A stretch of 64,000 nt of DNA, taken from the NCBI GenBank assembly GCA_043739185.1, contig JAYUEN010000155.1, forward strand, positions 1-64,000, written 5' to 3'. Below, in pieces: positions 1 through 64,000 of this stretch; the first letter of the stretch is position 1, and the number at the start of each line of letters is the position of its first letter. The notes below the pieces were generated by a model. It was not told the origin of the DNA. It saw only the letters and a list, made by a program, of their open reading frames with translations, and searched no databases. The stretch comes from Bdellovibrionales bacterium. Its GTDB lineage: Bacteria; Bdellovibrionota; Bdellovibrionia; Bdellovibrionales; JAMPXM01. A program made the translations under genes and the position numbers.

Positions 1-281
1 GTGCCACGGCTCTTCCTGCAGGTTATACCGGACCAAACGTAGCAGTTTGTATCGTTTCAAGTGCGGCTTGCACAGTGGCTGGTCAATATACTGCGCGTTT
101 CACTGAATTAGCTGCCGGTGGTGCGGTTTCCCCAGCGGCCCCAAATGCGGCCAGTGCTGCGAATGCTGCAACTACTTTCGTTGCTCAGGCTTCAGGGCAA
201 TTTTCTGGTGTAGCGACCGCTGATACTTGGAATATCAATCAATTAGGTACGTTGACCAATTCGAATCCTGCGGTTCCTTAA
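1..281 (+). CDS. Type IV pilin, C-terminal part (5' end lies outside the window); paralog of the next gene
   Basis: The frame is open from the window start (ATALPAGYTGPNVAVCIVSSAACTVAGQYTARF...NSNPAVP*) and aligns without gaps to the C-terminal half of the pilin at 363..911. Confidence 0.85.
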   Translation, partial: ATALPAGYTGPNVAVCIVSSAACTVAGQYTARFTELAAGGAVSPAAPNAASAANAATTFVAQASGQFSGVATADTWNINQLGTLTNSNPAVP

Positions 282-362
282 ATGTTTTGTAAACTGATTT
301 AATTTTTTGACCCTTTAAAGTTCTACCCAAGGGTGGGACTTTTTAAATTGAACAAGTGTAAA

Positions 363-911
363 ATGAAAAGATTAAAATCTAAGTACACCAAAGGTTTCTC
401 GCTCATTGAATTGATGGTCGTAGTGGCCATAGTAGGGGTCTTAGCAACAGTAGCATTTCCAAATTTTCAGCGCTTTCAATCAAAGGCCAGACAAGCAGAA
501 GCGAAATCAAGTTTAGGTGGATATGCAACTGCTGCAAGCGCATTTCAATCTGAATGGAATACCTTTGCCAGCAATTGGGCAATGACAGGCTTCAACCCAA
601 CCGGTTCTTTATCTTATCGTATTACCTCGGGTCCCACAGGAGTGCCTGCGGGCTATCAAGGCTATTCTGTGCCGGCGTGTATTGTATCAAGTGCAGCTTG
701 CACTGTGGCAGGTCAATATACGGCAAGATTTATTGAGCTTGCTGCCGGTGGAGCAGTCTCACCTGCAGCACCTAATGCTGCCAGTGCCGCAAATACTGCA
801 ACCACCTATATTGCACAGGCATCTGGCTTATTTTCGGGAATGGCAACCGCCGATACCTGGGACATCAATCAGCTAGGGACTTTGACTAACTCTAACAATT
901 CAGTTCCTTAA
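363..911 (+). CDS. pilA: Type IVa pilin (PilA-like)
   Basis: Prepilin cleavage/methylation motif KG|FSLIELMVVVAIVGVLA, then PNF...KARQAEAK helix and a Cys pair. ATG at 363 is preferred over GTG at 333. Confidence 0.85.
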   Translation: MKRLKSKYTKGFSLIELMVVVAIVGVLATVAFPNFQRFQSKARQAEAKSSLGGYATAASAFQSEWNTFASNWAMTGFNPTGSLSYRITSGPTGVPAGYQGYSVPACIVSSAACTVAGQYTARFIELAAGGAVSPAAPNAASAANTATTYIAQASGLFSGMATADTWDINQLGTLTNSNNSVP

Positions 912-929
912 TTAGTGAGAAATTGAGAG

Positions 930-1688
930 ATGAATAAATTCAGAAAACCACAAATTTTAAAAATCTATGAATTCATTTTATTAGTATTGAGTGTAATTTT
1001 AATTCTCAATATCAATTATGTACCTTCAAAAAATGCTCCGTCGGTTTTGTTAATTCCACCAAAAGATATTCAGTATTTTGCTTTAGGCTATAGAGAAATT
1101 TTAGCGGATATGCTTTGGATCAGAAGCATTCAGGATATCGAACTATGTGGGGACGCAAACTTAATTCCGGGCACCAAAGATTTACCTGACGGCCCAGGAT
1201 TATTGGTCGCCAAATGCAAAAATGGTTGGAGCTACCGAATGCTTGATGCGGTAACCGAGCTCGCGCCCAAGTATCATACTCCGTATAAAGCCGGAGCCGC
1301 TATTTTAAGTGTGATAGCTCATGATGCTTATGGCGCAGGTAAGCTTTACGAAAAAGCCATTGCGCGCTTTCCTGGGGACTGGGAGATGGAGTATCGCGCT
1401 GCCTACCACTTTATGGCAGCATTTCAAAATTACGAACAAGCTTCAGAATATTTAATCAGTGCCGGCAAACATGGTGCACCTCGCTGGGTCTTCTCCTTAG
1501 CTGCGAAACTTAAATCAAAAATGGGCCAGGCTATACTTGCTAAGCCCATATTAGAAGAAGCGATCGCAGCTGATCCGGAGGGACAATATGCAGATCGCCT
1601 CAAAACTCGCCTCGACGAAGTAAACGAGATTATCAAAAAGGAAAAAGAGGGAGCCGAAAATTCGAATTTAGCTCCCCATGAAAATTGA
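930..1688 (+). CDS. Membrane-anchored TPR-like protein of the pilin locus
   Basis: N-terminal TM helix, ADMLWIR motif, helical TPR-like repeats; directly downstream of pilA. Confidence 0.6.
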   Translation: MNKFRKPQILKIYEFILLVLSVILILNINYVPSKNAPSVLLIPPKDIQYFALGYREILADMLWIRSIQDIELCGDANLIPGTKDLPDGPGLLVAKCKNGWSYRMLDAVTELAPKYHTPYKAGAAILSVIAHDAYGAGKLYEKAIARFPGDWEMEYRAAYHFMAAFQNYEQASEYLISAGKHGAPRWVFSLAAKLKSKMGQAILAKPILEEAIAADPEGQYADRLKTRLDEVNEIIKKEKEGAENSNLAPHEN

Positions 1689-1691
1689 GAT

Positions 1692-3419
1692 CTAGTGAGC
1701 CGTCAGCGTCTCTTGTAATTTTCTCAACTCAGCCGCTGCGGCTTTGTTTTTTTCAACTTTTGCATCCGGAAGAGCTAGGGCTTTTGCGATTGTGACCTGG
1801 GCATCTTGATTTTCCTTCAGTGACTTTTGAATTAATGCCAACAGCCTTAAATTTCGAAATGCAAGCTCAGGACCCAATTCAACGGCTTTTAAGGCAGCTT
1901 TTTTGGCTTGATCGTCAGCCTTTAATTCATGCTGATAGTTCGCCAGCTTTGCATAGAATACAAATGACTCGGGTTCTCTTGCAATGAGCTTCTGATACCA
2001 GTTTAAAACTTCGTCTTTTTGATCACAAGCTTTCAAGTAAGATATAGCCATTAAGAGTTCACCAGTGCGTTCAATTGTTAAGTTTCGGGCATGAATGTCC
2101 TGCAGAAGATCAGCTTTTGCTGAGGTCAAAGCTTTCGTATCTTGCATCAATTTAATAGTTTCAATTTTTTGATTGAGTAATTCGGCCTTCTCAAAGTTTG
2201 AGAAATCACCTTGATAGCTATTTTCAAAAGCCTTCAATCTAAGTTCAGTTTTAGCTAACATACGAGTGATGTGATTGAGATTTTCAGTAAAGAGGCTTTG
2301 AGGTGCCGCATCTTTTGGATCTCGAGTTCTTTGGTTTTTTTCATTAAATACTCCGGCGAACTCATTTCGCCAAACAATGGCATCAAAAGAACCTGAAAAT
2401 TCGCCAATGGCTTTTTGATAAGTTGCGATTTTGATTTTCTCAGACGCTTCAGTTGAATCGAGTTCCGAAAGAAGTGCGATTTCAGCAGCAGCTGCCATCA
2501 GACGCTGTTGAGCATTCGGAGCTTTCAACTTTTTATACCAAGTAAGTGCGTCTTGAAATTTCATCGCATCTGAATATCTTTTTGCAAGAACCCATGTGGA
2601 TTTTTGATCGTTTTTCAAATCTGCATTTTGTTTTAAGTCCTGGTCTGACATGAGATCCTTGGCTTTGAGTTTTGAAATCTCTTTTGCCAATACTTCAGCG
2701 CTCTTAAAATCAAGACTGCGGTAGAGTTCGGCCTCTTCAGCATTCATCAAAATCATAGTTGGAATTGCTTTTACTGAATAGTGATCTGCAATTGCTTTAT
2801 TTTGATCGAGATCAATATTGAGGCTTAATTTTACAAATTTATTGGTCGCAGTTTTAAAAACTTTCTGATTAAAACTTTCGGTTTCAAGTCTGAGGCAGGC
2901 CGGGCACCATGGAGCTCTGAAATCCACCAAAATGAGTTTCCTTTCTGACCTAGCAAGCGCCACTGCATTTTGAAACTGGTCCTCTAAAAAACCATTTTCA
3001 TTGACTCGATTTGTTTTGCTTGTATCCGTATTCAGGATTTTGAAATCACTTTGCGAACTCTCGGTTACGCGCGCAGCGAGTTGCATAACCTGATCTCCGC
3101 TGACCTTTAAATCATAATCATGCGGCTCGCAAATTGTGAGGGCGTCATCACAAACATAAAAATGCAATTTGAAAGCCTCTCTGCCCGCAGCGGACATATT
3201 GAAGCCAAGTGACTTTTCTTCTTTTGAACTCGGCTGATACTTTTTTCCGTCTACTTCTAAAGATGTGGGAGCCTTCGTATTGAAATGAAAGCCAAAATCG
3301 ACATCGCAAATGAGCTTACCACCACTGGCGTGAAGATGAACTTTATGGTCGGAAATTCCGCCAAAAACGTTAGCGACCCATACAAAAGGAATCAAAGTGC
3401 TAAGAATTTTTAATTTCAT
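1692..3419 (-). CDS. Exported thioredoxin-fold protein (WCPAC) with an N-terminal DsbD-N-like Cys pair and C-terminal TPR-like helices
   Basis: Signal peptide; CDDALTIC; LVDFRAPWCPAC; cis-Pro motif AIPT; helical C-terminus. Confidence 0.7.
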   Translation of the reverse strand: MKLKILSTLIPFVWVANVFGGISDHKVHLHASGGKLICDVDFGFHFNTKAPTSLEVDGKKYQPSSKEEKSLGFNMSAAGREAFKLHFYVCDDALTICEPHDYDLKVSGDQVMQLAARVTESSQSDFKILNTDTSKTNRVNENGFLEDQFQNAVALARSERKLILVDFRAPWCPACLRLETESFNQKVFKTATNKFVKLSLNIDLDQNKAIADHYSVKAIPTMILMNAEEAELYRSLDFKSAEVLAKEISKLKAKDLMSDQDLKQNADLKNDQKSTWVLAKRYSDAMKFQDALTWYKKLKAPNAQQRLMAAAAEIALLSELDSTEASEKIKIATYQKAIGEFSGSFDAIVWRNEFAGVFNEKNQRTRDPKDAAPQSLFTENLNHITRMLAKTELRLKAFENSYQGDFSNFEKAELLNQKIETIKLMQDTKALTSAKADLLQDIHARNLTIERTGELLMAISYLKACDQKDEVLNWYQKLIAREPESFVFYAKLANYQHELKADDQAKKAALKAVELGPELAFRNLRLLALIQKSLKENQDAQVTIAKALALPDAKVEKNKAAAAELRKLQETLTAH

Positions 3420-3609
3420 AATTACTCCTAAAGTCTTCTCAAAAATTGCAATTTTTAAGTTTTATCACGTGAACCTGAGAAATACAGAAATTGTCACTTG
3501 TGTCTAATAAATAACGCTTCGCAGGTGCAAACCCCGAATTTAGATGGCGAATTTAGGGCGCAAAGCCCTAATTAAAGGCTTGGTTTTAGGCTTCTGTAAA
3601 AGACACGCC

Positions 3610-3626
3610 TTGGAACCTAATTTGCA
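3610..3626 (+). promoter_or_regulatory. Putative sigma54 (-24/-12) promoter
   Basis: TTGGAACCTAATTTGCA matches GG-N10-GC (consensus TGGCAC-N5-TTGCW); 48 nt upstream of the ORF at 3674. Confidence 0.6.
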
Positions 3627-3673
3627 ATTTTTAAACTCGAGATCAAATATTTTTTCGAAAATGGGTAATCGCT

Positions 3674-4585
3674 ATGATTCAGAAAAAGGGATTTACTTCA
3701 AAGTTTCTAAGTTTGTTTATGAGTTTCGCCATTTTGTTTCCGCAACAATTGTTTTCAGCTATTCCCCAAGAGCCTGAAATTCGCCAGGCCTTAAAAGAAG
3801 TGGGTATTTATACTAATGCCACTTCAACAGCAGATGGCAAAATCGTCGTCACACTTTATGACGCCAACAAAACACCGGGCACTGTTTCAATTACGCTGGT
3901 TCCTGCGTCAGATGGCAAATCTGAGCCAAAGATAGATATTGGGATTGATCCAGGTGATGGATTTATTATTACTGCTGATTTGACAAATTCGCTTCACAAA
4001 CTAAATAAAATCTTGAACTCCACACAAGATCCTGTGGTCATAGCCGATGAGACGGCTAAGATCACGCAGCCAGTGGTCGATACTCTGACTCAAAAGTTGA
4101 TTAAAAGAACTGGTCCAGTCGCAGGAAAAGTGAAAGATGTTGTCGTAAAATATGGTTTAATTACCATTCATAATATTTATACGCTTATTCCATTTGGAAT
4201 GATCGTTGGCAGTATGATTTTTTTTGGATTTACTTGGCATGATTATCATCTCGAAGGAATTCCCGCCTCAAGAATTTTAGAATTAGCCAGCGAAGATATT
4301 TGGAGTATGAGATATCTGGCTTTGACATACGGTGCAGCACTTGCCGCTCAAGATGTGGCTTCTCGTTGGAAGATTTTCAAAGATACACCTATTCCTAAGT
4401 TTCACTCGCTGCCTGTGCAATTTGTAAAGAACCTCTTCAAATTGAGTTATGCCAAAGTCACCTCAGTCGGAAGTCAAATTCTTGGCCGTGCCAGATCGAT
4501 TGAAAATAAAATTGTAGATGCCGCCGAAGTCATCAGTTGCGAAGATTTTATTAGAACCGCCTCGCAAACGGGAGTTCAACAATGA
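3674..4585 (+). CDS. Hypothetical exported/membrane protein
   Basis: 303-aa ORF with a signal-like N-terminus and an internal hydrophobic helix; ATGA overlap with the next gene. Confidence 0.65.
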   Translation: MIQKKGFTSKFLSLFMSFAILFPQQLFSAIPQEPEIRQALKEVGIYTNATSTADGKIVVTLYDANKTPGTVSITLVPASDGKSEPKIDIGIDPGDGFIITADLTNSLHKLNKILNSTQDPVVIADETAKITQPVVDTLTQKLIKRTGPVAGKVKDVVVKYGLITIHNIYTLIPFGMIVGSMIFFGFTWHDYHLEGIPASRILELASEDIWSMRYLALTYGAALAAQDVASRWKIFKDTPIPKFHSLPVQFVKNLFKLSYAKVTSVGSQILGRARSIENKIVDAAEVISCEDFIRTASQTGVQQ

Positions 4586-7257
4586 TTAAAAACATTTTCA
4601 TATTTACAGCGACACTTGCACTTTCAGTTTCAGCTAAGGCCGATATATCAGCTAATATTCAGCCAGACACCATTTATTCTTTTGGAACTTCATGTAGCTC
4701 TTCTGGTCAATGGACTAGCAAAGCTATGCAAGCCACTCAAACTCTCATTTCGACTATTAAGAGTTTAGCGTCCGATCCTTCTTGTCAAAGCTTGAGTACA
4801 CTTGTTCAGGCATTGTCGGCACAGCAAATGGCTCTGCAAGTTCAAAGTTCAATTGATACAAGTGGCAATATCGCCGGCGAGAGCCCAATGCAAACGCAAA
4901 ACAGACTCACCGCTTTATCAAATGTCGCGACTTCAACAGATCCGAGCCTGAAGCCTTTCGCGGCGAGGGCAGGTCAGGCCTATACGAAAGAGGCTCTAAA
5001 CAATGCGATATCAGCTCCTGGTATGAATTCTCGCAAATTTGAAATTGCGCGCGGAAAACTCTTTCAATATGCCAGCCAGGCTGATTCATTAATGGCATCG
5101 ACCAATGCTCTCACTCAACTTGCAAACGCTCTTCCTAACTATCAGACTTGTTTGATTGGTAGGCCAGGGCCTGATTTGGGACTCATATTGGCATCTGTCG
5201 TTGGTCTTGGCGCTGCTATTGCTAGCAATGGCAACGGGCCTGCTCCTGCGACTAGCTCAATGGTCCAAAGTATTTTAGCTCTTGTGCATAATAGTAAATT
5301 TGCGACCGCAGTTTCGAGTTTAAAACAAGAACAGTTCACGCAATCACTTTCATGTCTGATGGAGGTTTCAACAGAATCTTATTGTTCAGTATTGGATATG
5401 CAGAATCTCATTAAATCACCAGTCATGAATAAGAATCTTGTAAAAGCAAAAAAGGATCCGAAAGTTACAAATCCTCTAACCGGTTATAATATTTTAACGG
5501 TTCATTTGCCAAATATTTACCAATGGGCTCAGCAAGTTCAATTTGGAGTTGCCCCTAGAACCAGCGCCGATGCAGCATTTGGTAATGATGCCGTTCAGTT
5601 GGTAGCTGCTTTTGATCAAAAAATTAGAATGCTACCAACCATGCTCTGGGATGTTGAGAGTCAATTGGTTGGGCAGAATTCAGCAGGGCGCAAAACCACA
5701 CTCATAAATGGGATTCAAAGAATTGCGGGTTTGATTGACGCCGATCAATCTGCAACCAATTTCTTTTATCAAACTCAAAATAAGTTTGTTCTGCCATTTT
5801 ACTTATTAGATGAAGCGAATCACGTACCACCTTGCGTTTATTCTAGTCAACAAAGCGGTCAGCCTTGCGATGTGTACGGTATGTTGAATACTCCTGGCCA
5901 GTACCCGAGACTCGATAATTTTGATAATTCTTATTTAGCTATTGTGCGTGCAAGGCTTACTTCTTTGATTACGGATTCAAAAGCAAAAGCCAATAATTAC
6001 TATCAAGCAAGATTAATTCCCAATACCACTAGCCTTGCGATTCAATCCTTAAACAGCCCTACAAATAGTGTCAAAGACAGCTTTGAATTTGTAGTATACT
6101 ATCTGGTTTATTTGAAAGGCTTCATTCAGCAATATGGTAGCGACGATGACAGTATGGTAAAGATGCTACCTGCCATTGAAAATGCGACCAATCGCTTTCG
6201 AAAAATTCTTGCAACATACGATAAGCTTGACGATATTCAAAGGCTGAATTCACGATCTCCGGACTACGATAAATTAGTGAATGAAGCCTATGGCTCAATT
6301 GTTAATACCGTTTATGATCAATTTGATATGTCGGTTCAGCACGACGGCTATGTGGTTTCGACCTTAAATGATTTTATTTCTGCAGAATATCGCTTGCGCA
6401 TTAAAAAAGGAATCGGACTCGGAAAACCTTATGACAAAGAATTTCTCATTTCCTCAAGCCAAGATTTACTAGATACAATTAAGTCAGCTCAGTTTACCAA
6501 TAAGATTGATATTTTAACTGATCTCTCAAATGCAAATGTGATCAATTACAAGAATCTTGAGGCAATTGACAGCGTATTTTTTGATTCCTATTTTAATCGC
6601 ATTCAAGCTCTTAACCAGAAAATCAATTGTAAGGATCTTAGCCAGGGCGCTAACAATAGATTGGCTCATGTGACCGCTTCTCTTGATGTTCACTCAAATG
6701 TTTTAGATATTGAAAATCCGGAAGTTATGAAGTGGTGTAGCTGGGGAAGCAATGCCGTAAAAACGATTTGCGCTCGGATAATACATGCGGACCGCTATGT
6801 CGGAGAACATACTCTAGATGCATCAACTCAAACGACATGTGATACCGCCAATCATGATTTTGAACGCAAGCGCAATATTCTTTGCATGCAGTCGCTTGCC
6901 TTTGTAAGCCGCAGATCGCGCTTTGATTCGGCCAAAAGCATAGCTACCAATGCACGTCCTGAAAAAGGACTATGCGATGGGGTGAAGATGATCAGCGACT
7001 ATTCGAAGGATATTCCTCAGGAATTCAAAGCAGAATACAAGAATTTGGATGCGGACTATGAAGCCATTTTGGCAGAGACCCAAAATGCCTTAGCGGTTTC
7101 AAACCCACTTGAAATGCGGCAAAAAGCAAATGACAAGGCAATTTGTGCCTATCGAAATTTCAGAAGGAATAATTCGGTGTACTGGATGACTCGAGATCTT
7201 GATAGTCGAGTTTCAAGTCCTACCATGGATGAGATCATTAGCGATCGAAAAAGATAA
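4582..7257 (+). CDS. Large hypothetical secreted, Cys-containing helical protein
   Basis: 891-aa ORF; signal peptide ending AKA; scattered Cys pairs; no family recognised. Confidence 0.7.
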   Translation: MIKNIFIFTATLALSVSAKADISANIQPDTIYSFGTSCSSSGQWTSKAMQATQTLISTIKSLASDPSCQSLSTLVQALSAQQMALQVQSSIDTSGNIAGESPMQTQNRLTALSNVATSTDPSLKPFAARAGQAYTKEALNNAISAPGMNSRKFEIARGKLFQYASQADSLMASTNALTQLANALPNYQTCLIGRPGPDLGLILASVVGLGAAIASNGNGPAPATSSMVQSILALVHNSKFATAVSSLKQEQFTQSLSCLMEVSTESYCSVLDMQNLIKSPVMNKNLVKAKKDPKVTNPLTGYNILTVHLPNIYQWAQQVQFGVAPRTSADAAFGNDAVQLVAAFDQKIRMLPTMLWDVESQLVGQNSAGRKTTLINGIQRIAGLIDADQSATNFFYQTQNKFVLPFYLLDEANHVPPCVYSSQQSGQPCDVYGMLNTPGQYPRLDNFDNSYLAIVRARLTSLITDSKAKANNYYQARLIPNTTSLAIQSLNSPTNSVKDSFEFVVYYLVYLKGFIQQYGSDDDSMVKMLPAIENATNRFRKILATYDKLDDIQRLNSRSPDYDKLVNEAYGSIVNTVYDQFDMSVQHDGYVVSTLNDFISAEYRLRIKKGIGLGKPYDKEFLISSSQDLLDTIKSAQFTNKIDILTDLSNANVINYKNLEAIDSVFFDSYFNRIQALNQKINCKDLSQGANNRLAHVTASLDVHSNVLDIENPEVMKWCSWGSNAVKTICARIIHADRYVGEHTLDASTQTTCDTANHDFERKRNILCMQSLAFVSRRSRFDSAKSIATNARPEKGLCDGVKMISDYSKDIPQEFKAEYKNLDADYEAILAETQNALAVSNPLEMRQKANDKAICAYRNFRRNNSVYWMTRDLDSRVSSPTMDEIISDRKR

Positions 7258-7268
7258 AATCAAAGCTA

Positions 7269-8246
7269 CTAAAACTCCGTCATACGTGGCGGAGTCATAA
7301 AGCTTTCGCCTGAAATTTTAAAACTAAATTTCTGACCGCCGGCCATGGGTTTCTTAAACGAAGAATTAATAAGAGCAAAGAGTACCGAATTTTGGTCGTA
7401 AAATTTTTGCAAGACCTTTAATTCAACGTTGAAGCTATAAGCCCCTAAATCCGGAGCTGGCTTGCCTTTCGCAAGCTTCATGGCAATTTCTCCGTGAAGT
7501 TTGCAGCTCAAATCATCTTTATCGTCACCTAAACTTAAATCATCTATTTGCATCTTACCTTCGCTCAAAGCAGTTTTGAGAGTCGATTTCTTAAATTTAA
7601 GTTCAGGCAAATTGAACATCGGCGCGCCACCCATATAAATAACATAAGCTGGGAAAATGAAACTCTTAATGCTCATGTCGATATGGCCAGAAGGTTGCTC
7701 TTCAAAACTTGGGTCAACTTTAGCTTGGCCTGCAATGTTTAATGCGCCCGCAAGTTTGAAATCACCTAAATTGAGATCTCGAATGAAGCTGCTCAAAGAT
7801 GGGAGCGCAATGTCGGCAGCATCTATTTTAATTTTATGATTGCGACTGCCCTGTTTATTTTTTTCAGCTTCTTCATAAGAAAGGTCGACATGGCCTTTGA
7901 ACAAACCCGTGGCCGTCGCATCTGCTCCTAGCGAGCCTTTGAGAAGTGACAGCAAAGAAGGTGAGAGTGTCAGTTCATCTGTTGAAAAATTAGGGAGATT
8001 GGTCAATTGTAGCAAGACAGTTGTCAACTTAATGCCCGGAGTGGGAAATAAATTTAGTCCCATTCCATCAGCCTGAAGATAAACGCTTCCGGCAGTTAAA
8101 TCTGAAACTTTAGTGGTCATAAGATCTGCCAAATCATCAAAGGGAAAAAGTGCCACCAAAAACAATGCGGTAAAGAGTATCAAAATAAAAAATTTCTTTT
8201 TATGAAAACGCAGCAGGTTTTTTAGCATTGCAAATACGGCTTTCAC
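7269..8246 (-). CDS. gspN: Type II secretion protein GspN
   Basis: N-terminal TM followed by LFPFDDL; beta-rich; last gene of the gsp operon. Confidence 0.75.
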   Translation of the reverse strand: MKAVFAMLKNLLRFHKKKFFILILFTALFLVALFPFDDLADLMTTKVSDLTAGSVYLQADGMGLNLFPTPGIKLTTVLLQLTNLPNFSTDELTLSPSLLSLLKGSLGADATATGLFKGHVDLSYEEAEKNKQGSRNHKIKIDAADIALPSLSSFIRDLNLGDFKLAGALNIAGQAKVDPSFEEQPSGHIDMSIKSFIFPAYVIYMGGAPMFNLPELKFKKSTLKTALSEGKMQIDDLSLGDDKDDLSCKLHGEIAMKLAKGKPAPDLGAYSFNVELKVLQKFYDQNSVLFALINSSFKKPMAGGQKFSFKISGESFMTPPRMTEF

Positions 8247-8902
8247 TTTTTCTTACCTCCAGTTTTAGGAGCTGCCGCAACAGGTTCAGCCGGGAGAGAA
8301 AAATTAGTTAAGCGATAAACTGCATTGAAATAATGTATGCCAGGAAGTGCGGGCTGACTGGCCTCAACACTAAGTGAAATCATTTTAACATTGGGAAGAT
8401 TCTGTAGTGAAACTCCAATATCTTTAATTTGGGTCAGATTTAGTTTTTGCAGAGAAACCTCAATGGTATTTTGATTGATTGGCTTATTGACCCCAGCAAT
8501 GGGGTGATCAAATGGCAATACAGATTTAATTTGTTCGGCCTGCAATCTCGCGCCATCTAGTTTGGCGCGTGCTTGTGAAGCCAAGTCCTGAGCCGTGGTA
8601 GCCAATGGTAATGGAGGTAGCTCGCTGGTTGCATGTTGCAAATGAAAGAGTTCCCGAATGAGATTTTTTTTTGCCTCAAACTGCTCCATATTACTAGATG
8701 CTGAACTGTAATAGCTCAGAGGGACCAAAAGAAGCATTATTAATAAAAGGGAAGCCACGCCCAGCAAGGAGAGTTTTTGGCCGGTTGGAGAAAGTGATTC
8801 ATATTTTTCTTTAATATTGGTAAACGACGGATGCTCTTGTATTTGACCCCAAACCTGAGTGGCCTTTTCTACTAATTGTTCTTTGAGATCATCGATGATC
8901 AT
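8243..8902 (-). CDS. gspM: Type II secretion protein GspM-like
   Basis: YESLSPT plus TM and coiled coil; position between L and N. Confidence 0.7.
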   Translation of the reverse strand: MIIDDLKEQLVEKATQVWGQIQEHPSFTNIKEKYESLSPTGQKLSLLGVASLLLIMLLLVPLSYYSSASSNMEQFEAKKNLIRELFHLQHATSELPPLPLATTAQDLASQARAKLDGARLQAEQIKSVLPFDHPIAGVNKPINQNTIEVSLQKLNLTQIKDIGVSLQNLPNVKMISLSVEASQPALPGIHYFNAVYRLTNFSLPAEPVAAAPKTGGKKK

Positions 8903-8921
8903 ATTCTAAATCCTTTAAGCT

Positions 8922-10574
8922 CTAATTATTGCCTTCAATGCGGTGAATTTTCATTCGGTAAGCAAAAGGAGTTCCTCCTGCGCTATGCGGACCCGCGGCA
9001 GTTACTTTTTTGGGTTCGCCCGAAGCAATTTGCTTGAGTGCGGCTTCGACTGCATTGATAAAAATTGGGGAGCCAACACTTCCCTCGATGATAAGGTCCT
9101 CATGGTCAATTGATAGTTTGGATACTTCAATCGTGACATTGTTTCCGTTATCTTTTTGATTCTGCGGAAGTTTTTGAGTTAATTTTGTCAGCACATCGAG
9201 GGCCGAACTATAGTGATCTAATTTGGCCAGATTTTCTCTGCCCTTTATCAGACTTTTTTGTTCTGTTAAATACTTTTCTAAATTGGCTGAAGTTCGACCA
9301 ATAGTTTTGGCCTGTTTGGTAAGTGAGTCCTCAACGCTATCATTTAAGCTAGAACTCAAATTGTCCCGAATAAGAGCGTGAATGAAAATAAAAACTAGGG
9401 CCGCTCCTGATATTTGCACAGCGTTCTTCCACTTTTCCCAAAACAAATTGAAGCTGCGATTTTGCTTTGTATAAAGTCCTCGACGCAAATTGAGGCTGGG
9501 GTTGCGCGCCGTTTTAAGTCCCTCGATTGCAAGTCCCACCGCAATCGGTGCGGCCGATTCAATAGCGGGAGTGATTTCAAAATTGAAGGCAATGCGATCA
9601 AAGGGCTTTGTTAAATTGACTGGAACTTCTAATGTTTGGGTAAGATAGGGCGCGATATTTTGTAAATTGCTCGCGCCTCCCAAAATTTCTAATTGTGGAA
9701 AATGCAAACCATATTCAGTTTGCAATTCAATAATAGAGAATTTGAGTTCGCGTGAAAGTTCAGCAAGTGAATCGGTGACCGTATTTGACATCAAAAGCTG
9801 TTCTTTATTTGCGCCAGCACTATTCATCAAAATATAACAGCGCATCTGAACCACCTTAAGCGATTCAGCCGGTGGAATATTAAAAGCTTTGGCTACGTTT
9901 TGGGCGATATCACTTGCACCCCAAGGGATCGAGCGAATTGAAACCAAACTGTCTTGGTTATAAGCAAGGAGAAGAGAGCGTTGATGACCCATCATCAGAA
10001 GTAGGCGACCGCGTTTTTTGACGTCGATCTGAGTTTTTTCAGGATCATCGGCAGACGAAGTTTGTGGCGGCGCAAGGCTCCACTCTTCAAATAGATTGGA
10101 GAGCGCAAATGAATCGACACTTAAAATGGCAGGATCAATGTGGCCTTCTTTGGCGCGCTCTAAGTGAGCCAAAATACTTTCATTCGGACAGGCACAAACC
10201 ATAACGACAGAGGTATTATTTTGCACTTCTAAAATCTTGGCTTCGAAAGTCGTATCATCTAGATCCAGCGGGATCTCATCTTCAAGTTCAAAAGCTAAAC
10301 TCTTTATTATTTTTTGACGTTCTCGAAAAGGAAAACTCTTTCGCCTGGTGCTCACTTCGTTTTGTGAAACAGCTAAGACAAATTTAGTTTGAGACGGATC
10401 GTACTTAGCGGCAATATTGCGAAGAATTTCAATGATCTCAAGAGACTTATCGGCTTGCGGTTGAGACGAAAGCGTGTACTCATTAAAATCTGTTACCATC
10501 GTGCTTTTGCGGGTCACTGTGGCTTCAGCGACTTTGATACTATACGAGCCAATGTCAATGCCGACACTTTTCAT
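8922..10574 (-). CDS. gspL: Type II secretion protein GspL (PilM/actin-like cytoplasmic domain)
   Basis: GIDIGSYSIKV actin-fold motif, FELEDEIP, GGAS, then TM and a PilN-like periplasmic part. Confidence 0.75.
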   Translation of the reverse strand: MKSVGIDIGSYSIKVAEATVTRKSTMVTDFNEYTLSSQPQADKSLEIIEILRNIAAKYDPSQTKFVLAVSQNEVSTRRKSFPFRERQKIIKSLAFELEDEIPLDLDDTTFEAKILEVQNNTSVVMVCACPNESILAHLERAKEGHIDPAILSVDSFALSNLFEEWSLAPPQTSSADDPEKTQIDVKKRGRLLLMMGHQRSLLLAYNQDSLVSIRSIPWGASDIAQNVAKAFNIPPAESLKVVQMRCYILMNSAGANKEQLLMSNTVTDSLAELSRELKFSIIELQTEYGLHFPQLEILGGASNLQNIAPYLTQTLEVPVNLTKPFDRIAFNFEITPAIESAAPIAVGLAIEGLKTARNPSLNLRRGLYTKQNRSFNLFWEKWKNAVQISGAALVFIFIHALIRDNLSSSLNDSVEDSLTKQAKTIGRTSANLEKYLTEQKSLIKGRENLAKLDHYSSALDVLTKLTQKLPQNQKDNGNNVTIEVSKLSIDHEDLIIEGSVGSPIFINAVEAALKQIASGEPKKVTAAGPHSAGGTPFAYRMKIHRIEGNN

Positions 10575-10607
10575 TTCATCATCCTTGATGCGAAGCTATC
10601 GATGCAG

Positions 10608-11936
10608 CTAATTCTCTTCCCAATATATCACACTTGGGCGCTCATTTGGCACATCGATTTTTGCAGCAGTAGGACTAGGCGAAGGACTGGGAGTTGGAGT
10701 TCCCCCACCAGGCGGTAGGCCGGGATTTGGAGTTGGCGTCGGAGTAGGAGTGCTACCTGCTTGTTTTTGCTGTTGCATTTGTTGGGTCAAATTGGCCTTA
10801 ACTCGATCATAGTCATAGACGACGGCCTCAATAGTTCTTTGAACTTTACCAGAAATGCCAGTGCTCTTGATGCGAAAGTTAAATTCAGAATCAAAAGATA
10901 GCGGAATCATTTCTTTGGTTTGCGGATCTGTAAAAGGATCGCCAGTAACACCTAAAGAACTGAGCGCTCCCAAAAAATCTTTGTAGTCTTTGAATGGTCC
11001 TCGGGTTGGTGAGGCTCGAAGCTTCAATATTTCGCCGGCTCGCTCAAGGGTAATTTGCGGCGAAAGTGACATCAGTACTTCTTGCGTTGCCAGATTGACA
11101 TTGATTGCTTTGGATCCAAAAACGGTAATATTAGGAAATAAGATATTAAAGAAATCGTCTTTCATATCTTTGACCATATGAATTTCATTGATTGTTTTAA
11201 AAGCTTGGTTAGGAGGAATGAATTCATTGCTAAATTGTGAATAGCGAGTTTTTTTATCGCCGCCGTCAAAATTGCTGGTGGGGCCTTCGCTTACCCAGTC
11301 GGCAATATTATTAATCAGTTTATCAAAGTCATAAGAACTATATTCGGCCGAAAAGGCTTCGTCGCTTTTAATTTTAGATTGAAAAAGCTGCAGCAGTTGA
11401 TTGTGAACCGACTGGGCCACGACTTTGGATTGTGACCCCAAATCGTTAACGTCTATTTTTGAACCCTCACTTGAAATCACGGCAATATATTTACCTTGCA
11501 TACCGCTGGTTTTAACAATTTTGTCGATGCCGGTCTTTGCCATTTTGTCAGTTCCCATCGGGACAATCGGAGGCCATGCAAACGGAAATTGCCAGATCTG
11601 ATCGAGAATAGTCTTATCAGGAAGGGAGTCGCCAATCATGGCTTTGGCTTTTCGAAACATTTGAATGCGAAGCAAGCTCATTTCTAATCCTGCTTTGGCC
11701 GCATAATAAGCTTTTACTTGATCTACGCTTTTTGAACTGAGTACAAATTCAACAGATGTGACATACATGACTTGGGTCGCAATGATGATCATAAAGCTAA
11801 CTGAAAAAATCGCGATCATCAATGCGGAGCCTTTATTGGCCTTTAATATTTTTTTTGATTGATCAAAATTCACAAAGGGAATTTTGATTTCAGTATTCAA
11901 TAGTTGTTGTATTTTTAATAAATATTTTTTCATCAT
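10608..11936 (-). CDS. gspK: Minor pseudopilin GspK
   Basis: KG|SALMIAI, QVKAYYAAKAG, SEGSKIDVN, INVNLAT HhH region; Pro/Thr-rich tail. Confidence 0.85.
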   Translation of the reverse strand: MMKKYLLKIQQLLNTEIKIPFVNFDQSKKILKANKGSALMIAIFSVSFMIIIATQVMYVTSVEFVLSSKSVDQVKAYYAAKAGLEMSLLRIQMFRKAKAMIGDSLPDKTILDQIWQFPFAWPPIVPMGTDKMAKTGIDKIVKTSGMQGKYIAVISSEGSKIDVNDLGSQSKVVAQSVHNQLLQLFQSKIKSDEAFSAEYSSYDFDKLINNIADWVSEGPTSNFDGGDKKTRYSQFSNEFIPPNQAFKTINEIHMVKDMKDDFFNILFPNITVFGSKAINVNLATQEVLMSLSPQITLERAGEILKLRASPTRGPFKDYKDFLGALSSLGVTGDPFTDPQTKEMIPLSFDSEFNFRIKSTGISGKVQRTIEAVVYDYDRVKANLTQQMQQQKQAGSTPTPTPTPNPGLPPGGGTPTPSPSPSPTAAKIDVPNERPSVIYWEEN

Positions 11937-12835
11937 GTCTGCTTTGGAGCTGGAGAAACACTTGGTGAAGGACTCGTTGATGGGGCTGCGTTCGGATCTT
12001 TCTTAATTTCATTATTAGGAAAATGCAGACTCGCAATGATTCTCATCTCAACTGGTTTGGCCTTGGGATTATTCTTATTGTGAACTTTAATAAAAACGTC
12101 GACAGCATAGGGAAAATTATTTTTCATACTGGCATCGCTATCCGTGGTCTTCCAGAGCTCTTGCCATTCCTCATGGCCCGGGCCTAAATACTTAAGCTTA
12201 AATTCGACGACATTTTCAATTAGAACTGATTCGGTGGCATTGGCGTCGGCCACTTCAACTTTGTCATCAAGAGTCGGCGAGACTCTTCGCCAAAGGCAGT
12301 TACTTGAAGTCGGTTGACCTCGATTGCTGAGCCCCTTGCAGGTTTTTAGGAAATAACCAATTTTGGCTTGATCTGAAGACTGCTCATCCCGTTGCACTCG
12401 AAAATTTGATAGAGTAGTAAAATACAAAGACTTTTCATCACCAATAAAGGCTGTAAGTTCTTTAGGGATGTCCTTTGGTTTCGGCGTTGGTGCGGGTGTT
12501 CCTCCGACTCCACCAAATTGTGGTGGCGGAGTTTGCGTGATCGCATTTCCGGGAGTCGAGCCGACTTGGCCTGGAGCCTTGTTCAGATCTTGATTCACCT
12601 GGTTGTACATCGTGATATAGGTGTCGCGATGATGAAAGGCGAGACTGATGTCTTTCTCTATGACCTTGAGGGCTTCGCGAACTATAGAGTCTTGTTCAAG
12701 CTGCAATTCAAATTTTCCCTGGGTTTGAATGGCGCTTCGGATTGAGGTGCTCGTCAATACTGTGAGTACTGCCAAAATGGTCATGGCGATCATCATTTCA
12801 AGAAGAGTAAATCCTGAAGCTTGGCCCTTTGTCAT
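11933..12835 (-). CDS. gspJ: Minor pseudopilin GspJ
   Basis: G|FTLLEMMIAM; LWRR; position in operon. Confidence 0.8.
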   Translation of the reverse strand: MTKGQASGFTLLEMMIAMTILAVLTVLTSTSIRSAIQTQGKFELQLEQDSIVREALKVIEKDISLAFHHRDTYITMYNQVNQDLNKAPGQVGSTPGNAITQTPPPQFGGVGGTPAPTPKPKDIPKELTAFIGDEKSLYFTTLSNFRVQRDEQSSDQAKIGYFLKTCKGLSNRGQPTSSNCLWRRVSPTLDDKVEVADANATESVLIENVVEFKLKYLGPGHEEWQELWKTTDSDASMKNNFPYAVDVFIKVHNKNNPKAKPVEMRIIASLHFPNNEIKKDPNAAPSTSPSPSVSPAPKQT

Positions 12836-13368
12836 TTGCCGCCCGTAAGACCCGGAATACTCGGCATCGTAAGTTCTTTTTTGTAGTCAATAAAATAAGA
12901 GGTGACCGAATTTTTAATTTCTCGCTTGGTTAGCTTGCCAGTGTAGACAATTGTAACCGTCACTTCTTTTACGACTTTGCCGAGAAACTCGGTCATTTGC
13001 CCGATTATGAAAATCATAGTTTGATTTGCGCCGCCGTCTTTCGAAGTCAATAAATCGGTGAGATTTGGCATTTCAAAATCTTTGGTTTTGAGAGTCCATT
13101 TATACTGTGCAAATTCTTTACCGTCTTTACTAAAGTCGCCACCGTCTGCCTCAGGAAGTTCATCGGGCCCTTTGTCTTTGTACATGACTTCAATTTCAGT
13201 CATTTTTTTTTGTAAAAGAAAGGCGACCGTATTATTGATTTTCGTTTTGAGTAAGCGCTGAGAATTACCACTCCATGCATTTGCGACCAATAAGATACCA
13301 CCGCTCATTATGACCATTGCGATCAAGGTTTCAAGTAAGGTGAATCCAGCTAGCCGCAAAAGCCTCAT
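12832..13368 (-). CDS. gspI: Minor pseudopilin GspI
   Basis: G|FTLLETLIAM; position in operon. Confidence 0.75.
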   Translation of the reverse strand: MRLLRLAGFTLLETLIAMVIMSGGILLVANAWSGNSQRLLKTKINNTVAFLLQKKMTEIEVMYKDKGPDELPEADGGDFSKDGKEFAQYKWTLKTKDFEMPNLTDLLTSKDGGANQTMIFIIGQMTEFLGKVVKEVTVTIVYTGKLTKREIKNSVTSYFIDYKKELTMPSIPGLTGGK

Positions 13369-13976
13369 CGGTGATCAATCTCCTTAAGGCTTACATTCTT
13401 TTCGAAAATCGTCGTATGGGCAGTGAGTGGACTAATATAAATCGTCCAAACAAGAGTTTTGTGATCGGACAAATGAATGGCAGACTCTTGAACCAGTCCT
13501 TGTGCAAAAAAGTGAATCGTGGCGTCGCCTCCGGTAATTGATTTTCCGTCTGCAAATTCGATTTGATCAATAAATAGTTCTTTTGGCAACTTGACGGCAT
13601 CTTTCAAGATAGCTTTGCTTGGTTCAAAACCATTGTTCTTAGCGATCAAACTTTTTTTCGGATCATTCTCGTCTTTCAATTTCTTCAATTGATCTTCGTT
13701 TAGTAAAGTCACATTCGCATTGGCAGATTCAATTGAATAGCTATGAAGTTTTTTGGAGTCCATATTGAAAACAATGCGATAAGTGCGATTTTCAAGTCTC
13801 GCGGCATTGTGTACTTCTTTTGCGAGAAGTGCGATGTGTTTGACCTCGTCTTTGATTTTACTTTTGGAGTTTACTAATTTCGGCACCGCAATTGCGAGCA
13901 CGGCTCCTATGATCACAAGCACAATCATGATTTCAATGAGTGTGAAGCCGCGATTCATAGACTTCTTTCCCATCAA
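13365..13976 (-). CDS. gspH: Minor pseudopilin GspH
   Basis: RG|FTLIEIMIV; position after gspG. Confidence 0.75.
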   Translation of the reverse strand: MMGKKSMNRGFTLIEIMIVLVIIGAVLAIAVPKLVNSKSKIKDEVKHIALLAKEVHNAARLENRTYRIVFNMDSKKLHSYSIESANANVTLLNEDQLKKLKDENDPKKSLIAKNNGFEPSKAILKDAVKLPKELFIDQIEFADGKSITGGDATIHFFAQGLVQESAIHLSDHKTLVWTIYISPLTAHTTIFEKNVSLKEIDHR

Positions 13977-13984
13977 AGATGGAA

Positions 13985-14467
13985 TTATTTAGTCCCGACG
14001 TTTTGATCTTCATCGTCAGAGGTAATGTCTCGGTCATAACCAGATCCGCCGGGCTTGCGATCTTTGCCATAGCTTTTCAAAACAAATTTCGAACCATCTG
14101 ATTCAAAGGCGTAAGGTGTGCCCCAAGGATCTTTCGGCACAGACTTCAAATAAGGTTCGGGACCCCAATTGGGACAAGCTTCTGAACCTGGGTTCTGAGT
14201 TAAAGCTTGAAGGCCTTGTTCTGTGGTTGGATATTGAGTGCAATCCACATTGTAGGATTCAAGTTGCTTAGTTACTTCCTTGATTTGAATATAAGCTTCT
14301 TTTTGCCTGGCTTTATTAAGTGCTCCCACCATTTTAGATCCAAGAATACCCATAAGGCCGCCTAAGATCACGAGTACGATCATAATCTCAATTAAAGTAA
14401 AGCCTGATTTTGACAAAATATTTGGTTTTAAAAAGCTTTGCTGTGGTCGCATAGATATCCTTCGCAC
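13985..14467 (-). CDS. gspG: Major pseudopilin GspG
   Basis: G|FTLIEIM; YPTTEQGLQAL; PKDPWGTPY; SYGKD..PGG. Confidence 0.93.
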   Translation of the reverse strand: MRRISMRPQQSFLKPNILSKSGFTLIEIMIVLVILGGLMGILGSKMVGALNKARQKEAYIQIKEVTKQLESYNVDCTQYPTTEQGLQALTQNPGSEACPNWGPEPYLKSVPKDPWGTPYAFESDGSKFVLKSYGKDRKPGGSGYDRDITSDDEDQNVGTK

Positions 14468-14503
14468 TTAATTTCAATTTAATTTTTTAAAGGTGAAATT
14501 TTG

Positions 14504-15724
14504 CTAACCGTTGCCGCCCAAATTTGCCATATCAAACATCGGCAGCATAATTGAAAACACAATCACACCGATTACCAAACCCATCATAATGATCATCACG
14601 GGTTCGAGCAAGGATGTTAAACCTTGAACTTGTGTTTTCACTTGAAAATCATAGGAGTCGCTGACCTGCGTTAGCATATTTTCGAGCTCGCCGGTTTTTT
14701 CTCCAATATTAATCATATGAGTAACAATGGGCGGAAACTGTTCGGATTTTTTTAAAGGACCCGCAATAGATTCTCCCTCAGAAATATTGTCTCTGGCCTG
14801 AATAATGGCCACGGCTAAAACATGATTGCCTACAACATTTGAAACGATATCCATTGCCGATAGCATGGGAACACCACCCTGAAGCAGGGTAGCAAGCGTA
14901 CGGGTAAATCTCGAAACAGCTACCAAGCGAACCAATTTGCCAATGACCGGAATTTTTAACAAGATTGCATCCCAGGTTTTTGAACCATTTTCAGAAACCT
15001 TCCAGGTTTGAAAAGAGAAATATCCCCCAAAAATGAGGACCAATATGACATGCCAGTAATTCACGAGCAGGCTACTGAAATTGATCACCACCAGGGTATA
15101 CCAAGGGAGTTCCATTTCGGCACTCTCGAAGATGGAAGTAAGCTTTGGAATAACAAATATGAAAATCACGGCAAGCATAGCCAGAGTAAAAATAAACATA
15201 ATTGCGGGATATAGAATCGCAGATTTAATCTTTGAATTAAGCTCGTTTTGCGCTTCTTTGAATTCTGCAAGCCTAACTAAAATGACGTCTAAATTTCCGG
15301 TGGCTTCACCGGCCTCACACATGGTCACATAAATATGATCGAAAAGTTTTGGATACTTAGCAAGACTCTTATAAAAAGGAGCTCCTTCATTGACCATATT
15401 TTTAATGTCTGAAATGGCTTCTTTTAAAGTTTCATTTTCAACTTGATCGGCAACTGCGGCAAGAGATTCTACGAGCGGAATTTTGGCTTTGATTAAAGTT
15501 GAAAGCTGTCTTGTCATCATCGAGAGTTCGTCAATGCTGATTTTCTTTCCTGAGCCTGATTTTTTCTTGTTTTTAAGTTGTTCTTTGCCCTTGTCTTTTA
15601 AATCAACTACGAAAACGCCATCTTTTTTAAGTTTTGTCCGGGCCGCTCTGAGATTTTCAGCATCGATGGTTCCTCTAAGGTTCTTTCCGGCTTGATTCAA
15701 TCCACGATACTCAAATATTGGCAT
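14504..15724 (-). CDS. gspF: Type II secretion platform protein GspF
   Basis: MPIFEYRG; TRQLSTL; GEATGNL; YP motif; GEKTGEL; EP motif. Confidence 0.93.
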   Translation of the reverse strand: MPIFEYRGLNQAGKNLRGTIDAENLRAARTKLKKDGVFVVDLKDKGKEQLKNKKKSGSGKKISIDELSMMTRQLSTLIKAKIPLVESLAAVADQVENETLKEAISDIKNMVNEGAPFYKSLAKYPKLFDHIYVTMCEAGEATGNLDVILVRLAEFKEAQNELNSKIKSAILYPAIMFIFTLAMLAVIFIFVIPKLTSIFESAEMELPWYTLVVINFSSLLVNYWHVILVLIFGGYFSFQTWKVSENGSKTWDAILLKIPVIGKLVRLVAVSRFTRTLATLLQGGVPMLSAMDIVSNVVGNHVLAVAIIQARDNISEGESIAGPLKKSEQFPPIVTHMINIGEKTGELENMLTQVSDSYDFQVKTQVQGLTSLLEPVMIIMMGLVIGVIVFSIMLPMFDMANLGGNG

Positions 15725-15745
15725 TTCGTTCCTCGTTTAAATAAA

Positions 15746-15852
15746 CATCAGCAATTCAGGCGCCGGCAATCAGTAATCGGCCATCGGAATCTGAAAACAG
15801 AAACTGAGCCTGCCGACCGCGGACTGTTTACCGCTGCCCGAAATCCGCGGTC
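15746..15852. repeat. Degenerate 7-nt periodic repeat tract with a 9-bp inverted repeat in the gspE-gspF spacer
   Basis: cgccggc-aatcagt-aatcggc-catcgga-atctgaa-aacagaa-actgagc-ctgccga in 7-nt register; gaccgcgga (15815-15823) pairs with tccgcggtc (15844-15852). Confidence 0.55.
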
Positions 15853-15868
15853 TGAATTCCGCTGTATC

Positions 15869-17560
15869 CTACAAATCGACTTGCGTATTGGCGAGCACTT
15901 CTTCAATCGTCGTAATTCCGGTTAGAATCTTTTGAATTCCGTGATCTCGAAAGGTTCGCATTCCGTCTGCAATCGCCTGCTTTTTAATGGCGCCACCGTC
16001 TTTTTTAATCATAATCAGATGTCTAATTTCTTCATTGATCATCATAAGCTCTTGAATGATAGTCCGGCCTAAATAACCTTTATGGTTGCAGTGCTCGCAG
16101 CCCACATTCTTAAAAATACGGCCAGCTTGTGCCTGAGAGCGAGTGAGCCCAATCGAATTGAGTTCAGTATCACTTGCCACATGAGGGGCTTTGCAGTGAG
16201 GGCATAAGACGCGAACCAAGCGTTGCGCGATCACGCCAAGTAAAGACGTGGCCACTAAGAAAGGCTCGCAGCCCATATCTGTTAAGCGCGGAAATACGCC
16301 GGCCGAATCATTGGTATGAATTGTTGAAAGTACCAAGTGGCCAGTGAGCGAGGCATTGATGGCAATCTCGGCGGTTTCAAGGTCACGAATCTCTCCGATC
16401 ATAATCACATTTGGATCTTGCCGAAGAATGGCTCTGAGGCCCGCAGCAAAGGTAAGGCCAATTTTAGAATTCACTTGAATCTGTCCGATGCCGTGGATTC
16501 TTTGCTCCACGGGATCTTCAACAGTAATAATATTGGTCGCCACATTATTTATTTTATTTAAACTCGCATATAGTGTGGTTGATTTTCCCGAGCCCGTAGG
16601 TCCAGTAACCAATATAATTCCGTAGGTTCTAAGCAAGAGATCATTGTTCATTTTATTAAGAGAGTCTTCACTAAAACCAAGCTGTTCTAGATGCAAGACC
16701 ACATTGGATCGGTCCTGCAAACGCATCACGAGGCGTTCACCAAATGAGGTTGGCACCGAGCTGAGGCGCACATCGATGTCTTTGCCGCCGACTTTCAGCG
16801 GAATACGGCCGTCTTGAGGCAGCCTTTTTTCTGCGATATTAAGATTGCCCATAACTTTTATTCTAGAGGTAATTGCGTTTTGCAGTTTTTTAGGTGGTTT
16901 AAAAATATCAAATAATAAACCATCGACGCGAAAGCGCACGACCATATCTTTTTCAAATGGTTCGATGTGAATATCGGAAGCCTTTTCTTTCACCGCGCGA
17001 AAAAGTAGGGTATTGACGAGTCGGATCACCGGGGCATCATCTTCGCCGCTTTCTAAAAGATCGACAATTGGTTCGTCGAGATCGTAGTCTTCTTCTTCGA
17101 TTTCTTCTAAGCCCTGAAGAGCGGCGGTGCTTTTTTCGTAAACTTTATTGATGGCATCTAAAATTTTGATTTTTGAGGTCATGATAATGCGAATTTTCTT
17201 CTTATACATGACTCGCAAATCATCCATGATCTTATTATTGAGTGGATTTGTCGTGAGTACAAAAACATGGTCTTTTTCATCTTTGAAGGGCAGCACTTCA
17301 AATTTTTTCGCCAGATTGATCGGAATATGTCTGATCAAATCAACTGGGATATCATTTACGGGAATATCTTTTAGGTACTGAATCCCGAGTTTTGAACAGA
17401 TCTCTGAAATAATCTCATCAGCATTGGTTGATTCTTTTTTGCTGAGGTACTCACCTAGAGAATGTCCTTGGTCTATATTCATCGCGAGCAAGGCACTCAG
17501 CTGTTCGCTTGTAATAGAGGTGCTCTTTAGAATGATGCTCTCAATTTGTGGCGCGGCCAT
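15869..17560 (-). CDS. gspE: Type II secretion ATPase GspE
   Basis: ASDIHIEP, RLPQDGR, Walker A GPTGSGKST, LRQDPNVIMIGEIRD, CxxC...CxxC. Confidence 0.95.
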   Translation of the reverse strand: MAAPQIESIILKSTSITSEQLSALLAMNIDQGHSLGEYLSKKESTNADEIISEICSKLGIQYLKDIPVNDIPVDLIRHIPINLAKKFEVLPFKDEKDHVFVLTTNPLNNKIMDDLRVMYKKKIRIIMTSKIKILDAINKVYEKSTAALQGLEEIEEEDYDLDEPIVDLLESGEDDAPVIRLVNTLLFRAVKEKASDIHIEPFEKDMVVRFRVDGLLFDIFKPPKKLQNAITSRIKVMGNLNIAEKRLPQDGRIPLKVGGKDIDVRLSSVPTSFGERLVMRLQDRSNVVLHLEQLGFSEDSLNKMNNDLLLRTYGIILVTGPTGSGKSTTLYASLNKINNVATNIITVEDPVEQRIHGIGQIQVNSKIGLTFAAGLRAILRQDPNVIMIGEIRDLETAEIAINASLTGHLVLSTIHTNDSAGVFPRLTDMGCEPFLVATSLLGVIAQRLVRVLCPHCKAPHVASDTELNSIGLTRSQAQAGRIFKNVGCEHCNHKGYLGRTIIQELMMINEEIRHLIMIKKDGGAIKKQAIADGMRTFRDHGIQKILTGITTIEEVLANTQVDL

Positions 17561-17562
17561 AT

Positions 17563-19989
17563 CTAGTCGTTCCGTTTGGTTCGTTCAAGTACTTCTTCTA
17601 CTTCGGCATGGGGCATATCTTCGATGACTTTACCGTATGGATCGCGGCCATTGAAATTCTTTTTCAGCCACTCGATGCGATTCTGAGCTTTGCTGTTCAG
17701 TAACTCATGATTGTCTTTTGAATTGCGCAATATTTTAGGTGTTATGAAGATCACCAAATTCATTTTGTCTTTTCGAACGACACTCGTTTTAAACAACCAA
17801 CCAAGAATGGGTAGATCGCCCAATACCGGAACCTTCTGTTCTTGAACGCTCTCCTCATCGTGGATGAGTCCGCCCAAAACCGCAGTATCGCCGCTATTGA
17901 TAACAATATTAGTATCAATCTTTCTTTTTGCAATAACGGTTGTATTGCCAACAAAGCTTTGTGCAAGTGCTTGGGTATTAGTAGGTTGTTTTACTTCTTG
18001 TACCAACTTCATTCGGACTTGATCTGAATCCGGCGAAATATGTGGTGTGATCTTGAGTGAAATATTGACGTCTTCTAAATTGGGAGCAGCGGTGGTTTGA
18101 CCATTTGCTGTTGTTGAGAGCGTTTGACTGATCGGGATTCGAGATCCAACTTCAATTGTTGCGTCTTCATTGTCGAGTGCCAAAATTTGGGGAGTTGAAA
18201 GAATATTGCCTTGAGATTGTGTTTGCAGAAAGCTTACCAAGGCCAAAAGAGACGGAATGCGAAAGGTTTGGTTATTTAGGGTGAGATTCAGAGTATCTCC
18301 GGCACCAAATCCTAAAATCGCACCTGGCTGTGTGGGATCAATCAATTTGCCTAGATTGCCGCCGCCATAACCAACGCGCGCAGGGCTTGCGACTTGATTG
18401 TTATTGGCATCGGTTGCGGTTTGAAATTTGACGATATTGGAGTCCCAGAGATTGGCTTTGCTTGCACTCATCTCCATAATGATGGCTTCAACAAAAACCT
18501 GGTCGCGAGGTACGTCTACTTTTGCAAGAATTCTTTTGATGATTTCATAATCGACTTTGCTGGCAGTGATCACAAGTGAGTTATTTGCTTTGTCAGCTGC
18601 AATCTTAACATCTCCACCAAAAATGCTATTTCCGGTTGGCTTCGAAGCTGGCGGATTGAAGCCGCTAAAACCACCTGCGGGCGAAGCTGGTGTGCTAGCG
18701 GCGGCACCACTGACACTAGCAACACCGCTGAGGGTTTGCGCGATTTTTTCAGATTCACCGTACCTTACAAAATAAACATAAACCCCGGCTTCGCTTGGAT
18801 CTAATTTGTAGTCTAATTTGCGAACGAGAGCGCGAACTTTGTCGACGCCTGCTTTGTTTCCGACAACAATGAGCGCGCCAGTTCTTTCATCAGGCATAAC
18901 CAGAGATAAGTTTTCATTGCTGCCGCCAGGTTGCCCGGGCATTCCGTTTCCGCGATAGCGTGGGACTCCGAAGCCGCCAGTTTGTGCGCCCTTTGTCGGG
19001 TCTTTATTGATGATGGCATTGATAAGATCTGCAAGCTCTTTGGATTTGGCATATTTTACTGGTAGCACAACGAGCTGTTCATCAAAGCCCGGTTTATCAA
19101 GCTCTTCAATAACTTTGGTGATCTTATCAACGTTTGAACCGTAGTCATTGATGATCAATGAATTCGTTGGAGCATATGGAGCAACATCGCCGTCGCGAGT
19201 TGAGAGAATGCCTAAGTTCTTTTTGATATCATCCGCGGAAATGTGTTTGAGATGAATAATTTTGGTTACGAAAACATCAGAAGTTGGATAGTAGGCTCCT
19301 GAATAAGTCGGGATGCTATCGTTTTTAGCTGCTTTTGAGCTTTTAATTTTTAAGAATTTTCCGTAGGGAACCACAGTAAAACTATTGGCCGCGAGTGCAG
19401 CTAAGAAAGCTTTATAGGCTTCAGCCACAGTCACTTTACTTGGGGCCACAATGCTAATTTTACCATGCACGGTCGAATCAATGATAAAATTCTTTCCTGT
19501 CAAGTCACTGATTGCTTTGATGACGTCGGTGATCTCGGCGTTTGGATAATCAAAGCTCTCAATCTCATCTGGATAATTCTCATTGGTGATTTCTTCAATC
19601 GAAGCATCTTTGATTGGCTTTTTATTCATGGCTTGAACAGGTACAGCCGGAGTCGTTGGTGGATTCTTTTTTGGCGTCCCGGTTTTAGGCAAGTAAGTAC
19701 TTGTCGTCGTGCTTGGATTTGCGCCACGATTGTCTGGAGGAAAGCCCGCGCTATTGCCTCCAGTATCGGCTTGATTGTTTGGTTGCGTTTGTTGCGCTGG
19801 TGGAGGGGGTGGTGGCTGAGGAAAGCGACCTTGGGGCTGCTGTCCTGGAGCCTCATCATCCTCATCATCAAAAAGGCGGTCGATATCGCTCGGAGCTTGA
19901 GCGGATACCATTTTGACGCTGCTGATTTGTACGAGCGTCAATGACAGTAAGATAGCTCGCGCCAGCTTGATTGAGAAATGTAATTTCAT
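17563..19989 (-). CDS. gspD: Type II secretion secretin GspD
   Basis: Signal peptide, N0-N3 domains, QVFVEAIIME, KVPVLGDLPILGWLF, FITPKI. Confidence 0.95.
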   Translation of the reverse strand: MKLHFSIKLARAILLSLTLVQISSVKMVSAQAPSDIDRLFDDEDDEAPGQQPQGRFPQPPPPPPAQQTQPNNQADTGGNSAGFPPDNRGANPSTTTSTYLPKTGTPKKNPPTTPAVPVQAMNKKPIKDASIEEITNENYPDEIESFDYPNAEITDVIKAISDLTGKNFIIDSTVHGKISIVAPSKVTVAEAYKAFLAALAANSFTVVPYGKFLKIKSSKAAKNDSIPTYSGAYYPTSDVFVTKIIHLKHISADDIKKNLGILSTRDGDVAPYAPTNSLIINDYGSNVDKITKVIEELDKPGFDEQLVVLPVKYAKSKELADLINAIINKDPTKGAQTGGFGVPRYRGNGMPGQPGGSNENLSLVMPDERTGALIVVGNKAGVDKVRALVRKLDYKLDPSEAGVYVYFVRYGESEKIAQTLSGVASVSGAAASTPASPAGGFSGFNPPASKPTGNSIFGGDVKIAADKANNSLVITASKVDYEIIKRILAKVDVPRDQVFVEAIIMEMSASKANLWDSNIVKFQTATDANNNQVASPARVGYGGGNLGKLIDPTQPGAILGFGAGDTLNLTLNNQTFRIPSLLALVSFLQTQSQGNILSTPQILALDNEDATIEVGSRIPISQTLSTTANGQTTAAPNLEDVNISLKITPHISPDSDQVRMKLVQEVKQPTNTQALAQSFVGNTTVIAKRKIDTNIVINSGDTAVLGGLIHDEESVQEQKVPVLGDLPILGWLFKTSVVRKDKMNLVIFITPKILRNSKDNHELLNSKAQNRIEWLKKNFNGRDPYGKVIEDMPHAEVEEVLERTKRND

Positions 19990-20023
19990 GTTGTGTACCT
20001 TCCTTGGTTCGCAAAATAAAAAA

Positions 20024-20905
20024 TTATCGAATGGTATAGTTCAGTGATTCGCCTCTGCCGTCACGTTCGACATCTAAACGAATAGAGCCAGCCGTTTTTA
20101 AATCATTGTACAATTGCAGTGCTTTGCTTGCGCTATCAATGGGCTCACCGTTGGCCGCCTTGACCACATCTCCGGCTTTGATCCCGAGTTTGTCAAAAAT
20201 ACTACCCTTTTGTAAGTCGACAATTGTGAAGCCATCAATAGCGCCGCCTTTAAAGTGGGGTACCGCACGAGCTTGCTGCAAAATATCTGAGAGATTATTG
20301 GTGAGACGATCGACATCGGTCCTGGTAATGGACATATCCGTTTCAGATTCATGAACCACTTCACCCGTCACATTGGGTTTACTCACGCCAAAGTTGAGCT
20401 TTGAATCTTGTTTGATTTCAATAAACTCAAGCCGACCGATAGCTAAATTTCGAAAAACAACTTTATTGCGATCGACGTGTACGATCTTTGCCATTCCCTC
20501 AATCTCATCATCGATTGCGAAACTTTGATTTTCATTTTTATTTTTAAGTGCAATCGTCGCAATCGAGCGGGCAGGGTCGGCATGCACCAACGTACCCACC
20601 AGGCCAAGTGGTAAGCTTGATAAGACCGGAGGCGCGTCAGCCGGTGCTTTCGAATTTGAATCGGCGCCCAAGGCATCCGGAATTTTGCCGTCTGAATTGA
20701 AAATATTTTTTTGAGTAATAATATTATACGAAGCTAAATCGGATCCGGCGCCGGTTTGACGAAACTTAACTCGTGCTGGGGGCGGGCCCTTTGCCGGAAT
20801 CATTTGATCCCGAAAAGACAAAATGGCTAAGTCAGCAGTTGCATAGCCAACGAATGCTAGCAAAAAATAAATGTAAGTTCCTGCAAACGGTGCTTTTGAA
20901 TTCAT
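20024..20905 (-). CDS. gspC: Type II secretion protein GspC with PDZ domain
   Basis: TM, HR domain (LVGT...A), PDZ (LGIKAGDVVKAANG); first gene of the operon. Confidence 0.88.
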   Translation of the reverse strand: MNSKAPFAGTYIYFLLAFVGYATADLAILSFRDQMIPAKGPPPARVKFRQTGAGSDLASYNIITQKNIFNSDGKIPDALGADSNSKAPADAPPVLSSLPLGLVGTLVHADPARSIATIALKNKNENQSFAIDDEIEGMAKIVHVDRNKVVFRNLAIGRLEFIEIKQDSKLNFGVSKPNVTGEVVHESETDMSITRTDVDRLTNNLSDILQQARAVPHFKGGAIDGFTIVDLQKGSIFDKLGIKAGDVVKAANGEPIDSASKALQLYNDLKTAGSIRLDVERDGRGESLNYTIR

Positions 20906-21133
20906 TGCTGCCCATTTTTATATTTAAACCAGAGCTCGATTACCAAAAATAGTGTAACAGACCAAAGTGAGACAAACATTAACTTTTTTCAACTCAAACT
21001 TGTTCAATTGAAAATTGCAAATGCGAGAGAAGTCTCATAGAATTCTCAAAAAGAGTAAATAATTGGGATTTGTTATTCTCGTTCACGACCTGAGTCTAGT
21101 TCCATTTATAGTTCGGATAAAAATGGGGAGCAA

Positions 21134-21898
21134 ATGATGCGAAAAAAACAATGCTTTGTAGTCGCCGCGAACTGGAAGATGTTCAAAAGTCCTCTTGAGT
21201 CTGAAAAGTTTTTGAATGAATTTATGAGCTTTCAAAAAGACTTTTCAAATAAAGTTCAAAATTTATTTTTTGTTCCTGCGATGAATTTGGCCGCTGTAGC
21301 AACGATCCTCAAGGGAACACCCATTCTTTGGGGCGCGCAAAATATTCATTATGAAAGCGAAGGGGCCTTTACCGGCGAAAACTCGCCAAAAGTCCTGAAG
21401 GAGATGGGTGCACAGATTTGTTTGATCGGCCATAGCGAGCGAAGAACTTTGTTTTTTGAAACTGACGAACTTTGTGCAAAAAAAGTGAAAGCGGCACAGG
21501 GCCTTGGTCTGGCCCCTATGATTTGTGTTGGCGAAAGTCTTTCAGAGCGCAAATCCGGAAAGACTTTTCAGATCATCACTGAACAACTTCGAAACTCACT
21601 TAAACTTTTTGATCCGAAGAAAAAGTTTTATCTTGCCTATGAACCCGTGTGGGCAATTGGCACCGGACAAGTTGCAACCAGCAAAGAGGCGCAAGAGGCG
21701 CATCTCATTTTGAGAAATGAACTAAAGGACATTATGGGGGAGCAAGGTGCTGATGCAACTCCGATATTATATGGCGGCAGTGTTAAACCAGAAAATGCTC
21801 AAGAGCTTTCTGACCAAGATCAAATTGACGGATTTTTAATTGGCGGCGCCTCGCTTAAGATTGAAAGTTTAGTTCAAATTGCAAAAGTAAAAATTTAG
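21134..21898 (+). CDS. tpiA: Triosephosphate isomerase
   Basis: ANWKM, GHSERR, AYEPVWAIGTG, LYGGSV, GFLIGGASL. Confidence 0.97.
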   Translation: MMRKKQCFVVAANWKMFKSPLESEKFLNEFMSFQKDFSNKVQNLFFVPAMNLAAVATILKGTPILWGAQNIHYESEGAFTGENSPKVLKEMGAQICLIGHSERRTLFFETDELCAKKVKAAQGLGLAPMICVGESLSERKSGKTFQIITEQLRNSLKLFDPKKKFYLAYEPVWAIGTGQVATSKEAQEAHLILRNELKDIMGEQGADATPILYGGSVKPENAQELSDQDQIDGFLIGGASLKIESLVQIAKVKI

Positions 21899-21994
21899 AA
21901 AGCATCAGAAAACTTCGGGGTCAGGCAAACTGAATTCAGTCAGCGGAAGCCGATCCAGAATCAGCGTCTGGATCCGGCACCTCTAATTTCAATG

Positions 21995-22140
21995 TTATTT
22001 TGTCTTTAATCTGTAGATCATTGCACTATGCTTAGACTTGCTCTTTCGAGTTGATCTTTTATGTAGGCCTTAGTTTTGATCTGCTCACATTTTTTGTAGA
22101 GACTTAGAGCCAATTGATAACAACGAAAATTCTTAAGCAT
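21995..22140 (-). pseudogene. Internally deleted inverted copy of the four-helix-bundle gene (absent from the ORF track)
   Basis: Minus strand from ATG 22140 reads MLKNFRCYQLALSLYKKCEQIKTKAYIKDQLERASLSIVQ* (25/40 aa identical to 22217..22510). It is followed in another frame by AMIYRLKTK*, which resembles that protein's C-terminus ACLYKLTH*. Confidence 0.85.
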
Positions 22141-22314
22141 AAATACTCCCTTTTTTATTTTTGTTTGGGTCCCAAGTCTCACGACGACGCAAACAAAAAT
22201 AAAAAAGGGAGTATTTATGCTGTCAAATTTCAGATCTTATCAATTGGCTCTAAGTCTCTACAAAAAAGCGAGAGGTCAAAAGCTACCGTACTTTCTAAAA
22301 GATCAACTCGAAAG
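22043..22314. repeat. Long mosaic inverted repeat centred near 22178
   Basis: Perfect reverse-complement blocks 22136-22167/22190-22221 (32 bp), 22090-22120/22237-22267 (31 bp) and 22043-22061/22296-22314 (19 bp); collinear, with a 22-nt central spacer. Confidence 0.95.
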
Positions 22315-22510
22315 GGCCGCAAGCAGCGTCGTATTGAATTTGGCCGAAGGATCCGCAAGAACATCACCAAAAGAGAGAAAGAGATTCTATGTAATAGCAT
22401 TTGCAAGCCTTCGTGAAGTTCAAGCGCTAATAGATATGGAAGATTCGCTCATTGAGCTTCATCCACTGTCAGATCAATTGGGCGCTTGCCTATACAAGCT
22501 GACACACTGA
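22217..22510 (+). CDS. Four-helix-bundle protein (TIGR02436 / 23S rRNA IVS protein / Avd-like family)
   Basis: Family motifs F.SYQLA..LY, LKDQLERAASSVVLNLAEG, RFY.IA.ASLRE; SD GGGAG upstream. Confidence 0.9.
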   Translation: MLSNFRSYQLALSLYKKARGQKLPYFLKDQLERAASSVVLNLAEGSARTSPKERKRFYVIAFASLREVQALIDMEDSLIELHPLSDQLGACLYKLTH

Positions 22511-22943
22511 AGACAGACCACCGAAACTGCCAAACGGCTAACTGCCGCAGCTGCCGTTAAAACTGATCCCTGATTTGAAGCCATTTTGCGTAAAGTCATT
22601 AGTCAATTACGCTGATTCCTCAACAGAATCATGAACCTCTACCTGAGCCAAAAAGCGACACTTTAAAATTTGATCTTCGCGTTTTCAAAAAATAGCTTTC
22701 AACAAGCCTTTCATATAGAATAACTAAATAGCGAGCACAGTGGGCAAGGTGCTTGGCAAACAAGCTTTCTGTGAGTTTGTAGATTTCGTTTCAGGGCTAA
22801 GCGTGAACGAATCAGCAATTGATTCATTCTAAAAAAAATCTGTGGGGAAGACATTTGAATCGTCGCAAACAATAATTTGCGGGCGTGCGAAATCCGTATT
22901 CGTCGTCTGATAAAATTTTATGTTTGCGGCAATGGAGTGAACA

Positions 22944-23174
22944 ATGACCCCCGCTCTTAAGCTGTATTTTAGACGTTGTCATATATGCAATCAATTGACC
23001 CAAAATCTCTGTAAAGATGAGAGTGACCTCACTCAATGCGTGCACTGTCAAAAAGATTTTGTGCCTTTCTTGTTTTTCAACGATGAAAAAACACCGATTT
23101 TTAGTGATAATGAACCTCGACCCGAAATCAAAGAATGCTATTTGCCAATTCGCGGATTTACGAGTTATTGGTAG
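22944..23174 (+). CDS. Small zinc-ribbon protein
   Basis: CHIC...CVHC; SD GGAG upstream; 76 aa. Confidence 0.65.
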   Translation: MTPALKLYFRRCHICNQLTQNLCKDESDLTQCVHCQKDFVPFLFFNDEKTPIFSDNEPRPEIKECYLPIRGFTSYW

Positions 23175-23223
23175 GTGGTGACTCAGATGAAATCAGTGGC
23201 CGTGTTTTTTTAAGGAGACTTTC

Positions 23224-24474
23224 ATTAAAAAGCTAAACAAAAATCTTAAAAAAATTGATCTTGCAGATATTCAAGCCGCTCGAGAAGTTATTAAAAGCTT
23301 CATTGAGCAGACTCCAATGAAAGCAGCGCCGCCTATTAAGGAGCTCGGCCAAACCAAACTTTATTTTAAATTTGAAAATCAACAAGTCACCGGAAGCTTC
23401 AAAATTCGAGGCGCACTTAATAAAATGAATTCGCTAACAACTGAGGAAAAACAGCGCGGTGTTGTTGCAAGCTCGGCCGGAAATCACGCGCAGGGCGTAG
23501 CGCTAGCTGCTCAAAAGGCCAATGTAAAAGCGCATATTGTCATGCCCACAACAGCTCCGACCGTAAAAATAGATGCGACCAAGAGTTACGGTGCAGAAGT
23601 CATTCTGCATGGCGAGGTCTACGATGAGGCCTATCAACATGCCCTACAGCTTGAAAAAGAAATGTCCTATACTTTTGTTCACCCCTTTGAGGACGAAAAA
23701 ATCATTGCAGGCCAAGGGACCATCGGAATTGAAATTTTTGAAAAATTGCCCGAGCTTGATTCAGTAGTTGTTCCTATAGGGGGCGGTGGCCTTATCAGTG
23801 GCATCGCCACCGCACTTAAAAGTTTGAAGCCAAATATAAAAATTTTTGGAGTCGTTTCAGATCAAGCTCCCAATATGCGGCAGCTCTTTAAAAAAGAAGC
23901 ACTGACCGAAAAAAATAACCGAAAAATATCGACTATTGCAGAGGGGATTGCGATTAAAAATGCGTCTCCACTGATGTGTGAAACTTATATTTCAAAGCTA
24001 GTAGATGATATTTTTGAGGTGAGTGATGATGAGATTGCGCGCGCCATCGTTTTTTTATTAGAGAAATCAAAGAGTGTGACCGAAGGTTCAGGCGCGGCGG
24101 GGCTTGCGGCTGTGTTGGCTCGTAAAATTCCTCTTGGCAAGACTTCTTGTGTACTACTCTGTGGCGGTAATATTGATTTGAATATTGTGTCAAAAGTGAT
24201 CGAGCGTGGACAAAGGCTTGCGCATCGCTTGGCTCGCATTTCTGTTATAGTCGATGACCTCCCCGGAAATTTAAGTCGACTCACCAGTGTTTTGGCCGAA
24301 CGCCGAGCCAATATTTTAGAAGTTTATCATGATCGAGTTTCGCCTGAGCTGGGCCTAAGAGAAACGCGAATTGATCTCTTGGTTGAAACCACTAGCAATG
24401 AACATATTTTCGAAATCGAAGAGCAACTTAAAAAAACTCTTGGTTGTCGATCGGTCACTTCAACTAAAGCCTAG
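23224..24474 (+). CDS. ilvA: Threonine dehydratase (PLP) with C-terminal ACT domain; probable ATT start at 23224 (first ATG is 23317)
   Basis: KFENQQVTGSFKIRGA, SAGNHAQG, GGGGL, CGGNID, ACT domain DDLPGNL; the conserved N-terminal helix IDLADIQAAREVI lies upstream of the ATG. Confidence 0.9.
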   Translation: MKKLNKNLKKIDLADIQAAREVIKSFIEQTPMKAAPPIKELGQTKLYFKFENQQVTGSFKIRGALNKMNSLTTEEKQRGVVASSAGNHAQGVALAAQKANVKAHIVMPTTAPTVKIDATKSYGAEVILHGEVYDEAYQHALQLEKEMSYTFVHPFEDEKIIAGQGTIGIEIFEKLPELDSVVVPIGGGGLISGIATALKSLKPNIKIFGVVSDQAPNMRQLFKKEALTEKNNRKISTIAEGIAIKNASPLMCETYISKLVDDIFEVSDDEIARAIVFLLEKSKSVTEGSGAAGLAAVLARKIPLGKTSCVLLCGGNIDLNIVSKVIERGQRLAHRLARISVIVDDLPGNLSRLTSVLAERRANILEVYHDRVSPELGLRETRIDLLVETTSNEHIFEIEEQLKKTLGCRSVTSTKA

Positions 24475-24477
24475 CGG

Positions 24478-25995
24478 CTAATCATCCTCTTCAATTTTCT
24501 CTTCGCCCCATCCGCCACCACCACCAGATGATAAGCGCAAAAGCGTTTTGGCTAATAGCTTTTGCTTGTGACTTGCATTTATTTCGATTTTGACCTCATC
24601 AAATTCGACAGTGATTTCAGATTTTTCTCCGGCTTTTCCTCCGGATTGGCCGGCAGCGCGAGTTTTTAAATTGGGCGCAAAGATATTCAACTCGGCCTCA
24701 GATAAGACCAATAGTTTAAGCTGCATTCCTGCACCGCCAGTGTGCACGCCTTTACCTGAAATATGTGTATGTTTACTCAGGTTTTGAAACTGCAAGGCGA
24801 AGTTCTTCTCGGTTTTTTCGACAGAAAAACTCTCAAATATTGATCGATTTGCAAAGGCTTCATGAGACCATAGGGAATGCGTAGTTTCGCCATTTCTTTC
24901 GCTGCTTCCGCCTTGGCCGCCTGGCAAATCAAAATCCCAAATGCGTTTGGAGTCAAAGGCAATTGAACAAGGACCGATTCCTTCTGAATCGCTTGCAAAA
25001 TTTTTACCTGAACGACCCAGCTTCAGCAGCGAAGAACGCAAGAAACTACATAGTTCTTTGAAGTGGGTGCGACTTGCCAAGTAGGTGTTCTTAATTTGTC
25101 TTGCATTCAACATCGAATTTTGAGGCGTTCGCAATTGCAGCGCGGAAAAGCTCCCTTGATTTGCCGGAATTTCAAAAGTTGAAAGCGAAGTGAGAGCGGC
25201 AAAACACGCAGAAAAGCTCATGAACTCGGTTAGCTGAAAGTGTTCTGAATGGCTCGTGCCTATAAAATCGAATAAAATATTTTCATTTTCTTTGCACTCA
25301 ATTCTAAGCTTTATGGTTTCGCCGGTAATCAATTTGTGTTGAAAGTGAAATTCGCCATTTGATAAATTTTTCGAAATCCAAGAAAGCAGAGATTTTTTGG
25401 TGGAGTCAAAATAGAGTTCAAGCTGATCGGCACTAAAATTCAATCCGGGTAGGCTTTTGATTCTCAATAATTGCTGTTCAAGTGCTTGGAGCTTTTCAAC
25501 CTGCAGAGCCAAGCTTTCTGAAAACTGCAGGGAGGTACCTGGATGAGATCCAATCGCGGACAGAATTTCTTGATTTAATACATTCTTCATCGCTATTGGC
25601 GTAGGGGGAATTCGGAGGCTATGTATAGGCGAAGAGGCATCACTAGTACCCCCCATACGAAAGCGTAGCGAAATTAAAAAGTCGGTAGTCAAATCTGAAG
25701 AAGTTTTGCCGGTGAGTGAAATCGCTTTAACTAAACAGATTTCATCAAGTGAGCTGCCACCAGAAGATGGGTCATTCACAATTGCCAAATCACCACTTTT
25801 CATTTTTAAATATTGATAACAAAACTTAGCGCACGCAGAGAGGCTTAAATCGGATGCGTTCAAAGCCTCAATATGAACCGGGGAGCCGTGAATACTTGTA
25901 AGTGCTGCCGGCGCGAACTCAGCAAATAAAATTTTAAGTGCTTTGTTCCACTGAACTGAAAAACTCAGATCGCCTTCTTGAGGTGAGGTGTTCAT
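24478..25995 (-). CDS. Divergent hydantoinase B/5-oxoprolinase-like protein
   Basis: GDLAIVNDPSSGG, LRIPP, FDFIGT, GGQGG, SGKGVHTGGAG, GQSGGKAG, SSGGGGGWG. Confidence 0.75.
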   Translation of the reverse strand: MNTSPQEGDLSFSVQWNKALKILFAEFAPAALTSIHGSPVHIEALNASDLSLSACAKFCYQYLKMKSGDLAIVNDPSSGGSSLDEICLVKAISLTGKTSSDLTTDFLISLRFRMGGTSDASSPIHSLRIPPTPIAMKNVLNQEILSAIGSHPGTSLQFSESLALQVEKLQALEQQLLRIKSLPGLNFSADQLELYFDSTKKSLLSWISKNLSNGEFHFQHKLITGETIKLRIECKENENILFDFIGTSHSEHFQLTEFMSFSACFAALTSLSTFEIPANQGSFSALQLRTPQNSMLNARQIKNTYLASRTHFKELCSFLRSSLLKLGRSGKNFASDSEGIGPCSIAFDSKRIWDFDLPGGQGGSSERNGETTHSLWSHEAFANRSIFESFSVEKTEKNFALQFQNLSKHTHISGKGVHTGGAGMQLKLLVLSEAELNIFAPNLKTRAAGQSGGKAGEKSEITVEFDEVKIEINASHKQKLLAKTLLRLSSGGGGGWGEEKIEEDD

Positions 25996-27263
25996 AAGGT
26001 GACCTCAATGTTGTTGGGGCGATAGGTTTTAAGGAATTTTAAGCAGCTTTCGGCTAAAGGGCCAGTGACTTTAAGGCGCTTGAAATGAGCGAGCTTTAAG
26101 AGCTCACTCCAAATGCGATAACTCATAATTTTTTCGATACTCTGATGTTCTTTTTGAATGTCGATATGTTTTCGTTCTTGATTGTTTCGAATCAAGGCCA
26201 ACAAGGCCTCTAGGATGCGTGGCTTGGCCCGTTCAGCAACAAGCGAAGTCAGACCAATATTTTCAAGGTTTGTGAGGAGGCCTGTCGCGAATAAAAAATC
26301 AATGAGGCAGGGAACAAATGACTTTCCCATAATCATGGGGCCAGGATCAAATGAGGACTTTTCTTGCAAAATTTCGGGCGTATTAAAGAACCCACTTGAA
26401 ATAATATTTGAAGCTGAGACTTCAAGTTCGAAGTCGCCCTCAGAGTTAGACAGAACAAATGATTCGAGTCCGAGGTGAAGATGAGCCTCAAAAGGTTCGG
26501 CAATAAAGCTGCGATTCAAAAGGCTTGAATAGAGCTTAGATTGTGCGATCGACTGCGGCTTTTCAATGGAGTTCAGGCATTTCAACTCAAGACCCGGATA
26601 TTGCTCTTTAAGTTCTAAAAGTTGAGTTTCAACTTGAATTTGGCGGAGCTTCATTCGCGCTTTTAAGAGCGCGTTTAGCCAGCGATGATTTTCATTCAAG
26701 TGCGGCTTTTCATCAGAAGAGCAGTAAACTCTTAGGCCTTTTTCTCTGAAAAAACCAGCCGCCTTTTTTTCATTCTCAGAATTTAAATTGGAATGTAAAA
26801 ATCCAATTGCGATGTCCTGAATTCCGAGAAGTTGAAGTTTTGACAAAAGAAATTCGAGATCTGAATTTTCAACTCCTTTGAGCACCTTGCCGTCAGCGGA
26901 GCTGCGTTCATTGATTCCAAAAGTAACATCCTCTAGGGACGTCATATTGAGCGTCTTACCAAGACGTGCACCATTCTTATAAAATTTGGGCGCGGTCAGC
27001 TCGAGCAAATTTTCAAAGCCCGAAGATACAAAAAAAGCGATCCGGTCAAAGTGAAAGGGAAATGGTCGACTCGCGCTTTGAGAGACGAAAAACTGAATTT
27101 CAATGGGATCTTTATCCGACCATCCTTGAGCTGATTTTTCCTGAAGACACTCCCGAACGCCATCCGTCAAACTTTTTTTATTAATAAGCCAAGATTTATT
27201 TGTGCTGCTTTCAGCAAAAAACTCACCCACATTCAAACTTAAAGCATTCAGCATCTTGAACAT
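25992..27263 (-). CDS. Divergent, shortened hydantoinase A/oxoprolinase N-terminal-like protein
   Basis: SSGFENLLE, INERSSADG, IAIGFLHS..N.ENE, DPGP; overlaps the hydantoinase B-like gene. Confidence 0.65.
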   Translation of the reverse strand: MFKMLNALSLNVGEFFAESSTNKSWLINKKSLTDGVRECLQEKSAQGWSDKDPIEIQFFVSQSASRPFPFHFDRIAFFVSSGFENLLELTAPKFYKNGARLGKTLNMTSLEDVTFGINERSSADGKVLKGVENSDLEFLLSKLQLLGIQDIAIGFLHSNLNSENEKKAAGFFREKGLRVYCSSDEKPHLNENHRWLNALLKARMKLRQIQVETQLLELKEQYPGLELKCLNSIEKPQSIAQSKLYSSLLNRSFIAEPFEAHLHLGLESFVLSNSEGDFELEVSASNIISSGFFNTPEILQEKSSFDPGPMIMGKSFVPCLIDFLFATGLLTNLENIGLTSLVAERAKPRILEALLALIRNNQERKHIDIQKEHQSIEKIMSYRIWSELLKLAHFKRLKVTGPLAESCLKFLKTYRPNNIEVTL

Positions 27264-27367
27264 ATCCCCGAGGCTTGCTAGGCTGCTGATGCTTTTGGCC
27301 TGAGATTAGGGTTTAGTCGCATCAGAACGAGTCACTCTATTGGCTTAAAAGATATTTTTCAATCTTT

Positions 27368-28561
27368 TTGAAGGGGATCCACTTGAAAGTTTCACCGGAC
27401 ATACAGTCACTTGCCCCTTATATTCCAGGAAAGCCAATTCAGGAAACTCAACGCGAATTTGGAATTTCTAAAGTTTACAAATTGGCAAGTAATGAAAATC
27501 CATTGGGACCTTCGCCATTTGCGGTCACTGCAATTCAAAAGAGTTTAAATGAGCTCAATTTGTACCCTGACTCAAACTGCTATGATTTGCGAAGAGCCTG
27601 TGCCAAGAAATATCAGCTTCCGGAAAGCTTTTTCTGCTTTGGGAATGGCTCAGATGAGCTTATTGATTTTCTTTCTCGAATTTTCTGCTCTCCCGGAGAA
27701 ATAGTTCTTACTAGCCATTGCTCGTTTGCAGCATATAAATTGCGTGCTCGGGCTAGTCGTGCGGAAATAATAGAGATTCCGATGACTCAAAAATATTCAA
27801 TCGATTTGTCTGCGATGGTTGAATGGTTGCACTATCATCCCCAAAGAGAACGCGCGCGTTTGATTTTTTTAGCCAATCCAAATAATCCAACCGGCACTTA
27901 TTTGAATCATCGTCAGATTGAAAATTTTCTTAGGGAAATGAGGCAGTTCCCGGATGTCGTTGTGGTTTTGGATGAGGCCTATGATGCCTTTGTGAGAGCT
28001 CCTGATTTTCCGGATTCAATTGAATTATTGAAAGAAAACCAAAATCTGGTGGTTATTAAAACCCTAAGTAAAGTTTATGGTTTAGCGGGCCTAAGGTTGG
28101 GAGTTTTAATGGCCCACCCAATGATTTGTGATTTGGTAAATAAAATGCGGCTTCCGTTTAATGTTAACAGCTTAGCTCAGGTGGCGGCCATTGCTGCTTT
28201 AGACGACAATGAATATATTAAAAAGTCTCAAGCTACTATTTGGCAAGGGCTCGATTATTTTTATAAAGAGCTCGATCTTATGGGTTTAACTTATTCAAAC
28301 TCTCAAGCGAATTTTGTTTTATTTGATACAGGTCAGGACGGCGAAAAAGTTTATCAAGAATTGTTGCGAGAGGGTGTCATTTTGAGGCCGCTTTCTGCTT
28401 ATCATTTGCCACAACATCTCCGAATGAGTGTCGGACTTGCCAATGAAAATGAGGCCGCCATCGCAGCGCTTAAGAAGGTAATAAGTAGTTCACTCGATCA
28501 TGAGAGCTTTGAAATACAAAAAGCAGTAAAAAAGCACACCGATTTGGGGGTTCAGCTTTGA
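27368..28561 (+). CDS. hisC: Histidinol-phosphate aminotransferase
   Basis: YIPGKP, KLASNENP, GNGSDE, NPNNPTG, DEAY, TLSKVYGLAGLRLG. Confidence 0.93.
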   Translation: MKGIHLKVSPDIQSLAPYIPGKPIQETQREFGISKVYKLASNENPLGPSPFAVTAIQKSLNELNLYPDSNCYDLRRACAKKYQLPESFFCFGNGSDELIDFLSRIFCSPGEIVLTSHCSFAAYKLRARASRAEIIEIPMTQKYSIDLSAMVEWLHYHPQRERARLIFLANPNNPTGTYLNHRQIENFLREMRQFPDVVVVLDEAYDAFVRAPDFPDSIELLKENQNLVVIKTLSKVYGLAGLRLGVLMAHPMICDLVNKMRLPFNVNSLAQVAAIAALDDNEYIKKSQATIWQGLDYFYKELDLMGLTYSNSQANFVLFDTGQDGEKVYQELLREGVILRPLSAYHLPQHLRMSVGLANENEAAIAALKKVISSSLDHESFEIQKAVKKHTDLGVQL

Positions 28562-29241
28562 GCGATTTATTAAGACCGATCGCCCCGGTAATTAGTATCG
28601 ATGGCCCGGCGGCAAGTGGTAAGTCTTCTTTAAGTCGTGAGTTGGCCCGAAGACTGGGCTTTGCATGGATTTCAACGGGAGCGTTTTATCGCGGATTGGC
28701 CTTTGTCGCCGACGCTGAAGCAATTGATATACGTGACGAAGAACAGATGGCCTCGTTGAGTTTGTCAGCCATTTGGTCGGTGCAAATGAGTGAAAAAATG
28801 ACCCATGTTTTTTTAAAGGGTCAAGATGTGACTGAAGAAATTTTTCGCGAGAATATTGGGAATATGGCTTCGACGATAAGCCAGTACCCGCTGGTGAGGC
28901 AAACTCTCTTAGATGCTCAACGGCGCTGCGCTTTGAATGTTAAGGGGCTGGTTGCTGAGGGACGAGATTGTGGAAGCGTGGTCTTTCCGTATGCCCAGGT
29001 TAAGATTTATTTGACCGCAAGTCCACAGGATCGGGCAGCAAGAAGGGCCAGGGATGAAGGCAAAAGTGTCGATGAGACCATTAATCTTCAAAAAATTCGC
29101 GATCAGCAAGACTCTAGCCGCAAAGCGGCGCCGCTGCAAATTCCGCCAGATGCGCTAGTGGTCGACAACTCAGAGATGAGTTTTGAGGCTGTGGTGAAAA
29201 AGGTCGAAGATCATGTGCGAAAGACATTAAAGTTAAAATAG
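28558..29241 (+). CDS. cmk: Cytidylate kinase
   Basis: IDGPAASGKS, TGAFYR, EGRDCGSVVFP; upstream of rpsA. Confidence 0.95.
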   Translation: MSDLLRPIAPVISIDGPAASGKSSLSRELARRLGFAWISTGAFYRGLAFVADAEAIDIRDEEQMASLSLSAIWSVQMSEKMTHVFLKGQDVTEEIFRENIGNMASTISQYPLVRQTLLDAQRRCALNVKGLVAEGRDCGSVVFPYAQVKIYLTASPQDRAARRARDEGKSVDETINLQKIRDQQDSSRKAAPLQIPPDALVVDNSEMSFEAVVKKVEDHVRKTLKLK

Positions 29242-29355
29242 CGAGGGCCCCTAGTTAGCAGGCCTCGATATCGGCAACACTTCGCGCGTGACATCCCAAT
29301 GGGCGCTAAGATTCTACATTTATTGAAAACTATTCTTATATTTGGCCTTTTCCCT

Positions 29356-29383
29356 TTGACTTTCAAATGGCCCCCCCTATAAA
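29356..29383 (+). promoter_or_regulatory. Putative sigma70 promoter for rpsA
   Basis: TTGACT-N16-TATAAA in the cmk-rpsA spacer. Confidence 0.5.
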
Positions 29384-29527
29384 TGAGTACTCCGCTCGCC
29401 ATAATATTTGCGAATGGAATAAATAAGCTCTTGATAAGCCTGTCTCTTTGAAAAAAAGTAATGGGTCAATTTTGGGTTAGAAAACTTGCTGAAGTAGGTT
29501 TTCTCAAAGGAGGAAGAAACAAACCCT

Positions 29528-31357
29528 ATGATGTCTGAAACAAAAACAAAAACGAAGTCTGGTAAGGTGAATCTGACGAGGGCGCAGCTCGAGCAAGAAA
29601 AAATTCTTGCAATGCTTGAGCAGGCCGATAAAGAAGTTCTTAAAAAAGATGCCGGCGCGATGAGCGCTGCTGCCACGAAAGAAAAATTCGATGATCTTTT
29701 TAAGGCCTCAATTCTAGAAAAAGATTTTACAGTTGGCGATGTTGTCCAAGGGACGGTCGTTGAAGTTCAAACCGACTATGTTTTAGTAGACATCAATTAT
29801 AAGTCTGAGGGTTTGATTCCAGTAAATGAATTTCGAGTAGTCGATGGCGTACGACAAGTGAAGCCAGGCGAGCAAATCGAAGTTTATATCGACCGCATTG
29901 AAAATGAAAACGGCATGGTTGTCTTATCAAAAGACAAAGCCGATATGCTCAGAGCTTGGAACGATATTTCTAGAGCGGCTGAAAATGAAGAGCTCATCGA
30001 GGGAACTGTAATCGCCAAAGTTAAGGGCGGACTCAGTGTTGATATCGGTGTGAAGGCCTTCTTGCCTGGTAGCCAAATTGATTTGCGACCGGTTCGCAAT
30101 ATGGATATCTACATTGGCAAAAAATATAAATTCAAAGTTATTAAGTTCAATAAAAAACGTGGCAATATCGTTCTTTCAAGACGTGCACTTCTCGCTGAAG
30201 AGCGTGAAAATCTCAGAACTCAAACTCTAGATGCAATGAAAGAGGGATCGCGCGTAATGGGTATTGTTAAAAACATTACCGACTACGGTGCCTTTATTGA
30301 CCTCGGCGGCATGGATGGTCTTCTTCATATTACAGATATGAGCTGGGGACGTGTAAAACATCCTAGCGAAATCATCAATATGGGCGACGAAATTGAAGTC
30401 ATGGTACTTAAATATGACAATGAGCGCGAGCGCGTAAGTCTTGGATTAAAACAACTTCAAAAAGATCCTTGGGAAGCAGCTAAAGAAGCTTATCCTCCGG
30501 GAACCAAACTCAAAGGCAAAGTGGTTTCACTAGCTGAGTATGGTGCATTTGTTGAAATCAACGAAGGCATTGAGGGTCTTATTCACGTGAGTGAAATGAG
30601 CTGGACAAAGAGAGTGAAACATCCTTCACAAATCATAAATGTTGGTGATGAAGTTGAAGTTGTTGTACTTGAAGTGGACACGACAAATCGCAGAATTTCT
30701 TTGGGCATGAAACAGCTTCAAGCAAATCCATGGGTTGAGCTTAAAGCTAGTTATTCACCAGGAACCATCATTGAAGGTGAAGTAAAATCAATCACTGACT
30801 TTGGTATCTTTATTGGTATCGAAGAAGGCATTGACGGCTTGATTCACGTTTCTGACTTTTCATGGACAAAACGCATCAATCATCCCTCCGAAATGTTTAC
30901 CAAGGGCCAAAATATCCGCGCAGTTGTTCTTGGCGTTGATATTGAAAATGAGAGATTCTCGCTTGGAATTAAACAACTTGAGAGTGATCCTTGGGCAAAT
31001 ATTGACTCTAAATACAAAGTTGGAACTCAGCACATGGTTAAAGTTGTTAAAACTGCTGACTTCGGAGTATTTGTTGAGCTTGAAAGTGATATCGAAGGTC
31101 TTATTCATATCAGTGAAATCACAACTGAGCGTATTGCAAAGCCAGAAGACGCCGTTAAAGTTGGCGATGAATTGAAAGCTGAAGTGATCACAATCGATAA
31201 AGAAGCTCGTAAAATCGGGCTCAGCGCTAAATTAGTGAAGCTAAGAGAAACCAAAGCTGATGTTGAAGATTATGTGAAAAAAGCAACTTCAACTTCGAAA
31301 ACAAGTTTTGGGGATCTATTTGGCGACGCCCTCAAAGGCATCAAACAAGACGAGTAG
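29528..31357 (+). CDS. rpsA: 30S ribosomal protein S1
   Basis: Six S1 repeats (GAFIDLGGMDGLLHITDMSW and similar). Confidence 0.97.
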   Translation: MMSETKTKTKSGKVNLTRAQLEQEKILAMLEQADKEVLKKDAGAMSAAATKEKFDDLFKASILEKDFTVGDVVQGTVVEVQTDYVLVDINYKSEGLIPVNEFRVVDGVRQVKPGEQIEVYIDRIENENGMVVLSKDKADMLRAWNDISRAAENEELIEGTVIAKVKGGLSVDIGVKAFLPGSQIDLRPVRNMDIYIGKKYKFKVIKFNKKRGNIVLSRRALLAEERENLRTQTLDAMKEGSRVMGIVKNITDYGAFIDLGGMDGLLHITDMSWGRVKHPSEIINMGDEIEVMVLKYDNERERVSLGLKQLQKDPWEAAKEAYPPGTKLKGKVVSLAEYGAFVEINEGIEGLIHVSEMSWTKRVKHPSQIINVGDEVEVVVLEVDTTNRRISLGMKQLQANPWVELKASYSPGTIIEGEVKSITDFGIFIGIEEGIDGLIHVSDFSWTKRINHPSEMFTKGQNIRAVVLGVDIENERFSLGIKQLESDPWANIDSKYKVGTQHMVKVVKTADFGVFVELESDIEGLIHISEITTERIAKPEDAVKVGDELKAEVITIDKEARKIGLSAKLVKLRETKADVEDYVKKATSTSKTSFGDLFGDALKGIKQDE

Positions 31358-31364
31358 TTTTTGT

Positions 31365-31386
31365 GCTGTCTCACTCGTGAGACAGC
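31365..31386. repeat. Perfect 10-bp inverted repeat after rpsA
   Basis: gctgtctcac-tc-gtgagacagc; no U-tract follows. Confidence 0.7.
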
Positions 31387-31394
31387 CAACAATG

Positions 31395-31513
31395 GGCATT
31401 GCGACTTTGAGCTAACTCTTCGTTGCGGCGCTCTCGATCTTCCTGCGCTGTAGATTACTACAGCTCGGTCGTCTCGATTGCCGCGCCTCGATTTATCTCA
31501 AATTCACAACGCC
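31395..31513. repeat. ERIC/IRU-like nested fold-back element (putative MITE or structured RNA)
   Basis: Outer arms ggcattgcgactttgagctaa / ttatctcaaattcacaacgcc; inner gcggc/gccgc and tcga/tcga; central gctgtag-atta-ctacagc. Confidence 0.6.
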
Positions 31514-31540
31514 GATCTGATACGAAGTAGGGAAATTGAG

Positions 31541-32125
31541 ATGGGTAAAACTTCAAAGAAAAGCAAAACTCCAACTCGAAAAAAAAGCACAGCTCAATCA
31601 AAAAAAAGCTCAAATACTAAAGTGGATTGGCCTAGAAAATCGGATGTTTTGTTTAGGCCCGATCGCTATCAATATGTAAAGTCTGATAAAAGTAATCACA
31701 AAAAAGAATGTGTTTTTTGTATGACGGCAACTGGGCCGGTTGAAGCTCAAAGTCTGTGCTTATATAAGAATGCTCTCGCTCAAGTGGTAATGAATAAGTA
31801 TCCATACAATGCGGGGCATCTTTTGATTCTTCCAATAAGACATGAAGGTGATTTTTTGGCTTTGAGAGATGATGAATTGAGTGAAATCTATAAATTAACT
31901 CGAAAATGTATTGCCGCTCTTAAAGAAGAATATCAACCGCAAGCTTTTAATTTGGGATCAAACTTAGGTTCAAATGCAGGAGCAGGTATCCCGGATCATC
32001 TGCATTTTCATATCGTACCTCGCTGGAATGGGGATACCAATTTTTTTCCGCTCATTGCCGAGACTAAGGTAATTGTTGAGGATCTAGAAAAGACTTATTC
32101 ACGTTTACAAAAATATTTTTCTTGA
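31541..32125 (+). CDS. HIT-family nucleotide hydrolase
   Basis: CVFC, NKYPYNAGHL, histidine triad HLHFH; ATG 31541 is preferred to TTG 31478, which lies inside the fold-back element. Confidence 0.9.
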   Translation: MGKTSKKSKTPTRKKSTAQSKKSSNTKVDWPRKSDVLFRPDRYQYVKSDKSNHKKECVFCMTATGPVEAQSLCLYKNALAQVVMNKYPYNAGHLLILPIRHEGDFLALRDDELSEIYKLTRKCIAALKEEYQPQAFNLGSNLGSNAGAGIPDHLHFHIVPRWNGDTNFFPLIAETKVIVEDLEKTYSRLQKYFS

Positions 32126-32155
32126 GTCCCCGTTTGTTCAGAGTGAGGTTTTAGA

Positions 32156-32572
32156 ATGAAATTTGAATACGAGCTCGATCACATCGGTATTGCGGTTGAA
32201 AGTCTTGCTTCAGCAATGAAGTTTTACCAGGCCCTTGGTTTTGAAAGCTTGGGCGTAGAAGAAGTAGCCAGCGAGAAAGTTCGAACGCAATTTCTCAAGC
32301 TAGAAAATCAGGCGAATCTCGAATTATTAGAGCCCACTTCAGATGATAGCGTCATTAAAAAATTTCTTGAGAAGAGAGGCCCGGGCATTCATCATATATG
32401 TTTGAGGGTTTCTAATATTGATGAAGTGGTATCTAATATGAAATCAAAAGGAATTCGACTCATCAATGAAGTTCCTAAAATGGGAGCTCATAATTGCCGA
32501 ATCGTTTTTATTCATCCGGCTTCAACTGGGGGAGTTTTGATTGAACTTAGTGAACCTCAAAAAAAGAAATAA
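32156..32572 (+). CDS. mce: Methylmalonyl-CoA epimerase (VOC fold)
   Basis: DHIGIAV, ELLEP, GPGIHHIC, FIHPASTGGVLIEL. Confidence 0.9.
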   Translation: MKFEYELDHIGIAVESLASAMKFYQALGFESLGVEEVASEKVRTQFLKLENQANLELLEPTSDDSVIKKFLEKRGPGIHHICLRVSNIDEVVSNMKSKGIRLINEVPKMGAHNCRIVFIHPASTGGVLIELSEPQKKK

Positions 32573-32584
32573 GAGGTAAGTAGC

Positions 32585-33349
32585 TTGGGCAATCGGGGTG
32601 GTTCAAGTCCAATGCAGGGAATGATTCCTTTCACTCCTGTGGTGAAAATTTTAGTCATTTCATGTGCTGCGATTTGGCTGATTGGCCAGCTGATTATTGA
32701 TCGCTTCATTTTGAATGGTCAGTTCTTTGCGACTTATTTTGCCCTGGTTCCAAATTTAGTTTTACAAAAATTCTTCATTTGGCAGTTGGTTACTTATGCT
32801 TTCTTACATAGTACCAGTCCATTTCACATTATTCTGAATCTGCTAGCGCTTTGGTGGCTGGGTGCTGAACTCGAGCAGCGCTGGGGCTCGCGATTTTTTT
32901 TAACCTACTATTTGGTCTGTGCTATTGGGGCGGCATTTATTTATGTCACGATCGTACTCGTCTATGCGCTTTCGGGAGGCTCGGTTACGGTATTATTGAC
33001 CCCGGTAATGGGGGCCTCTGGTGCTATTTTCGGCCTCCTCTTAGCTTATGGAATGCTTTTCGGAGAGCGCATTGTCTATTTTATGATGATGTTTCCGATG
33101 AAAGCGAAGCATTTTGTGATGATCTTGGGTGGGATTGAGGTCGTTAATCTTCTCAATACTGGAGTGGCTGGGAATGAAGTCGCAAGTTTGGCGCATTTGG
33201 GTGGGGTCGTTTCGGGTTATTTGTTTTTAGTTCTCAATAAGAAGCTTCAACAGAAAAAAGCGAAGCAAAAAACTTCGTCAAAAACCAGCAAGCTCAAGCT
33301 TGTTATCAATAACGAAAAGAAAAAAGAAGGCCCCAAATACTGGAACTAG
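32585..33349 (+). CDS. Rhomboid intramembrane serine protease
   Basis: WQLVTYAFLH, HIILN, GASG, AHLGG. Confidence 0.92.
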   Translation: MGNRGGSSPMQGMIPFTPVVKILVISCAAIWLIGQLIIDRFILNGQFFATYFALVPNLVLQKFFIWQLVTYAFLHSTSPFHIILNLLALWWLGAELEQRWGSRFFLTYYLVCAIGAAFIYVTIVLVYALSGGSVTVLLTPVMGASGAIFGLLLAYGMLFGERIVYFMMMFPMKAKHFVMILGGIEVVNLLNTGVAGNEVASLAHLGGVVSGYLFLVLNKKLQQKKAKQKTSSKTSKLKLVINNEKKKEGPKYWN

Positions 33350-33444
33350 AGCCTGAATGAGGGCCCGCCGCACAAGACGATTTATGAAGACTTTTTCGGC
33401 AATAAGAAATATAGTCGCATCTTCAAATTGAATAGGGAGCCAAA

Positions 33445-33642
33445 ATGAGCCTCAAAAAAGAAATCGAGAATTTAAAGTTTGATAAGCGAATGATCGATTG
33501 GAATATTTCTCGCAACTTATTGACCCAAGACGAACTCAAAAAATATCTTGGTGAATTGCCAGATTCTAGTCATAACCTTGCTAGTCTTGAACTAAACGAA
33601 GATGTTTCCGAGCAGGATATGTTTTCGTCTAGCGAATCTTAA
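33445..33642 (+). CDS. Small hypothetical protein
   Basis: SD GGGAG; 65 aa; FDKRMIDWN...LPD; acidic tail. Confidence 0.6.
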   Translation: MSLKKEIENLKFDKRMIDWNISRNLLTQDELKKYLGELPDSSHNLASLELNEDVSEQDMFSSSES

Positions 33643-33693
33643 CTTTTCTCTTAATTTTTCTCTTAATTTTTTAAGCATTTGTAAAAGCTGCGT

Positions 33694-34701
33694 TTAGCGG
33701 CTTGCTTGTGATGGTACAATAACTTCAGATTTGGCCAGCTCATCATTTTCAATTTGCCATTCTTCACCAAGAATTTTATACGAATCGCCTCGCTTGACGA
33801 GGTAAATGAGCTTTTCTCCAAAATCTTCATGTTGGTCAGAACGATAAGATTGTAAAAAACGTGCGATTGCGTAGTTTTTGTATGCAAATATCATGGGCCT
33901 TGAAAGGCTCACCTTGATCTCTTTATAGGTTTGATTGAGTCCGGTTTTAAAACTCTTCCATTTTTTGACATTCATTCCCTGGGATGAAAAATCATTGTCG
34001 TAAAAGGCGATATATTCATCGATGTTTTTATTTTGCCAGGCACTTCGCCATTCGTCGATCATTTTGGTCGCAGAGGCTGAGAGCTTTTTCATATCTTCTG
34101 GGCTAGATAATTCAAGCTCGTCTTGAATGATCAGAGGTGTTCTTGAGAGCTTCACATATTGCGTAACTTCTTTGATTACTTCATTGCGAACGACCACGCA
34201 GCCGCGTGAACCACGGGTCAGAGGTACAGAGTCGGGAACCGCATGAAACCAAATTCCAGAGCCACCCTTGCCCTCGAGGCGATCAAAAAAATTGGGATAA
34301 TTAGTGGTGAATGCACGATCACCATAAAGCTTATGATCGAGGCCATTTCCTTCAAGCTTCTTTTCTAAAAAATAAATACCGCTAGGAGTTTTCTTATCTC
34401 CATTGGTGCGCTTTTCGCCGTCGTTTTTTCCGAGATCAGCAGGATAATTGGCTACTTTTTTAAGGCTATCACTCTGCATCTCCCAGACACTTAATTCTCT
34501 GGCTTTTTTATCTACCAAAAAAACGTAAGGTGAATAATATTGGCTGGTGAAAAAATGCACAAGTGCCGAAGGAATTTTTGAGGTGGCCTCGACCCTCTCT
34601 GACTTTTCGGCCTTCTCAGATTGAGATGGTTCTTCGGCTTGGGAGAACTGGACCCCAAATAGGCAGATAGAAGAAAGAATGAGACATAATAGTTTAGGCA
34701 T
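33694..34701 (-). CDS. L,D-transpeptidase/carboxypeptidase (YkuD) with C-terminal NTF2-like domain (Csd6/Bd1075-like)
   Basis: Signal peptide; GDKKTPSGIY; YPN; GSGIWFH...SRGC; WRSAWQNKNIDEYIAFY NTF2-like domain. Confidence 0.85.
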   Translation of the reverse strand: MPKLLCLILSSICLFGVQFSQAEEPSQSEKAEKSERVEATSKIPSALVHFFTSQYYSPYVFLVDKKARELSVWEMQSDSLKKVANYPADLGKNDGEKRTNGDKKTPSGIYFLEKKLEGNGLDHKLYGDRAFTTNYPNFFDRLEGKGGSGIWFHAVPDSVPLTRGSRGCVVVRNEVIKEVTQYVKLSRTPLIIQDELELSSPEDMKKLSASATKMIDEWRSAWQNKNIDEYIAFYDNDFSSQGMNVKKWKSFKTGLNQTYKEIKVSLSRPMIFAYKNYAIARFLQSYRSDQHEDFGEKLIYLVKRGDSYKILGEEWQIENDELAKSEVIVPSQASR

Positions 34702-34822
34702 ATCTCTTAATGATTTTCTCTAAACCGAGCTTTGTCAAGTTGGCTGGACTGCATTGAAAATAGACAAAATAATATGATTTTAAGAAATTAATAAGCGCGC
34801 TGGTTTCTTCTTCAATTTGGCT

Positions 34823-34880
34823 CAAAGTCGAGCTTTTGAGCGTCGATTATTATTAAAGAGCCTTCACTTAAGTCCGATAA
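34823..34880 (+). promoter_or_regulatory. Two tandem sigma28 (FliA) promoters upstream of fliL
   Basis: TAAA-N15-TCCGATAA (34854-34880) and CAAA-N15-GTCGATTA (34823-34849) versus consensus TAAA-N15-GCCGATAA. Confidence 0.7.
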
Positions 34881-34962
34881 GACCTTAGTGCCTGTGCAAA
34901 ATTGTAACACTTATTTTTGCGTGGGCCCTTAGTAGGATATGACTCTTTTAAGGTGAGGTTTT

Positions 34963-35487
34963 ATGGCCGAAGAGAAAAAGGCAGACGAAGCTCCAGCCCC
35001 TAAAAAGAAACTCAATTTAGCAAAGTTTGCAGATCTAGGATTTGCGATCATCAATTTATGTGTATTGGGTGGCGGTGCATTTCTGACTTATAAAAATACA
35101 ATAGGCTATAAGCCGCCTTCGGTTCGCGAGCCAGCCACACTTGAGGCGCTCAAGAAAGAAAAAGCAGAGATCGAAGCCCAAGTGACGGGACCAATTTTAT
35201 ATCGGATGGAAGTCTTCAATGTGAATCTTGCAGGTACGCCGCCGAAGGTGGTTCGCATGGAGCTTTCTCTTGAAATGCTTGATCAAGACGGCTTTGAAGA
35301 TATCGTAAAAAACGTCTCGCACGAACGTGATATGATCGTGGCGCTCTTGAATAAGAAAGAGTTTTCAGAACTTGAAAGCCTTCAAGGCAAACTCTTTTTG
35401 AAAAATGAAATAGCGAGTGAAATAAATAAATCACTTAAAACCGGACTGGTTAAAGACGTCTTCTTTGACAAATTTATAGTTCAGTAA
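34963..35487 (+). CDS. fliL: Flagellar basal body-associated protein FliL
   Basis: N-terminal TM, FNVNL, RD.IV.LL, GK.FLK.EI...IN, VFFDKFIVQ. Confidence 0.88.
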   Translation: MAEEKKADEAPAPKKKLNLAKFADLGFAIINLCVLGGGAFLTYKNTIGYKPPSVREPATLEALKKEKAEIEAQVTGPILYRMEVFNVNLAGTPPKVVRMELSLEMLDQDGFEDIVKNVSHERDMIVALLNKKEFSELESLQGKLFLKNEIASEINKSLKTGLVKDVFFDKFIVQ

Positions 35488-35567
35488 TTGACATCCCCTC
35501 GCCATCACAGAGACAATTGTTGGGTCCGATGTTTGAATTGGACCATCTCACTTAGAGGAGAACATCT

Positions 35568-36953
35568 GTGGTGTGCAGCTTGCAATTATCCAAATTTGTT
35601 TTGTCGATAGGGCTCATCACATTTTCATCAATAGGATTTGCCGCAGGTGCGGATTTTAAAGATCAAATTAGCTTCAAAGTTGAAAAGTATAAGCTTGCAA
35701 ATGGCCTCAGTGTTTTACTTTATGAAGATCATAGCACACCGATTATTAGCTATCACACCTGGTTTCGAGTGGGCTCTAAAAATGAAAAACTCGGCACCAC
35801 CGGAATCGCGCATCTCTTTGAGCATATGATGTTTAAGGGAGCCAAAAGATACAGTGGCGATCAATTTGAAAATATTTTGCAAATGAATGGTGCCAGCAAC
35901 AATGCCTTTACCACTCACGATTATACCGGCTACTACGAAAATCTACCGAGCTCAAAATTAGAGTTGGTGATGGATGTTGAAAGCGATCGCATGGAGAATT
36001 TGCAAATCTCAGACGATAATTTGAAGTCTGAGCGAGAGGTGGTTAAAGAAGAGCGCCGAATGCGAGTCGAAAACTCGCCAGTTGGAGTATTGCAAGAAAC
36101 GCTTTTTGGTGCGGCCTTTAAATCGAGCTCTTACCATTGGCCGGTTATAGGCTATATGCCTGATCTAGATAATATTGATTTGAAGGGCGCGCAAAACTTC
36201 AATCATACCTACTATGCTCCGAACAATGCAGTCATCGTTATTGCCGGCGACTTCAATCCCTTGCTAGCAAAAAAATTAGTCGATAAATACTATGGTAAAT
36301 TAAAGGCACAAGAAATTCCGATCTTCGTTCCCATTGTCGAGGCAGAGCAAAAAATCGCACGAGTTGAAGTGGTTGAAAAAGCCATTCAAAATGTAACGGT
36401 TGCGGTCGGATATGCGGTCCCGAAAGCGGGTAGTTCAGAGTCTTATGCGCTTGATCTTTTAGCCAATATTATGGGACACGGCACGTCTTCGCGACTTTAT
36501 AAGCGCTTGGTATACAAAGATCAAATTGCGACCTCTGTAAATGTCGATAATTACACCTTACAACAAGGCGGTATATTTGAGACTTATGTAAGTTTGAAGC
36601 CTAATCTCGATTCGCGTAAAGCAAGCCGGGTGGTGATATCAGAAATGTGGCGCCCGAGAAATTTGGTGGTGACTCCACGTGAACTTGAGGTTGCTAAGAA
36701 ACAGGTGATGAAATCTTATGTGGATGGCTTGAAGACCATTTTTGGAAAGGCAGAGGCACTGGCAATGAACGAAGTTTTGTTTGGTGATTTTTCTCAGCTC
36801 TTTTCTGACCTTCAAAAATATCAAGCCGTCACGGCACTTGATATTAAACTTGCTGCCGCCAAATACTTAACTCCGCAACGAAGCATTGTGGCTGTCGTAA
36901 AACCTATCAAGACAAGTAAGCAGAGTGCGGCGTCTAAGAAGAAAGGAACTTAA
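35568..36953 (+). CDS. M16B zinc peptidase, catalytic subunit
   Basis: GIAHLFEHMMFKG (HxxEH), NAFT, EREVVKEE. Confidence 0.92.
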   Translation: MVCSLQLSKFVLSIGLITFSSIGFAAGADFKDQISFKVEKYKLANGLSVLLYEDHSTPIISYHTWFRVGSKNEKLGTTGIAHLFEHMMFKGAKRYSGDQFENILQMNGASNNAFTTHDYTGYYENLPSSKLELVMDVESDRMENLQISDDNLKSEREVVKEERRMRVENSPVGVLQETLFGAAFKSSSYHWPVIGYMPDLDNIDLKGAQNFNHTYYAPNNAVIVIAGDFNPLLAKKLVDKYYGKLKAQEIPIFVPIVEAEQKIARVEVVEKAIQNVTVAVGYAVPKAGSSESYALDLLANIMGHGTSSRLYKRLVYKDQIATSVNVDNYTLQQGGIFETYVSLKPNLDSRKASRVVISEMWRPRNLVVTPRELEVAKKQVMKSYVDGLKTIFGKAEALAMNEVLFGDFSQLFSDLQKYQAVTALDIKLAAAKYLTPQRSIVAVVKPIKTSKQSAASKKKGT

Positions 36954-36954
36954 A

Positions 36955-38424
36955 ATGAATAACTTTTTGTTTTTTGTTCGTTGGTCCGTGATTTCATTGA
37001 TAACTTCCCAATTGGCAGCTTGCACTGCGAATTCAACAAAGAATGATAATAAATTAGCAGTCCCTCCGCAAGCCAGCGCCGATCGAATGAAGCCAACTAT
37101 TCGTAAATTGAATTCAAACGCTCGACTCAGAGCCTATGAGGAGCGCGAACTTCCGAATGGTTTAAAGCTTGTTTTGATCAATGATGTCAGCCTGCCTTAC
37201 GTGAGTTTTTCGCTCACCTTGAAAACCGGCTCAAACGTCGACCCGAAAGAGTTTCCTGGTTTGAGTCATTTTGTAGCCGAATTGCTTGAAACCGGAACGG
37301 CCAAAAAGAATGCCACCCAAATTGCCTCTGAGCTTTCAATGCTTGCTTCTGATTTTGAAACCAGCGTTTCAAATGACTTTAGTTTTTTATCATCGAGCTG
37401 TTTGTCTGAAGATGCCGAACCCCTTCTTGAAATTTTTCATGACATCATCACTCAAGCATCTTTTGCAAACCAAGAAATTGAGCGCCAGCGCAAGGACCTC
37501 ATTGCCAATGCGATAAAGGCTGAGGACAATCCTGAATCTTTTACCGAAAAAGCCTGGGCCGAATATCTCTATGGAGATCATCCTTACAGTCATACTGCCA
37601 TGGGGAAAATTTCAAGCTTACAGAAGATTTCTAAAAAACAAATCATTCAACATTATTTGAAATTTTATCGACCCAATAATGCCAGTTTGATTATAGTCGG
37701 AAAATACACTCCTGAATTGATTCAAAAGGCGGAAGCTTTGTTTGGCGCTTGGCAGGCGCGTGATTTGAGCCCGATTGTTTACCCCGCAACCGATAAAATC
37801 GAAGGCTTAAAGACATTGATCGTCGACAAAAAGGGCTTGGTTCAAGCGCAAATCCGCATCGGAAATTTTGGAATTAAGCGATCGAATGAGGATTTTTTAA
37901 ATTTAAGAATTGCTAATACCATTTTAGGTGGCGCTTTTTCGAGCCGCTTAGTTGACCGGGTCAGAAAAGAATTGGGTTTGACCTATTCAATTAGCTCTGG
38001 CTTTGACGCCAAAGCCGATCGTGGTCCATTTGAAATTTCGACCTTTACAAAAGTTACAAGTGTCGGAAAAACCATTGAAGAGACTTTGGCAGTGCTTAAA
38101 AAGTTTCACAATCAAGGGGTCACGCCAGAAGAAGTTGAAATGGCAAAAGGTTATTTGAAGGGAATTTTTCCTACGGCAATTGAAACCGCCGAAAAATTCG
38201 CTCATAATTTGATTCTTCTCAAGCTTTATGGAATTGAAGACACTTATTTATCTCAATACATTTCAAATGTAGAGCGAACCACAACCAATGATATCAACTT
38301 GGTTATACGTAAATATTTTGACGAGAAGAATCTCAAAATTTTAGTTTATGGCCCAGCGGATGAAATCAAAGATCAACTTAAGGAATTCAATCCGGAAATA
38401 AAGCCCGCAAGCGAATTCAAATGA
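36955..38424 (+). CDS. M16B peptidase, non-catalytic partner subunit (lipoprotein-like)
   Basis: M16 fold without HxxEH; SRL...VR.ELGLTY R/Y pair; LAAC lipobox-like motif. Confidence 0.88.
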   Translation: MNNFLFFVRWSVISLITSQLAACTANSTKNDNKLAVPPQASADRMKPTIRKLNSNARLRAYEERELPNGLKLVLINDVSLPYVSFSLTLKTGSNVDPKEFPGLSHFVAELLETGTAKKNATQIASELSMLASDFETSVSNDFSFLSSSCLSEDAEPLLEIFHDIITQASFANQEIERQRKDLIANAIKAEDNPESFTEKAWAEYLYGDHPYSHTAMGKISSLQKISKKQIIQHYLKFYRPNNASLIIVGKYTPELIQKAEALFGAWQARDLSPIVYPATDKIEGLKTLIVDKKGLVQAQIRIGNFGIKRSNEDFLNLRIANTILGGAFSSRLVDRVRKELGLTYSISSGFDAKADRGPFEISTFTKVTSVGKTIEETLAVLKKFHNQGVTPEEVEMAKGYLKGIFPTAIETAEKFAHNLILLKLYGIEDTYLSQYISNVERTTTNDINLVIRKYFDEKNLKILVYGPADEIKDQLKEFNPEIKPASEFK

Positions 38425-38445
38425 CAGAAAGCTTTAGACGGGCCC

Positions 38446-38727
38446 TTAGTGATTTATTTCGAACTGTTTTTTAGGGCTAGAAGTTGCCGGCGAATCTTGG
38501 CTATCAAATTCGCGGTTGCTCGAGAGCTGATCGATTTTGCCTTCAATGTCTTCGAGACGATTTGAAATTTTAGAAAATTGCTTGGCAAGGGTGCCAGTTT
38601 TCATAAACCAAGAAAAAATCTCTCGAATAGCCAATACCAAAATAAACGAAATTACAAAGGCCGCTCCAAAAATTTTGGCGGTATTGAGTCCTAATTGGTC
38701 GAGAAATAAATAAAGTTCATTGAGCAT
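38446..38727 (-). CDS. Small single-TM hypothetical protein
   Basis: 93 aa; TM followed by REIFSWF and a short coiled coil. Confidence 0.55.
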   Translation of the reverse strand: MLNELYLFLDQLGLNTAKIFGAAFVISFILVLAIREIFSWFMKTGTLAKQFSKISNRLEDIEGKIDQLSSNREFDSQDSPATSSPKKQFEINH

Positions 38728-38848
38728 CTGGTACCAGTTTTATCGAAGATTTATGGTCTTTTCAATATCAATCACAATATTCAAATGCGCAAAGCAAGTG
38801 GGCTCCGCAAGTGTTCGATATTAGACATCTTTCAAATCTAGGCGTGAA

Positions 38849-39595
38849 TTATTTTTTCTTGGGCGGGCGTTTAACCGGTCTTTTTGCATAAATATAAAGG
38901 CCGATGGCCGCCAAAACAAAACCCAAAGCCATCAAAGACTGCTTTAAATGGGTTCCGGAGCCAGAGCCTTCTTCAGGCGGGGCTTCATCATTGATTCCTA
39001 TATTCGGATCAGTCGAAATATTAATGGGTGCTCCAAAGTTTCCTCCGCCGGTGCCAGTGGCAGTCGCGGCATTTAAACTCTGCGAAGTCACAAGAACTTT
39101 CAAACTCAAGACGGCTTTGAAAAAATCATCAGCGTATTTGCTGTAGTATTTCTTATGAGCTGAGAAGGTAACCAAGATACCGATTCGATCTTTAAGTGTG
39201 GCCATATAGCGAGTATAATAATTTGGAATTTCACTTCCCAGTTGAAGCCCGTCTACCCAGGGTTGGCCAGAAATATTGGTAATCTTAGGAGGGCTCACAA
39301 CCTGACTCATTGTCGGAACACCTGTTAGCGATGGCACTTGTTTGGGAGCTTTCAAATGCGCCTCATAGGCCGCTAAATTGTCGGCTGGCCCGGCCTCTTT
39401 AGCGGTTAGGATAATAACGGCTTCTTTGCTCTCTTGCCCGGGAGTTTGCGCTCTACATACATACTCGGTTTGTTCGAGCACGCATCCCCAGCGATTCGGA
39501 AGTTCAAAGCTGACGTAGGAGTTGCGAAAGGTCACTCCATGTGCAGAGAGGCTAGAAAAGAATAGAAACAGGCTGATTGTACAAGATGTTTTCAT
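38849..39595 (-). CDS. Exported protein with a C-terminal membrane anchor
   Basis: Signal peptide from ATG 39595 (MKTSC...SAHG); Cys pair; C-terminal TM with basic tail. Confidence 0.7.
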   Translation of the reverse strand: MKTSCTISLFLFFSSLSAHGVTFRNSYVSFELPNRWGCVLEQTEYVCRAQTPGQESKEAVIILTAKEAGPADNLAAYEAHLKAPKQVPSLTGVPTMSQVVSPPKITNISGQPWVDGLQLGSEIPNYYTRYMATLKDRIGILVTFSAHKKYYSKYADDFFKAVLSLKVLVTSQSLNAATATGTGGGNFGAPINISTDPNIGINDEAPPEEGSGSGTHLKQSLMALGFVLAAIGLYIYAKRPVKRPPKKK

Positions 39596-39804
39596 AGGGT
39601 TGTCTATATTGTGACAGGAATTTATCAAAAATATAGTTTGAAATTCCTGATATTGTCGTTTGTCCTGCTTTCAGACCTTCGTCGTGCAGGGAGTCGTTAG
39701 TAAGAGGCTTCTATAGACTCACTTGATTTCGGAGTGAGACTTGATAATAATCGGCCCGGCAGTGCAGCTGAGTTTTAAGCACGTATTTCTAAGGGGGACT
39801 TCAG

Positions 39805-40704
39805 ATGAATTTACAGCAATTGGTTACGTTTACGACCGTAATTTCTGAAGGGAGCATGACGGCTGCAGCCGAAAAACTTTATCTTACTCAGCCAGCTGTC
39901 AGCCAACAGATTCGCAACTTAGAAGAAGAAACTGGGGTGGAGCTCTTGGTACGAGGCACGCGCCAAGCTCGTGCTACGATTCAAGGTCAGCTTTTATATG
40001 AATATGCTAAAAAAATTATTGCTCTTACTCAACAAGCACAGGTTGCCATTCAGACGATCGGTGAAGGCGTACAAGGATCGCTTCGAATCGGAACCCTTAA
40101 CTCCTTAGGCCTTTATTTATTGGGGCCCTTAGTTGGAACTTTTTTAAGACATAATGCCAAGATCAATATGGCCCTTATGTATGAAGATGGAGTTTCGATT
40201 TTCAAAGCACTTGAAAAAGGTGAATTAGATGCTGCCATTTTACCAGAAGTTGAAGCTGAGTATGGATTGAAGCCAATGGGACTCGAAGTTCGTGAACTCA
40301 TGAAAGACGAAGTTTGGCTGGTTGCCTCGAACAAAGAAATGGGCTTGCCTCAATCGATCACGGTGAAGGAATTGAATCTCAAGCCGTTCGTTCGATTTTC
40401 TGAACGCAACTCAAGTTTCAATGAAAAGCTTCGACTCGAATTGGTGAGACAGAATATTAAACTCAAGCCAGTTTTTGAGAGCAATAATGTCGGCACTGTA
40501 AAAAAAGTTGTTGAGAGTGGTTTGGGCTGGGGCTTTCTGCCATCTCATAGTATCAAAAAGCAAGTGCGTGCGGGCCGTTTGCTCAATGTTGAAGTGAGTG
40601 ATCTCAAGTATTCGATTAATATTAATTATTATTTACGTAAGACAGAGCAAAACTCGCATGTCAGTGAAATATTTTATCGCGCGCTCAAGCAGCCCAGTAT
40701 CTAA
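39805..40704 (+). CDS. LysR-family transcriptional regulator
   Basis: SMTAAAEKLYLTQPAVSQQIRNLEE HTH; VESGLGWGFLP. Confidence 0.95.
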   Translation: MNLQQLVTFTTVISEGSMTAAAEKLYLTQPAVSQQIRNLEEETGVELLVRGTRQARATIQGQLLYEYAKKIIALTQQAQVAIQTIGEGVQGSLRIGTLNSLGLYLLGPLVGTFLRHNAKINMALMYEDGVSIFKALEKGELDAAILPEVEAEYGLKPMGLEVRELMKDEVWLVASNKEMGLPQSITVKELNLKPFVRFSERNSSFNEKLRLELVRQNIKLKPVFESNNVGTVKKVVESGLGWGFLPSHSIKKQVRAGRLLNVEVSDLKYSININYYLRKTEQNSHVSEIFYRALKQPSI

Positions 40705-40713
40705 GGACGCGCT

Positions 40714-41925
40714 CTAAGTTAATCTGCGAATCTGGGCGGCATAAAAGCCGTCGAAATCATTTTCTCCAGGCCAAAAGTGTTTTTCACTTTCGAGCTTATA
40801 ATTCTTATTATTGGCTAAGAAGTTTTTGACCTGCAGTTCATTTTCACTCGGCAAAATACTGCAAGTGGCATAAAGGATCAAGCCTCCGGGCTTCACCATT
40901 GGAGTGTAGGTTTGCAAAATATCGGCCTGAATTTGGCGAAGTTCTTCAACGCGCTCAAGAGTGAGCTTCCATTTGCTGTCGGGATTTCGCCTCAAAGCAC
41001 CGAGTCCTGAGCAGGGAACATCGAGTAAAACGCGATCCGCGGTGGCTTCTAAGCGTTTAATGGTTTTACTGCCTTCGATTAGTTTCATTTCAATGACATC
41101 ACAGCCGGCACGGGCAGACCGTTTTTTGAGTTCCGCCAATTTTTTTTCATGGATATCAAGAGCAATGATACGGCCTTTATTTTTCATTAGGGCTGCCGCA
41201 TGAAGGGTCTTGCCGCCGGCCCCTGCACAGGCATCAATTACGCGCATTCCGGGCTTGAGATCTAAAAGTGGGGCTATCATTTGGCTTGAGCCATCTTGAA
41301 TTTCGAAATGACCAAGTTTAAAGGCTTCAGAAAGAAAAATATTTTTTCTCTGCAAAAGCTTCATGGCGCCGGGTGGATTTTTGAGGCTTTGAACTTCAAA
41401 TTCTTCACTTATTAATTTGGCCTTCAATGCCTCAGGAGTGGTGCGAAGAGTATTGGTTCTGATAATCACTGGGGCCTGTAAATTGAGCGCTTCAAGAATC
41501 GAATTCCAGCGATTTCCGAGCTCTTCTTTTCCTAGATTGTAGAGCCACTCCGGAACCGAGTGAGTTTCGGCATCGGTGAAGTTTTTATTCTCAATTATGT
41601 TTTTGATTTTGCGCTCGTCTAATCGGAAGGCATCGACAAAGGCATTGACCTCAAGATCTTTTTTAGAAATATAAAAATAAGTCAGCGCTAATTTTTTAAG
41701 TGAGTACTCGGTCAGGCTAACGGGTTCATCTAAAACCACCCAAATAAATCTCCACCAGCGAACGATTTCATAGACATTTTCAGCTATGAATTTGCGATCG
41801 CGGACGCCCCATTTTTTATTGGCTTTAAAGGCACGCTCAATAACTTTGTCGGCGTAATAACCCTCAGCAAAAATTTGTTCGAGGCAATGAGCAATTGCGG
41901 TGAGGAGGGGGGGGTGTATTTTCAA
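40714..41925 (-). CDS. RsmB/NOP2-family RNA m5C methyltransferase
   Basis: IQDGSSQ, DACAGAGGKT, DVPCSGLG, YATCS. Confidence 0.92.
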   Translation of the reverse strand: MKIHPPLLTAIAHCLEQIFAEGYYADKVIERAFKANKKWGVRDRKFIAENVYEIVRWWRFIWVVLDEPVSLTEYSLKKLALTYFYISKKDLEVNAFVDAFRLDERKIKNIIENKNFTDAETHSVPEWLYNLGKEELGNRWNSILEALNLQAPVIIRTNTLRTTPEALKAKLISEEFEVQSLKNPPGAMKLLQRKNIFLSEAFKLGHFEIQDGSSQMIAPLLDLKPGMRVIDACAGAGGKTLHAAALMKNKGRIIALDIHEKKLAELKKRSARAGCDVIEMKLIEGSKTIKRLEATADRVLLDVPCSGLGALRRNPDSKWKLTLERVEELRQIQADILQTYTPMVKPGGLILYATCSILPSENELQVKNFLANNKNYKLESEKHFWPGENDFDGFYAAQIRRLT

Positions 41926-42653
41926 AATGTAAACAGCGCGCCGATAGCAACAAAGCTTCCGTCGTATTGTCCGTTAGATAAAAGGTGAAAATGATTTTTA
42001 ATGCCGGCTTCGACAAAAAAACCAGTGCTGTCTAATATATTAAAAAAGCGGGCGCCTAAAAAAAGTTGGTAATCAAAAGAGATTTGCGATTGCCCTGAAA
42101 TTTGCTTTAAATAAAAACCAGGCCCCGCTCCTGCTCCAAAATAAAGAGGAAAGTGGCTTGAAGCATCGGGAAAAATAACCACTGGTAATAAGCTGAGTTT
42201 TGAGGCCGCACCTTCAGCAAGGTTGAAGGTCGAAAAGTCAGCGCGAAAGTCGAGATCGGCAGCATTGGCCCACTCGCCGAGACGGTAAGTGACTCCAATA
42301 TTGAGTTTTCCGATATTGCTTTCGTGCTCAGAGCCCCATTTATAAGAGTCATCGCCTACAAAAGTTCCGATATGCACGGCCATATAATGAGATTCTTTTG
42401 CAATCGACGCCGGACCTCGTGAATCTGAGTCTTCAGGTCTTTGCCCCATATATTTGGCTGCGGCTTTATGCCCGGTTTTTGTCGGTAAACTTTTAGGGGG
42501 GGCTTTTTCGTGAGTAGATTCGATTTTTTCTGATTTATCGCTATAGTCAACCGCACCTAGGCCGTCTTCTTCTGCGTAAATTGCGTGAAAAGGGGTGCTT
42601 GAGATCAATAAAATCACTGCCAAATGTGCCGAAATTTTCGAGATCATCTTCAT
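41922..42653 (-). CDS. Outer-membrane beta-barrel protein
   Basis: Signal peptide, alternating beta strands, PLYFGAGAG, C-terminal F. Confidence 0.75.
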   Translation of the reverse strand: MKMISKISAHLAVILLISSTPFHAIYAEEDGLGAVDYSDKSEKIESTHEKAPPKSLPTKTGHKAAAKYMGQRPEDSDSRGPASIAKESHYMAVHIGTFVGDDSYKWGSEHESNIGKLNIGVTYRLGEWANAADLDFRADFSTFNLAEGAASKLSLLPVVIFPDASSHFPLYFGAGAGPGFYLKQISGQSQISFDYQLFLGARFFNILDSTGFFVEAGIKNHFHLLSNGQYDGSFVAIGALFTF

Positions 42654-42795
42654 AATAGGCTCCTGACTTCAATTGAGGTCTAATATAATTTCTAGCCGAT
42701 AACAAAGAAATCGAATGAATTTATTGACGCGGCTCGTTTGATATCTTAATGTCTGCCTTCGATTTAAGGATAATATAGTTCTTTGGAATTAGAGG

Positions 42796-43221
42796 ATGGT
42801 CATGGGTTCAAGGCGTGCTGCGCGTGAGTTGGCTTTACAATATTTGTTTGGCCATGAATTTCAAAATAAAATGACCCCTCGAGAGTGGCTAAATCAGTAT
42901 TCTGAAGATTTTCAGGTTGAGGCTGATGTCGCAAGCTTTTCGCAAAACCTCTGCGAAGGTGTATTAAAACACAAATCCGAAATTGATCCCGTAATTCAAA
43001 GCCATAGCGCTCATTGGAAGCTCAGTCGCATGTCCTTAGTAGACATCAATATCCTGCGCGTAGCCGTATTTGAGATGCATTTTAGTCCAAATCCAATTGC
43101 TCCAAAAATTATAATAAATGAGGCCATCGATATTGCCAAATTATATGGAAGCATTGATTCCGGCGCCTTTGTAAACGGGATCATTGATCAAATTGCGAAA
43201 TCTTTGACTTTAAGAGCTTAA
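42796..43221 (+). CDS. nusB: Transcription antitermination factor NusB
   Basis: RRAARELALQYLF, W...RM..VD.NILR, INEAIDIAK.YG, FVNGIID. Confidence 0.95.
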   Translation: MVMGSRRAARELALQYLFGHEFQNKMTPREWLNQYSEDFQVEADVASFSQNLCEGVLKHKSEIDPVIQSHSAHWKLSRMSLVDINILRVAVFEMHFSPNPIAPKIIINEAIDIAKLYGSIDSGAFVNGIIDQIAKSLTLRA

Positions 43222-43292
43222 ACAGACTTAAGAGCCGGCTGGGAAGCAGCTTTCATCTTTTTTAGCGTCGGACTGGCGTTTACAATCAGAAA

Positions 43293-43793
43293 ATGATTCA
43301 ATTCGAATCAATGAAACAATTGAACAGTCAAACCGATGCTTTTTCGAGTGGATCAAATCTGTGGATTATCGCAGACCTTGAAAGTTCAAAATGGGCCCAA
43401 AAGCTAGATTGGTATCTGAATTTTCAATTGCGAAGAGCAAAGCTTCATACTCCAAAAAAGATTTCTGAGTCAGCACAAGAAAAGATAGCGAGTTGGGGCA
43501 TTGACGTTCAGAAATTAACCAAAGGGGTTAGGAGCTTTGATCGCAAAAAAGCGGCCCTTATGATTGCAAGCCAAAAGCTTTTGCCAAATCAATTGACCAT
43601 TCAAATTCCATTTCGCGACCTTACAGTGGGCGAATGGGCGCAAAACTGTTTGAAGCTGTTGCAAAATTTAAAACAGACGCAGGCACGTATTTTTTTGCCT
43701 CAAAAAATAAGTGCTAGCGAATTTTCAAAAGTATTGGGAAGTAAAAATTCAGAGTTCGAAATTGAAATGATTGAAGAGGCTCTGCTTGACTGA
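43293..43793 (+). CDS. Hypothetical protein
   Basis: 166-aa ORF overlapping the next gene; W...LDWYLNFQ motif. Confidence 0.65.
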   Translation: MIQFESMKQLNSQTDAFSSGSNLWIIADLESSKWAQKLDWYLNFQLRRAKLHTPKKISESAQEKIASWGIDVQKLTKGVRSFDRKKAALMIASQKLLPNQLTIQIPFRDLTVGEWAQNCLKLLQNLKQTQARIFLPQKISASEFSKVLGSKNSEFEIEMIEEALLD

Positions 43794-44628
43794 AGAAAAA
43801 AAAGCGACGGTTTATATTATTTCAGATGGTACCGGTGAAACCGCAGCGACCATGATTCGGGCCGCTTTGGTGCAATACTCCGAAGTCGATTCTCATATAG
43901 TTCGGCATAAAAATGTGCGCAATGAAAATCAAGTTGAATCTTTAATTGACTCTGCGTTTGAAGCCAAAGCGATTATCGTTCACACCATGGCTTCGCCCCA
44001 GCTGCGCGAAAAAATTCGCGAATACTCGGCCGGCAAGGGCTTGCAGGCCGTTGATTTGTTGGGGCCATTATTAGACCAGCTCGATATTTATTTTGGCGTT
44101 AAATCTTCACATCAAGTCGGACTCCTTCATACTGTCGATCTCAGATATTTTAGGCGAATTGAAGCAATTGAATATACGGTTAAACATGACGATGGGAAAT
44201 GTCTCACAGATTTAGACGAAGCGGATATTATCTTGGTCGGCGTGAGCCGAACCAGCAAGACTCCGCTTTCGATTTTTTTAAGTCACAAAGGTTGGAAGGT
44301 TGTCAATATTCCCCTGGTTTTGAATACGGCCTTGCCTCAGGAACTTTCGACTGTTGATCAGCGAAAAATAATTGGACTGATTATTGATCCCGATAGTTTG
44401 TCTCGAATTCGCCGGAATCGACTCGAGAAATTTGGTCAGGATCCGGGCGGTGAGTATGCCCGCAGTAGTTATATCGCACAAGAAATTGAATTCGCGCAGG
44501 CGCTCTTCAAGCAAAATCAAAGATGGCCAGTTCTCAATGTTACCGAACGCGCGCTTGAAGAAACCGCCACCGAAATCACTCGTATCATTGCTTCACGTAT
44601 GGGGCTGCCGGATAAATTACTGTTTTAA
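43771..44628 (+). CDS. ppsR: PEP synthase/PPDK regulatory kinase-phosphorylase (DUF299)
   Basis: ISDGTGETA, YF.RIEAIEY.VKHDDG, GVSRTSKTPLS, EETA. Confidence 0.92.
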   Translation: MKRLCLTEEKKATVYIISDGTGETAATMIRAALVQYSEVDSHIVRHKNVRNENQVESLIDSAFEAKAIIVHTMASPQLREKIREYSAGKGLQAVDLLGPLLDQLDIYFGVKSSHQVGLLHTVDLRYFRRIEAIEYTVKHDDGKCLTDLDEADIILVGVSRTSKTPLSIFLSHKGWKVVNIPLVLNTALPQELSTVDQRKIIGLIIDPDSLSRIRRNRLEKFGQDPGGEYARSSYIAQEIEFAQALFKQNQRWPVLNVTERALEETATEITRIIASRMGLPDKLLF

Positions 44629-45252
44629 AACTGTCTTCTCATCCATGACATCAAGCAATTCAATTTCAAAAAGTAGGGCTTGATTGACTGGCACAACTCC
44701 GTCGCGAGTTCCGCGGCTACCATAAGCCAGATCGGCGGGAATATAGAGCTTACGTTTGCCGCCAACTTTCATATTCACTAAGCCTTCGTCCCAACCTGCG
44801 ATCACTTGCTTTTCTCCAAGAGTAAATTCGAAGGGTTCTTTGCCTTCGGAAGTATCCAATTGAAAGCCCTTCATCTGCGGCTGTTTGGGATCAAAAAACC
44901 AACCGGTATAATTGACCTTAACACTTTTGCCTTTTACAGCAGCTTTGCCACTGCCAGCATTTAAGTCTTCAACAATTAAATTTTTAAGGTCCGCAGGAAT
45001 TTTCAAAACACTCTTTTCTTTTTTAGGTTCTGCAGTTTTTTTTCCTTTTTTATCTAGGCCCAGCAGACTTTTAGCTGAAATTCCTGTGGATTTGTTCGGA
45101 TCATTTGCTGGCGCCGTAGCTGAAGCAGGTGTCATTTGAGATGGGGCGGCCGCGGGAGCTGAAGGAATTGGGGCTTGAGGCTCGGCACCTAGAGATTTAG
45201 AGGCCAAAACACAAAGTAAGAGAGTGAAGATAAAACTATTTTTCAAACACAT
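44617..45252 (-). CDS. Exported FKBP-type peptidyl-prolyl isomerase
   Basis: VNYTGW, VIAGWDEG, MKVGGKRKL.IP..LAYG, FEIELL; signal peptide. Confidence 0.93.
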   Translation of the reverse strand: MCLKNSFIFTLLLCVLASKSLGAEPQAPIPSAPAAAPSQMTPASATAPANDPNKSTGISAKSLLGLDKKGKKTAEPKKEKSVLKIPADLKNLIVEDLNAGSGKAAVKGKSVKVNYTGWFFDPKQPQMKGFQLDTSEGKEPFEFTLGEKQVIAGWDEGLVNMKVGGKRKLYIPADLAYGSRGTRDGVVPVNQALLFEIELLDVMDEKTVLKQ

Positions 45253-45638
45253 AAGAAATCTACTTTCGTTTCGGATTTGTGAGCAATATCAAATGCAGAG
45301 TACTGCAAGCAGATACAATCAAACAAACACAGAAACGCCGCATCAACCAGAAAAAGCTAAAAACTTAAGCAGTGGTTTTTAAGGCATTTTTAATTTTTTA
45401 TTGACCTATGTGATACTATCCTGCAAGGAGATTTGCCCCGCACGCTAATTTTTCTCGAGCTTTTGGTGAAAAATTTTAGAACTAGGCTCCAGATAAATTG
45501 TGTGAATTTCGGGCGTTTCAAAGTTTTTTGTTGAAATGAGAGGAAGAATGACGCTTGAATGTAATTTGAATTTATTTTTCAAAGCATGAAGGCTCTTCAG
45601 GCAAGCTGTCTCAAAGAGGCCGAGAAGGAATAGGATCA

Positions 45639-47537
45639 GTGTCAAAAAAAATTACCAGCAGTAGTACCGCCGAATATTTTGCAAAGAATTTGCAACAGGT
45701 CGGATTTTCGTCACCTCTCAAAGCGGTTTTAACCACACTCAAAGAAGCAGTCGATAATTCGTTAGATGCGTGCGAAGAAAATTCAATTTTGCCGGACTTA
45801 AAGGTTTCAATAACTAAAATTGGTGAAGGCAGTTCAAAGTCGACCGATTTAATCAAGATCGTAGTTGAAGACAATGGGCCAGGCATTGATCCCGATGATA
45901 TTGCAAAAGTTTTTGGTGAATATTTAGCTTCAAGCAAATTTGGTAAAGGTCAATGTTCTAGAGGCCAACAAGGGATTGGTATTTCTGCAGCGACTACTTG
46001 GGCACAATTGACCAATGCCTCAGGAGTTCAAGTAACGACTATTCAAAAAAATATGCGAAAGGCAATTAGCTGCCTAGTAGATGTCGACATTAAAGCAAAT
46101 AAAGGCGTGGTAAAGAAAAAAGAGAGCATTGACTGGGATCGCCCTCATGGCACGCGAGTCGAGTTTCGCATTGATGGCCGAATTCAACTCAATGGTGACG
46201 GCGGATTATTGACCTATCTTGAAGGCACCACATTAGTGAATCCACATATGAGTTTGGATTATAAAGTAGTCGATCAAGACTGGGTAAAAGTGAAGCGTGT
46301 CACCGATGTCTGTCCAGAAATTCCTGAAAGTACACTTCCACATCCGCATACGATGAAGCTTGGCGAATTCATGACACATGCTCATCTTTTTGGGAAAGTC
46401 GATTTCTCTAAATTTCTTAAAACCGGTTTTTCAAGAGTGAATGATCAGACCGTTAAGGAATTGGTGAAGATTGGTATGCCGAAGTCTTTGCTCAATATGC
46501 CAGTAATGAAAATGAAAGAGGGCGAGTTCAAAGCGGCCTTTCAAGTTATTCAAAAAGCTGAATTGCAAAGTCCGTCGACTAAATCGGTTTTGACAGTTGG
46601 TGAAGAAGCACTTTCAAAAAGTATTATGCGATTAGGTGATATCGATTTCTTTTCGGTGGTTACACGTAAACCTCGCATTTGTGATTTCAAACCAGTAGTG
46701 GTCGAAGTAGCGCTGGCGCGTTTTTTAACTCGTGGAAGTATGGATGAATCTATTCAGCTTTTACGTTTTGCCAATCGTGTACCTCTTCAGTTTGATAAAA
46801 GCTCGTGCGCAATCACGCAGGCAGTTGAAAGTGTCAATTGGCGTTCTTATGGATTGGCTCAGGGTAAAGATAGTATTCCGGCAGGGCCATATGTTTTTGC
46901 CATCAGTGTGGTTTCGCCATTTATTAAATTTAAGAATGCTTCGAAAGAAACCATTGATGCCTCAGACGAATTGATTGAAGAAATTAGACGAACACTGATG
47001 CAAGCGGGGCAACAGCTTTCAAGACATATTCGCAAGGAAAATAAAGAAGCCGATCTTGAAAGAAAATTAGCCCATATTGAGCAATTTGGTCCGATTTTAG
47101 TTGAGGGCCTTGTGCGCATTACTGGCGCCAATCAAACGCGTAAGAAAAATGCAGAGGACGGACTAAAGAAACTACTTGGACGGGATACTCGCGACGCTGA
47201 AAAAGATTTGTCAGTCGCTGAGGTAAGACTTCAAGCGCTTAAAGAAAAAGCTCTAAAAGCTGGAGTCAAATTTGATAAAAGGCATTCGCAAAGTGAATTG
47301 CTTGAAGCCGCTGAGCGCGGTGAAGAGTTAACTGATTTTGAAGCACCAGGTGACGAGTCGGATGAAGCTTCTGACTCGAAAGAAAAATCCACACAAAAGG
47401 GCACAGGCAAGTCATCGACTGAGAAAGTGGCGCAAAGTACTGAGAAGTCAGCCACAACTAGCACTGAAAAAGCAGCTCAGGCGACGACTGCCAAGGCGAC
47501 AACGGCCAAGGCCGCTCCTAAGAAAAAATCGAAATAA
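45639..47537 (+). CDS. top6B: DNA topoisomerase VI subunit B
   Basis: AEYFAKN..VGF, GHKL motifs EAVDNSLDA, DNGPGI, SRGQQGIGISAA; PHP; RFANRVPL; W..YGL; SKE. Confidence 0.93.
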   Translation: MSKKITSSSTAEYFAKNLQQVGFSSPLKAVLTTLKEAVDNSLDACEENSILPDLKVSITKIGEGSSKSTDLIKIVVEDNGPGIDPDDIAKVFGEYLASSKFGKGQCSRGQQGIGISAATTWAQLTNASGVQVTTIQKNMRKAISCLVDVDIKANKGVVKKKESIDWDRPHGTRVEFRIDGRIQLNGDGGLLTYLEGTTLVNPHMSLDYKVVDQDWVKVKRVTDVCPEIPESTLPHPHTMKLGEFMTHAHLFGKVDFSKFLKTGFSRVNDQTVKELVKIGMPKSLLNMPVMKMKEGEFKAAFQVIQKAELQSPSTKSVLTVGEEALSKSIMRLGDIDFFSVVTRKPRICDFKPVVVEVALARFLTRGSMDESIQLLRFANRVPLQFDKSSCAITQAVESVNWRSYGLAQGKDSIPAGPYVFAISVVSPFIKFKNASKETIDASDELIEEIRRTLMQAGQQLSRHIRKENKEADLERKLAHIEQFGPILVEGLVRITGANQTRKKNAEDGLKKLLGRDTRDAEKDLSVAEVRLQALKEKALKAGVKFDKRHSQSELLEAAERGEELTDFEAPGDESDEASDSKEKSTQKGTGKSSTEKVAQSTEKSATTSTEKAAQATTAKATTAKAAPKKKSK

Positions 47538-47549
47538 AGGGTCAATTTC

Positions 47550-48713
47550 ATGGATAAAATCATTCGCATTCGAAAACTAACTAAAGATATTCCTGCTGAG
47601 GCCAAGGCCCTTTGCGATATGATGTTGAAGGAACTTGAAAACTCAAATCGCCCAGTTCTAGAGGCGGTTAAGTGTTCGCTTGATAATTCTCTTTACAATC
47701 CAAAAGTGGGTTATCTGACGCCTGGAAGTAAAAGAGTGCGAACCGAACTCAATGTCTCGAGTGTTCAAAAAATGGCCCGCGTGGTTTTCATGCTCGAAGT
47801 ACTACTGCGAAATATTAAGACCGGCGCAGTCAATACCAAGCGCGAACTTTACTACATCGGAAAAGGTATGGTGAAGTCTTCAACCAATCTAAAGCCGCTC
47901 GATTTCACCGCGCAAGAAGAGAGCGATTCAATTATAGATTTCATAGGTGATATGCTTGAAGTTTACCGCGAAGAGCTTAATTGTTTTGCCAATGATCGTG
48001 GTGGTCAAACTTACTCGCAGCATTTAGTGGTTACTGAAACCTTACCTGATGGTGATAAGGCGGTGGTCGATTTGAGCTCGCTCGGAACCACACCTTTTCA
48101 GCCTAAAAATAAGCCTCAAGCTTTGAGATTGAAAGCTAAGAAGAAAATTGAATTCTGTCTAGTTGTTGAGTCCGAAGGTACGGCGGGAACTCTCGTCGCA
48201 AATGGTATGACCAAGAGACATAATTGTATTGTCATGGGTGCTCAAGGAGTACCTTCAAATGGCGTGCGTGGCTGGTGTAAACTTATTCAGACAGAACTCA
48301 AGGTTCCAATTTTCTTTTTCGGAGATCTCGACGCCTATACTTTACAAAATATCTTTCGAACTTTGAAAGCTGGTTCGGCGGCTTCTTTAATAAGAAACTC
48401 AGACTTTTCTGCTCCCTCGGTGCATTTCTTAGGTGTTTTGCCAGAAGACGTAAAAAAATATGATTTGGATTGTTATGAAGTGCGCGAAAAGGATCCGGTT
48501 GAATCGCGCTCACTTAAGAAGGCAAAAGACGCTTTGGCAAATGATCCGTTTTTTCAAGATAAGAAAAACCGCAAACTAGCTGATATTTTAAACTGGTTAG
48601 TAAAAAATAAATTGCGCTGCGAGCAACAGGCATTGTTTGCGGTCAATCCAAACGATCCTTTGACGCCTGAAAAAATCATTGTGGATAAAATTCGCAGCGG
48701 CTCTTACGTTTAA
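47550..48713 (+). CDS. top6A: DNA topoisomerase VI subunit A (Spo11-like)
   Basis: TKRELYY catalytic Tyr, Q.ESD.II, TOPRIM VVESEG and GDLD, G.P, EQQAL. Confidence 0.93.
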   Translation: MDKIIRIRKLTKDIPAEAKALCDMMLKELENSNRPVLEAVKCSLDNSLYNPKVGYLTPGSKRVRTELNVSSVQKMARVVFMLEVLLRNIKTGAVNTKRELYYIGKGMVKSSTNLKPLDFTAQEESDSIIDFIGDMLEVYREELNCFANDRGGQTYSQHLVVTETLPDGDKAVVDLSSLGTTPFQPKNKPQALRLKAKKKIEFCLVVESEGTAGTLVANGMTKRHNCIVMGAQGVPSNGVRGWCKLIQTELKVPIFFFGDLDAYTLQNIFRTLKAGSAASLIRNSDFSAPSVHFLGVLPEDVKKYDLDCYEVREKDPVESRSLKKAKDALANDPFFQDKKNRKLADILNWLVKNKLRCEQQALFAVNPNDPLTPEKIIVDKIRSGSYV

Positions 48714-48716
48714 AGT

Positions 48717-49070
48717 CTAAGCTTTCAGTTTGCCGGACTTTAAATATTCTTCGAGTTCAGCATTTCCGCCTATAAGCTTTGAATCAATAAAGACCTGTGG
48801 GAAAGTGGGCCAGCCGCTCCAGAGTTTTACCGCAAGTCTTGGCTTCCACATTGAAAAATAACTGCCATACTCCAAGTATTTAAATTTGAGTCCGGCGCCA
48901 TCTAAATTCTTTCTGGCTTTGGTGACCACTGGGTTTTGCGCCATTCCGACAACTACTATTTTATTGGCCTTTACGGCCCCTTCAACTTCTTTCACGATAT
49001 CCGCATAAAATTTCTCGATGGCTTCGTGAGCTTTTGCATCTAGATTTTCAGTTCCTAGGACTTTTCTCAT
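48717..49070 (-). CDS. Glutaredoxin-like protein lacking cysteine
   Basis: SGWPTFPQVFI..KLIGG; ATG 49070 with AGGAG SD; no Cys anywhere in the protein. Confidence 0.8.
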   Translation of the reverse strand: MRKVLGTENLDAKAHEAIEKFYADIVKEVEGAVKANKIVVVGMAQNPVVTKARKNLDGAGLKFKYLEYGSYFSMWKPRLAVKLWSGWPTFPQVFIDSKLIGGNAELEEYLKSGKLKA

Positions 49071-49080
49071 AAATTCTCCT

Positions 49081-50835
49081 TTAAATTTGGCTGAGCTGGC
49101 GCTCAATTAGTTTTCGGTAAATTCCTTTTTCTTCTTTGATTAAATCTTGATGGGAGCCGAGTTGCATGATTTTGCCATTTTCAATGACGCAAATAATGTC
49201 GGCATTTTGTATGGTCGCAAGTCGATGCGCAATGATCAGGGTTGTTCGGCCTTTCATCAAGCGCGTGAGTGCTTCTTGTACCAAAGCTTCACTTTCGGTA
49301 TCAAGAGCACTCGTAGCTTCGTCAAGTATTAAGACCTTCGGATTTTTAAGCAATGCTCTGGCAATGGCGACTCTTTGTTTTTGACCGCCAGAAAGTTGTA
49401 TCCCGCGCTCGCCGACTAATGTTGAATAGTTTTCGGGAAACTTCAAAATGAACTCTTCTGCATTTGCCTGTTTGGCTGCAAAAATGACTTCGTCTTTGGT
49501 GGCAAACTCATTGCCGTAACGAATATTTTCTTCAATGCTCGAGGAAATTAAGATGGGCTCTTGCGATACCAAGCCGATTTGTCCACGCATCCAGTGTGGC
49601 TCCAAACTTTTAATGTCTTCACCATCGAGCAGGATTTGGCCCTTTACCGGATCATAGAATCTTGAAACCAAGCTCGCTACGGTGGTTTTGCCACTTCCTG
49701 AGGGGCCAACGAGCGCCACCGTTTGACCGGGTCTTAAATGAAGATTGAAATCCTTGAGGACACTGGTTTCGAGTCTGCTCGGATAAGCGAAATCGACTTG
49801 CTTAAATTGCAGTTCGCCGGTGAGTCTCTCGATTTTTTTACCAATGCTGTTTTGAACAAGGGGAGTTTTATCTAAAATTTCAAAAATTCTCTTGGCTGCT
49901 CCCACTGCCGACATAAAGTCTCCCCAAAGACTTCCGAGAGCTCCTACGGCAAACGACATAATAAGCAAATAGAGCAAAAACTGGGTGAGGTCACCAATGC
50001 TCATTTGATTTAAGATAACGAGCTTGCCGCCAAACCATAGAACGCCGACAACTGCAAAAGAACCAATCATAGTGGCAATACCGGTGAAAAGAGCAATTTG
50101 TAAAACGCGGCCCCGAGCAGATGCGAGTGACTGAACAAGGCTTGAGTTGTATCTCGCTTTTTCAAAATTCTCCTGCGCAAAAGATCTCACAGTTCGCATT
50201 CCTGAAATGGTTTCTTCGGCAACAGTTGATGCTTGAGCTAGGGCATCTTGAGATTTTTTTGAAAAACCACGAATGCGCCTGCCAAAAATACCTGCGCCAA
50301 AAGCAACGGGTGGTACCACGAGCAGCATGGTCAAAGCCAATTTGGGTGAGGTATAAATCATCATGGCAAGTCCGCCGATAGCACCAGCTACATTACGTAG
50401 GCCCATAGAAATATTTACGCTCACGGCGTTTTGCAAAATGGTGGCGTCGCTTGAAATACGACTCATCAATTCGCCCGTGCGATTGAAATCAAAGAAGGCA
50501 ATTTCTTGTTCGAGAATATGGGAGTACAGATTTTGCCTTAAGCGCAAAACTATTCTTTCACCGGCCATAGTAAATAAATAGTAGCGAAGAGCTGCAGCAA
50601 TGGATTGTATGAAAAAGATTGCAAGCATCAGAGCTGCGACTTGATTGATTTTATCCATTTGCTTGGAGTTCAGTGCGCCATCGACCATATTTTTAATGAG
50701 CTGAGGATAAACTAAGTTGCTCGAGCTCCCAATCGCCAAAAATACCGTAGCAATTAAAAGTGTTTTGAGTTCTGGACGCGCCAATTTTAAAATGCGCAAC
50801 CACAGACTTTTAGAATCAATCGAATTCATGTTCAC
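49081..50835 (-). CDS. ABC exporter, fused TMD-NBD (MsbA/ABCB-like)
   Basis: GPSGSGKT, LSGGQKQR, LDEATSALD, IAHRL; six TM helices. Confidence 0.95.
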   Translation of the reverse strand: MNMNSIDSKSLWLRILKLARPELKTLLIATVFLAIGSSSNLVYPQLIKNMVDGALNSKQMDKINQVAALMLAIFFIQSIAAALRYYLFTMAGERIVLRLRQNLYSHILEQEIAFFDFNRTGELMSRISSDATILQNAVSVNISMGLRNVAGAIGGLAMMIYTSPKLALTMLLVVPPVAFGAGIFGRRIRGFSKKSQDALAQASTVAEETISGMRTVRSFAQENFEKARYNSSLVQSLASARGRVLQIALFTGIATMIGSFAVVGVLWFGGKLVILNQMSIGDLTQFLLYLLIMSFAVGALGSLWGDFMSAVGAAKRIFEILDKTPLVQNSIGKKIERLTGELQFKQVDFAYPSRLETSVLKDFNLHLRPGQTVALVGPSGSGKTTVASLVSRFYDPVKGQILLDGEDIKSLEPHWMRGQIGLVSQEPILISSSIEENIRYGNEFATKDEVIFAAKQANAEEFILKFPENYSTLVGERGIQLSGGQKQRVAIARALLKNPKVLILDEATSALDTESEALVQEALTRLMKGRTTLIIAHRLATIQNADIICVIENGKIMQLGSHQDLIKEEKGIYRKLIERQLSQI

Positions 50836-50840
50836 AGTCC

Positions 50841-51224
50841 TTAAATATCGAGTTCAATACTTCGGCCCACCGGTCGAATTGAAAGTGCAGCTAGCTTGAA
50901 ATGCTGAACTCCAAATGGAATTCCAATGACGCTGATACAAAATAAAATACCAAGACCTAAATGACCCAAAGCTAGCCACCATCCCGCGACAATGAACCAA
51001 ACAATATTGCCGAGCGTGCTGAGAGCACTGAGCGCAGGAGCAGATTCTCTTTTTTCAATTTTAGATCCGAATGGCCAGAGATTCATGAGCGCAATATTAA
51101 AACAAGCTTTCGCCCAAGGAATTCCGACGATTGAAATGAGCATGATAAGACTTGCAATAAACCAACTGGTGGCCGTCGCAAAGCCACCTAAAAATAACCA
51201 CAATAGATTGAGAATAATATTCAT
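50841..51224 (-). CDS. yccF: YccF-family inner-membrane protein
   Basis: Duplicated N.LW...GG...IVGIP motif; QHFKLA. Confidence 0.88.
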   Translation of the reverse strand: MNIILNLLWLFLGGFATATSWFIASLIMLISIVGIPWAKACFNIALMNLWPFGSKIEKRESAPALSALSTLGNIVWFIVAGWWLALGHLGLGILFCISVIGIPFGVQHFKLAALSIRPVGRSIELDI

Positions 51225-52108
51225 ATATGACTCTTGGTTTTTAGAAGTTTGGATTTGAGTTGCTCAATAAGCCGATTTTCTTGGTCTTCAAGACCAATAG
51301 GCGTCCAGATGGAGTAGGGGATTTTCTTTTTTGTCAATTGAGCCTCTAACCCATGAAGGTGAAGTGCGCCAATGACCAGAACTTTTATTCCCTTGAGTTG
51401 CTCAAGCTGCAAAACAAAATTGTCGTTTCGCTGTTGTAAAAGATTTTCAAATTGGTCTAGAGATTTTGATATTTCAGAGTTTAGATTTTCAAGGACAAAT
51501 TTAAGACTGGAATCTCGTGGTAGGCGCAAGACCTCAGCAGCTTTATTTAAGTAGGACTCGCGATCTTGCGGACTAAGTTGGGGGTCCTCAAGGCGCATTT
51601 TAAAGCCTGCAAAGCCACGTAAATTTGAAAGTGCTAATAAGTTATCATGAATGAGCTGCTCGCGATCACCACAAGCCACGACTAAATTGTTTTTATATTT
51701 TGCTTTTATTTTATAGGCTATTGGCGCAAGAAGAGAATCGATATTGTGTTTTTGACTCAGTTCTCCTGTGAGATCATCAACAGACCAACCGTTAATTTTT
51801 ACACTCGTTTGGTTTTCAATTGGCCCTTCGCAACCTTCGGCAAGCAGAGAGTCAATGGTATGCCCCTCTACCCAAGTAGAGAGCTGAGTGTAGATTGCCA
51901 ATTGATTGGCCTCTTGTGGTGGATGCTCGCTCGGAATTGGACCTGAACCTAAATGCCATTGGGGAATTAAAATGACGCCTTCATCTTTTATCATTTGGGT
52001 GCGCGTCCAAGTGCCCAATTTCAAATTGCTAATATTTGAAATTGGTTTTGGTGTCGAAACGCAGCCCACCAAGAGGTAAAAGAAAACATAGCAAATATTG
52101 AATTTCAT
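51221..52108 (-). CDS. Lipoprotein, possibly TraB/TIKI/ChaN-like fold
   Basis: LVGC lipobox; QWH, AEG, RN...VIGALHL motifs. Confidence 0.55.
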   Translation of the reverse strand: MKFNICYVFFYLLVGCVSTPKPISNISNLKLGTWTRTQMIKDEGVILIPQWHLGSGPIPSEHPPQEANQLAIYTQLSTWVEGHTIDSLLAEGCEGPIENQTSVKINGWSVDDLTGELSQKHNIDSLLAPIAYKIKAKYKNNLVVACGDREQLIHDNLLALSNLRGFAGFKMRLEDPQLSPQDRESYLNKAAEVLRLPRDSSLKFVLENLNSEISKSLDQFENLLQQRNDNFVLQLEQLKGIKVLVIGALHLHGLEAQLTKKKIPYSIWTPIGLEDQENRLIEQLKSKLLKTKSHI

Positions 52109-52217
52109 TCGCAGATGCTAAACCAAAGAGCTGCCACCTGACAAGATTTCAATTTGAGTCTGCGTTAAAAAGCGCTGCCTTATTTGCTTTCTTGGTTAGG
52201 GAGGATTAGAAGATTTC

Positions 52218-53684
52218 ATGAAAATTGTAATTCAGCTCGCTTTGTCCATTTTTTTGTTTACAGCCTGTTCGTCTCTAGTTAATCGCGCGGATAAGCTCTA
52301 TGAAAACGAGTCATACGAAGAAGCTGCAGAGCTCTATGAGCAAGTACTAAAAACCTCTCCGAATAACGATGAGGTCTGCATTTCTCTTAATAAAACCCAT
52401 TTAAAAATTATTGATCGCAAACTCATTCAAATTCGAAAATATCGTTTGGCCGGTGATCAGTGGGAGAGTACAAAGCAACTTTTACAATTGGTCGAAAGTG
52501 AAAGCAAATGGCAACACTATCCAAAAGGGCCTGTGGCATTTACTCAAGGCGAGGAAGCGAGATTTTCGACGCAATTTATTGAACACCAAATGAATTTGGC
52601 TCTCGAGCAGGGCCTGGCTTTAAAAGCCCTTTCGCATTTACGAACTTATGCGCCAATCTTCGCTGACGTCAAGGACACAGAAATTGATAAGTTTGAAGGA
52701 CGCATCAATCAAGCTGGTGAAAAGCAATGCCAAAAGCTCAGCGCGGATATTCGAAAGGATCACTTTTTTTACCAAGAATTCACCAAGAAGTTTTGCGACT
52801 TTTGGTCCGTGCAAATAGCAAAAAAGCAAATTCGCATGATACAATTGCCAAATTATTTATATAAAGCATTGCAGCTCAATTTTTCTGTCAATTCATTTCC
52901 CCCTGACGAAATTTCATTTTTGACAGATGAATTGGCTGCGGCTTTTAAGGCATCACCTTGGTTCTCTGTCGATAGTTCGAAAACGCTGTTGATGAATATC
53001 ACGGGCGATTACAAGCACGATGAGCGCAAAGATCAGGTTCACTTGAGTCACTCATATGAAGTTAAAATCCCATACACCGAAGTACATACCGAGAAGAAAC
53101 GCGAGCCTCCGCACGATGTGCTTGGTCAGACCCTTGCAGTCTTGGGCGCCTTTGCAGTTTTGGGTGATACCTATTCGACAAGCATCGATAACAAAGATGG
53201 AACTGAAACAATAACTGAGCATAAAGTGAGGCTTGAGCCTCGAATTTATGAATATTCAGCTACGCAATATTCACAGAGTTTTAAACTAGGCTTCAATACA
53301 GAGGCAACTTTAGAAAAAGCCAGATTTAGTTTCAACTATCAAAGCGAAAAGCAGAACAAAAGTATTGAACACCATAATGATTTGCCATCAATTGGATTGT
53401 TCCCTGCAGCGGCTAAGCTCCTAAGTAACCATGACTTTATTTCAGAGAGTACAATCGCAATGAAAACGCAGTTTACTTTAAAAGCAAAAGATCAGTGGAA
53501 GGAACAATTTTGCAGGCTCACAAATTCAGACTACAAGCTCACTGATTATTCTGAAGCAGTTTTACGTTGTTTGTATGCTGATTTGAATCCGGTGCCGGAT
53601 TTTGTGGATGATTGGTTTTTAAAGAATTTTGGTCTTAAGACGGCAGAGGCGCGTAAACGAATGCAGATTGGCTTTGTGAATTAA
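52218..53684 (+). CDS. Lipoprotein with N-terminal TPR
   Basis: FTAC lipobox; ADKLYE..YEEAAELYEQVL..SP TPR. Confidence 0.7.
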   Translation: MKIVIQLALSIFLFTACSSLVNRADKLYENESYEEAAELYEQVLKTSPNNDEVCISLNKTHLKIIDRKLIQIRKYRLAGDQWESTKQLLQLVESESKWQHYPKGPVAFTQGEEARFSTQFIEHQMNLALEQGLALKALSHLRTYAPIFADVKDTEIDKFEGRINQAGEKQCQKLSADIRKDHFFYQEFTKKFCDFWSVQIAKKQIRMIQLPNYLYKALQLNFSVNSFPPDEISFLTDELAAAFKASPWFSVDSSKTLLMNITGDYKHDERKDQVHLSHSYEVKIPYTEVHTEKKREPPHDVLGQTLAVLGAFAVLGDTYSTSIDNKDGTETITEHKVRLEPRIYEYSATQYSQSFKLGFNTEATLEKARFSFNYQSEKQNKSIEHHNDLPSIGLFPAAAKLLSNHDFISESTIAMKTQFTLKAKDQWKEQFCRLTNSDYKLTDYSEAVLRCLYADLNPVPDFVDDWFLKNFGLKTAEARKRMQIGFVN

Positions 53685-53688
53685 AAAT

Positions 53689-53705
53689 TGGGCCCTTAGG
53701 GCCCA
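53689..53705. terminator. Probable bidirectional terminator
   Basis: tgggccc-tta-gggccca between convergent genes, A-run on the left and T-rich on the right. Confidence 0.65.
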
Positions 53706-53710
53706 GTGTT

Positions 53711-54208
53711 TTATCGGACGGCAGCTAAGGCTGCGGCGTAATTTGGCTCATCGGCAATTTCAGCCACCTGTTCAGTATGTAAGACTTTATTGTCTGTTGA
53801 AAGTACGACAATAGCGCGAGAAAGCAGGCCATTGAGAACTGAATCTGTAAATTCAAGACCCCAATCTTTACCAAAAGTGCTGCGAAAGGTAGATAGAGAA
53901 TCGCAGTTATTGATGCCTTCAGCACCGCAAAATCTCTTCATTGCAAAAGGTAAATCAGCAGCGATATTAAGAACCACAACATTTTTAAGTTTAGTGGCTT
54001 CTTCGTTAAATTTACGCACAGAAGTGGCACAGGTTGGAGTGTCAATACTCGGGAAAATATTTAGGATTTTAAATTTTCCATCGTAGGTTTTTAAAGTGAC
54101 TTCAGATAAATCAGTTTTTACTAATTTAAAATCCTTAGCAGTCGTTCCTTTCGCCGGAAGTTGACCACTGGTATGCACAGGGCTGCCTTTAAGTGTGACG
54201 GTTGCCAT
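53711..54208 (-). CDS. tpx: Thiol peroxidase (atypical 2-Cys peroxiredoxin)
   Basis: FPSIDTPTC, DLPFAMKRFC, EPNY. Confidence 0.95.
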   Translation of the reverse strand: MATVTLKGSPVHTSGQLPAKGTTAKDFKLVKTDLSEVTLKTYDGKFKILNIFPSIDTPTCATSVRKFNEEATKLKNVVVLNIAADLPFAMKRFCGAEGINNCDSLSTFRSTFGKDWGLEFTDSVLNGLLSRAIVVLSTDNKVLHTEQVAEIADEPNYAAALAAVR

Positions 54209-54281
54209 TGAGACTCCTTTTTTTTGGTTTTAGGTTTTGCAAGCTTAACTGCGAAGAAGGAAGCCGTCTAGTTTTTAAAGC

Positions 54282-54311
54282 AAAAAAAAGGCAGACTTTG
54301 CAGTCTGCCTT
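54282..54311 (-). terminator. Intrinsic terminator of the 54338..57628 gene
   Basis: aaggcagact-ttgc-agtctgcctt stem with an A8 run on the plus strand (U-tract on minus). Confidence 0.85.
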
Positions 54312-54337
54312 AACGGGATCTTCAAAATTTCTTAGAA

Positions 54338-57300
54338 TTACTTAGCGCCTGGACAATTTGCGATTGCAGTGCTTTCGCAAACTCCGAATCCATTTGGGTT
54401 AGCTCGTGCGCAAGCTTTTACTGCGATATTATAAGCAGACTTCAAGTCTGACGCTGGACCGCTTGGGTATTGCTTACCATTCGGGCCGGTCGCTACACAC
54501 GAAGCTGGTGGTGGCGGCGGTGGCGGAGGAGGTGGTGGCGCATTCACATAGTCACAGCTTAAGAAATCAGTATTGCTACAGTCGTTTACATCTGTTCCGT
54601 CAGCAGTCACACAATTTGAGATCGCGCGATTGCGAGCTTTATCTGTGTCAAAGCTTTGAAAGTTAAACGATGTAGATACGTTCGGTACTGTTACACTACA
54701 CATCATTGGATTCAAAACTGAATTGTCCAATGCAACACAAGTAACATTGTCTGGGCTTGAACAAGCGTCGACATCTGTTGTTGCGTCATCAGCAATACAA
54801 ATTTGTTGCGCCATTTGTGAAGCGTAGTCAGCATCGCGACCTTTTCTGATAAAGGTCACAGGGTTTCCGTCAGCATCAGTACTGCTCGTTGAACAGCTTA
54901 CGACTGGGGCATAAGAAATACCATCATCGCAAGACAAATTCGCTTTACACTCAGTCGCATTGGCACTTGTACTAGCCGTACAATGATTGATTGCCCTTTG
55001 CGAAGCAGTTCCCGAATCAGGAGCGACCCCAACGAATTTAAGATCGCCACTGAAGGTACGGCAAGTCACATTTACAACTGGCATTGGCGGTGGAGCTGGT
55101 TCTTCGTAAACTATGTTTGAAGACACATGTTCGCGAACATCAGCCGCTTGCTCAAGAGCAACGATTGCATTTAAGATTGCAATCCCGGTAGCAACGGGCG
55201 AATAATCCGTAACCGTAGGTACGAATACATCTGAATTGTATGGGCTCTCAAGATCAAGACGACCTTTGAAGGCAACATGCAAGCTTCCACGATCTACGAA
55301 ACCTTCAACCATAACTTGTCCGCCACCTAAATTACGGTAGTGGTTGATTACGATATCATTTGGTCCGAAGTAGAATCGACCAGAAACATAGTTTGAGATT
55401 TGCGCATTGAGTTTATCTGTTAAAACCTCAAGAGCAGTTCGGTAGTAAGTGTGGCGATAGTAGCTCATTCCACTCACTTCAATTGCTAAGTCACGCATTG
55501 TATCGGTAGGATAAAATACGCGAGCATAACGGAATGGGCGGATTGGATAGCTATAGCAATATGAATCGCCATAGTACTGACAATAGAAAGCATGATTATC
55601 AGAGTCGTCAAACATCCATAAAACCAGTGGGTTCCAGAAATGTTCATGGATTCGGATGTCAACGCGTACTGGGTAAGCGTATCCACCACGAAAACCGTGA
55701 TCGTAATAACTGCTGTAATATTGACGATAAGTTTTTGTTGGTTCGTTGTAATAGTTATTGTAAACACGTGAACGCTCAACAACTACGTTTTGATAATTAT
55801 TTACATAAACATTAGTCACATGCGTAATGTTTTTTGTGATGGTAACACTGGTCACATCGGTCTTATTGATAATGCGATTGTGCATTTCTTCAGAGCGAAT
55901 ATGTCCATCATGAATATTTTGTTGAGTTTCATGATTGGCCATATGACTTGGTACCGCGACACCTGCAACTACGATAACTGGCTTTTCAATAATTTTAACA
56001 GGTACGACAACTTTAACTCGAACATTTGGATCAAATCCAATTCTCACTCCGCCTACAACTTTCAATTCAACTACTGGAGCCGAATGAACAGGGGCCGCAA
56101 TAACTGGCTTGTCTTCGCGTCTTGCTTGTCGGTTTTCATATTCTTTTTTGTTGTGCTCAATTACTTTAGCTTGAGCAGCACTTACAGTTTGATTTGGGTT
56201 TTGGCTCGCTTGAATGATTTGAGTTTTTTGCAAAACTATCACTTCTCTTTGCTTTTGAACTGCAACTACTTCTTTTTTCTGAACAGCAGCAACTTCAACT
56301 TCAGCAGCTTTTACTTCTTTTGCTTGCTTTACTTCAGCTGATTTTACGGGCTCAGCAATGCGTGTTTTTGCTTTCGCTCGCTCCTGATCAGCTTTTGCTC
56401 TTTCTTCTGCAATTTGCTGAGGTGTCTTAACCACTACTGGGTTTTGCGATTGAGCTTGAACTTGAATAGCCTTGCGTTCTTGGGCTTTTTGAGCCGCAAT
56501 TTGCTTAGCTTTTTCGTCCGCAGCTTTTTGCGCAGCCTCTTCTTTTGCGCGCTGAGCTTCGATGGTTTTTGCATCATTGGCTCTTTGTGCAGCTTCATGC
56601 GCTATTTTTTGAGCTTCTTGATCCTTTTGTGCACGTTCAATTGCCGCTTGTGCTGGTGTTTGGTTTTGTGCAGTTTTTAATTTATCTGCAACACTGGCTT
56701 TGTCTTCAGCTTTAGCAACGATTACTGGCGGTGGTCCTACTGGATTCTGCGGAGCAGGCTTACGATTTGCCTTATCCTGTGCTTCTCGAGCAGCTTTGTC
56801 AGCAACAGCTTTATCAGCAGCAGCTTTATCAGCTTTAGCTTTTGCTTCTTGAGCAATCTTGTCTTTTGCAGCTTGTTCAGCTTTCACTTTATCTTGCGCG
56901 GCTTTATCTGAAGCGGCCTTATCAGCGGCAGCTTTATCTTTAGCAGCTTGTTCAGCTTTCACTCTATCTTGAGCGGCTTTATCTGAAGCGGCCTTATCAG
57001 AGGCAGCTTTATCTTTAGCAGCTTGTTCAGCTTTCAATTTATCTTGCGCGGCTTTGTCTGAAGCGGCCTTATCAGAGGCAGCTTTAGCTTGTGCGTCTGC
57101 TTGAGCTTTACGTTGAGCTTCGGCTTGGGCTTGAGCTTGGGCCTTGGCTTGTGCATCTTGTTGGGCTTTAGCTTGCGCTTCGGCTTGGGCTTTACGTTGC
57201 GCTTCGGCTTGAGCTTGTGCTTGAGCCTTAGCCTGTGCGTCTTGTTGGGCTTTAGCTTGCGCTTCGGCTTGGGCTTTACGTTGCGCTTCGGCTTGAGCTT

Positions 57301-57628
57301 GTGCTTGAGCACGAGCCTGTGCATCTGCTTGAGCACGTGCTTGTGCATCTGCTTGAGCTTTGCGTTGTGCTTCTGCCTGGGCTTGTGCTTGGGCGCGAGC
57401 CTGTGCTTCGGCCTGAGCTTTAGCTTGTGCTTGAGCTTCGGCCTGTGCCTTCGCTCTTGCTTCGGCTTCAGCTTTCGCTTTGGCTTCGGCTTCAGCTTTC
57501 GCTTTTGCGGCGGCCTGGTCTTGCGCCGGAGTAGTAGCTCCAAATGCTGAGCTTGATGGCAGAGATGATGCGATCATCGAAACTGCAATCAAGGCTATCA
57601 GAAATGGAGATTTTAAGTTTTTCTTCAT
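54338..57628 (-). CDS. Large secreted modular protein: Ala/Gln/Lys coiled-coil repeats, Tyr-rich domain, four Cys4 modules
   Basis: Signal peptide; [10 protein letters not shown] and AASDK repeats; tandem 84-nt duplication (57157/57241); C-terminal Cys modules and poly-Pro linker. Confidence 0.85.
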
Positions 57629-57733
57629 TTTCGTATCCTTTTCTTTGTTAGGTTTGTGAACGCGAAAATAAATTAAATCTGAAAAAATTCAGATTCCATT
57701 TTGTCTCCACATTCGATCTCGTGTGGGTCTCAT

Positions 57734-57750
57734 AGCAGGATCTGTACCAA
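57734..57750 (-). promoter_or_regulatory. Putative sigma54 promoter for the large secreted protein
   Basis: Minus strand TTGGTACAGATCCTGCT matches GG-N10-GC; about 105 nt upstream of ATG 57628. Confidence 0.55.
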
Positions 57751-58070
57751 AGCTTTTTTGCCATTAAAAGTGGCTTGGAATGGCTGGCGACAAATATAAG
57801 CGGGAATGGGCTCTCGATTTGTAAAAAATGCATGGGCTTCAAAACTGGTGGCAAAAAGAAATTTTGGTGCAATGAATTCATGAAAGGTGTCAATTTGGAA
57901 TCAGATTATCAGTGATTCATTTTGGGGATTCTTTTTAAAGATTTTTGAATTTCGTGATAACTATAAGCTGGATCATTAGACTGTAAGATTTGAAAAACAT
58001 CAGTATAAAGAGTGCAGTTTTTGAATTTGCACAGTGTAGTACCCCATTTTTTAGTTGTCGAGGAAACCAA

Positions 58071-59132
58071 ATGAATTCAATTCCAAGCTCCACTATAGCT
58101 CTCACTCAAACTGTGCAAAAAGGTGGTTGTGCCGCCAAAGTTGCCGCCAGCGAACTCAGAAAAATTTTAAAACAAGTTAAATTCCCGAAAGCTCATCCAG
58201 CTTTATTGATAGATGGCGGGCTATTTGATGATGCCGCCATTTACAAAGTCACAGATGAAATTGCCTTAGTTCAGACTTTGGATTTCTTTACTCCTATATT
58301 AGATACTCCAAAATATTTTGGTGCAGTTGCCGCGGCCAATGCTCTGAGTGATGTTTATGCGATGGGAGGACGACCTAAAACTGCAATGGGCATTTTAGCC
58401 TTTCCGGTAGCAAGCATGAGTGATCAAATTATCGTTGATATTATGCAGGCCGCGAGTGACAAAATTGCAGAAGCCGGCGCTAATTTTGTAGGTGGGCATT
58501 CAATAGATGATGATACTTTGAAGTTTGGTTTATCAGTAACCGGTTTTGTACATCCAAATAAAGTATGGAGTAATGCCGGTGCAAAAGTAGGTGACCATTT
58601 GATTTTAACCAAAGCCTTAGGTACGGGAGCGATGACTGCGGGCCTTAAGCGCCAAGCACTGCGAGAAAGTGAAATCCTTGAAGCAATTGAAAGTATGTCC
58701 CTCTTGAATAATTGCGTTGATTTTATAACTCCAAATTTAGAAGCTGCAATTCATGCAGCAACTGACATAACTGGCTTCGGAATTTCAGGCCACAGTATGC
58801 AGCTTGCCATCGCAAGTAAAGTGAGCTTGAACCTAAAGCTAAGCGCGATGCCAGTGTTTTCAAAAACCAGATATTGCTTAGAGCAGGGATTTATCACCAA
58901 AGCACATCGTACCAATCGTGAATACACTGAGAAGCATATCAAGCTTAATACTCTCGATAAGATTTCAGAACTGATTATACATGATCCGCAAACCAGCGGA
59001 GGAATGTTGCTTGCCGTAGACCCAACAATGAGTTCTCAAATTTTGGCTGCCCTTAAAAAACAATTTAAAGTTGCCGAATTGGTCGGCGAAGTCATTTCAC
59101 TGCAAGAGTTTAAGGTGAATTTTGAAGCTTGA
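58071..59132 (+). CDS. selD: Selenide, water dikinase (Cys form)
   Basis: GGCAAK, DDAAIY, QTLDFFTP, NALSDVYAMGG, GGHS, TDITGFG, DPQTSGG; ATG 58071 preferred. Confidence 0.95.
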   Translation: MNSIPSSTIALTQTVQKGGCAAKVAASELRKILKQVKFPKAHPALLIDGGLFDDAAIYKVTDEIALVQTLDFFTPILDTPKYFGAVAAANALSDVYAMGGRPKTAMGILAFPVASMSDQIIVDIMQAASDKIAEAGANFVGGHSIDDDTLKFGLSVTGFVHPNKVWSNAGAKVGDHLILTKALGTGAMTAGLKRQALRESEILEAIESMSLLNNCVDFITPNLEAAIHAATDITGFGISGHSMQLAIASKVSLNLKLSAMPVFSKTRYCLEQGFITKAHRTNREYTEKHIKLNTLDKISELIIHDPQTSGGMLLAVDPTMSSQILAALKKQFKVAELVGEVISLQEFKVNFEA

Positions 59133-60228
59133 GACTTTGGGTGAATCGCATTTTGAAAAACTCATTAGGGAAAAGACTCCTTTAATTGATGTTCGGGCGC
59201 CGGTTGAGTTTGCATTGGGTAGTATTCCAAATGCTATCAATATTCCAATCTTAGATGATGAACAGAGAGCATTGGTTGGAACCGAATACAAAGTGAATGG
59301 ATCTGAAGCAGCACTTCGTTTAGGACATGAACTTGTTTCGGGTGATTTGAAGAAGCAGAGATTAAACGCCTGGAGTGAATTTGTTGGTTCAAACCCAAGC
59401 AGTATTCTCTTTTGTTTTCGGGGAGGAAAGCGTTCACAAATTTCTCAGGAATGGTTGGCAGAAGCTGGCGTAAATCTGGCACGTATTGAGGGCGGATATA
59501 AGAAATTTCGCAACTATCTGATGCAGGCAATTGAGGACTTTTCTGTAGCACAAAATTTTTTGCCAGTAGCTGGCCCCACTGGAAGTGGAAAAACCATTCT
59601 GATAAATGAGTTGCGAGGGCTTTATCCAGCCATTGACCTTGAGGGTCTAGCCAATCATCGCGGATCGGCCTTTGGCTCGATGAATTCGCCTCAACCCACG
59701 CAAATTAATTTTGAAAATAATCTGGGTGCTGAATTGATTATACTCAAGCATCGATGGGGCAATAAAGCGACGCCATTGTTCGAAGACGAAAGTCGACTCA
59801 TAGGAAAAAGCGTTTTGCCCAAACTATTTTTTGAAAAATTAAACGCCTCACCAATTATTTTAGTCGAAGAAGAGTTGCGTGTTCGGGTGCAAAATATTTT
59901 TAAGGATTATATTTTGGATTCAGCGATTGCAGGGGAGGACAGCGGGAAGGCCCAGTCAGTTTTTGCGAGGTATCGCAAATCTCTCTTGGCAATTAGTAAG
60001 AAATTAGGCGGCGAAAGAACCACTGAAGTTCTTGGGCTATTAAATTTTAGTGAGAGCCAATTTCTACAAAATAAATCTCTTGAATCCAATCGAGCATGGA
60101 TAGAAAAACTCTTGATCTACTATTACGATCCACTTTATCTTGCGAGTTTGGAGCGCAGAAAATTGCAAATCGTTTTCAAAGGAAAGCGCAAAGACTGTTT
60201 TGATTATTTGAAAAATCAAATCAAGTAA
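59122..60228 (+). CDS. mnmH: tRNA 2-selenouridine synthase
   Basis: Rhodanese DVRAPVEF, CFRGGKRS; P-loop GPTGSGKT; DLEGLANHRGSAFG; YYDP.Y; overlaps selD. Confidence 0.95.
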   Translation: MKLETLGESHFEKLIREKTPLIDVRAPVEFALGSIPNAINIPILDDEQRALVGTEYKVNGSEAALRLGHELVSGDLKKQRLNAWSEFVGSNPSSILFCFRGGKRSQISQEWLAEAGVNLARIEGGYKKFRNYLMQAIEDFSVAQNFLPVAGPTGSGKTILINELRGLYPAIDLEGLANHRGSAFGSMNSPQPTQINFENNLGAELIILKHRWGNKATPLFEDESRLIGKSVLPKLFFEKLNASPIILVEEELRVRVQNIFKDYILDSAIAGEDSGKAQSVFARYRKSLLAISKKLGGERTTEVLGLLNFSESQFLQNKSLESNRAWIEKLLIYYYDPLYLASLERRKLQIVFKGKRKDCFDYLKNQIK

Positions 60229-60256
60229 AGGCCTTAGATAAAATATTAATGATCAC

Positions 60257-61441
60257 TTAGGGATGCCCTTGTCTACTTTTTTGCGAGGCCGTGTTTAAAG
60301 GGCGAACAGGTGCGTGTTCATCTTCATCATTTAGCCCTGAGCAATTCATAATTCCGTGAGGCATAACCAAAGGAACATTGATATCATCAAGCGCGAGGCC
60401 CCGATCTATGGCGTCTACACCAGTGCGTCCTTCAAACAGATTACTAATTAAAAAGCTTAACACGCCAATTCCGTCGGGCGGCTCTTCTTTGCTCTTTAAG
60501 AGAAAATCCATAATCAAATAAAAATATCTTAAAGTGGCAGAGCGTGCGAGTACTGCAGTTGACTTCAAGGCATCTTCTTTAAATTCTTCACTGGGCAAAA
60601 ACTGTGCAATCACGCGCTTTATGAGATCAAGAGGATTGCCGATCCAAATGTCATCGCGAAAGTCTGCGATCGCATGCGTACAAGTAGGAATTCGAGTGTC
60701 TCGCGAGCGTCCATAGTAGCAAACATTAATTAGATTGTGATCTTCGTTGTCGTCTTCGCGTTTTGTATGTGCATTTGAAAAAGAGTCCTGAATGGTATGA
60801 GAAGCATGGCCAAAGAGAAACAGGGCGCTTCGAATTTTACCAAGATGCCAAAGGTTGAGACCGTCGACGCTGCTTTTAATAATGTTTGCGCGTGCCGTTT
60901 CGCAGGTTTTTCTCTGAGAAACTAAGATGTCGCCATCATCTATATTACGTAAGAAATGCAATACCTGAACGCTTGGATTATTGGTCCAGCTTCCTTTGTA
61001 ATCGTGATACCAGTTTGGTAAATTGAAATATTCGACCAAATTAAAAGGTAGGTCTGTTGCATAATTCCCTCTGATAATTGCATTTTCGGTGGTCAAACCA
61101 CTGGCGCCGATGAAACTGACTTCTTTCTCGGTTAGTATTTCGGGGCTTAAGTTATCTAGATTGATGTTTTTTGATTTGAAATACTTGTCCAAAAGGACCA
61201 AGCTTTGCCGGGTGATTTCCTCGTGGCCACTGGTGACTCCGGTCACTATTCCTATTGGTAAAATCGGAATGTCCACTGGGATAGACACGGTAAATGCAGA
61301 GGCAAACTGGCAAAAAACCAAAACACAAAACAATATTGAAAAGGATCTCATGCTAGGATTCCTAGCAGGCCTTGTGCCACTGGATCTTAGGATTAGTGGC
61401 TTTTTAACTGCCCTTAATATAAAGCCAATTCTCTTTTTCAA
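60257..61441 (-). CDS. Secreted Het-C / Zn-phospholipase-C-like protein (likely start near 61351)
   Basis: Signal peptide MRSFSILFC...ASA; HEEIT; D..HF; ALFLFGHASHTIQDSFSNAH. Confidence 0.6.
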   Translation of the reverse strand: MKKRIGFILRAVKKPLILRSSGTRPARNPSMRSFSILFCVLVFCQFASAFTVSIPVDIPILPIGIVTGVTSGHEEITRQSLVLLDKYFKSKNINLDNLSPEILTEKEVSFIGASGLTTENAIIRGNYATDLPFNLVEYFNLPNWYHDYKGSWTNNPSVQVLHFLRNIDDGDILVSQRKTCETARANIIKSSVDGLNLWHLGKIRSALFLFGHASHTIQDSFSNAHTKREDDNEDHNLINVCYYGRSRDTRIPTCTHAIADFRDDIWIGNPLDLIKRVIAQFLPSEEFKEDALKSTAVLARSATLRYFYLIMDFLLKSKEEPPDGIGVLSFLISNLFEGRTGVDAIDRGLALDDINVPLVMPHGIMNCSGLNDEDEHAPVRPLNTASQKSRQGHP

Positions 61442-61543
61442 TAACCTCAGCTTTTATTACTATGAAAGGATTATAATCCAGGTGACTATATATGTAATTT
61501 CGGCATGGTTTCTGTCGTCGGCTTTAAGTTAAGGGAGAATCTT

Positions 61544-61885
61544 ATGGGAAGTATTTTTTTACTCTTCGGATCTAATATTTTTATGACATTTGCATGGTAC
61601 GGACATTTAAAAAACCTAAGGGATAAGCCACTTTATATTGCCATTTTGGTTAGTTGGGGAATTGCACTTTTTGAGTATGTATTGCAAGTCCCGGCAAATC
61701 GTATGGGCGCAAAGATTTTTAATTTGGGACAACTCAAAATCACGCAGGAAATTATCACCATGATTGTCTTTGCTTTGTTTTCTTATTTTTATATGAAAAA
61801 GCCTCTGACTATAAATTATCTGTGGGCCGGACTTTGTTTAATGGGGGCTGCGTTTTTTATTTTTCGCGATGGGTTGAACTCTTAA
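61544..61885 (+). CDS. DMT-superfamily small membrane protein (DUF486)
   Basis: SNIFMTFAWYGHLK, SWGIALFEY.LQVPANR, QLKITQE. Confidence 0.9.
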   Translation: MGSIFLLFGSNIFMTFAWYGHLKNLRDKPLYIAILVSWGIALFEYVLQVPANRMGAKIFNLGQLKITQEIITMIVFALFSYFYMKKPLTINYLWAGLCLMGAAFFIFRDGLNS

Positions 61886-61963
61886 AACTGAGTCCTTAGA
61901 TTGTAAAGCTTAGATCACTATTTGGCCTTTACAGTTTAAGGGCCCAGTTTTATAATTTTAAGA

Positions 61964-62647
61964 ATGAAAAATAACCTCATCGCCCTTCTTCTCTTCTTAA
62001 GCTCTTTAAGCCTATACGCAGCCGATATCAAAACCAATGCGGTTCATATGGCTGATGCACCGGATTGGGTTACTCCCGGAAGAATCAATTCGGTAGTTGA
62101 ACATATCCAAAGTATTTTAGAGTGGGATATTCGCCGAATTGAAGTCACCTGGTACAAAGACCAGGGCGCCTTCGAAAGAGTTCATGGTCTAGGGCCCTTG
62201 GTTTTGGCGATGTCGCGAAAATCTGATAATAGTGTTCACCTAGGTCCGAAAATCAAAAAAGAAAATTTCGAAGCAGTGTTTGGACATGAATTGGTGCATA
62301 TTATTTCCTATCAAAAGTATAAAGAGGCTATACCCAAATGGTTAGAAGAGGGGCTGGCAAATCATTTAAGTCATCTTGCAAAGGTTGACTACAAATGGCT
62401 TGCTGCCCATCCTGCGCCCAGCGATGTTCGTGATTTAACCCATCCATTCAGCGGGTCTGAAGATCATGTTCATTATCACTATATGGCTTCGCAAGCTTTG
62501 ATGGAGATGATTGCAAGTAAATGTGATTTGGCCAACCTCTTGCGCCTAAGTGTTCGCCGAAAACTTGAAGACAAGCTCGATACGCTTTGTGGAATAAAGG
62601 ATATCACGAAGGAATTTAATTTATGGGTAACGAAACGGAATCACTAA
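61964..62647 (+). CDS. Secreted gluzincin-type zinc metallopeptidase-like protein
   Basis: Signal peptide; HELVH followed by PKWLEEGLA. Confidence 0.75.
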   Translation: MKNNLIALLLFLSSLSLYAADIKTNAVHMADAPDWVTPGRINSVVEHIQSILEWDIRRIEVTWYKDQGAFERVHGLGPLVLAMSRKSDNSVHLGPKIKKENFEAVFGHELVHIISYQKYKEAIPKWLEEGLANHLSHLAKVDYKWLAAHPAPSDVRDLTHPFSGSEDHVHYHYMASQALMEMIASKCDLANLLRLSVRRKLEDKLDTLCGIKDITKEFNLWVTKRNH

Positions 62648-62720
62648 ATCAGGTTTTTTTGTATGTTCATCGAAGAATCTCGGCACATTTTTAGAGTGCA
62701 AGGGCTTCTTGCTGTTCTCG

Positions 62721-63182
62721 CTAATCTTGTTTGGCTTTAGATTCGAGCTCTTTGATGCGTTTAACAACTTTGTTATAAGAAGCCGCTACTTCTAAAAAAT
62801 AATCGCCTTTGCGAAAGCGAAGTTCCTTAAGTTCTTCGTTGTCCTGCAGAGACTCCATATGGCGAACAAGTCTATAAATAGGTCCGACGACCCTGTTCGA
62901 GATGACAATACCAAAAAAAATCAAAAGTCCTACTAAAATCATGAACATAAAGAACGCACCAATGTCGAATTTTGAAAGTGGATCCTCACCGGCAGCATTG
63001 AGTGCGACGATTCGATCAAAAAAACTCGATGCTAAAATTCCTGACGAGAAAAATAATATCCCCATGGCCAAAGCATAACCAACAAAGACTTTTTGGATCT
63101 TTGAATTTACGATCAGTTGCCGTTTCGTCCAATTCTGACGAGATGGTTTTTTCGATTTCACTACATTGCTATGGTCGTTCAT
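62721..63182 (-). CDS. Two-TM membrane protein with HAMP-like linker
   Basis: Q..F, two TM helices, SNRVVGPIYRL...RKGD...A..YN. Confidence 0.7.
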   Translation of the reverse strand: MNDHSNVVKSKKPSRQNWTKRQLIVNSKIQKVFVGYALAMGILFFSSGILASSFFDRIVALNAAGEDPLSKFDIGAFFMFMILVGLLIFFGIVISNRVVGPIYRLVRHMESLQDNEELKELRFRKGDYFLEVAASYNKVVKRIKELESKAKQD

Positions 63183-63304
63183 TTGTCACCCGCGTATTTC
63201 TCATATTATAAACGCATTTAAACTAAAATACTTTCAAAATCTTTTTCTACATTCTTTCAGTTAATTCTTATTGACACAGTTATCTATATAATTACTCTGA
63301 AACG

Positions 63305-63901
63305 ATGCTAATAAGAAATCTATTCTATCTATTGATCGCTTTTGTGGTTTTTTCCTCGCTGGATTCACATGCTGAGTCAAAGTCCAGTCCGATAACAAAG
63401 AAGTTAATAAAGCATCCTGTTGAAACCCAAAATCAGGTTATTTTTTTGCAAAATGATATCGATGATATCGGGCCCGACCTAAAAAAAATTAGTTTAGCTG
63501 CAGAAGAACTAATGACCAAAAATGGATTTAAATTTGATCTACATGCGCAGGTGGCGATTCCAAAGTCCAAAAACTTCCGTCCACGTCTAAATACGAATAA
63601 AGTGGTCACTGAAAAATTGAATGTCGTAAAGTTCTTACCAGACGAGGTATCTACTATTGATACATACTATCTTTTAACCCTTAAGTGGACTGAACCAAAG
63701 CTTGAGAATGTTTATTATACCGCCAACCTGAGGTTTGTCTCAAAAAATCCAATTATCCCAAGTAGAACAATTTTTGAAAAAAAGTTGAGCCTGCCCATGA
63801 GTCAGCTCCCAAGCTCCGGAATGAATCAGTTTCCCCACCAGGCAATGGCTCAAAAGGTTTATTTTGAGACCCTAGAAAGTCTTTCTGGAGAATGGAAATA
63901 A
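63305..63901 (+). CDS. Hypothetical exported protein
   Basis: 198-aa ORF with signal peptide ending SHA. Confidence 0.6.
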   Translation: MLIRNLFYLLIAFVVFSSLDSHAESKSSPITKKLIKHPVETQNQVIFLQNDIDDIGPDLKKISLAAEELMTKNGFKFDLHAQVAIPKSKNFRPRLNTNKVVTEKLNVVKFLPDEVSTIDTYYLLTLKWTEPKLENVYYTANLRFVSKNPIIPSRTIFEKKLSLPMSQLPSSGMNQFPHQAMAQKVYFETLESLSGEWK

Positions 63902-64000
63902 GAATTCTTATTTTGAGATATATTTAGATAGTTTCTTAATTGCATCCAATTTTGAACATTTAAATGAAATAACTATTGAGTGCGATCACACAATGTTATC

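What the first reader, a model, noticed from the sequence alone, without database searches (positions are those of the whole stretch)
21995..22510. Mirror-image four-helix-bundle locus: an intact gene facing an inverted, deleted copy of itself
Seen in the sequence: ATG 22217(+) and ATG 22140(-) are only 76 bp apart and carry identical leaders (32-bp perfect inverted repeat around a 22-nt spacer). The minus copy is collinear for 40 codons (25 aa identical), then jumps to a C-terminal remnant (AMIYRLKTK* versus ACLYKLTH*), consistent with an internal deletion at a GTGC junction. Established: TIGR02436-type four-helix bundles occur in 23S rRNA intervening sequences and are structurally related to the DGR accessory protein Avd; most have no known function. 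Inference: there is almost no room for a promoter between the arms, so read-through from tpiA would fold into a hairpin of more than 100 bp hiding the SD, the start codon and about 33 codons. This could be a built-in antisense silencer or RNase III substrate, or a self-contained palindromic mobile unit.
Basis: partly seen in the sequence, partly recalled or inferred. Interest (0 to 1): 0.85.

Follow-up and report, generated by a model that had tools for sequence, protein, structure and literature searches.

The report
Transposon-borne twin-gene palindrome, one arm broken
This is a damaged copy of a small multi-copy cassette of two back-to-back related genes joined by a DNA palindrome; it likely spread by borrowing the ends of a resident ISL3 insertion sequence, has left about 120 short repeats across the genome, and the job of its proteins is untested.

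Summary
The mirror image is real (32-bp perfect stem, 22-nt spacer, fold z = -16) and is not an assembly artefact. The left copy is not a broken copy of the right gene. It is a distinct paralog (A), intact at three other places in this genome, which here lost 148 bp recently. A and B are both under strong purifying selection (dN/dS 0.02-0.03). The unit (array - A - palindrome - B - array, 21899-22583) is absent at the same site in one congener, and head-to-head pairs occur in 37 of 79 related loci. The genome holds 122 repeat clusters that form a deletion series down to gene-less minis. Full-length members end in the terminal repeats of a resident ISL3 element; five twins in three lineages carry its 9-bp-type target duplication, but most twins and this copy show no such ends. 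Symmetric arms, flipped loops and no G-U bias point to DNA-level exchange rather than a purpose-built antisense RNA. The scan has reported twin cassettes and ISL3-borne four-helix cassettes before on other DNA; my ten literature searches found no description.

The parts
21899..22583 (.). Whole insertion downstream of tpiA: a damaged twin four-helix-bundle cassette that has lost both ISL3-type ends
   Evidence: In congener G001 the tpiA stop joins directly to the sequence that resumes at 22584; best match to the IS-type ends here is 10/23 and 8/23, background level
21909..21970 (+). Left repeat array (L): C-N-G units at 6-8-nt period; begins with a few IS-derived bases
   Evidence: 72 hits genome-wide; column conservation; alignment to the ISL3 left end
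21995..22024 (-). 3' remnant of paralog A (AMIYRLKTK*), out of frame after the deletion
22025..22140 (-). 5' part of paralog A (39 codons); 148-bp deletion junction with 2-nt microhomology at 22025-22026; the ORF stops at 22018
   Evidence: alignment with intact G000:C215 and C452; pN 0.011 vs pS 0.31-0.36
22136..22221 (.). Central palindrome holding both Shine-Dalgarno sites and both start codons: 32-bp arms around 22 nt here; 36-38-bp arms around a conserved 14-nt loop (22172-22185) in sister copies
22217..22510 (+). Intact paralog B, 97 aa, PF05635/TIGR02436 four-helix-bundle protein
   Evidence: 57.1 bits vs cut-off 33.8; 55 vs 24; model pLDDT 87.6 with four helices; TM up to 0.84 to 2GSC
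22520..22567 (+). Right repeat array (R): C-N-G units; the repeat next to which recent ISL3 copies sit elsewhere in the genome
   Evidence: 122 hits genome-wide; columns; ISL3 neighbours
21134..21898 (+). tpiA (host gene upstream; context, not part of the cassette)
   Evidence: PF00121, E 3e-83
15725..15868 (-). Gene-less C-N-G repeat remnant of a related subfamily between gspE and gspF (gene names read from the ORF translations)
   Evidence: weak L hit; G001 has the short empty spacer; 7-nt C-N-G period

Best explanation
The locus is a recently damaged and likely immobile copy of a multi-copy cassette (repeat array, gene A, palindrome, gene B, repeat array) that in this lineage was likely spread in trans by the transposase of a resident ISL3 element whose ends it carries. 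Shown: the insertion is absent in a congener; intact twins exist; both genes are under purifying selection; full-length sisters end in the ISL3 terminal repeats; some have 9-bp target duplications; a deletion series leads to gene-less minis. Inferred: the head-to-head layout is a DNA palindrome whose arms exchange by recombination or template switching, which would keep the arms perfect, flip the loop, homogenise codons 5-18 of A and B, and cause the deletions, including this one. Inferred: host read-through RNA would fold and hide the ribosome sites, so the genes would be translated only from transcripts that start inside the palindrome; the hairpin is a property of the layout, not a silencer built from a pseudogene. 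Inferred, weakest step: the basic four-helix proteins likely form Avd-like rings that bind the single-stranded C-N-G arrays, which would explain why the arrays stay conserved while the IS ends erode.
For: Empty site in G001; three more G000 repeat sites (gspE-gspF, C53, C262) lack the repeat in G001; two cassette sites of G002/G003 are empty in G000. Intact A at C215, C452, C29. dN/dS 0.02-0.03 for A and B. A-type genes form one 20-row clade (SH-aLRT 93, quick tree). 65 L+R clusters with gaps from -11 to 717 nt. Complete ISL3 at G000:C405:9948-11435, PF01610 146 bits. Its ends match the cassette's outer arms: at least 16 of 23 letters in 14 of 65 (left) and 10 of 65 (right) clusters, background 0.03%. 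Six of seven ISL3 left ends pair with a right end by exactly 9 flanking bases. IR plus 9-bp duplication in L001 (9/9), L005, L006, C452 (8/9) of 26 twins, 0 of 150 random controls, and L223 (9/9). Outer ends erode continuously. 22 of 29 central stems (18-47 bp) have no mismatch; 2-7 two-sided changes vs 0-2 one-sided between copies; loop flipped relative to the genes in four within-genome comparisons; A-B synonymous distance 0.51 within vs 0.80 between cassettes in the first 20 codons, and 34-35/42 vs 25-29/42 letters in a same-genome control. C-N-G pairs at 6, 7, 12, 13, 14 nt enriched 4-7-fold in 103 flanks.
Against: Only 5 credible IR-plus-duplication cases among about 42 twins scanned (26; 16 non-duplicate ones). 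Three of the four G000 clusters that keep both IS ends by the 16/23 test, plus C398:52818, show no duplication (1-4 of 9). In the genomes of L005/L006 and L223 the ISL3 pieces found have other ends or none could be read. Ten of 26 twins have direct-repeat arrays at their ends and no IS ends, which suggests a second route. Some pairs are sisters in the tree (independent twinning or conversion), and the tree is a quick one on 102 columns. Loop flips could be assembly errors at palindromes. No RNA, binding or transposition data exist; no promoter-like site was found in the arms.
Confidence: 0.6

Rival explanations
1. The cassette has its own mobility: A/B recognise the C-N-G arrays and the cassette enters or duplicates arrays by recombination (array-twin-array, leaving solo arrays), much as RAYT maintains REPINs. 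ISL3 ends would be a secondary capture because ISL3 likes to insert at the arrays.
For: Most twins lack IS ends. Twins have direct arrays (10 direct, 3 weak inverted of 26) and single genes inverted ones (10 inverted, 2 direct of 37); L174 has 84-98-nt near-identical direct arrays. Array C and G positions are 95-100% conserved beside fully random positions over 122 copies. Orthologous sites hold each species' own array type. Orientation bias 43 vs 10 with host genes, p 6e-6. Six of seven ISL3 left ends lie within 150 nt of an R array, background 3.7%.
Against: No catalytic motif or enzyme fold: best structural matches are 2GSC, 2RLD and Avd. No RVT_1 reverse transcriptase found in G000. In G000 even end-less copies keep IS-derived letters and truncation points are continuous, with no sharp array end.
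Confidence: 0.22
2. The left arm is kept as an antisense silencer or RNase III substrate that shuts off gene B during read-through from tpiA.
For: Very stable fold; SD and start predicted fully paired in read-through RNA; many single-gene relatives also have an SD-covering stem; RNase III excises the related Coxiella IVS, whose ORF seems not to be made in vivo (PMC4990558, abstract and passages).
Against: The left arm is a coding paralog under purifying selection, intact elsewhere; no G-U excess on either strand; 26 of 97 repeat clusters with genes on both sides lie between divergent genes, without read-through; other copies lose the centre or B instead.
Confidence: 0.1
3. The arrays and proteins are host-domesticated regulators (protein-bound elements at gene 3' ends), and mobility is only history.
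For: Position-specific conservation of about 120 dispersed arrays and orientation bias; A and B copies kept at pS 0.3-0.4 with almost no amino-acid change.
Against: Patchy presence: a match in 80 of 251 genomes of the phylum sample, none found in congener G001 (90% complete); arrays differ between close species; many copies are broken.
Confidence: 0.06
4. A one-off inverted duplication, or an assembly fold-back artefact.
For: No single contig of four runs spans the whole unit; palindromes often break assemblies.
Against: A and B differ by about 40% in protein; head-to-head pairs in 37 of 79 related loci; the junction is present in contigs of three runs.
Confidence: 0.02

Closest known systems
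ISL3-mobilised MITE of Microcystis aeruginosa (PMC11448079, passages read); MITEs and transporter IS in general (PMC9330008, passages); 'mobile insertion cassette' is a recalled term
   Same: No own transposase; imperfect terminal repeats that match a resident ISL3; target duplication of the same length as that ISL3 makes; many intergenic copies.
   Different: Carries two selected protein genes and repeat arrays; duplication is 9 bp, not 8; ends erode while the inner arrays stay; many relatives have no IS ends at all.
ORF-bearing 23S rRNA intervening sequences (S23p / PF05635; Coxiella, Leptospira; PMC4990558 abstract and passages)
   Same: Same protein family; long stem; ribosome site tied up in the stem; selfish, horizontally moving element.
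   Different: Not in an rRNA gene; two genes head to head form the stem instead of one ORF in the loop; the genes are under purifying selection, whereas the Coxiella ORF is decaying.
DGR accessory protein Avd and XCC0516 (PDB 4DWL, 2GSC; 10.1101/2023.10.23.563531 and PMC10053308, passages)
   Same: Four-helix fold (TM 0.84 to 2GSC, 0.68 to Avd); net basic (K+R 14-17 vs D+E 10); Avd is a pentameric barrel over which RNA lies.
   Different: No RVT_1 reverse transcriptase found in the genome, no adenine-specific variation; two paralogs A and B instead of one.
REP/REPIN-RAYT systems
   Same: About 100 lineage-specific intergenic repeats near gene ends, a few gene-bearing parents, IS elements inserting next to the repeats (IS110-REP targeting is mentioned in PMC3971601, passages).
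   Different: The repeats flank four-helix genes, not a Y1 transposase; L and R are direct, periodic arrays rather than a hairpin doublet.

Membership tests
PF05635 / TIGR02436 four-helix-bundle proteins | HMM score over the curated cut-off | tested here: met
   57.1 vs 33.8 bits; 55 vs 24; intact A copies 57-59 bits
PF05635 / TIGR02436 four-helix-bundle proteins | Four-helix fold like XCC0516 | tested here: met
   (model; Foldseek E 1e-3, TM up to 0.84)
PF05635 / TIGR02436 four-helix-bundle proteins | Pentameric ring | not tested
   no complex prediction run; a pass would follow from likeness to 2GSC
ISL3-derived non-autonomous element (MITE / cargo cassette) | Terminal repeats matching a resident ISL3 (family level) | tested here: met
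   14 of 65 left and 10 of 65 right ends in G000, background 0.03%; ISL3 at C405
ISL3-derived non-autonomous element (MITE / cargo cassette) | Terminal repeats and target duplication in this copy | tested here: not met
   10/23 and 8/23, no duplication: the window copy is a remnant
ISL3-derived non-autonomous element (MITE / cargo cassette) | Target duplication of the cognate length (9 bp here) in sister copies | tested here: inconclusive
   present in L001, L223 (9/9), L005, L006, C452 (8/9); absent in three other G000 copies with both ends and in most twins
ISL3-derived non-autonomous element (MITE / cargo cassette) | No transposase of its own; empty sites in relatives | tested here: met
ISL3-derived non-autonomous element (MITE / cargo cassette) | Movement in trans by the ISL3 transposase | not testable with these tools
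   needs a transposition assay
23S rRNA intervening sequence | Lies within an rRNA gene | tested here: not met
   between tpiA and a small ORF; no Rfam match over a gathering score in 21800-23000
23S rRNA intervening sequence | Single ORF in the loop of a terminal stem | tested here: not met
   the two genes form the stem; flanks of twins are mostly direct repeats
23S rRNA intervening sequence | Excised by RNase III | not testable with these tools
   no RNA run listed
Diversity-generating retroelement (Avd module) | Reverse transcriptase partner | tested here: not met
   PF00078 not found in G000, 97.65% complete, though repeats are partly unassembled
Diversity-generating retroelement (Avd module) | Adenine-specific variation in repeats | tested here: not met
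   conserved and variable columns include both A and T
REPIN / RAYT | Repeats bracket a Y1 (RAYT) transposase gene | tested here: not met
   3 of 11 PF01797 genes have an array, on the upstream side only; the one at C386 has its own, different repeat on both sides
REPIN / RAYT | Two repeats in inverted orientation with conserved pairing | tested here: not met
   the complementary stretch of L and R varies on one side only (read from column frequencies)

The most novel reading that the evidence does not exclude
Twin four-helix cassettes are a selfish system of their own kind: two specialised ring subunits (A and B) bind the cassette's C-N-G arrays, keep about 120 gene-less arrays under selection, and are tied to ISL3 in both directions (the cassette rides in ISL3 ends and ISL3 inserts at the arrays). 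That would give the 23S-IVS/Avd protein family a function and an origin for a class of bacterial short-period repeats.
Probability: 0.3. Interest if true: 0.8.

Novelty: new variant of a known kind. Interest (0 to 1): 0.55.

Why it matters
PF05635 proteins have been 'function unknown' since they were found in rRNA intervening sequences, and how those elements travel is open. This genome shows a whole life cycle in one place: intact twin cassettes, the IS whose ends and duplication length they share, half-deleted copies such as this one, and about 120 gene-less minis that keep a periodic C-N-G motif. It yields direct tests: array binding by A, B and A+B; trans-mobilisation by a named 1,488-bp ISL3; loop flipping in long reads. 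The locus itself is a broken copy, and the scan has met this kind of cassette several times before, which limits the surprise.

Tried and rejected
Self-copy of gene B: rejected. The 16-nt loop as a dispersed repeat: found only in four cassettes plus two chance hits, so it is not the 114-bp palindrome of note e1-2425975. Arrays as coding peptide: R looks codon-like (synonymous share 0.54 and 0.51 in two opposite frames), L does not, and only 3 of 117 single-strand clusters fall inside an ORF; read as C-N-G periodicity. DGR-type mutagenesis and retro-mobility: no RVT_1 match, no A bias. RAYT as mobiliser: not supported. The six identical contig ends were first suspected to be rRNA operon leaders; they are ISL3 left ends. 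Promoter/terminator scan: 1 promoter-like hit outside the cassette (1.4 expected), no terminator. Rfam: 24 hairpin look-alikes, all under their gathering scores. Sequencing runs: no RNA holder listed. Cognate ISL3 for L005/L006 and L223: not found with these queries. L044 and four single-gene hits of the IR-plus-duplication scan (9 hits in 71 units) lie inside repeat arrays or GC-rich DNA and were not counted. The careful tree did not finish; the quick tree was used. Four broken or edge twins were dropped before the direct/inverted count, and one more was too short. G001 was sampled for empty sites with 20 stretches only (about 170 kb of 3.0 Mb). No complex prediction and no large protein searches were run. 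Literature: ten full-text searches found no paper on twin four-helix cassettes or their link to ISL3; subscription journals are mostly not held and no supplements were read.

Full report
Observation. The sequence is as described. The two start codons lie 76 nt apart; 22136-22167 and 22190-22221 are exact reverse complements around 22 nt. The arms continue into the coding regions (82 nt at 89%) and the region folds at -159 kcal/mol against -70 +/- 5.5 for shuffles. The plus gene is a PF05635/TIGR02436 protein with a four-helix model whose best match is XCC0516, 2GSC. Contigs of runs X1, X2 and X4 cross the deletion junction. They come from one study, X1 may be the source, and no contig spans the whole unit, but an artefact is unlikely.

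The left copy is a second gene. The genome holds intact head-to-head pairs at C215 and C29, and at C452 an intact left gene with a broken right one. The left gene (A) and right gene (B) are about 59% identical in protein. The window's left arm is A with 148 bp removed at a 2-nt microhomology. It differs from intact A by one nonsynonymous change against 7-8 synonymous ones, so the loss is recent. Both genes show dN/dS of 0.02-0.03 between G000 copies. In a quick tree of 106 proteins, 20 A-type rows from several genomes form one clade (SH-aLRT 93), while some pairs (L037, L086, L028/L033) are sisters. By my count, 37 of 79 related loci have a head-to-head second hit, and many others end at the palindrome. 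PF05635 matched 80 of 251 genomes of the phylum sample.

Boundaries and mobility. In congener G001, which has no match to the protein (90% complete), the tpiA stop joins directly to the sequence that resumes at 22584. G002 has a repeat remnant of its own style there, and G003 a remnant with the tail of A. Three more G000 repeat sites lack the repeat in G001, two cassette sites of G002/G003 are empty in G000, and three are occupied in both by different repeat styles. The two flanks of the unit are genome-wide repeats: 72 L hits and 122 R hits in 122 clusters, 65 of them L then R with gaps from -11 to 717 nt. That is a deletion series from intact twins to gene-less minis, many of which still carry the last codons of B. 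The clusters are intergenic and follow host gene direction (43 vs 10, p 6e-6).

The ISL3 link. Some copies extend beyond the arrays into 23-nt outer arms. The same arms start six identical contig ends and end other groups of contig ends. They are the terminal repeats of an ISL3 element, complete at C405:9948-11435. Six of seven left ends pair with a right end by exactly nine flanking bases, so this ISL3 makes 9-bp duplications. Of 65 L+R clusters, 14 keep the left end and 10 the right end at 16 of 23 letters or better (background 0.03%), and retained lengths are continuous. A scan for terminal repeats plus a 9-bp duplication hit L001 (9/9), L005, L006 and C452 (8/9) among 26 twins, none of 150 random controls, and L223 (9/9) among 16 further non-duplicate twins: three lineages. 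Against this: most twins show no IS ends, three G000 copies with both ends show no duplication, and no ISL3 with matching ends was found in the genomes of L005/L006 or L223. The window copy has lost both ends. Six of the seven ISL3 left ends lie within 150 nt of an R array (background 3.7%), so this IS also appears to target the arrays.

The palindrome. In 29 twins with an intact centre the stem is 18-47 bp, 22 of them without a mismatch, though the sequences differ between families. Between copies of the window's family, changes are two-sided (2-7) far more often than one-sided (0-2). The loop is reversed relative to the genes in four within-genome comparisons (L020/L021, L208/L217, L204/L215, L205/L230) and between C29 and L174/L226, but not in L025/L027, L005/L006 or the window's own family; assembly error is possible. 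A and B of one cassette share more synonymous letters near their starts than A and B of different cassettes (0.51 vs 0.80; same-genome control), while A- and B-specific residues persist further on. G-U and A-C appositions are about equal (157 vs 136). All this fits exchange between arms at the DNA level. Deletion of palindromes in bacteria is established knowledge (recalled). A read-through RNA is predicted to bury B's ribosome site completely, and a transcript starting at or after 22160 about half; no promoter-like site was found in the arms and no RNA run was listed.

The arrays. Across 122 copies, C and G positions are 95-100% conserved next to random positions, which neutral decay would not give. 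In 103 flanks from many genomes C-N-G is the most enriched gapped pair (1.6-fold, control 1.1), 54 of 103 flanks are individually significant, and pairs at 6, 7, 12, 13 and 14 nt are enriched 4-7-fold. Twins tend to have direct arrays (10 vs 3 of 26), single genes inverted ones (10 vs 2 of 37). Avd, the structural relative, is a basic pentameric barrel over which RNA lies (10.1101/2023.10.23.563531, passages). I infer that A/B rings bind the arrays; this is untested.

Verdict. It is a broken member of a twin-gene cassette that works like a cargo-bearing, ISL3-mobilised non-autonomous element (compare PMC11448079, passages) and carries the protein family of rRNA intervening sequences (PMC4990558, abstract and passages) without being one. 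It is not a DGR or a REPIN/RAYT member by the tests above. A second, ISL3-independent route remains open (0.22). The antisense-silencer reading gets 0.1. The scan noted twin cassettes (e1-1410508, read, after I had found the intact twins) and ISL3-borne four-helix cassettes (read after I had found the ISL3 ends) on other DNA; these notes are not independent support. New here are the A/B split with selection, loop flipping, the direct-versus-inverted rule, the 9-bp cognate IS in the same genome, and ISL3 insertion at the arrays. Ten literature searches found no description. Interest 0.55.

Noticed in passing
window 15725-15868 (-): Gene-less C-N-G repeat remnant (7-nt period) between gspE and gspF; G001 has the short empty spacer.
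   Followed up: partly
window about 22790-22860 and 22944-23174 (+): A non-coding block and a 76-aa Cys/His-rich ORF upstream of the PALP-ACT (threonine dehydratase-like) gene are conserved in G001-G003; no Pfam, NCBIfam or Rfam match. Possible leader or regulator.
   Followed up: no
G000:C386:67523-67726 and C465:1249: One Y1 transposase has its own palindromic repeat on both sides (a true RAYT/REP look); an ISL3 right end at C465 abuts the same repeat, so this ISL3 may target extragenic repeats in general.
   Followed up: no
G000 C31, C113, C156, C167, C224, C298 (two), C356: Eight very similar Y1 transposase genes (about 175 aa) with a shared upstream motif and no obvious flanking repeat.
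   Followed up: no
G000:C495:1-400 and L105 (G002:C252): The C495 cassette is almost identical at its start to a G002 cassette and has G002-style arrays: contamination of the bin or recent transfer.
   Followed up: no
L225 (G002:C300:485-1160): A B-B twin with an 80-bp stem and inverted flanks, unlike A-B twins; could be the product of exchange at the palindrome.
   Followed up: partly
G000 C168:5418-5679 and C145:5696-5958: Two minis share a 99% identical left flank but differ on the right, a sign of recombination between copies or of strain mixing.
   Followed up: no
L094, L096, L098, L099, L109: Single-gene relatives sit right beside what look like tRNA genes (recognised by eye, not run through a tRNA finder).
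   Followed up: no
G000 contig ends: At least a dozen groups of identical contig ends mark collapsed, recently active IS families whose interiors are mostly missing from the assembly.
   Followed up: partly
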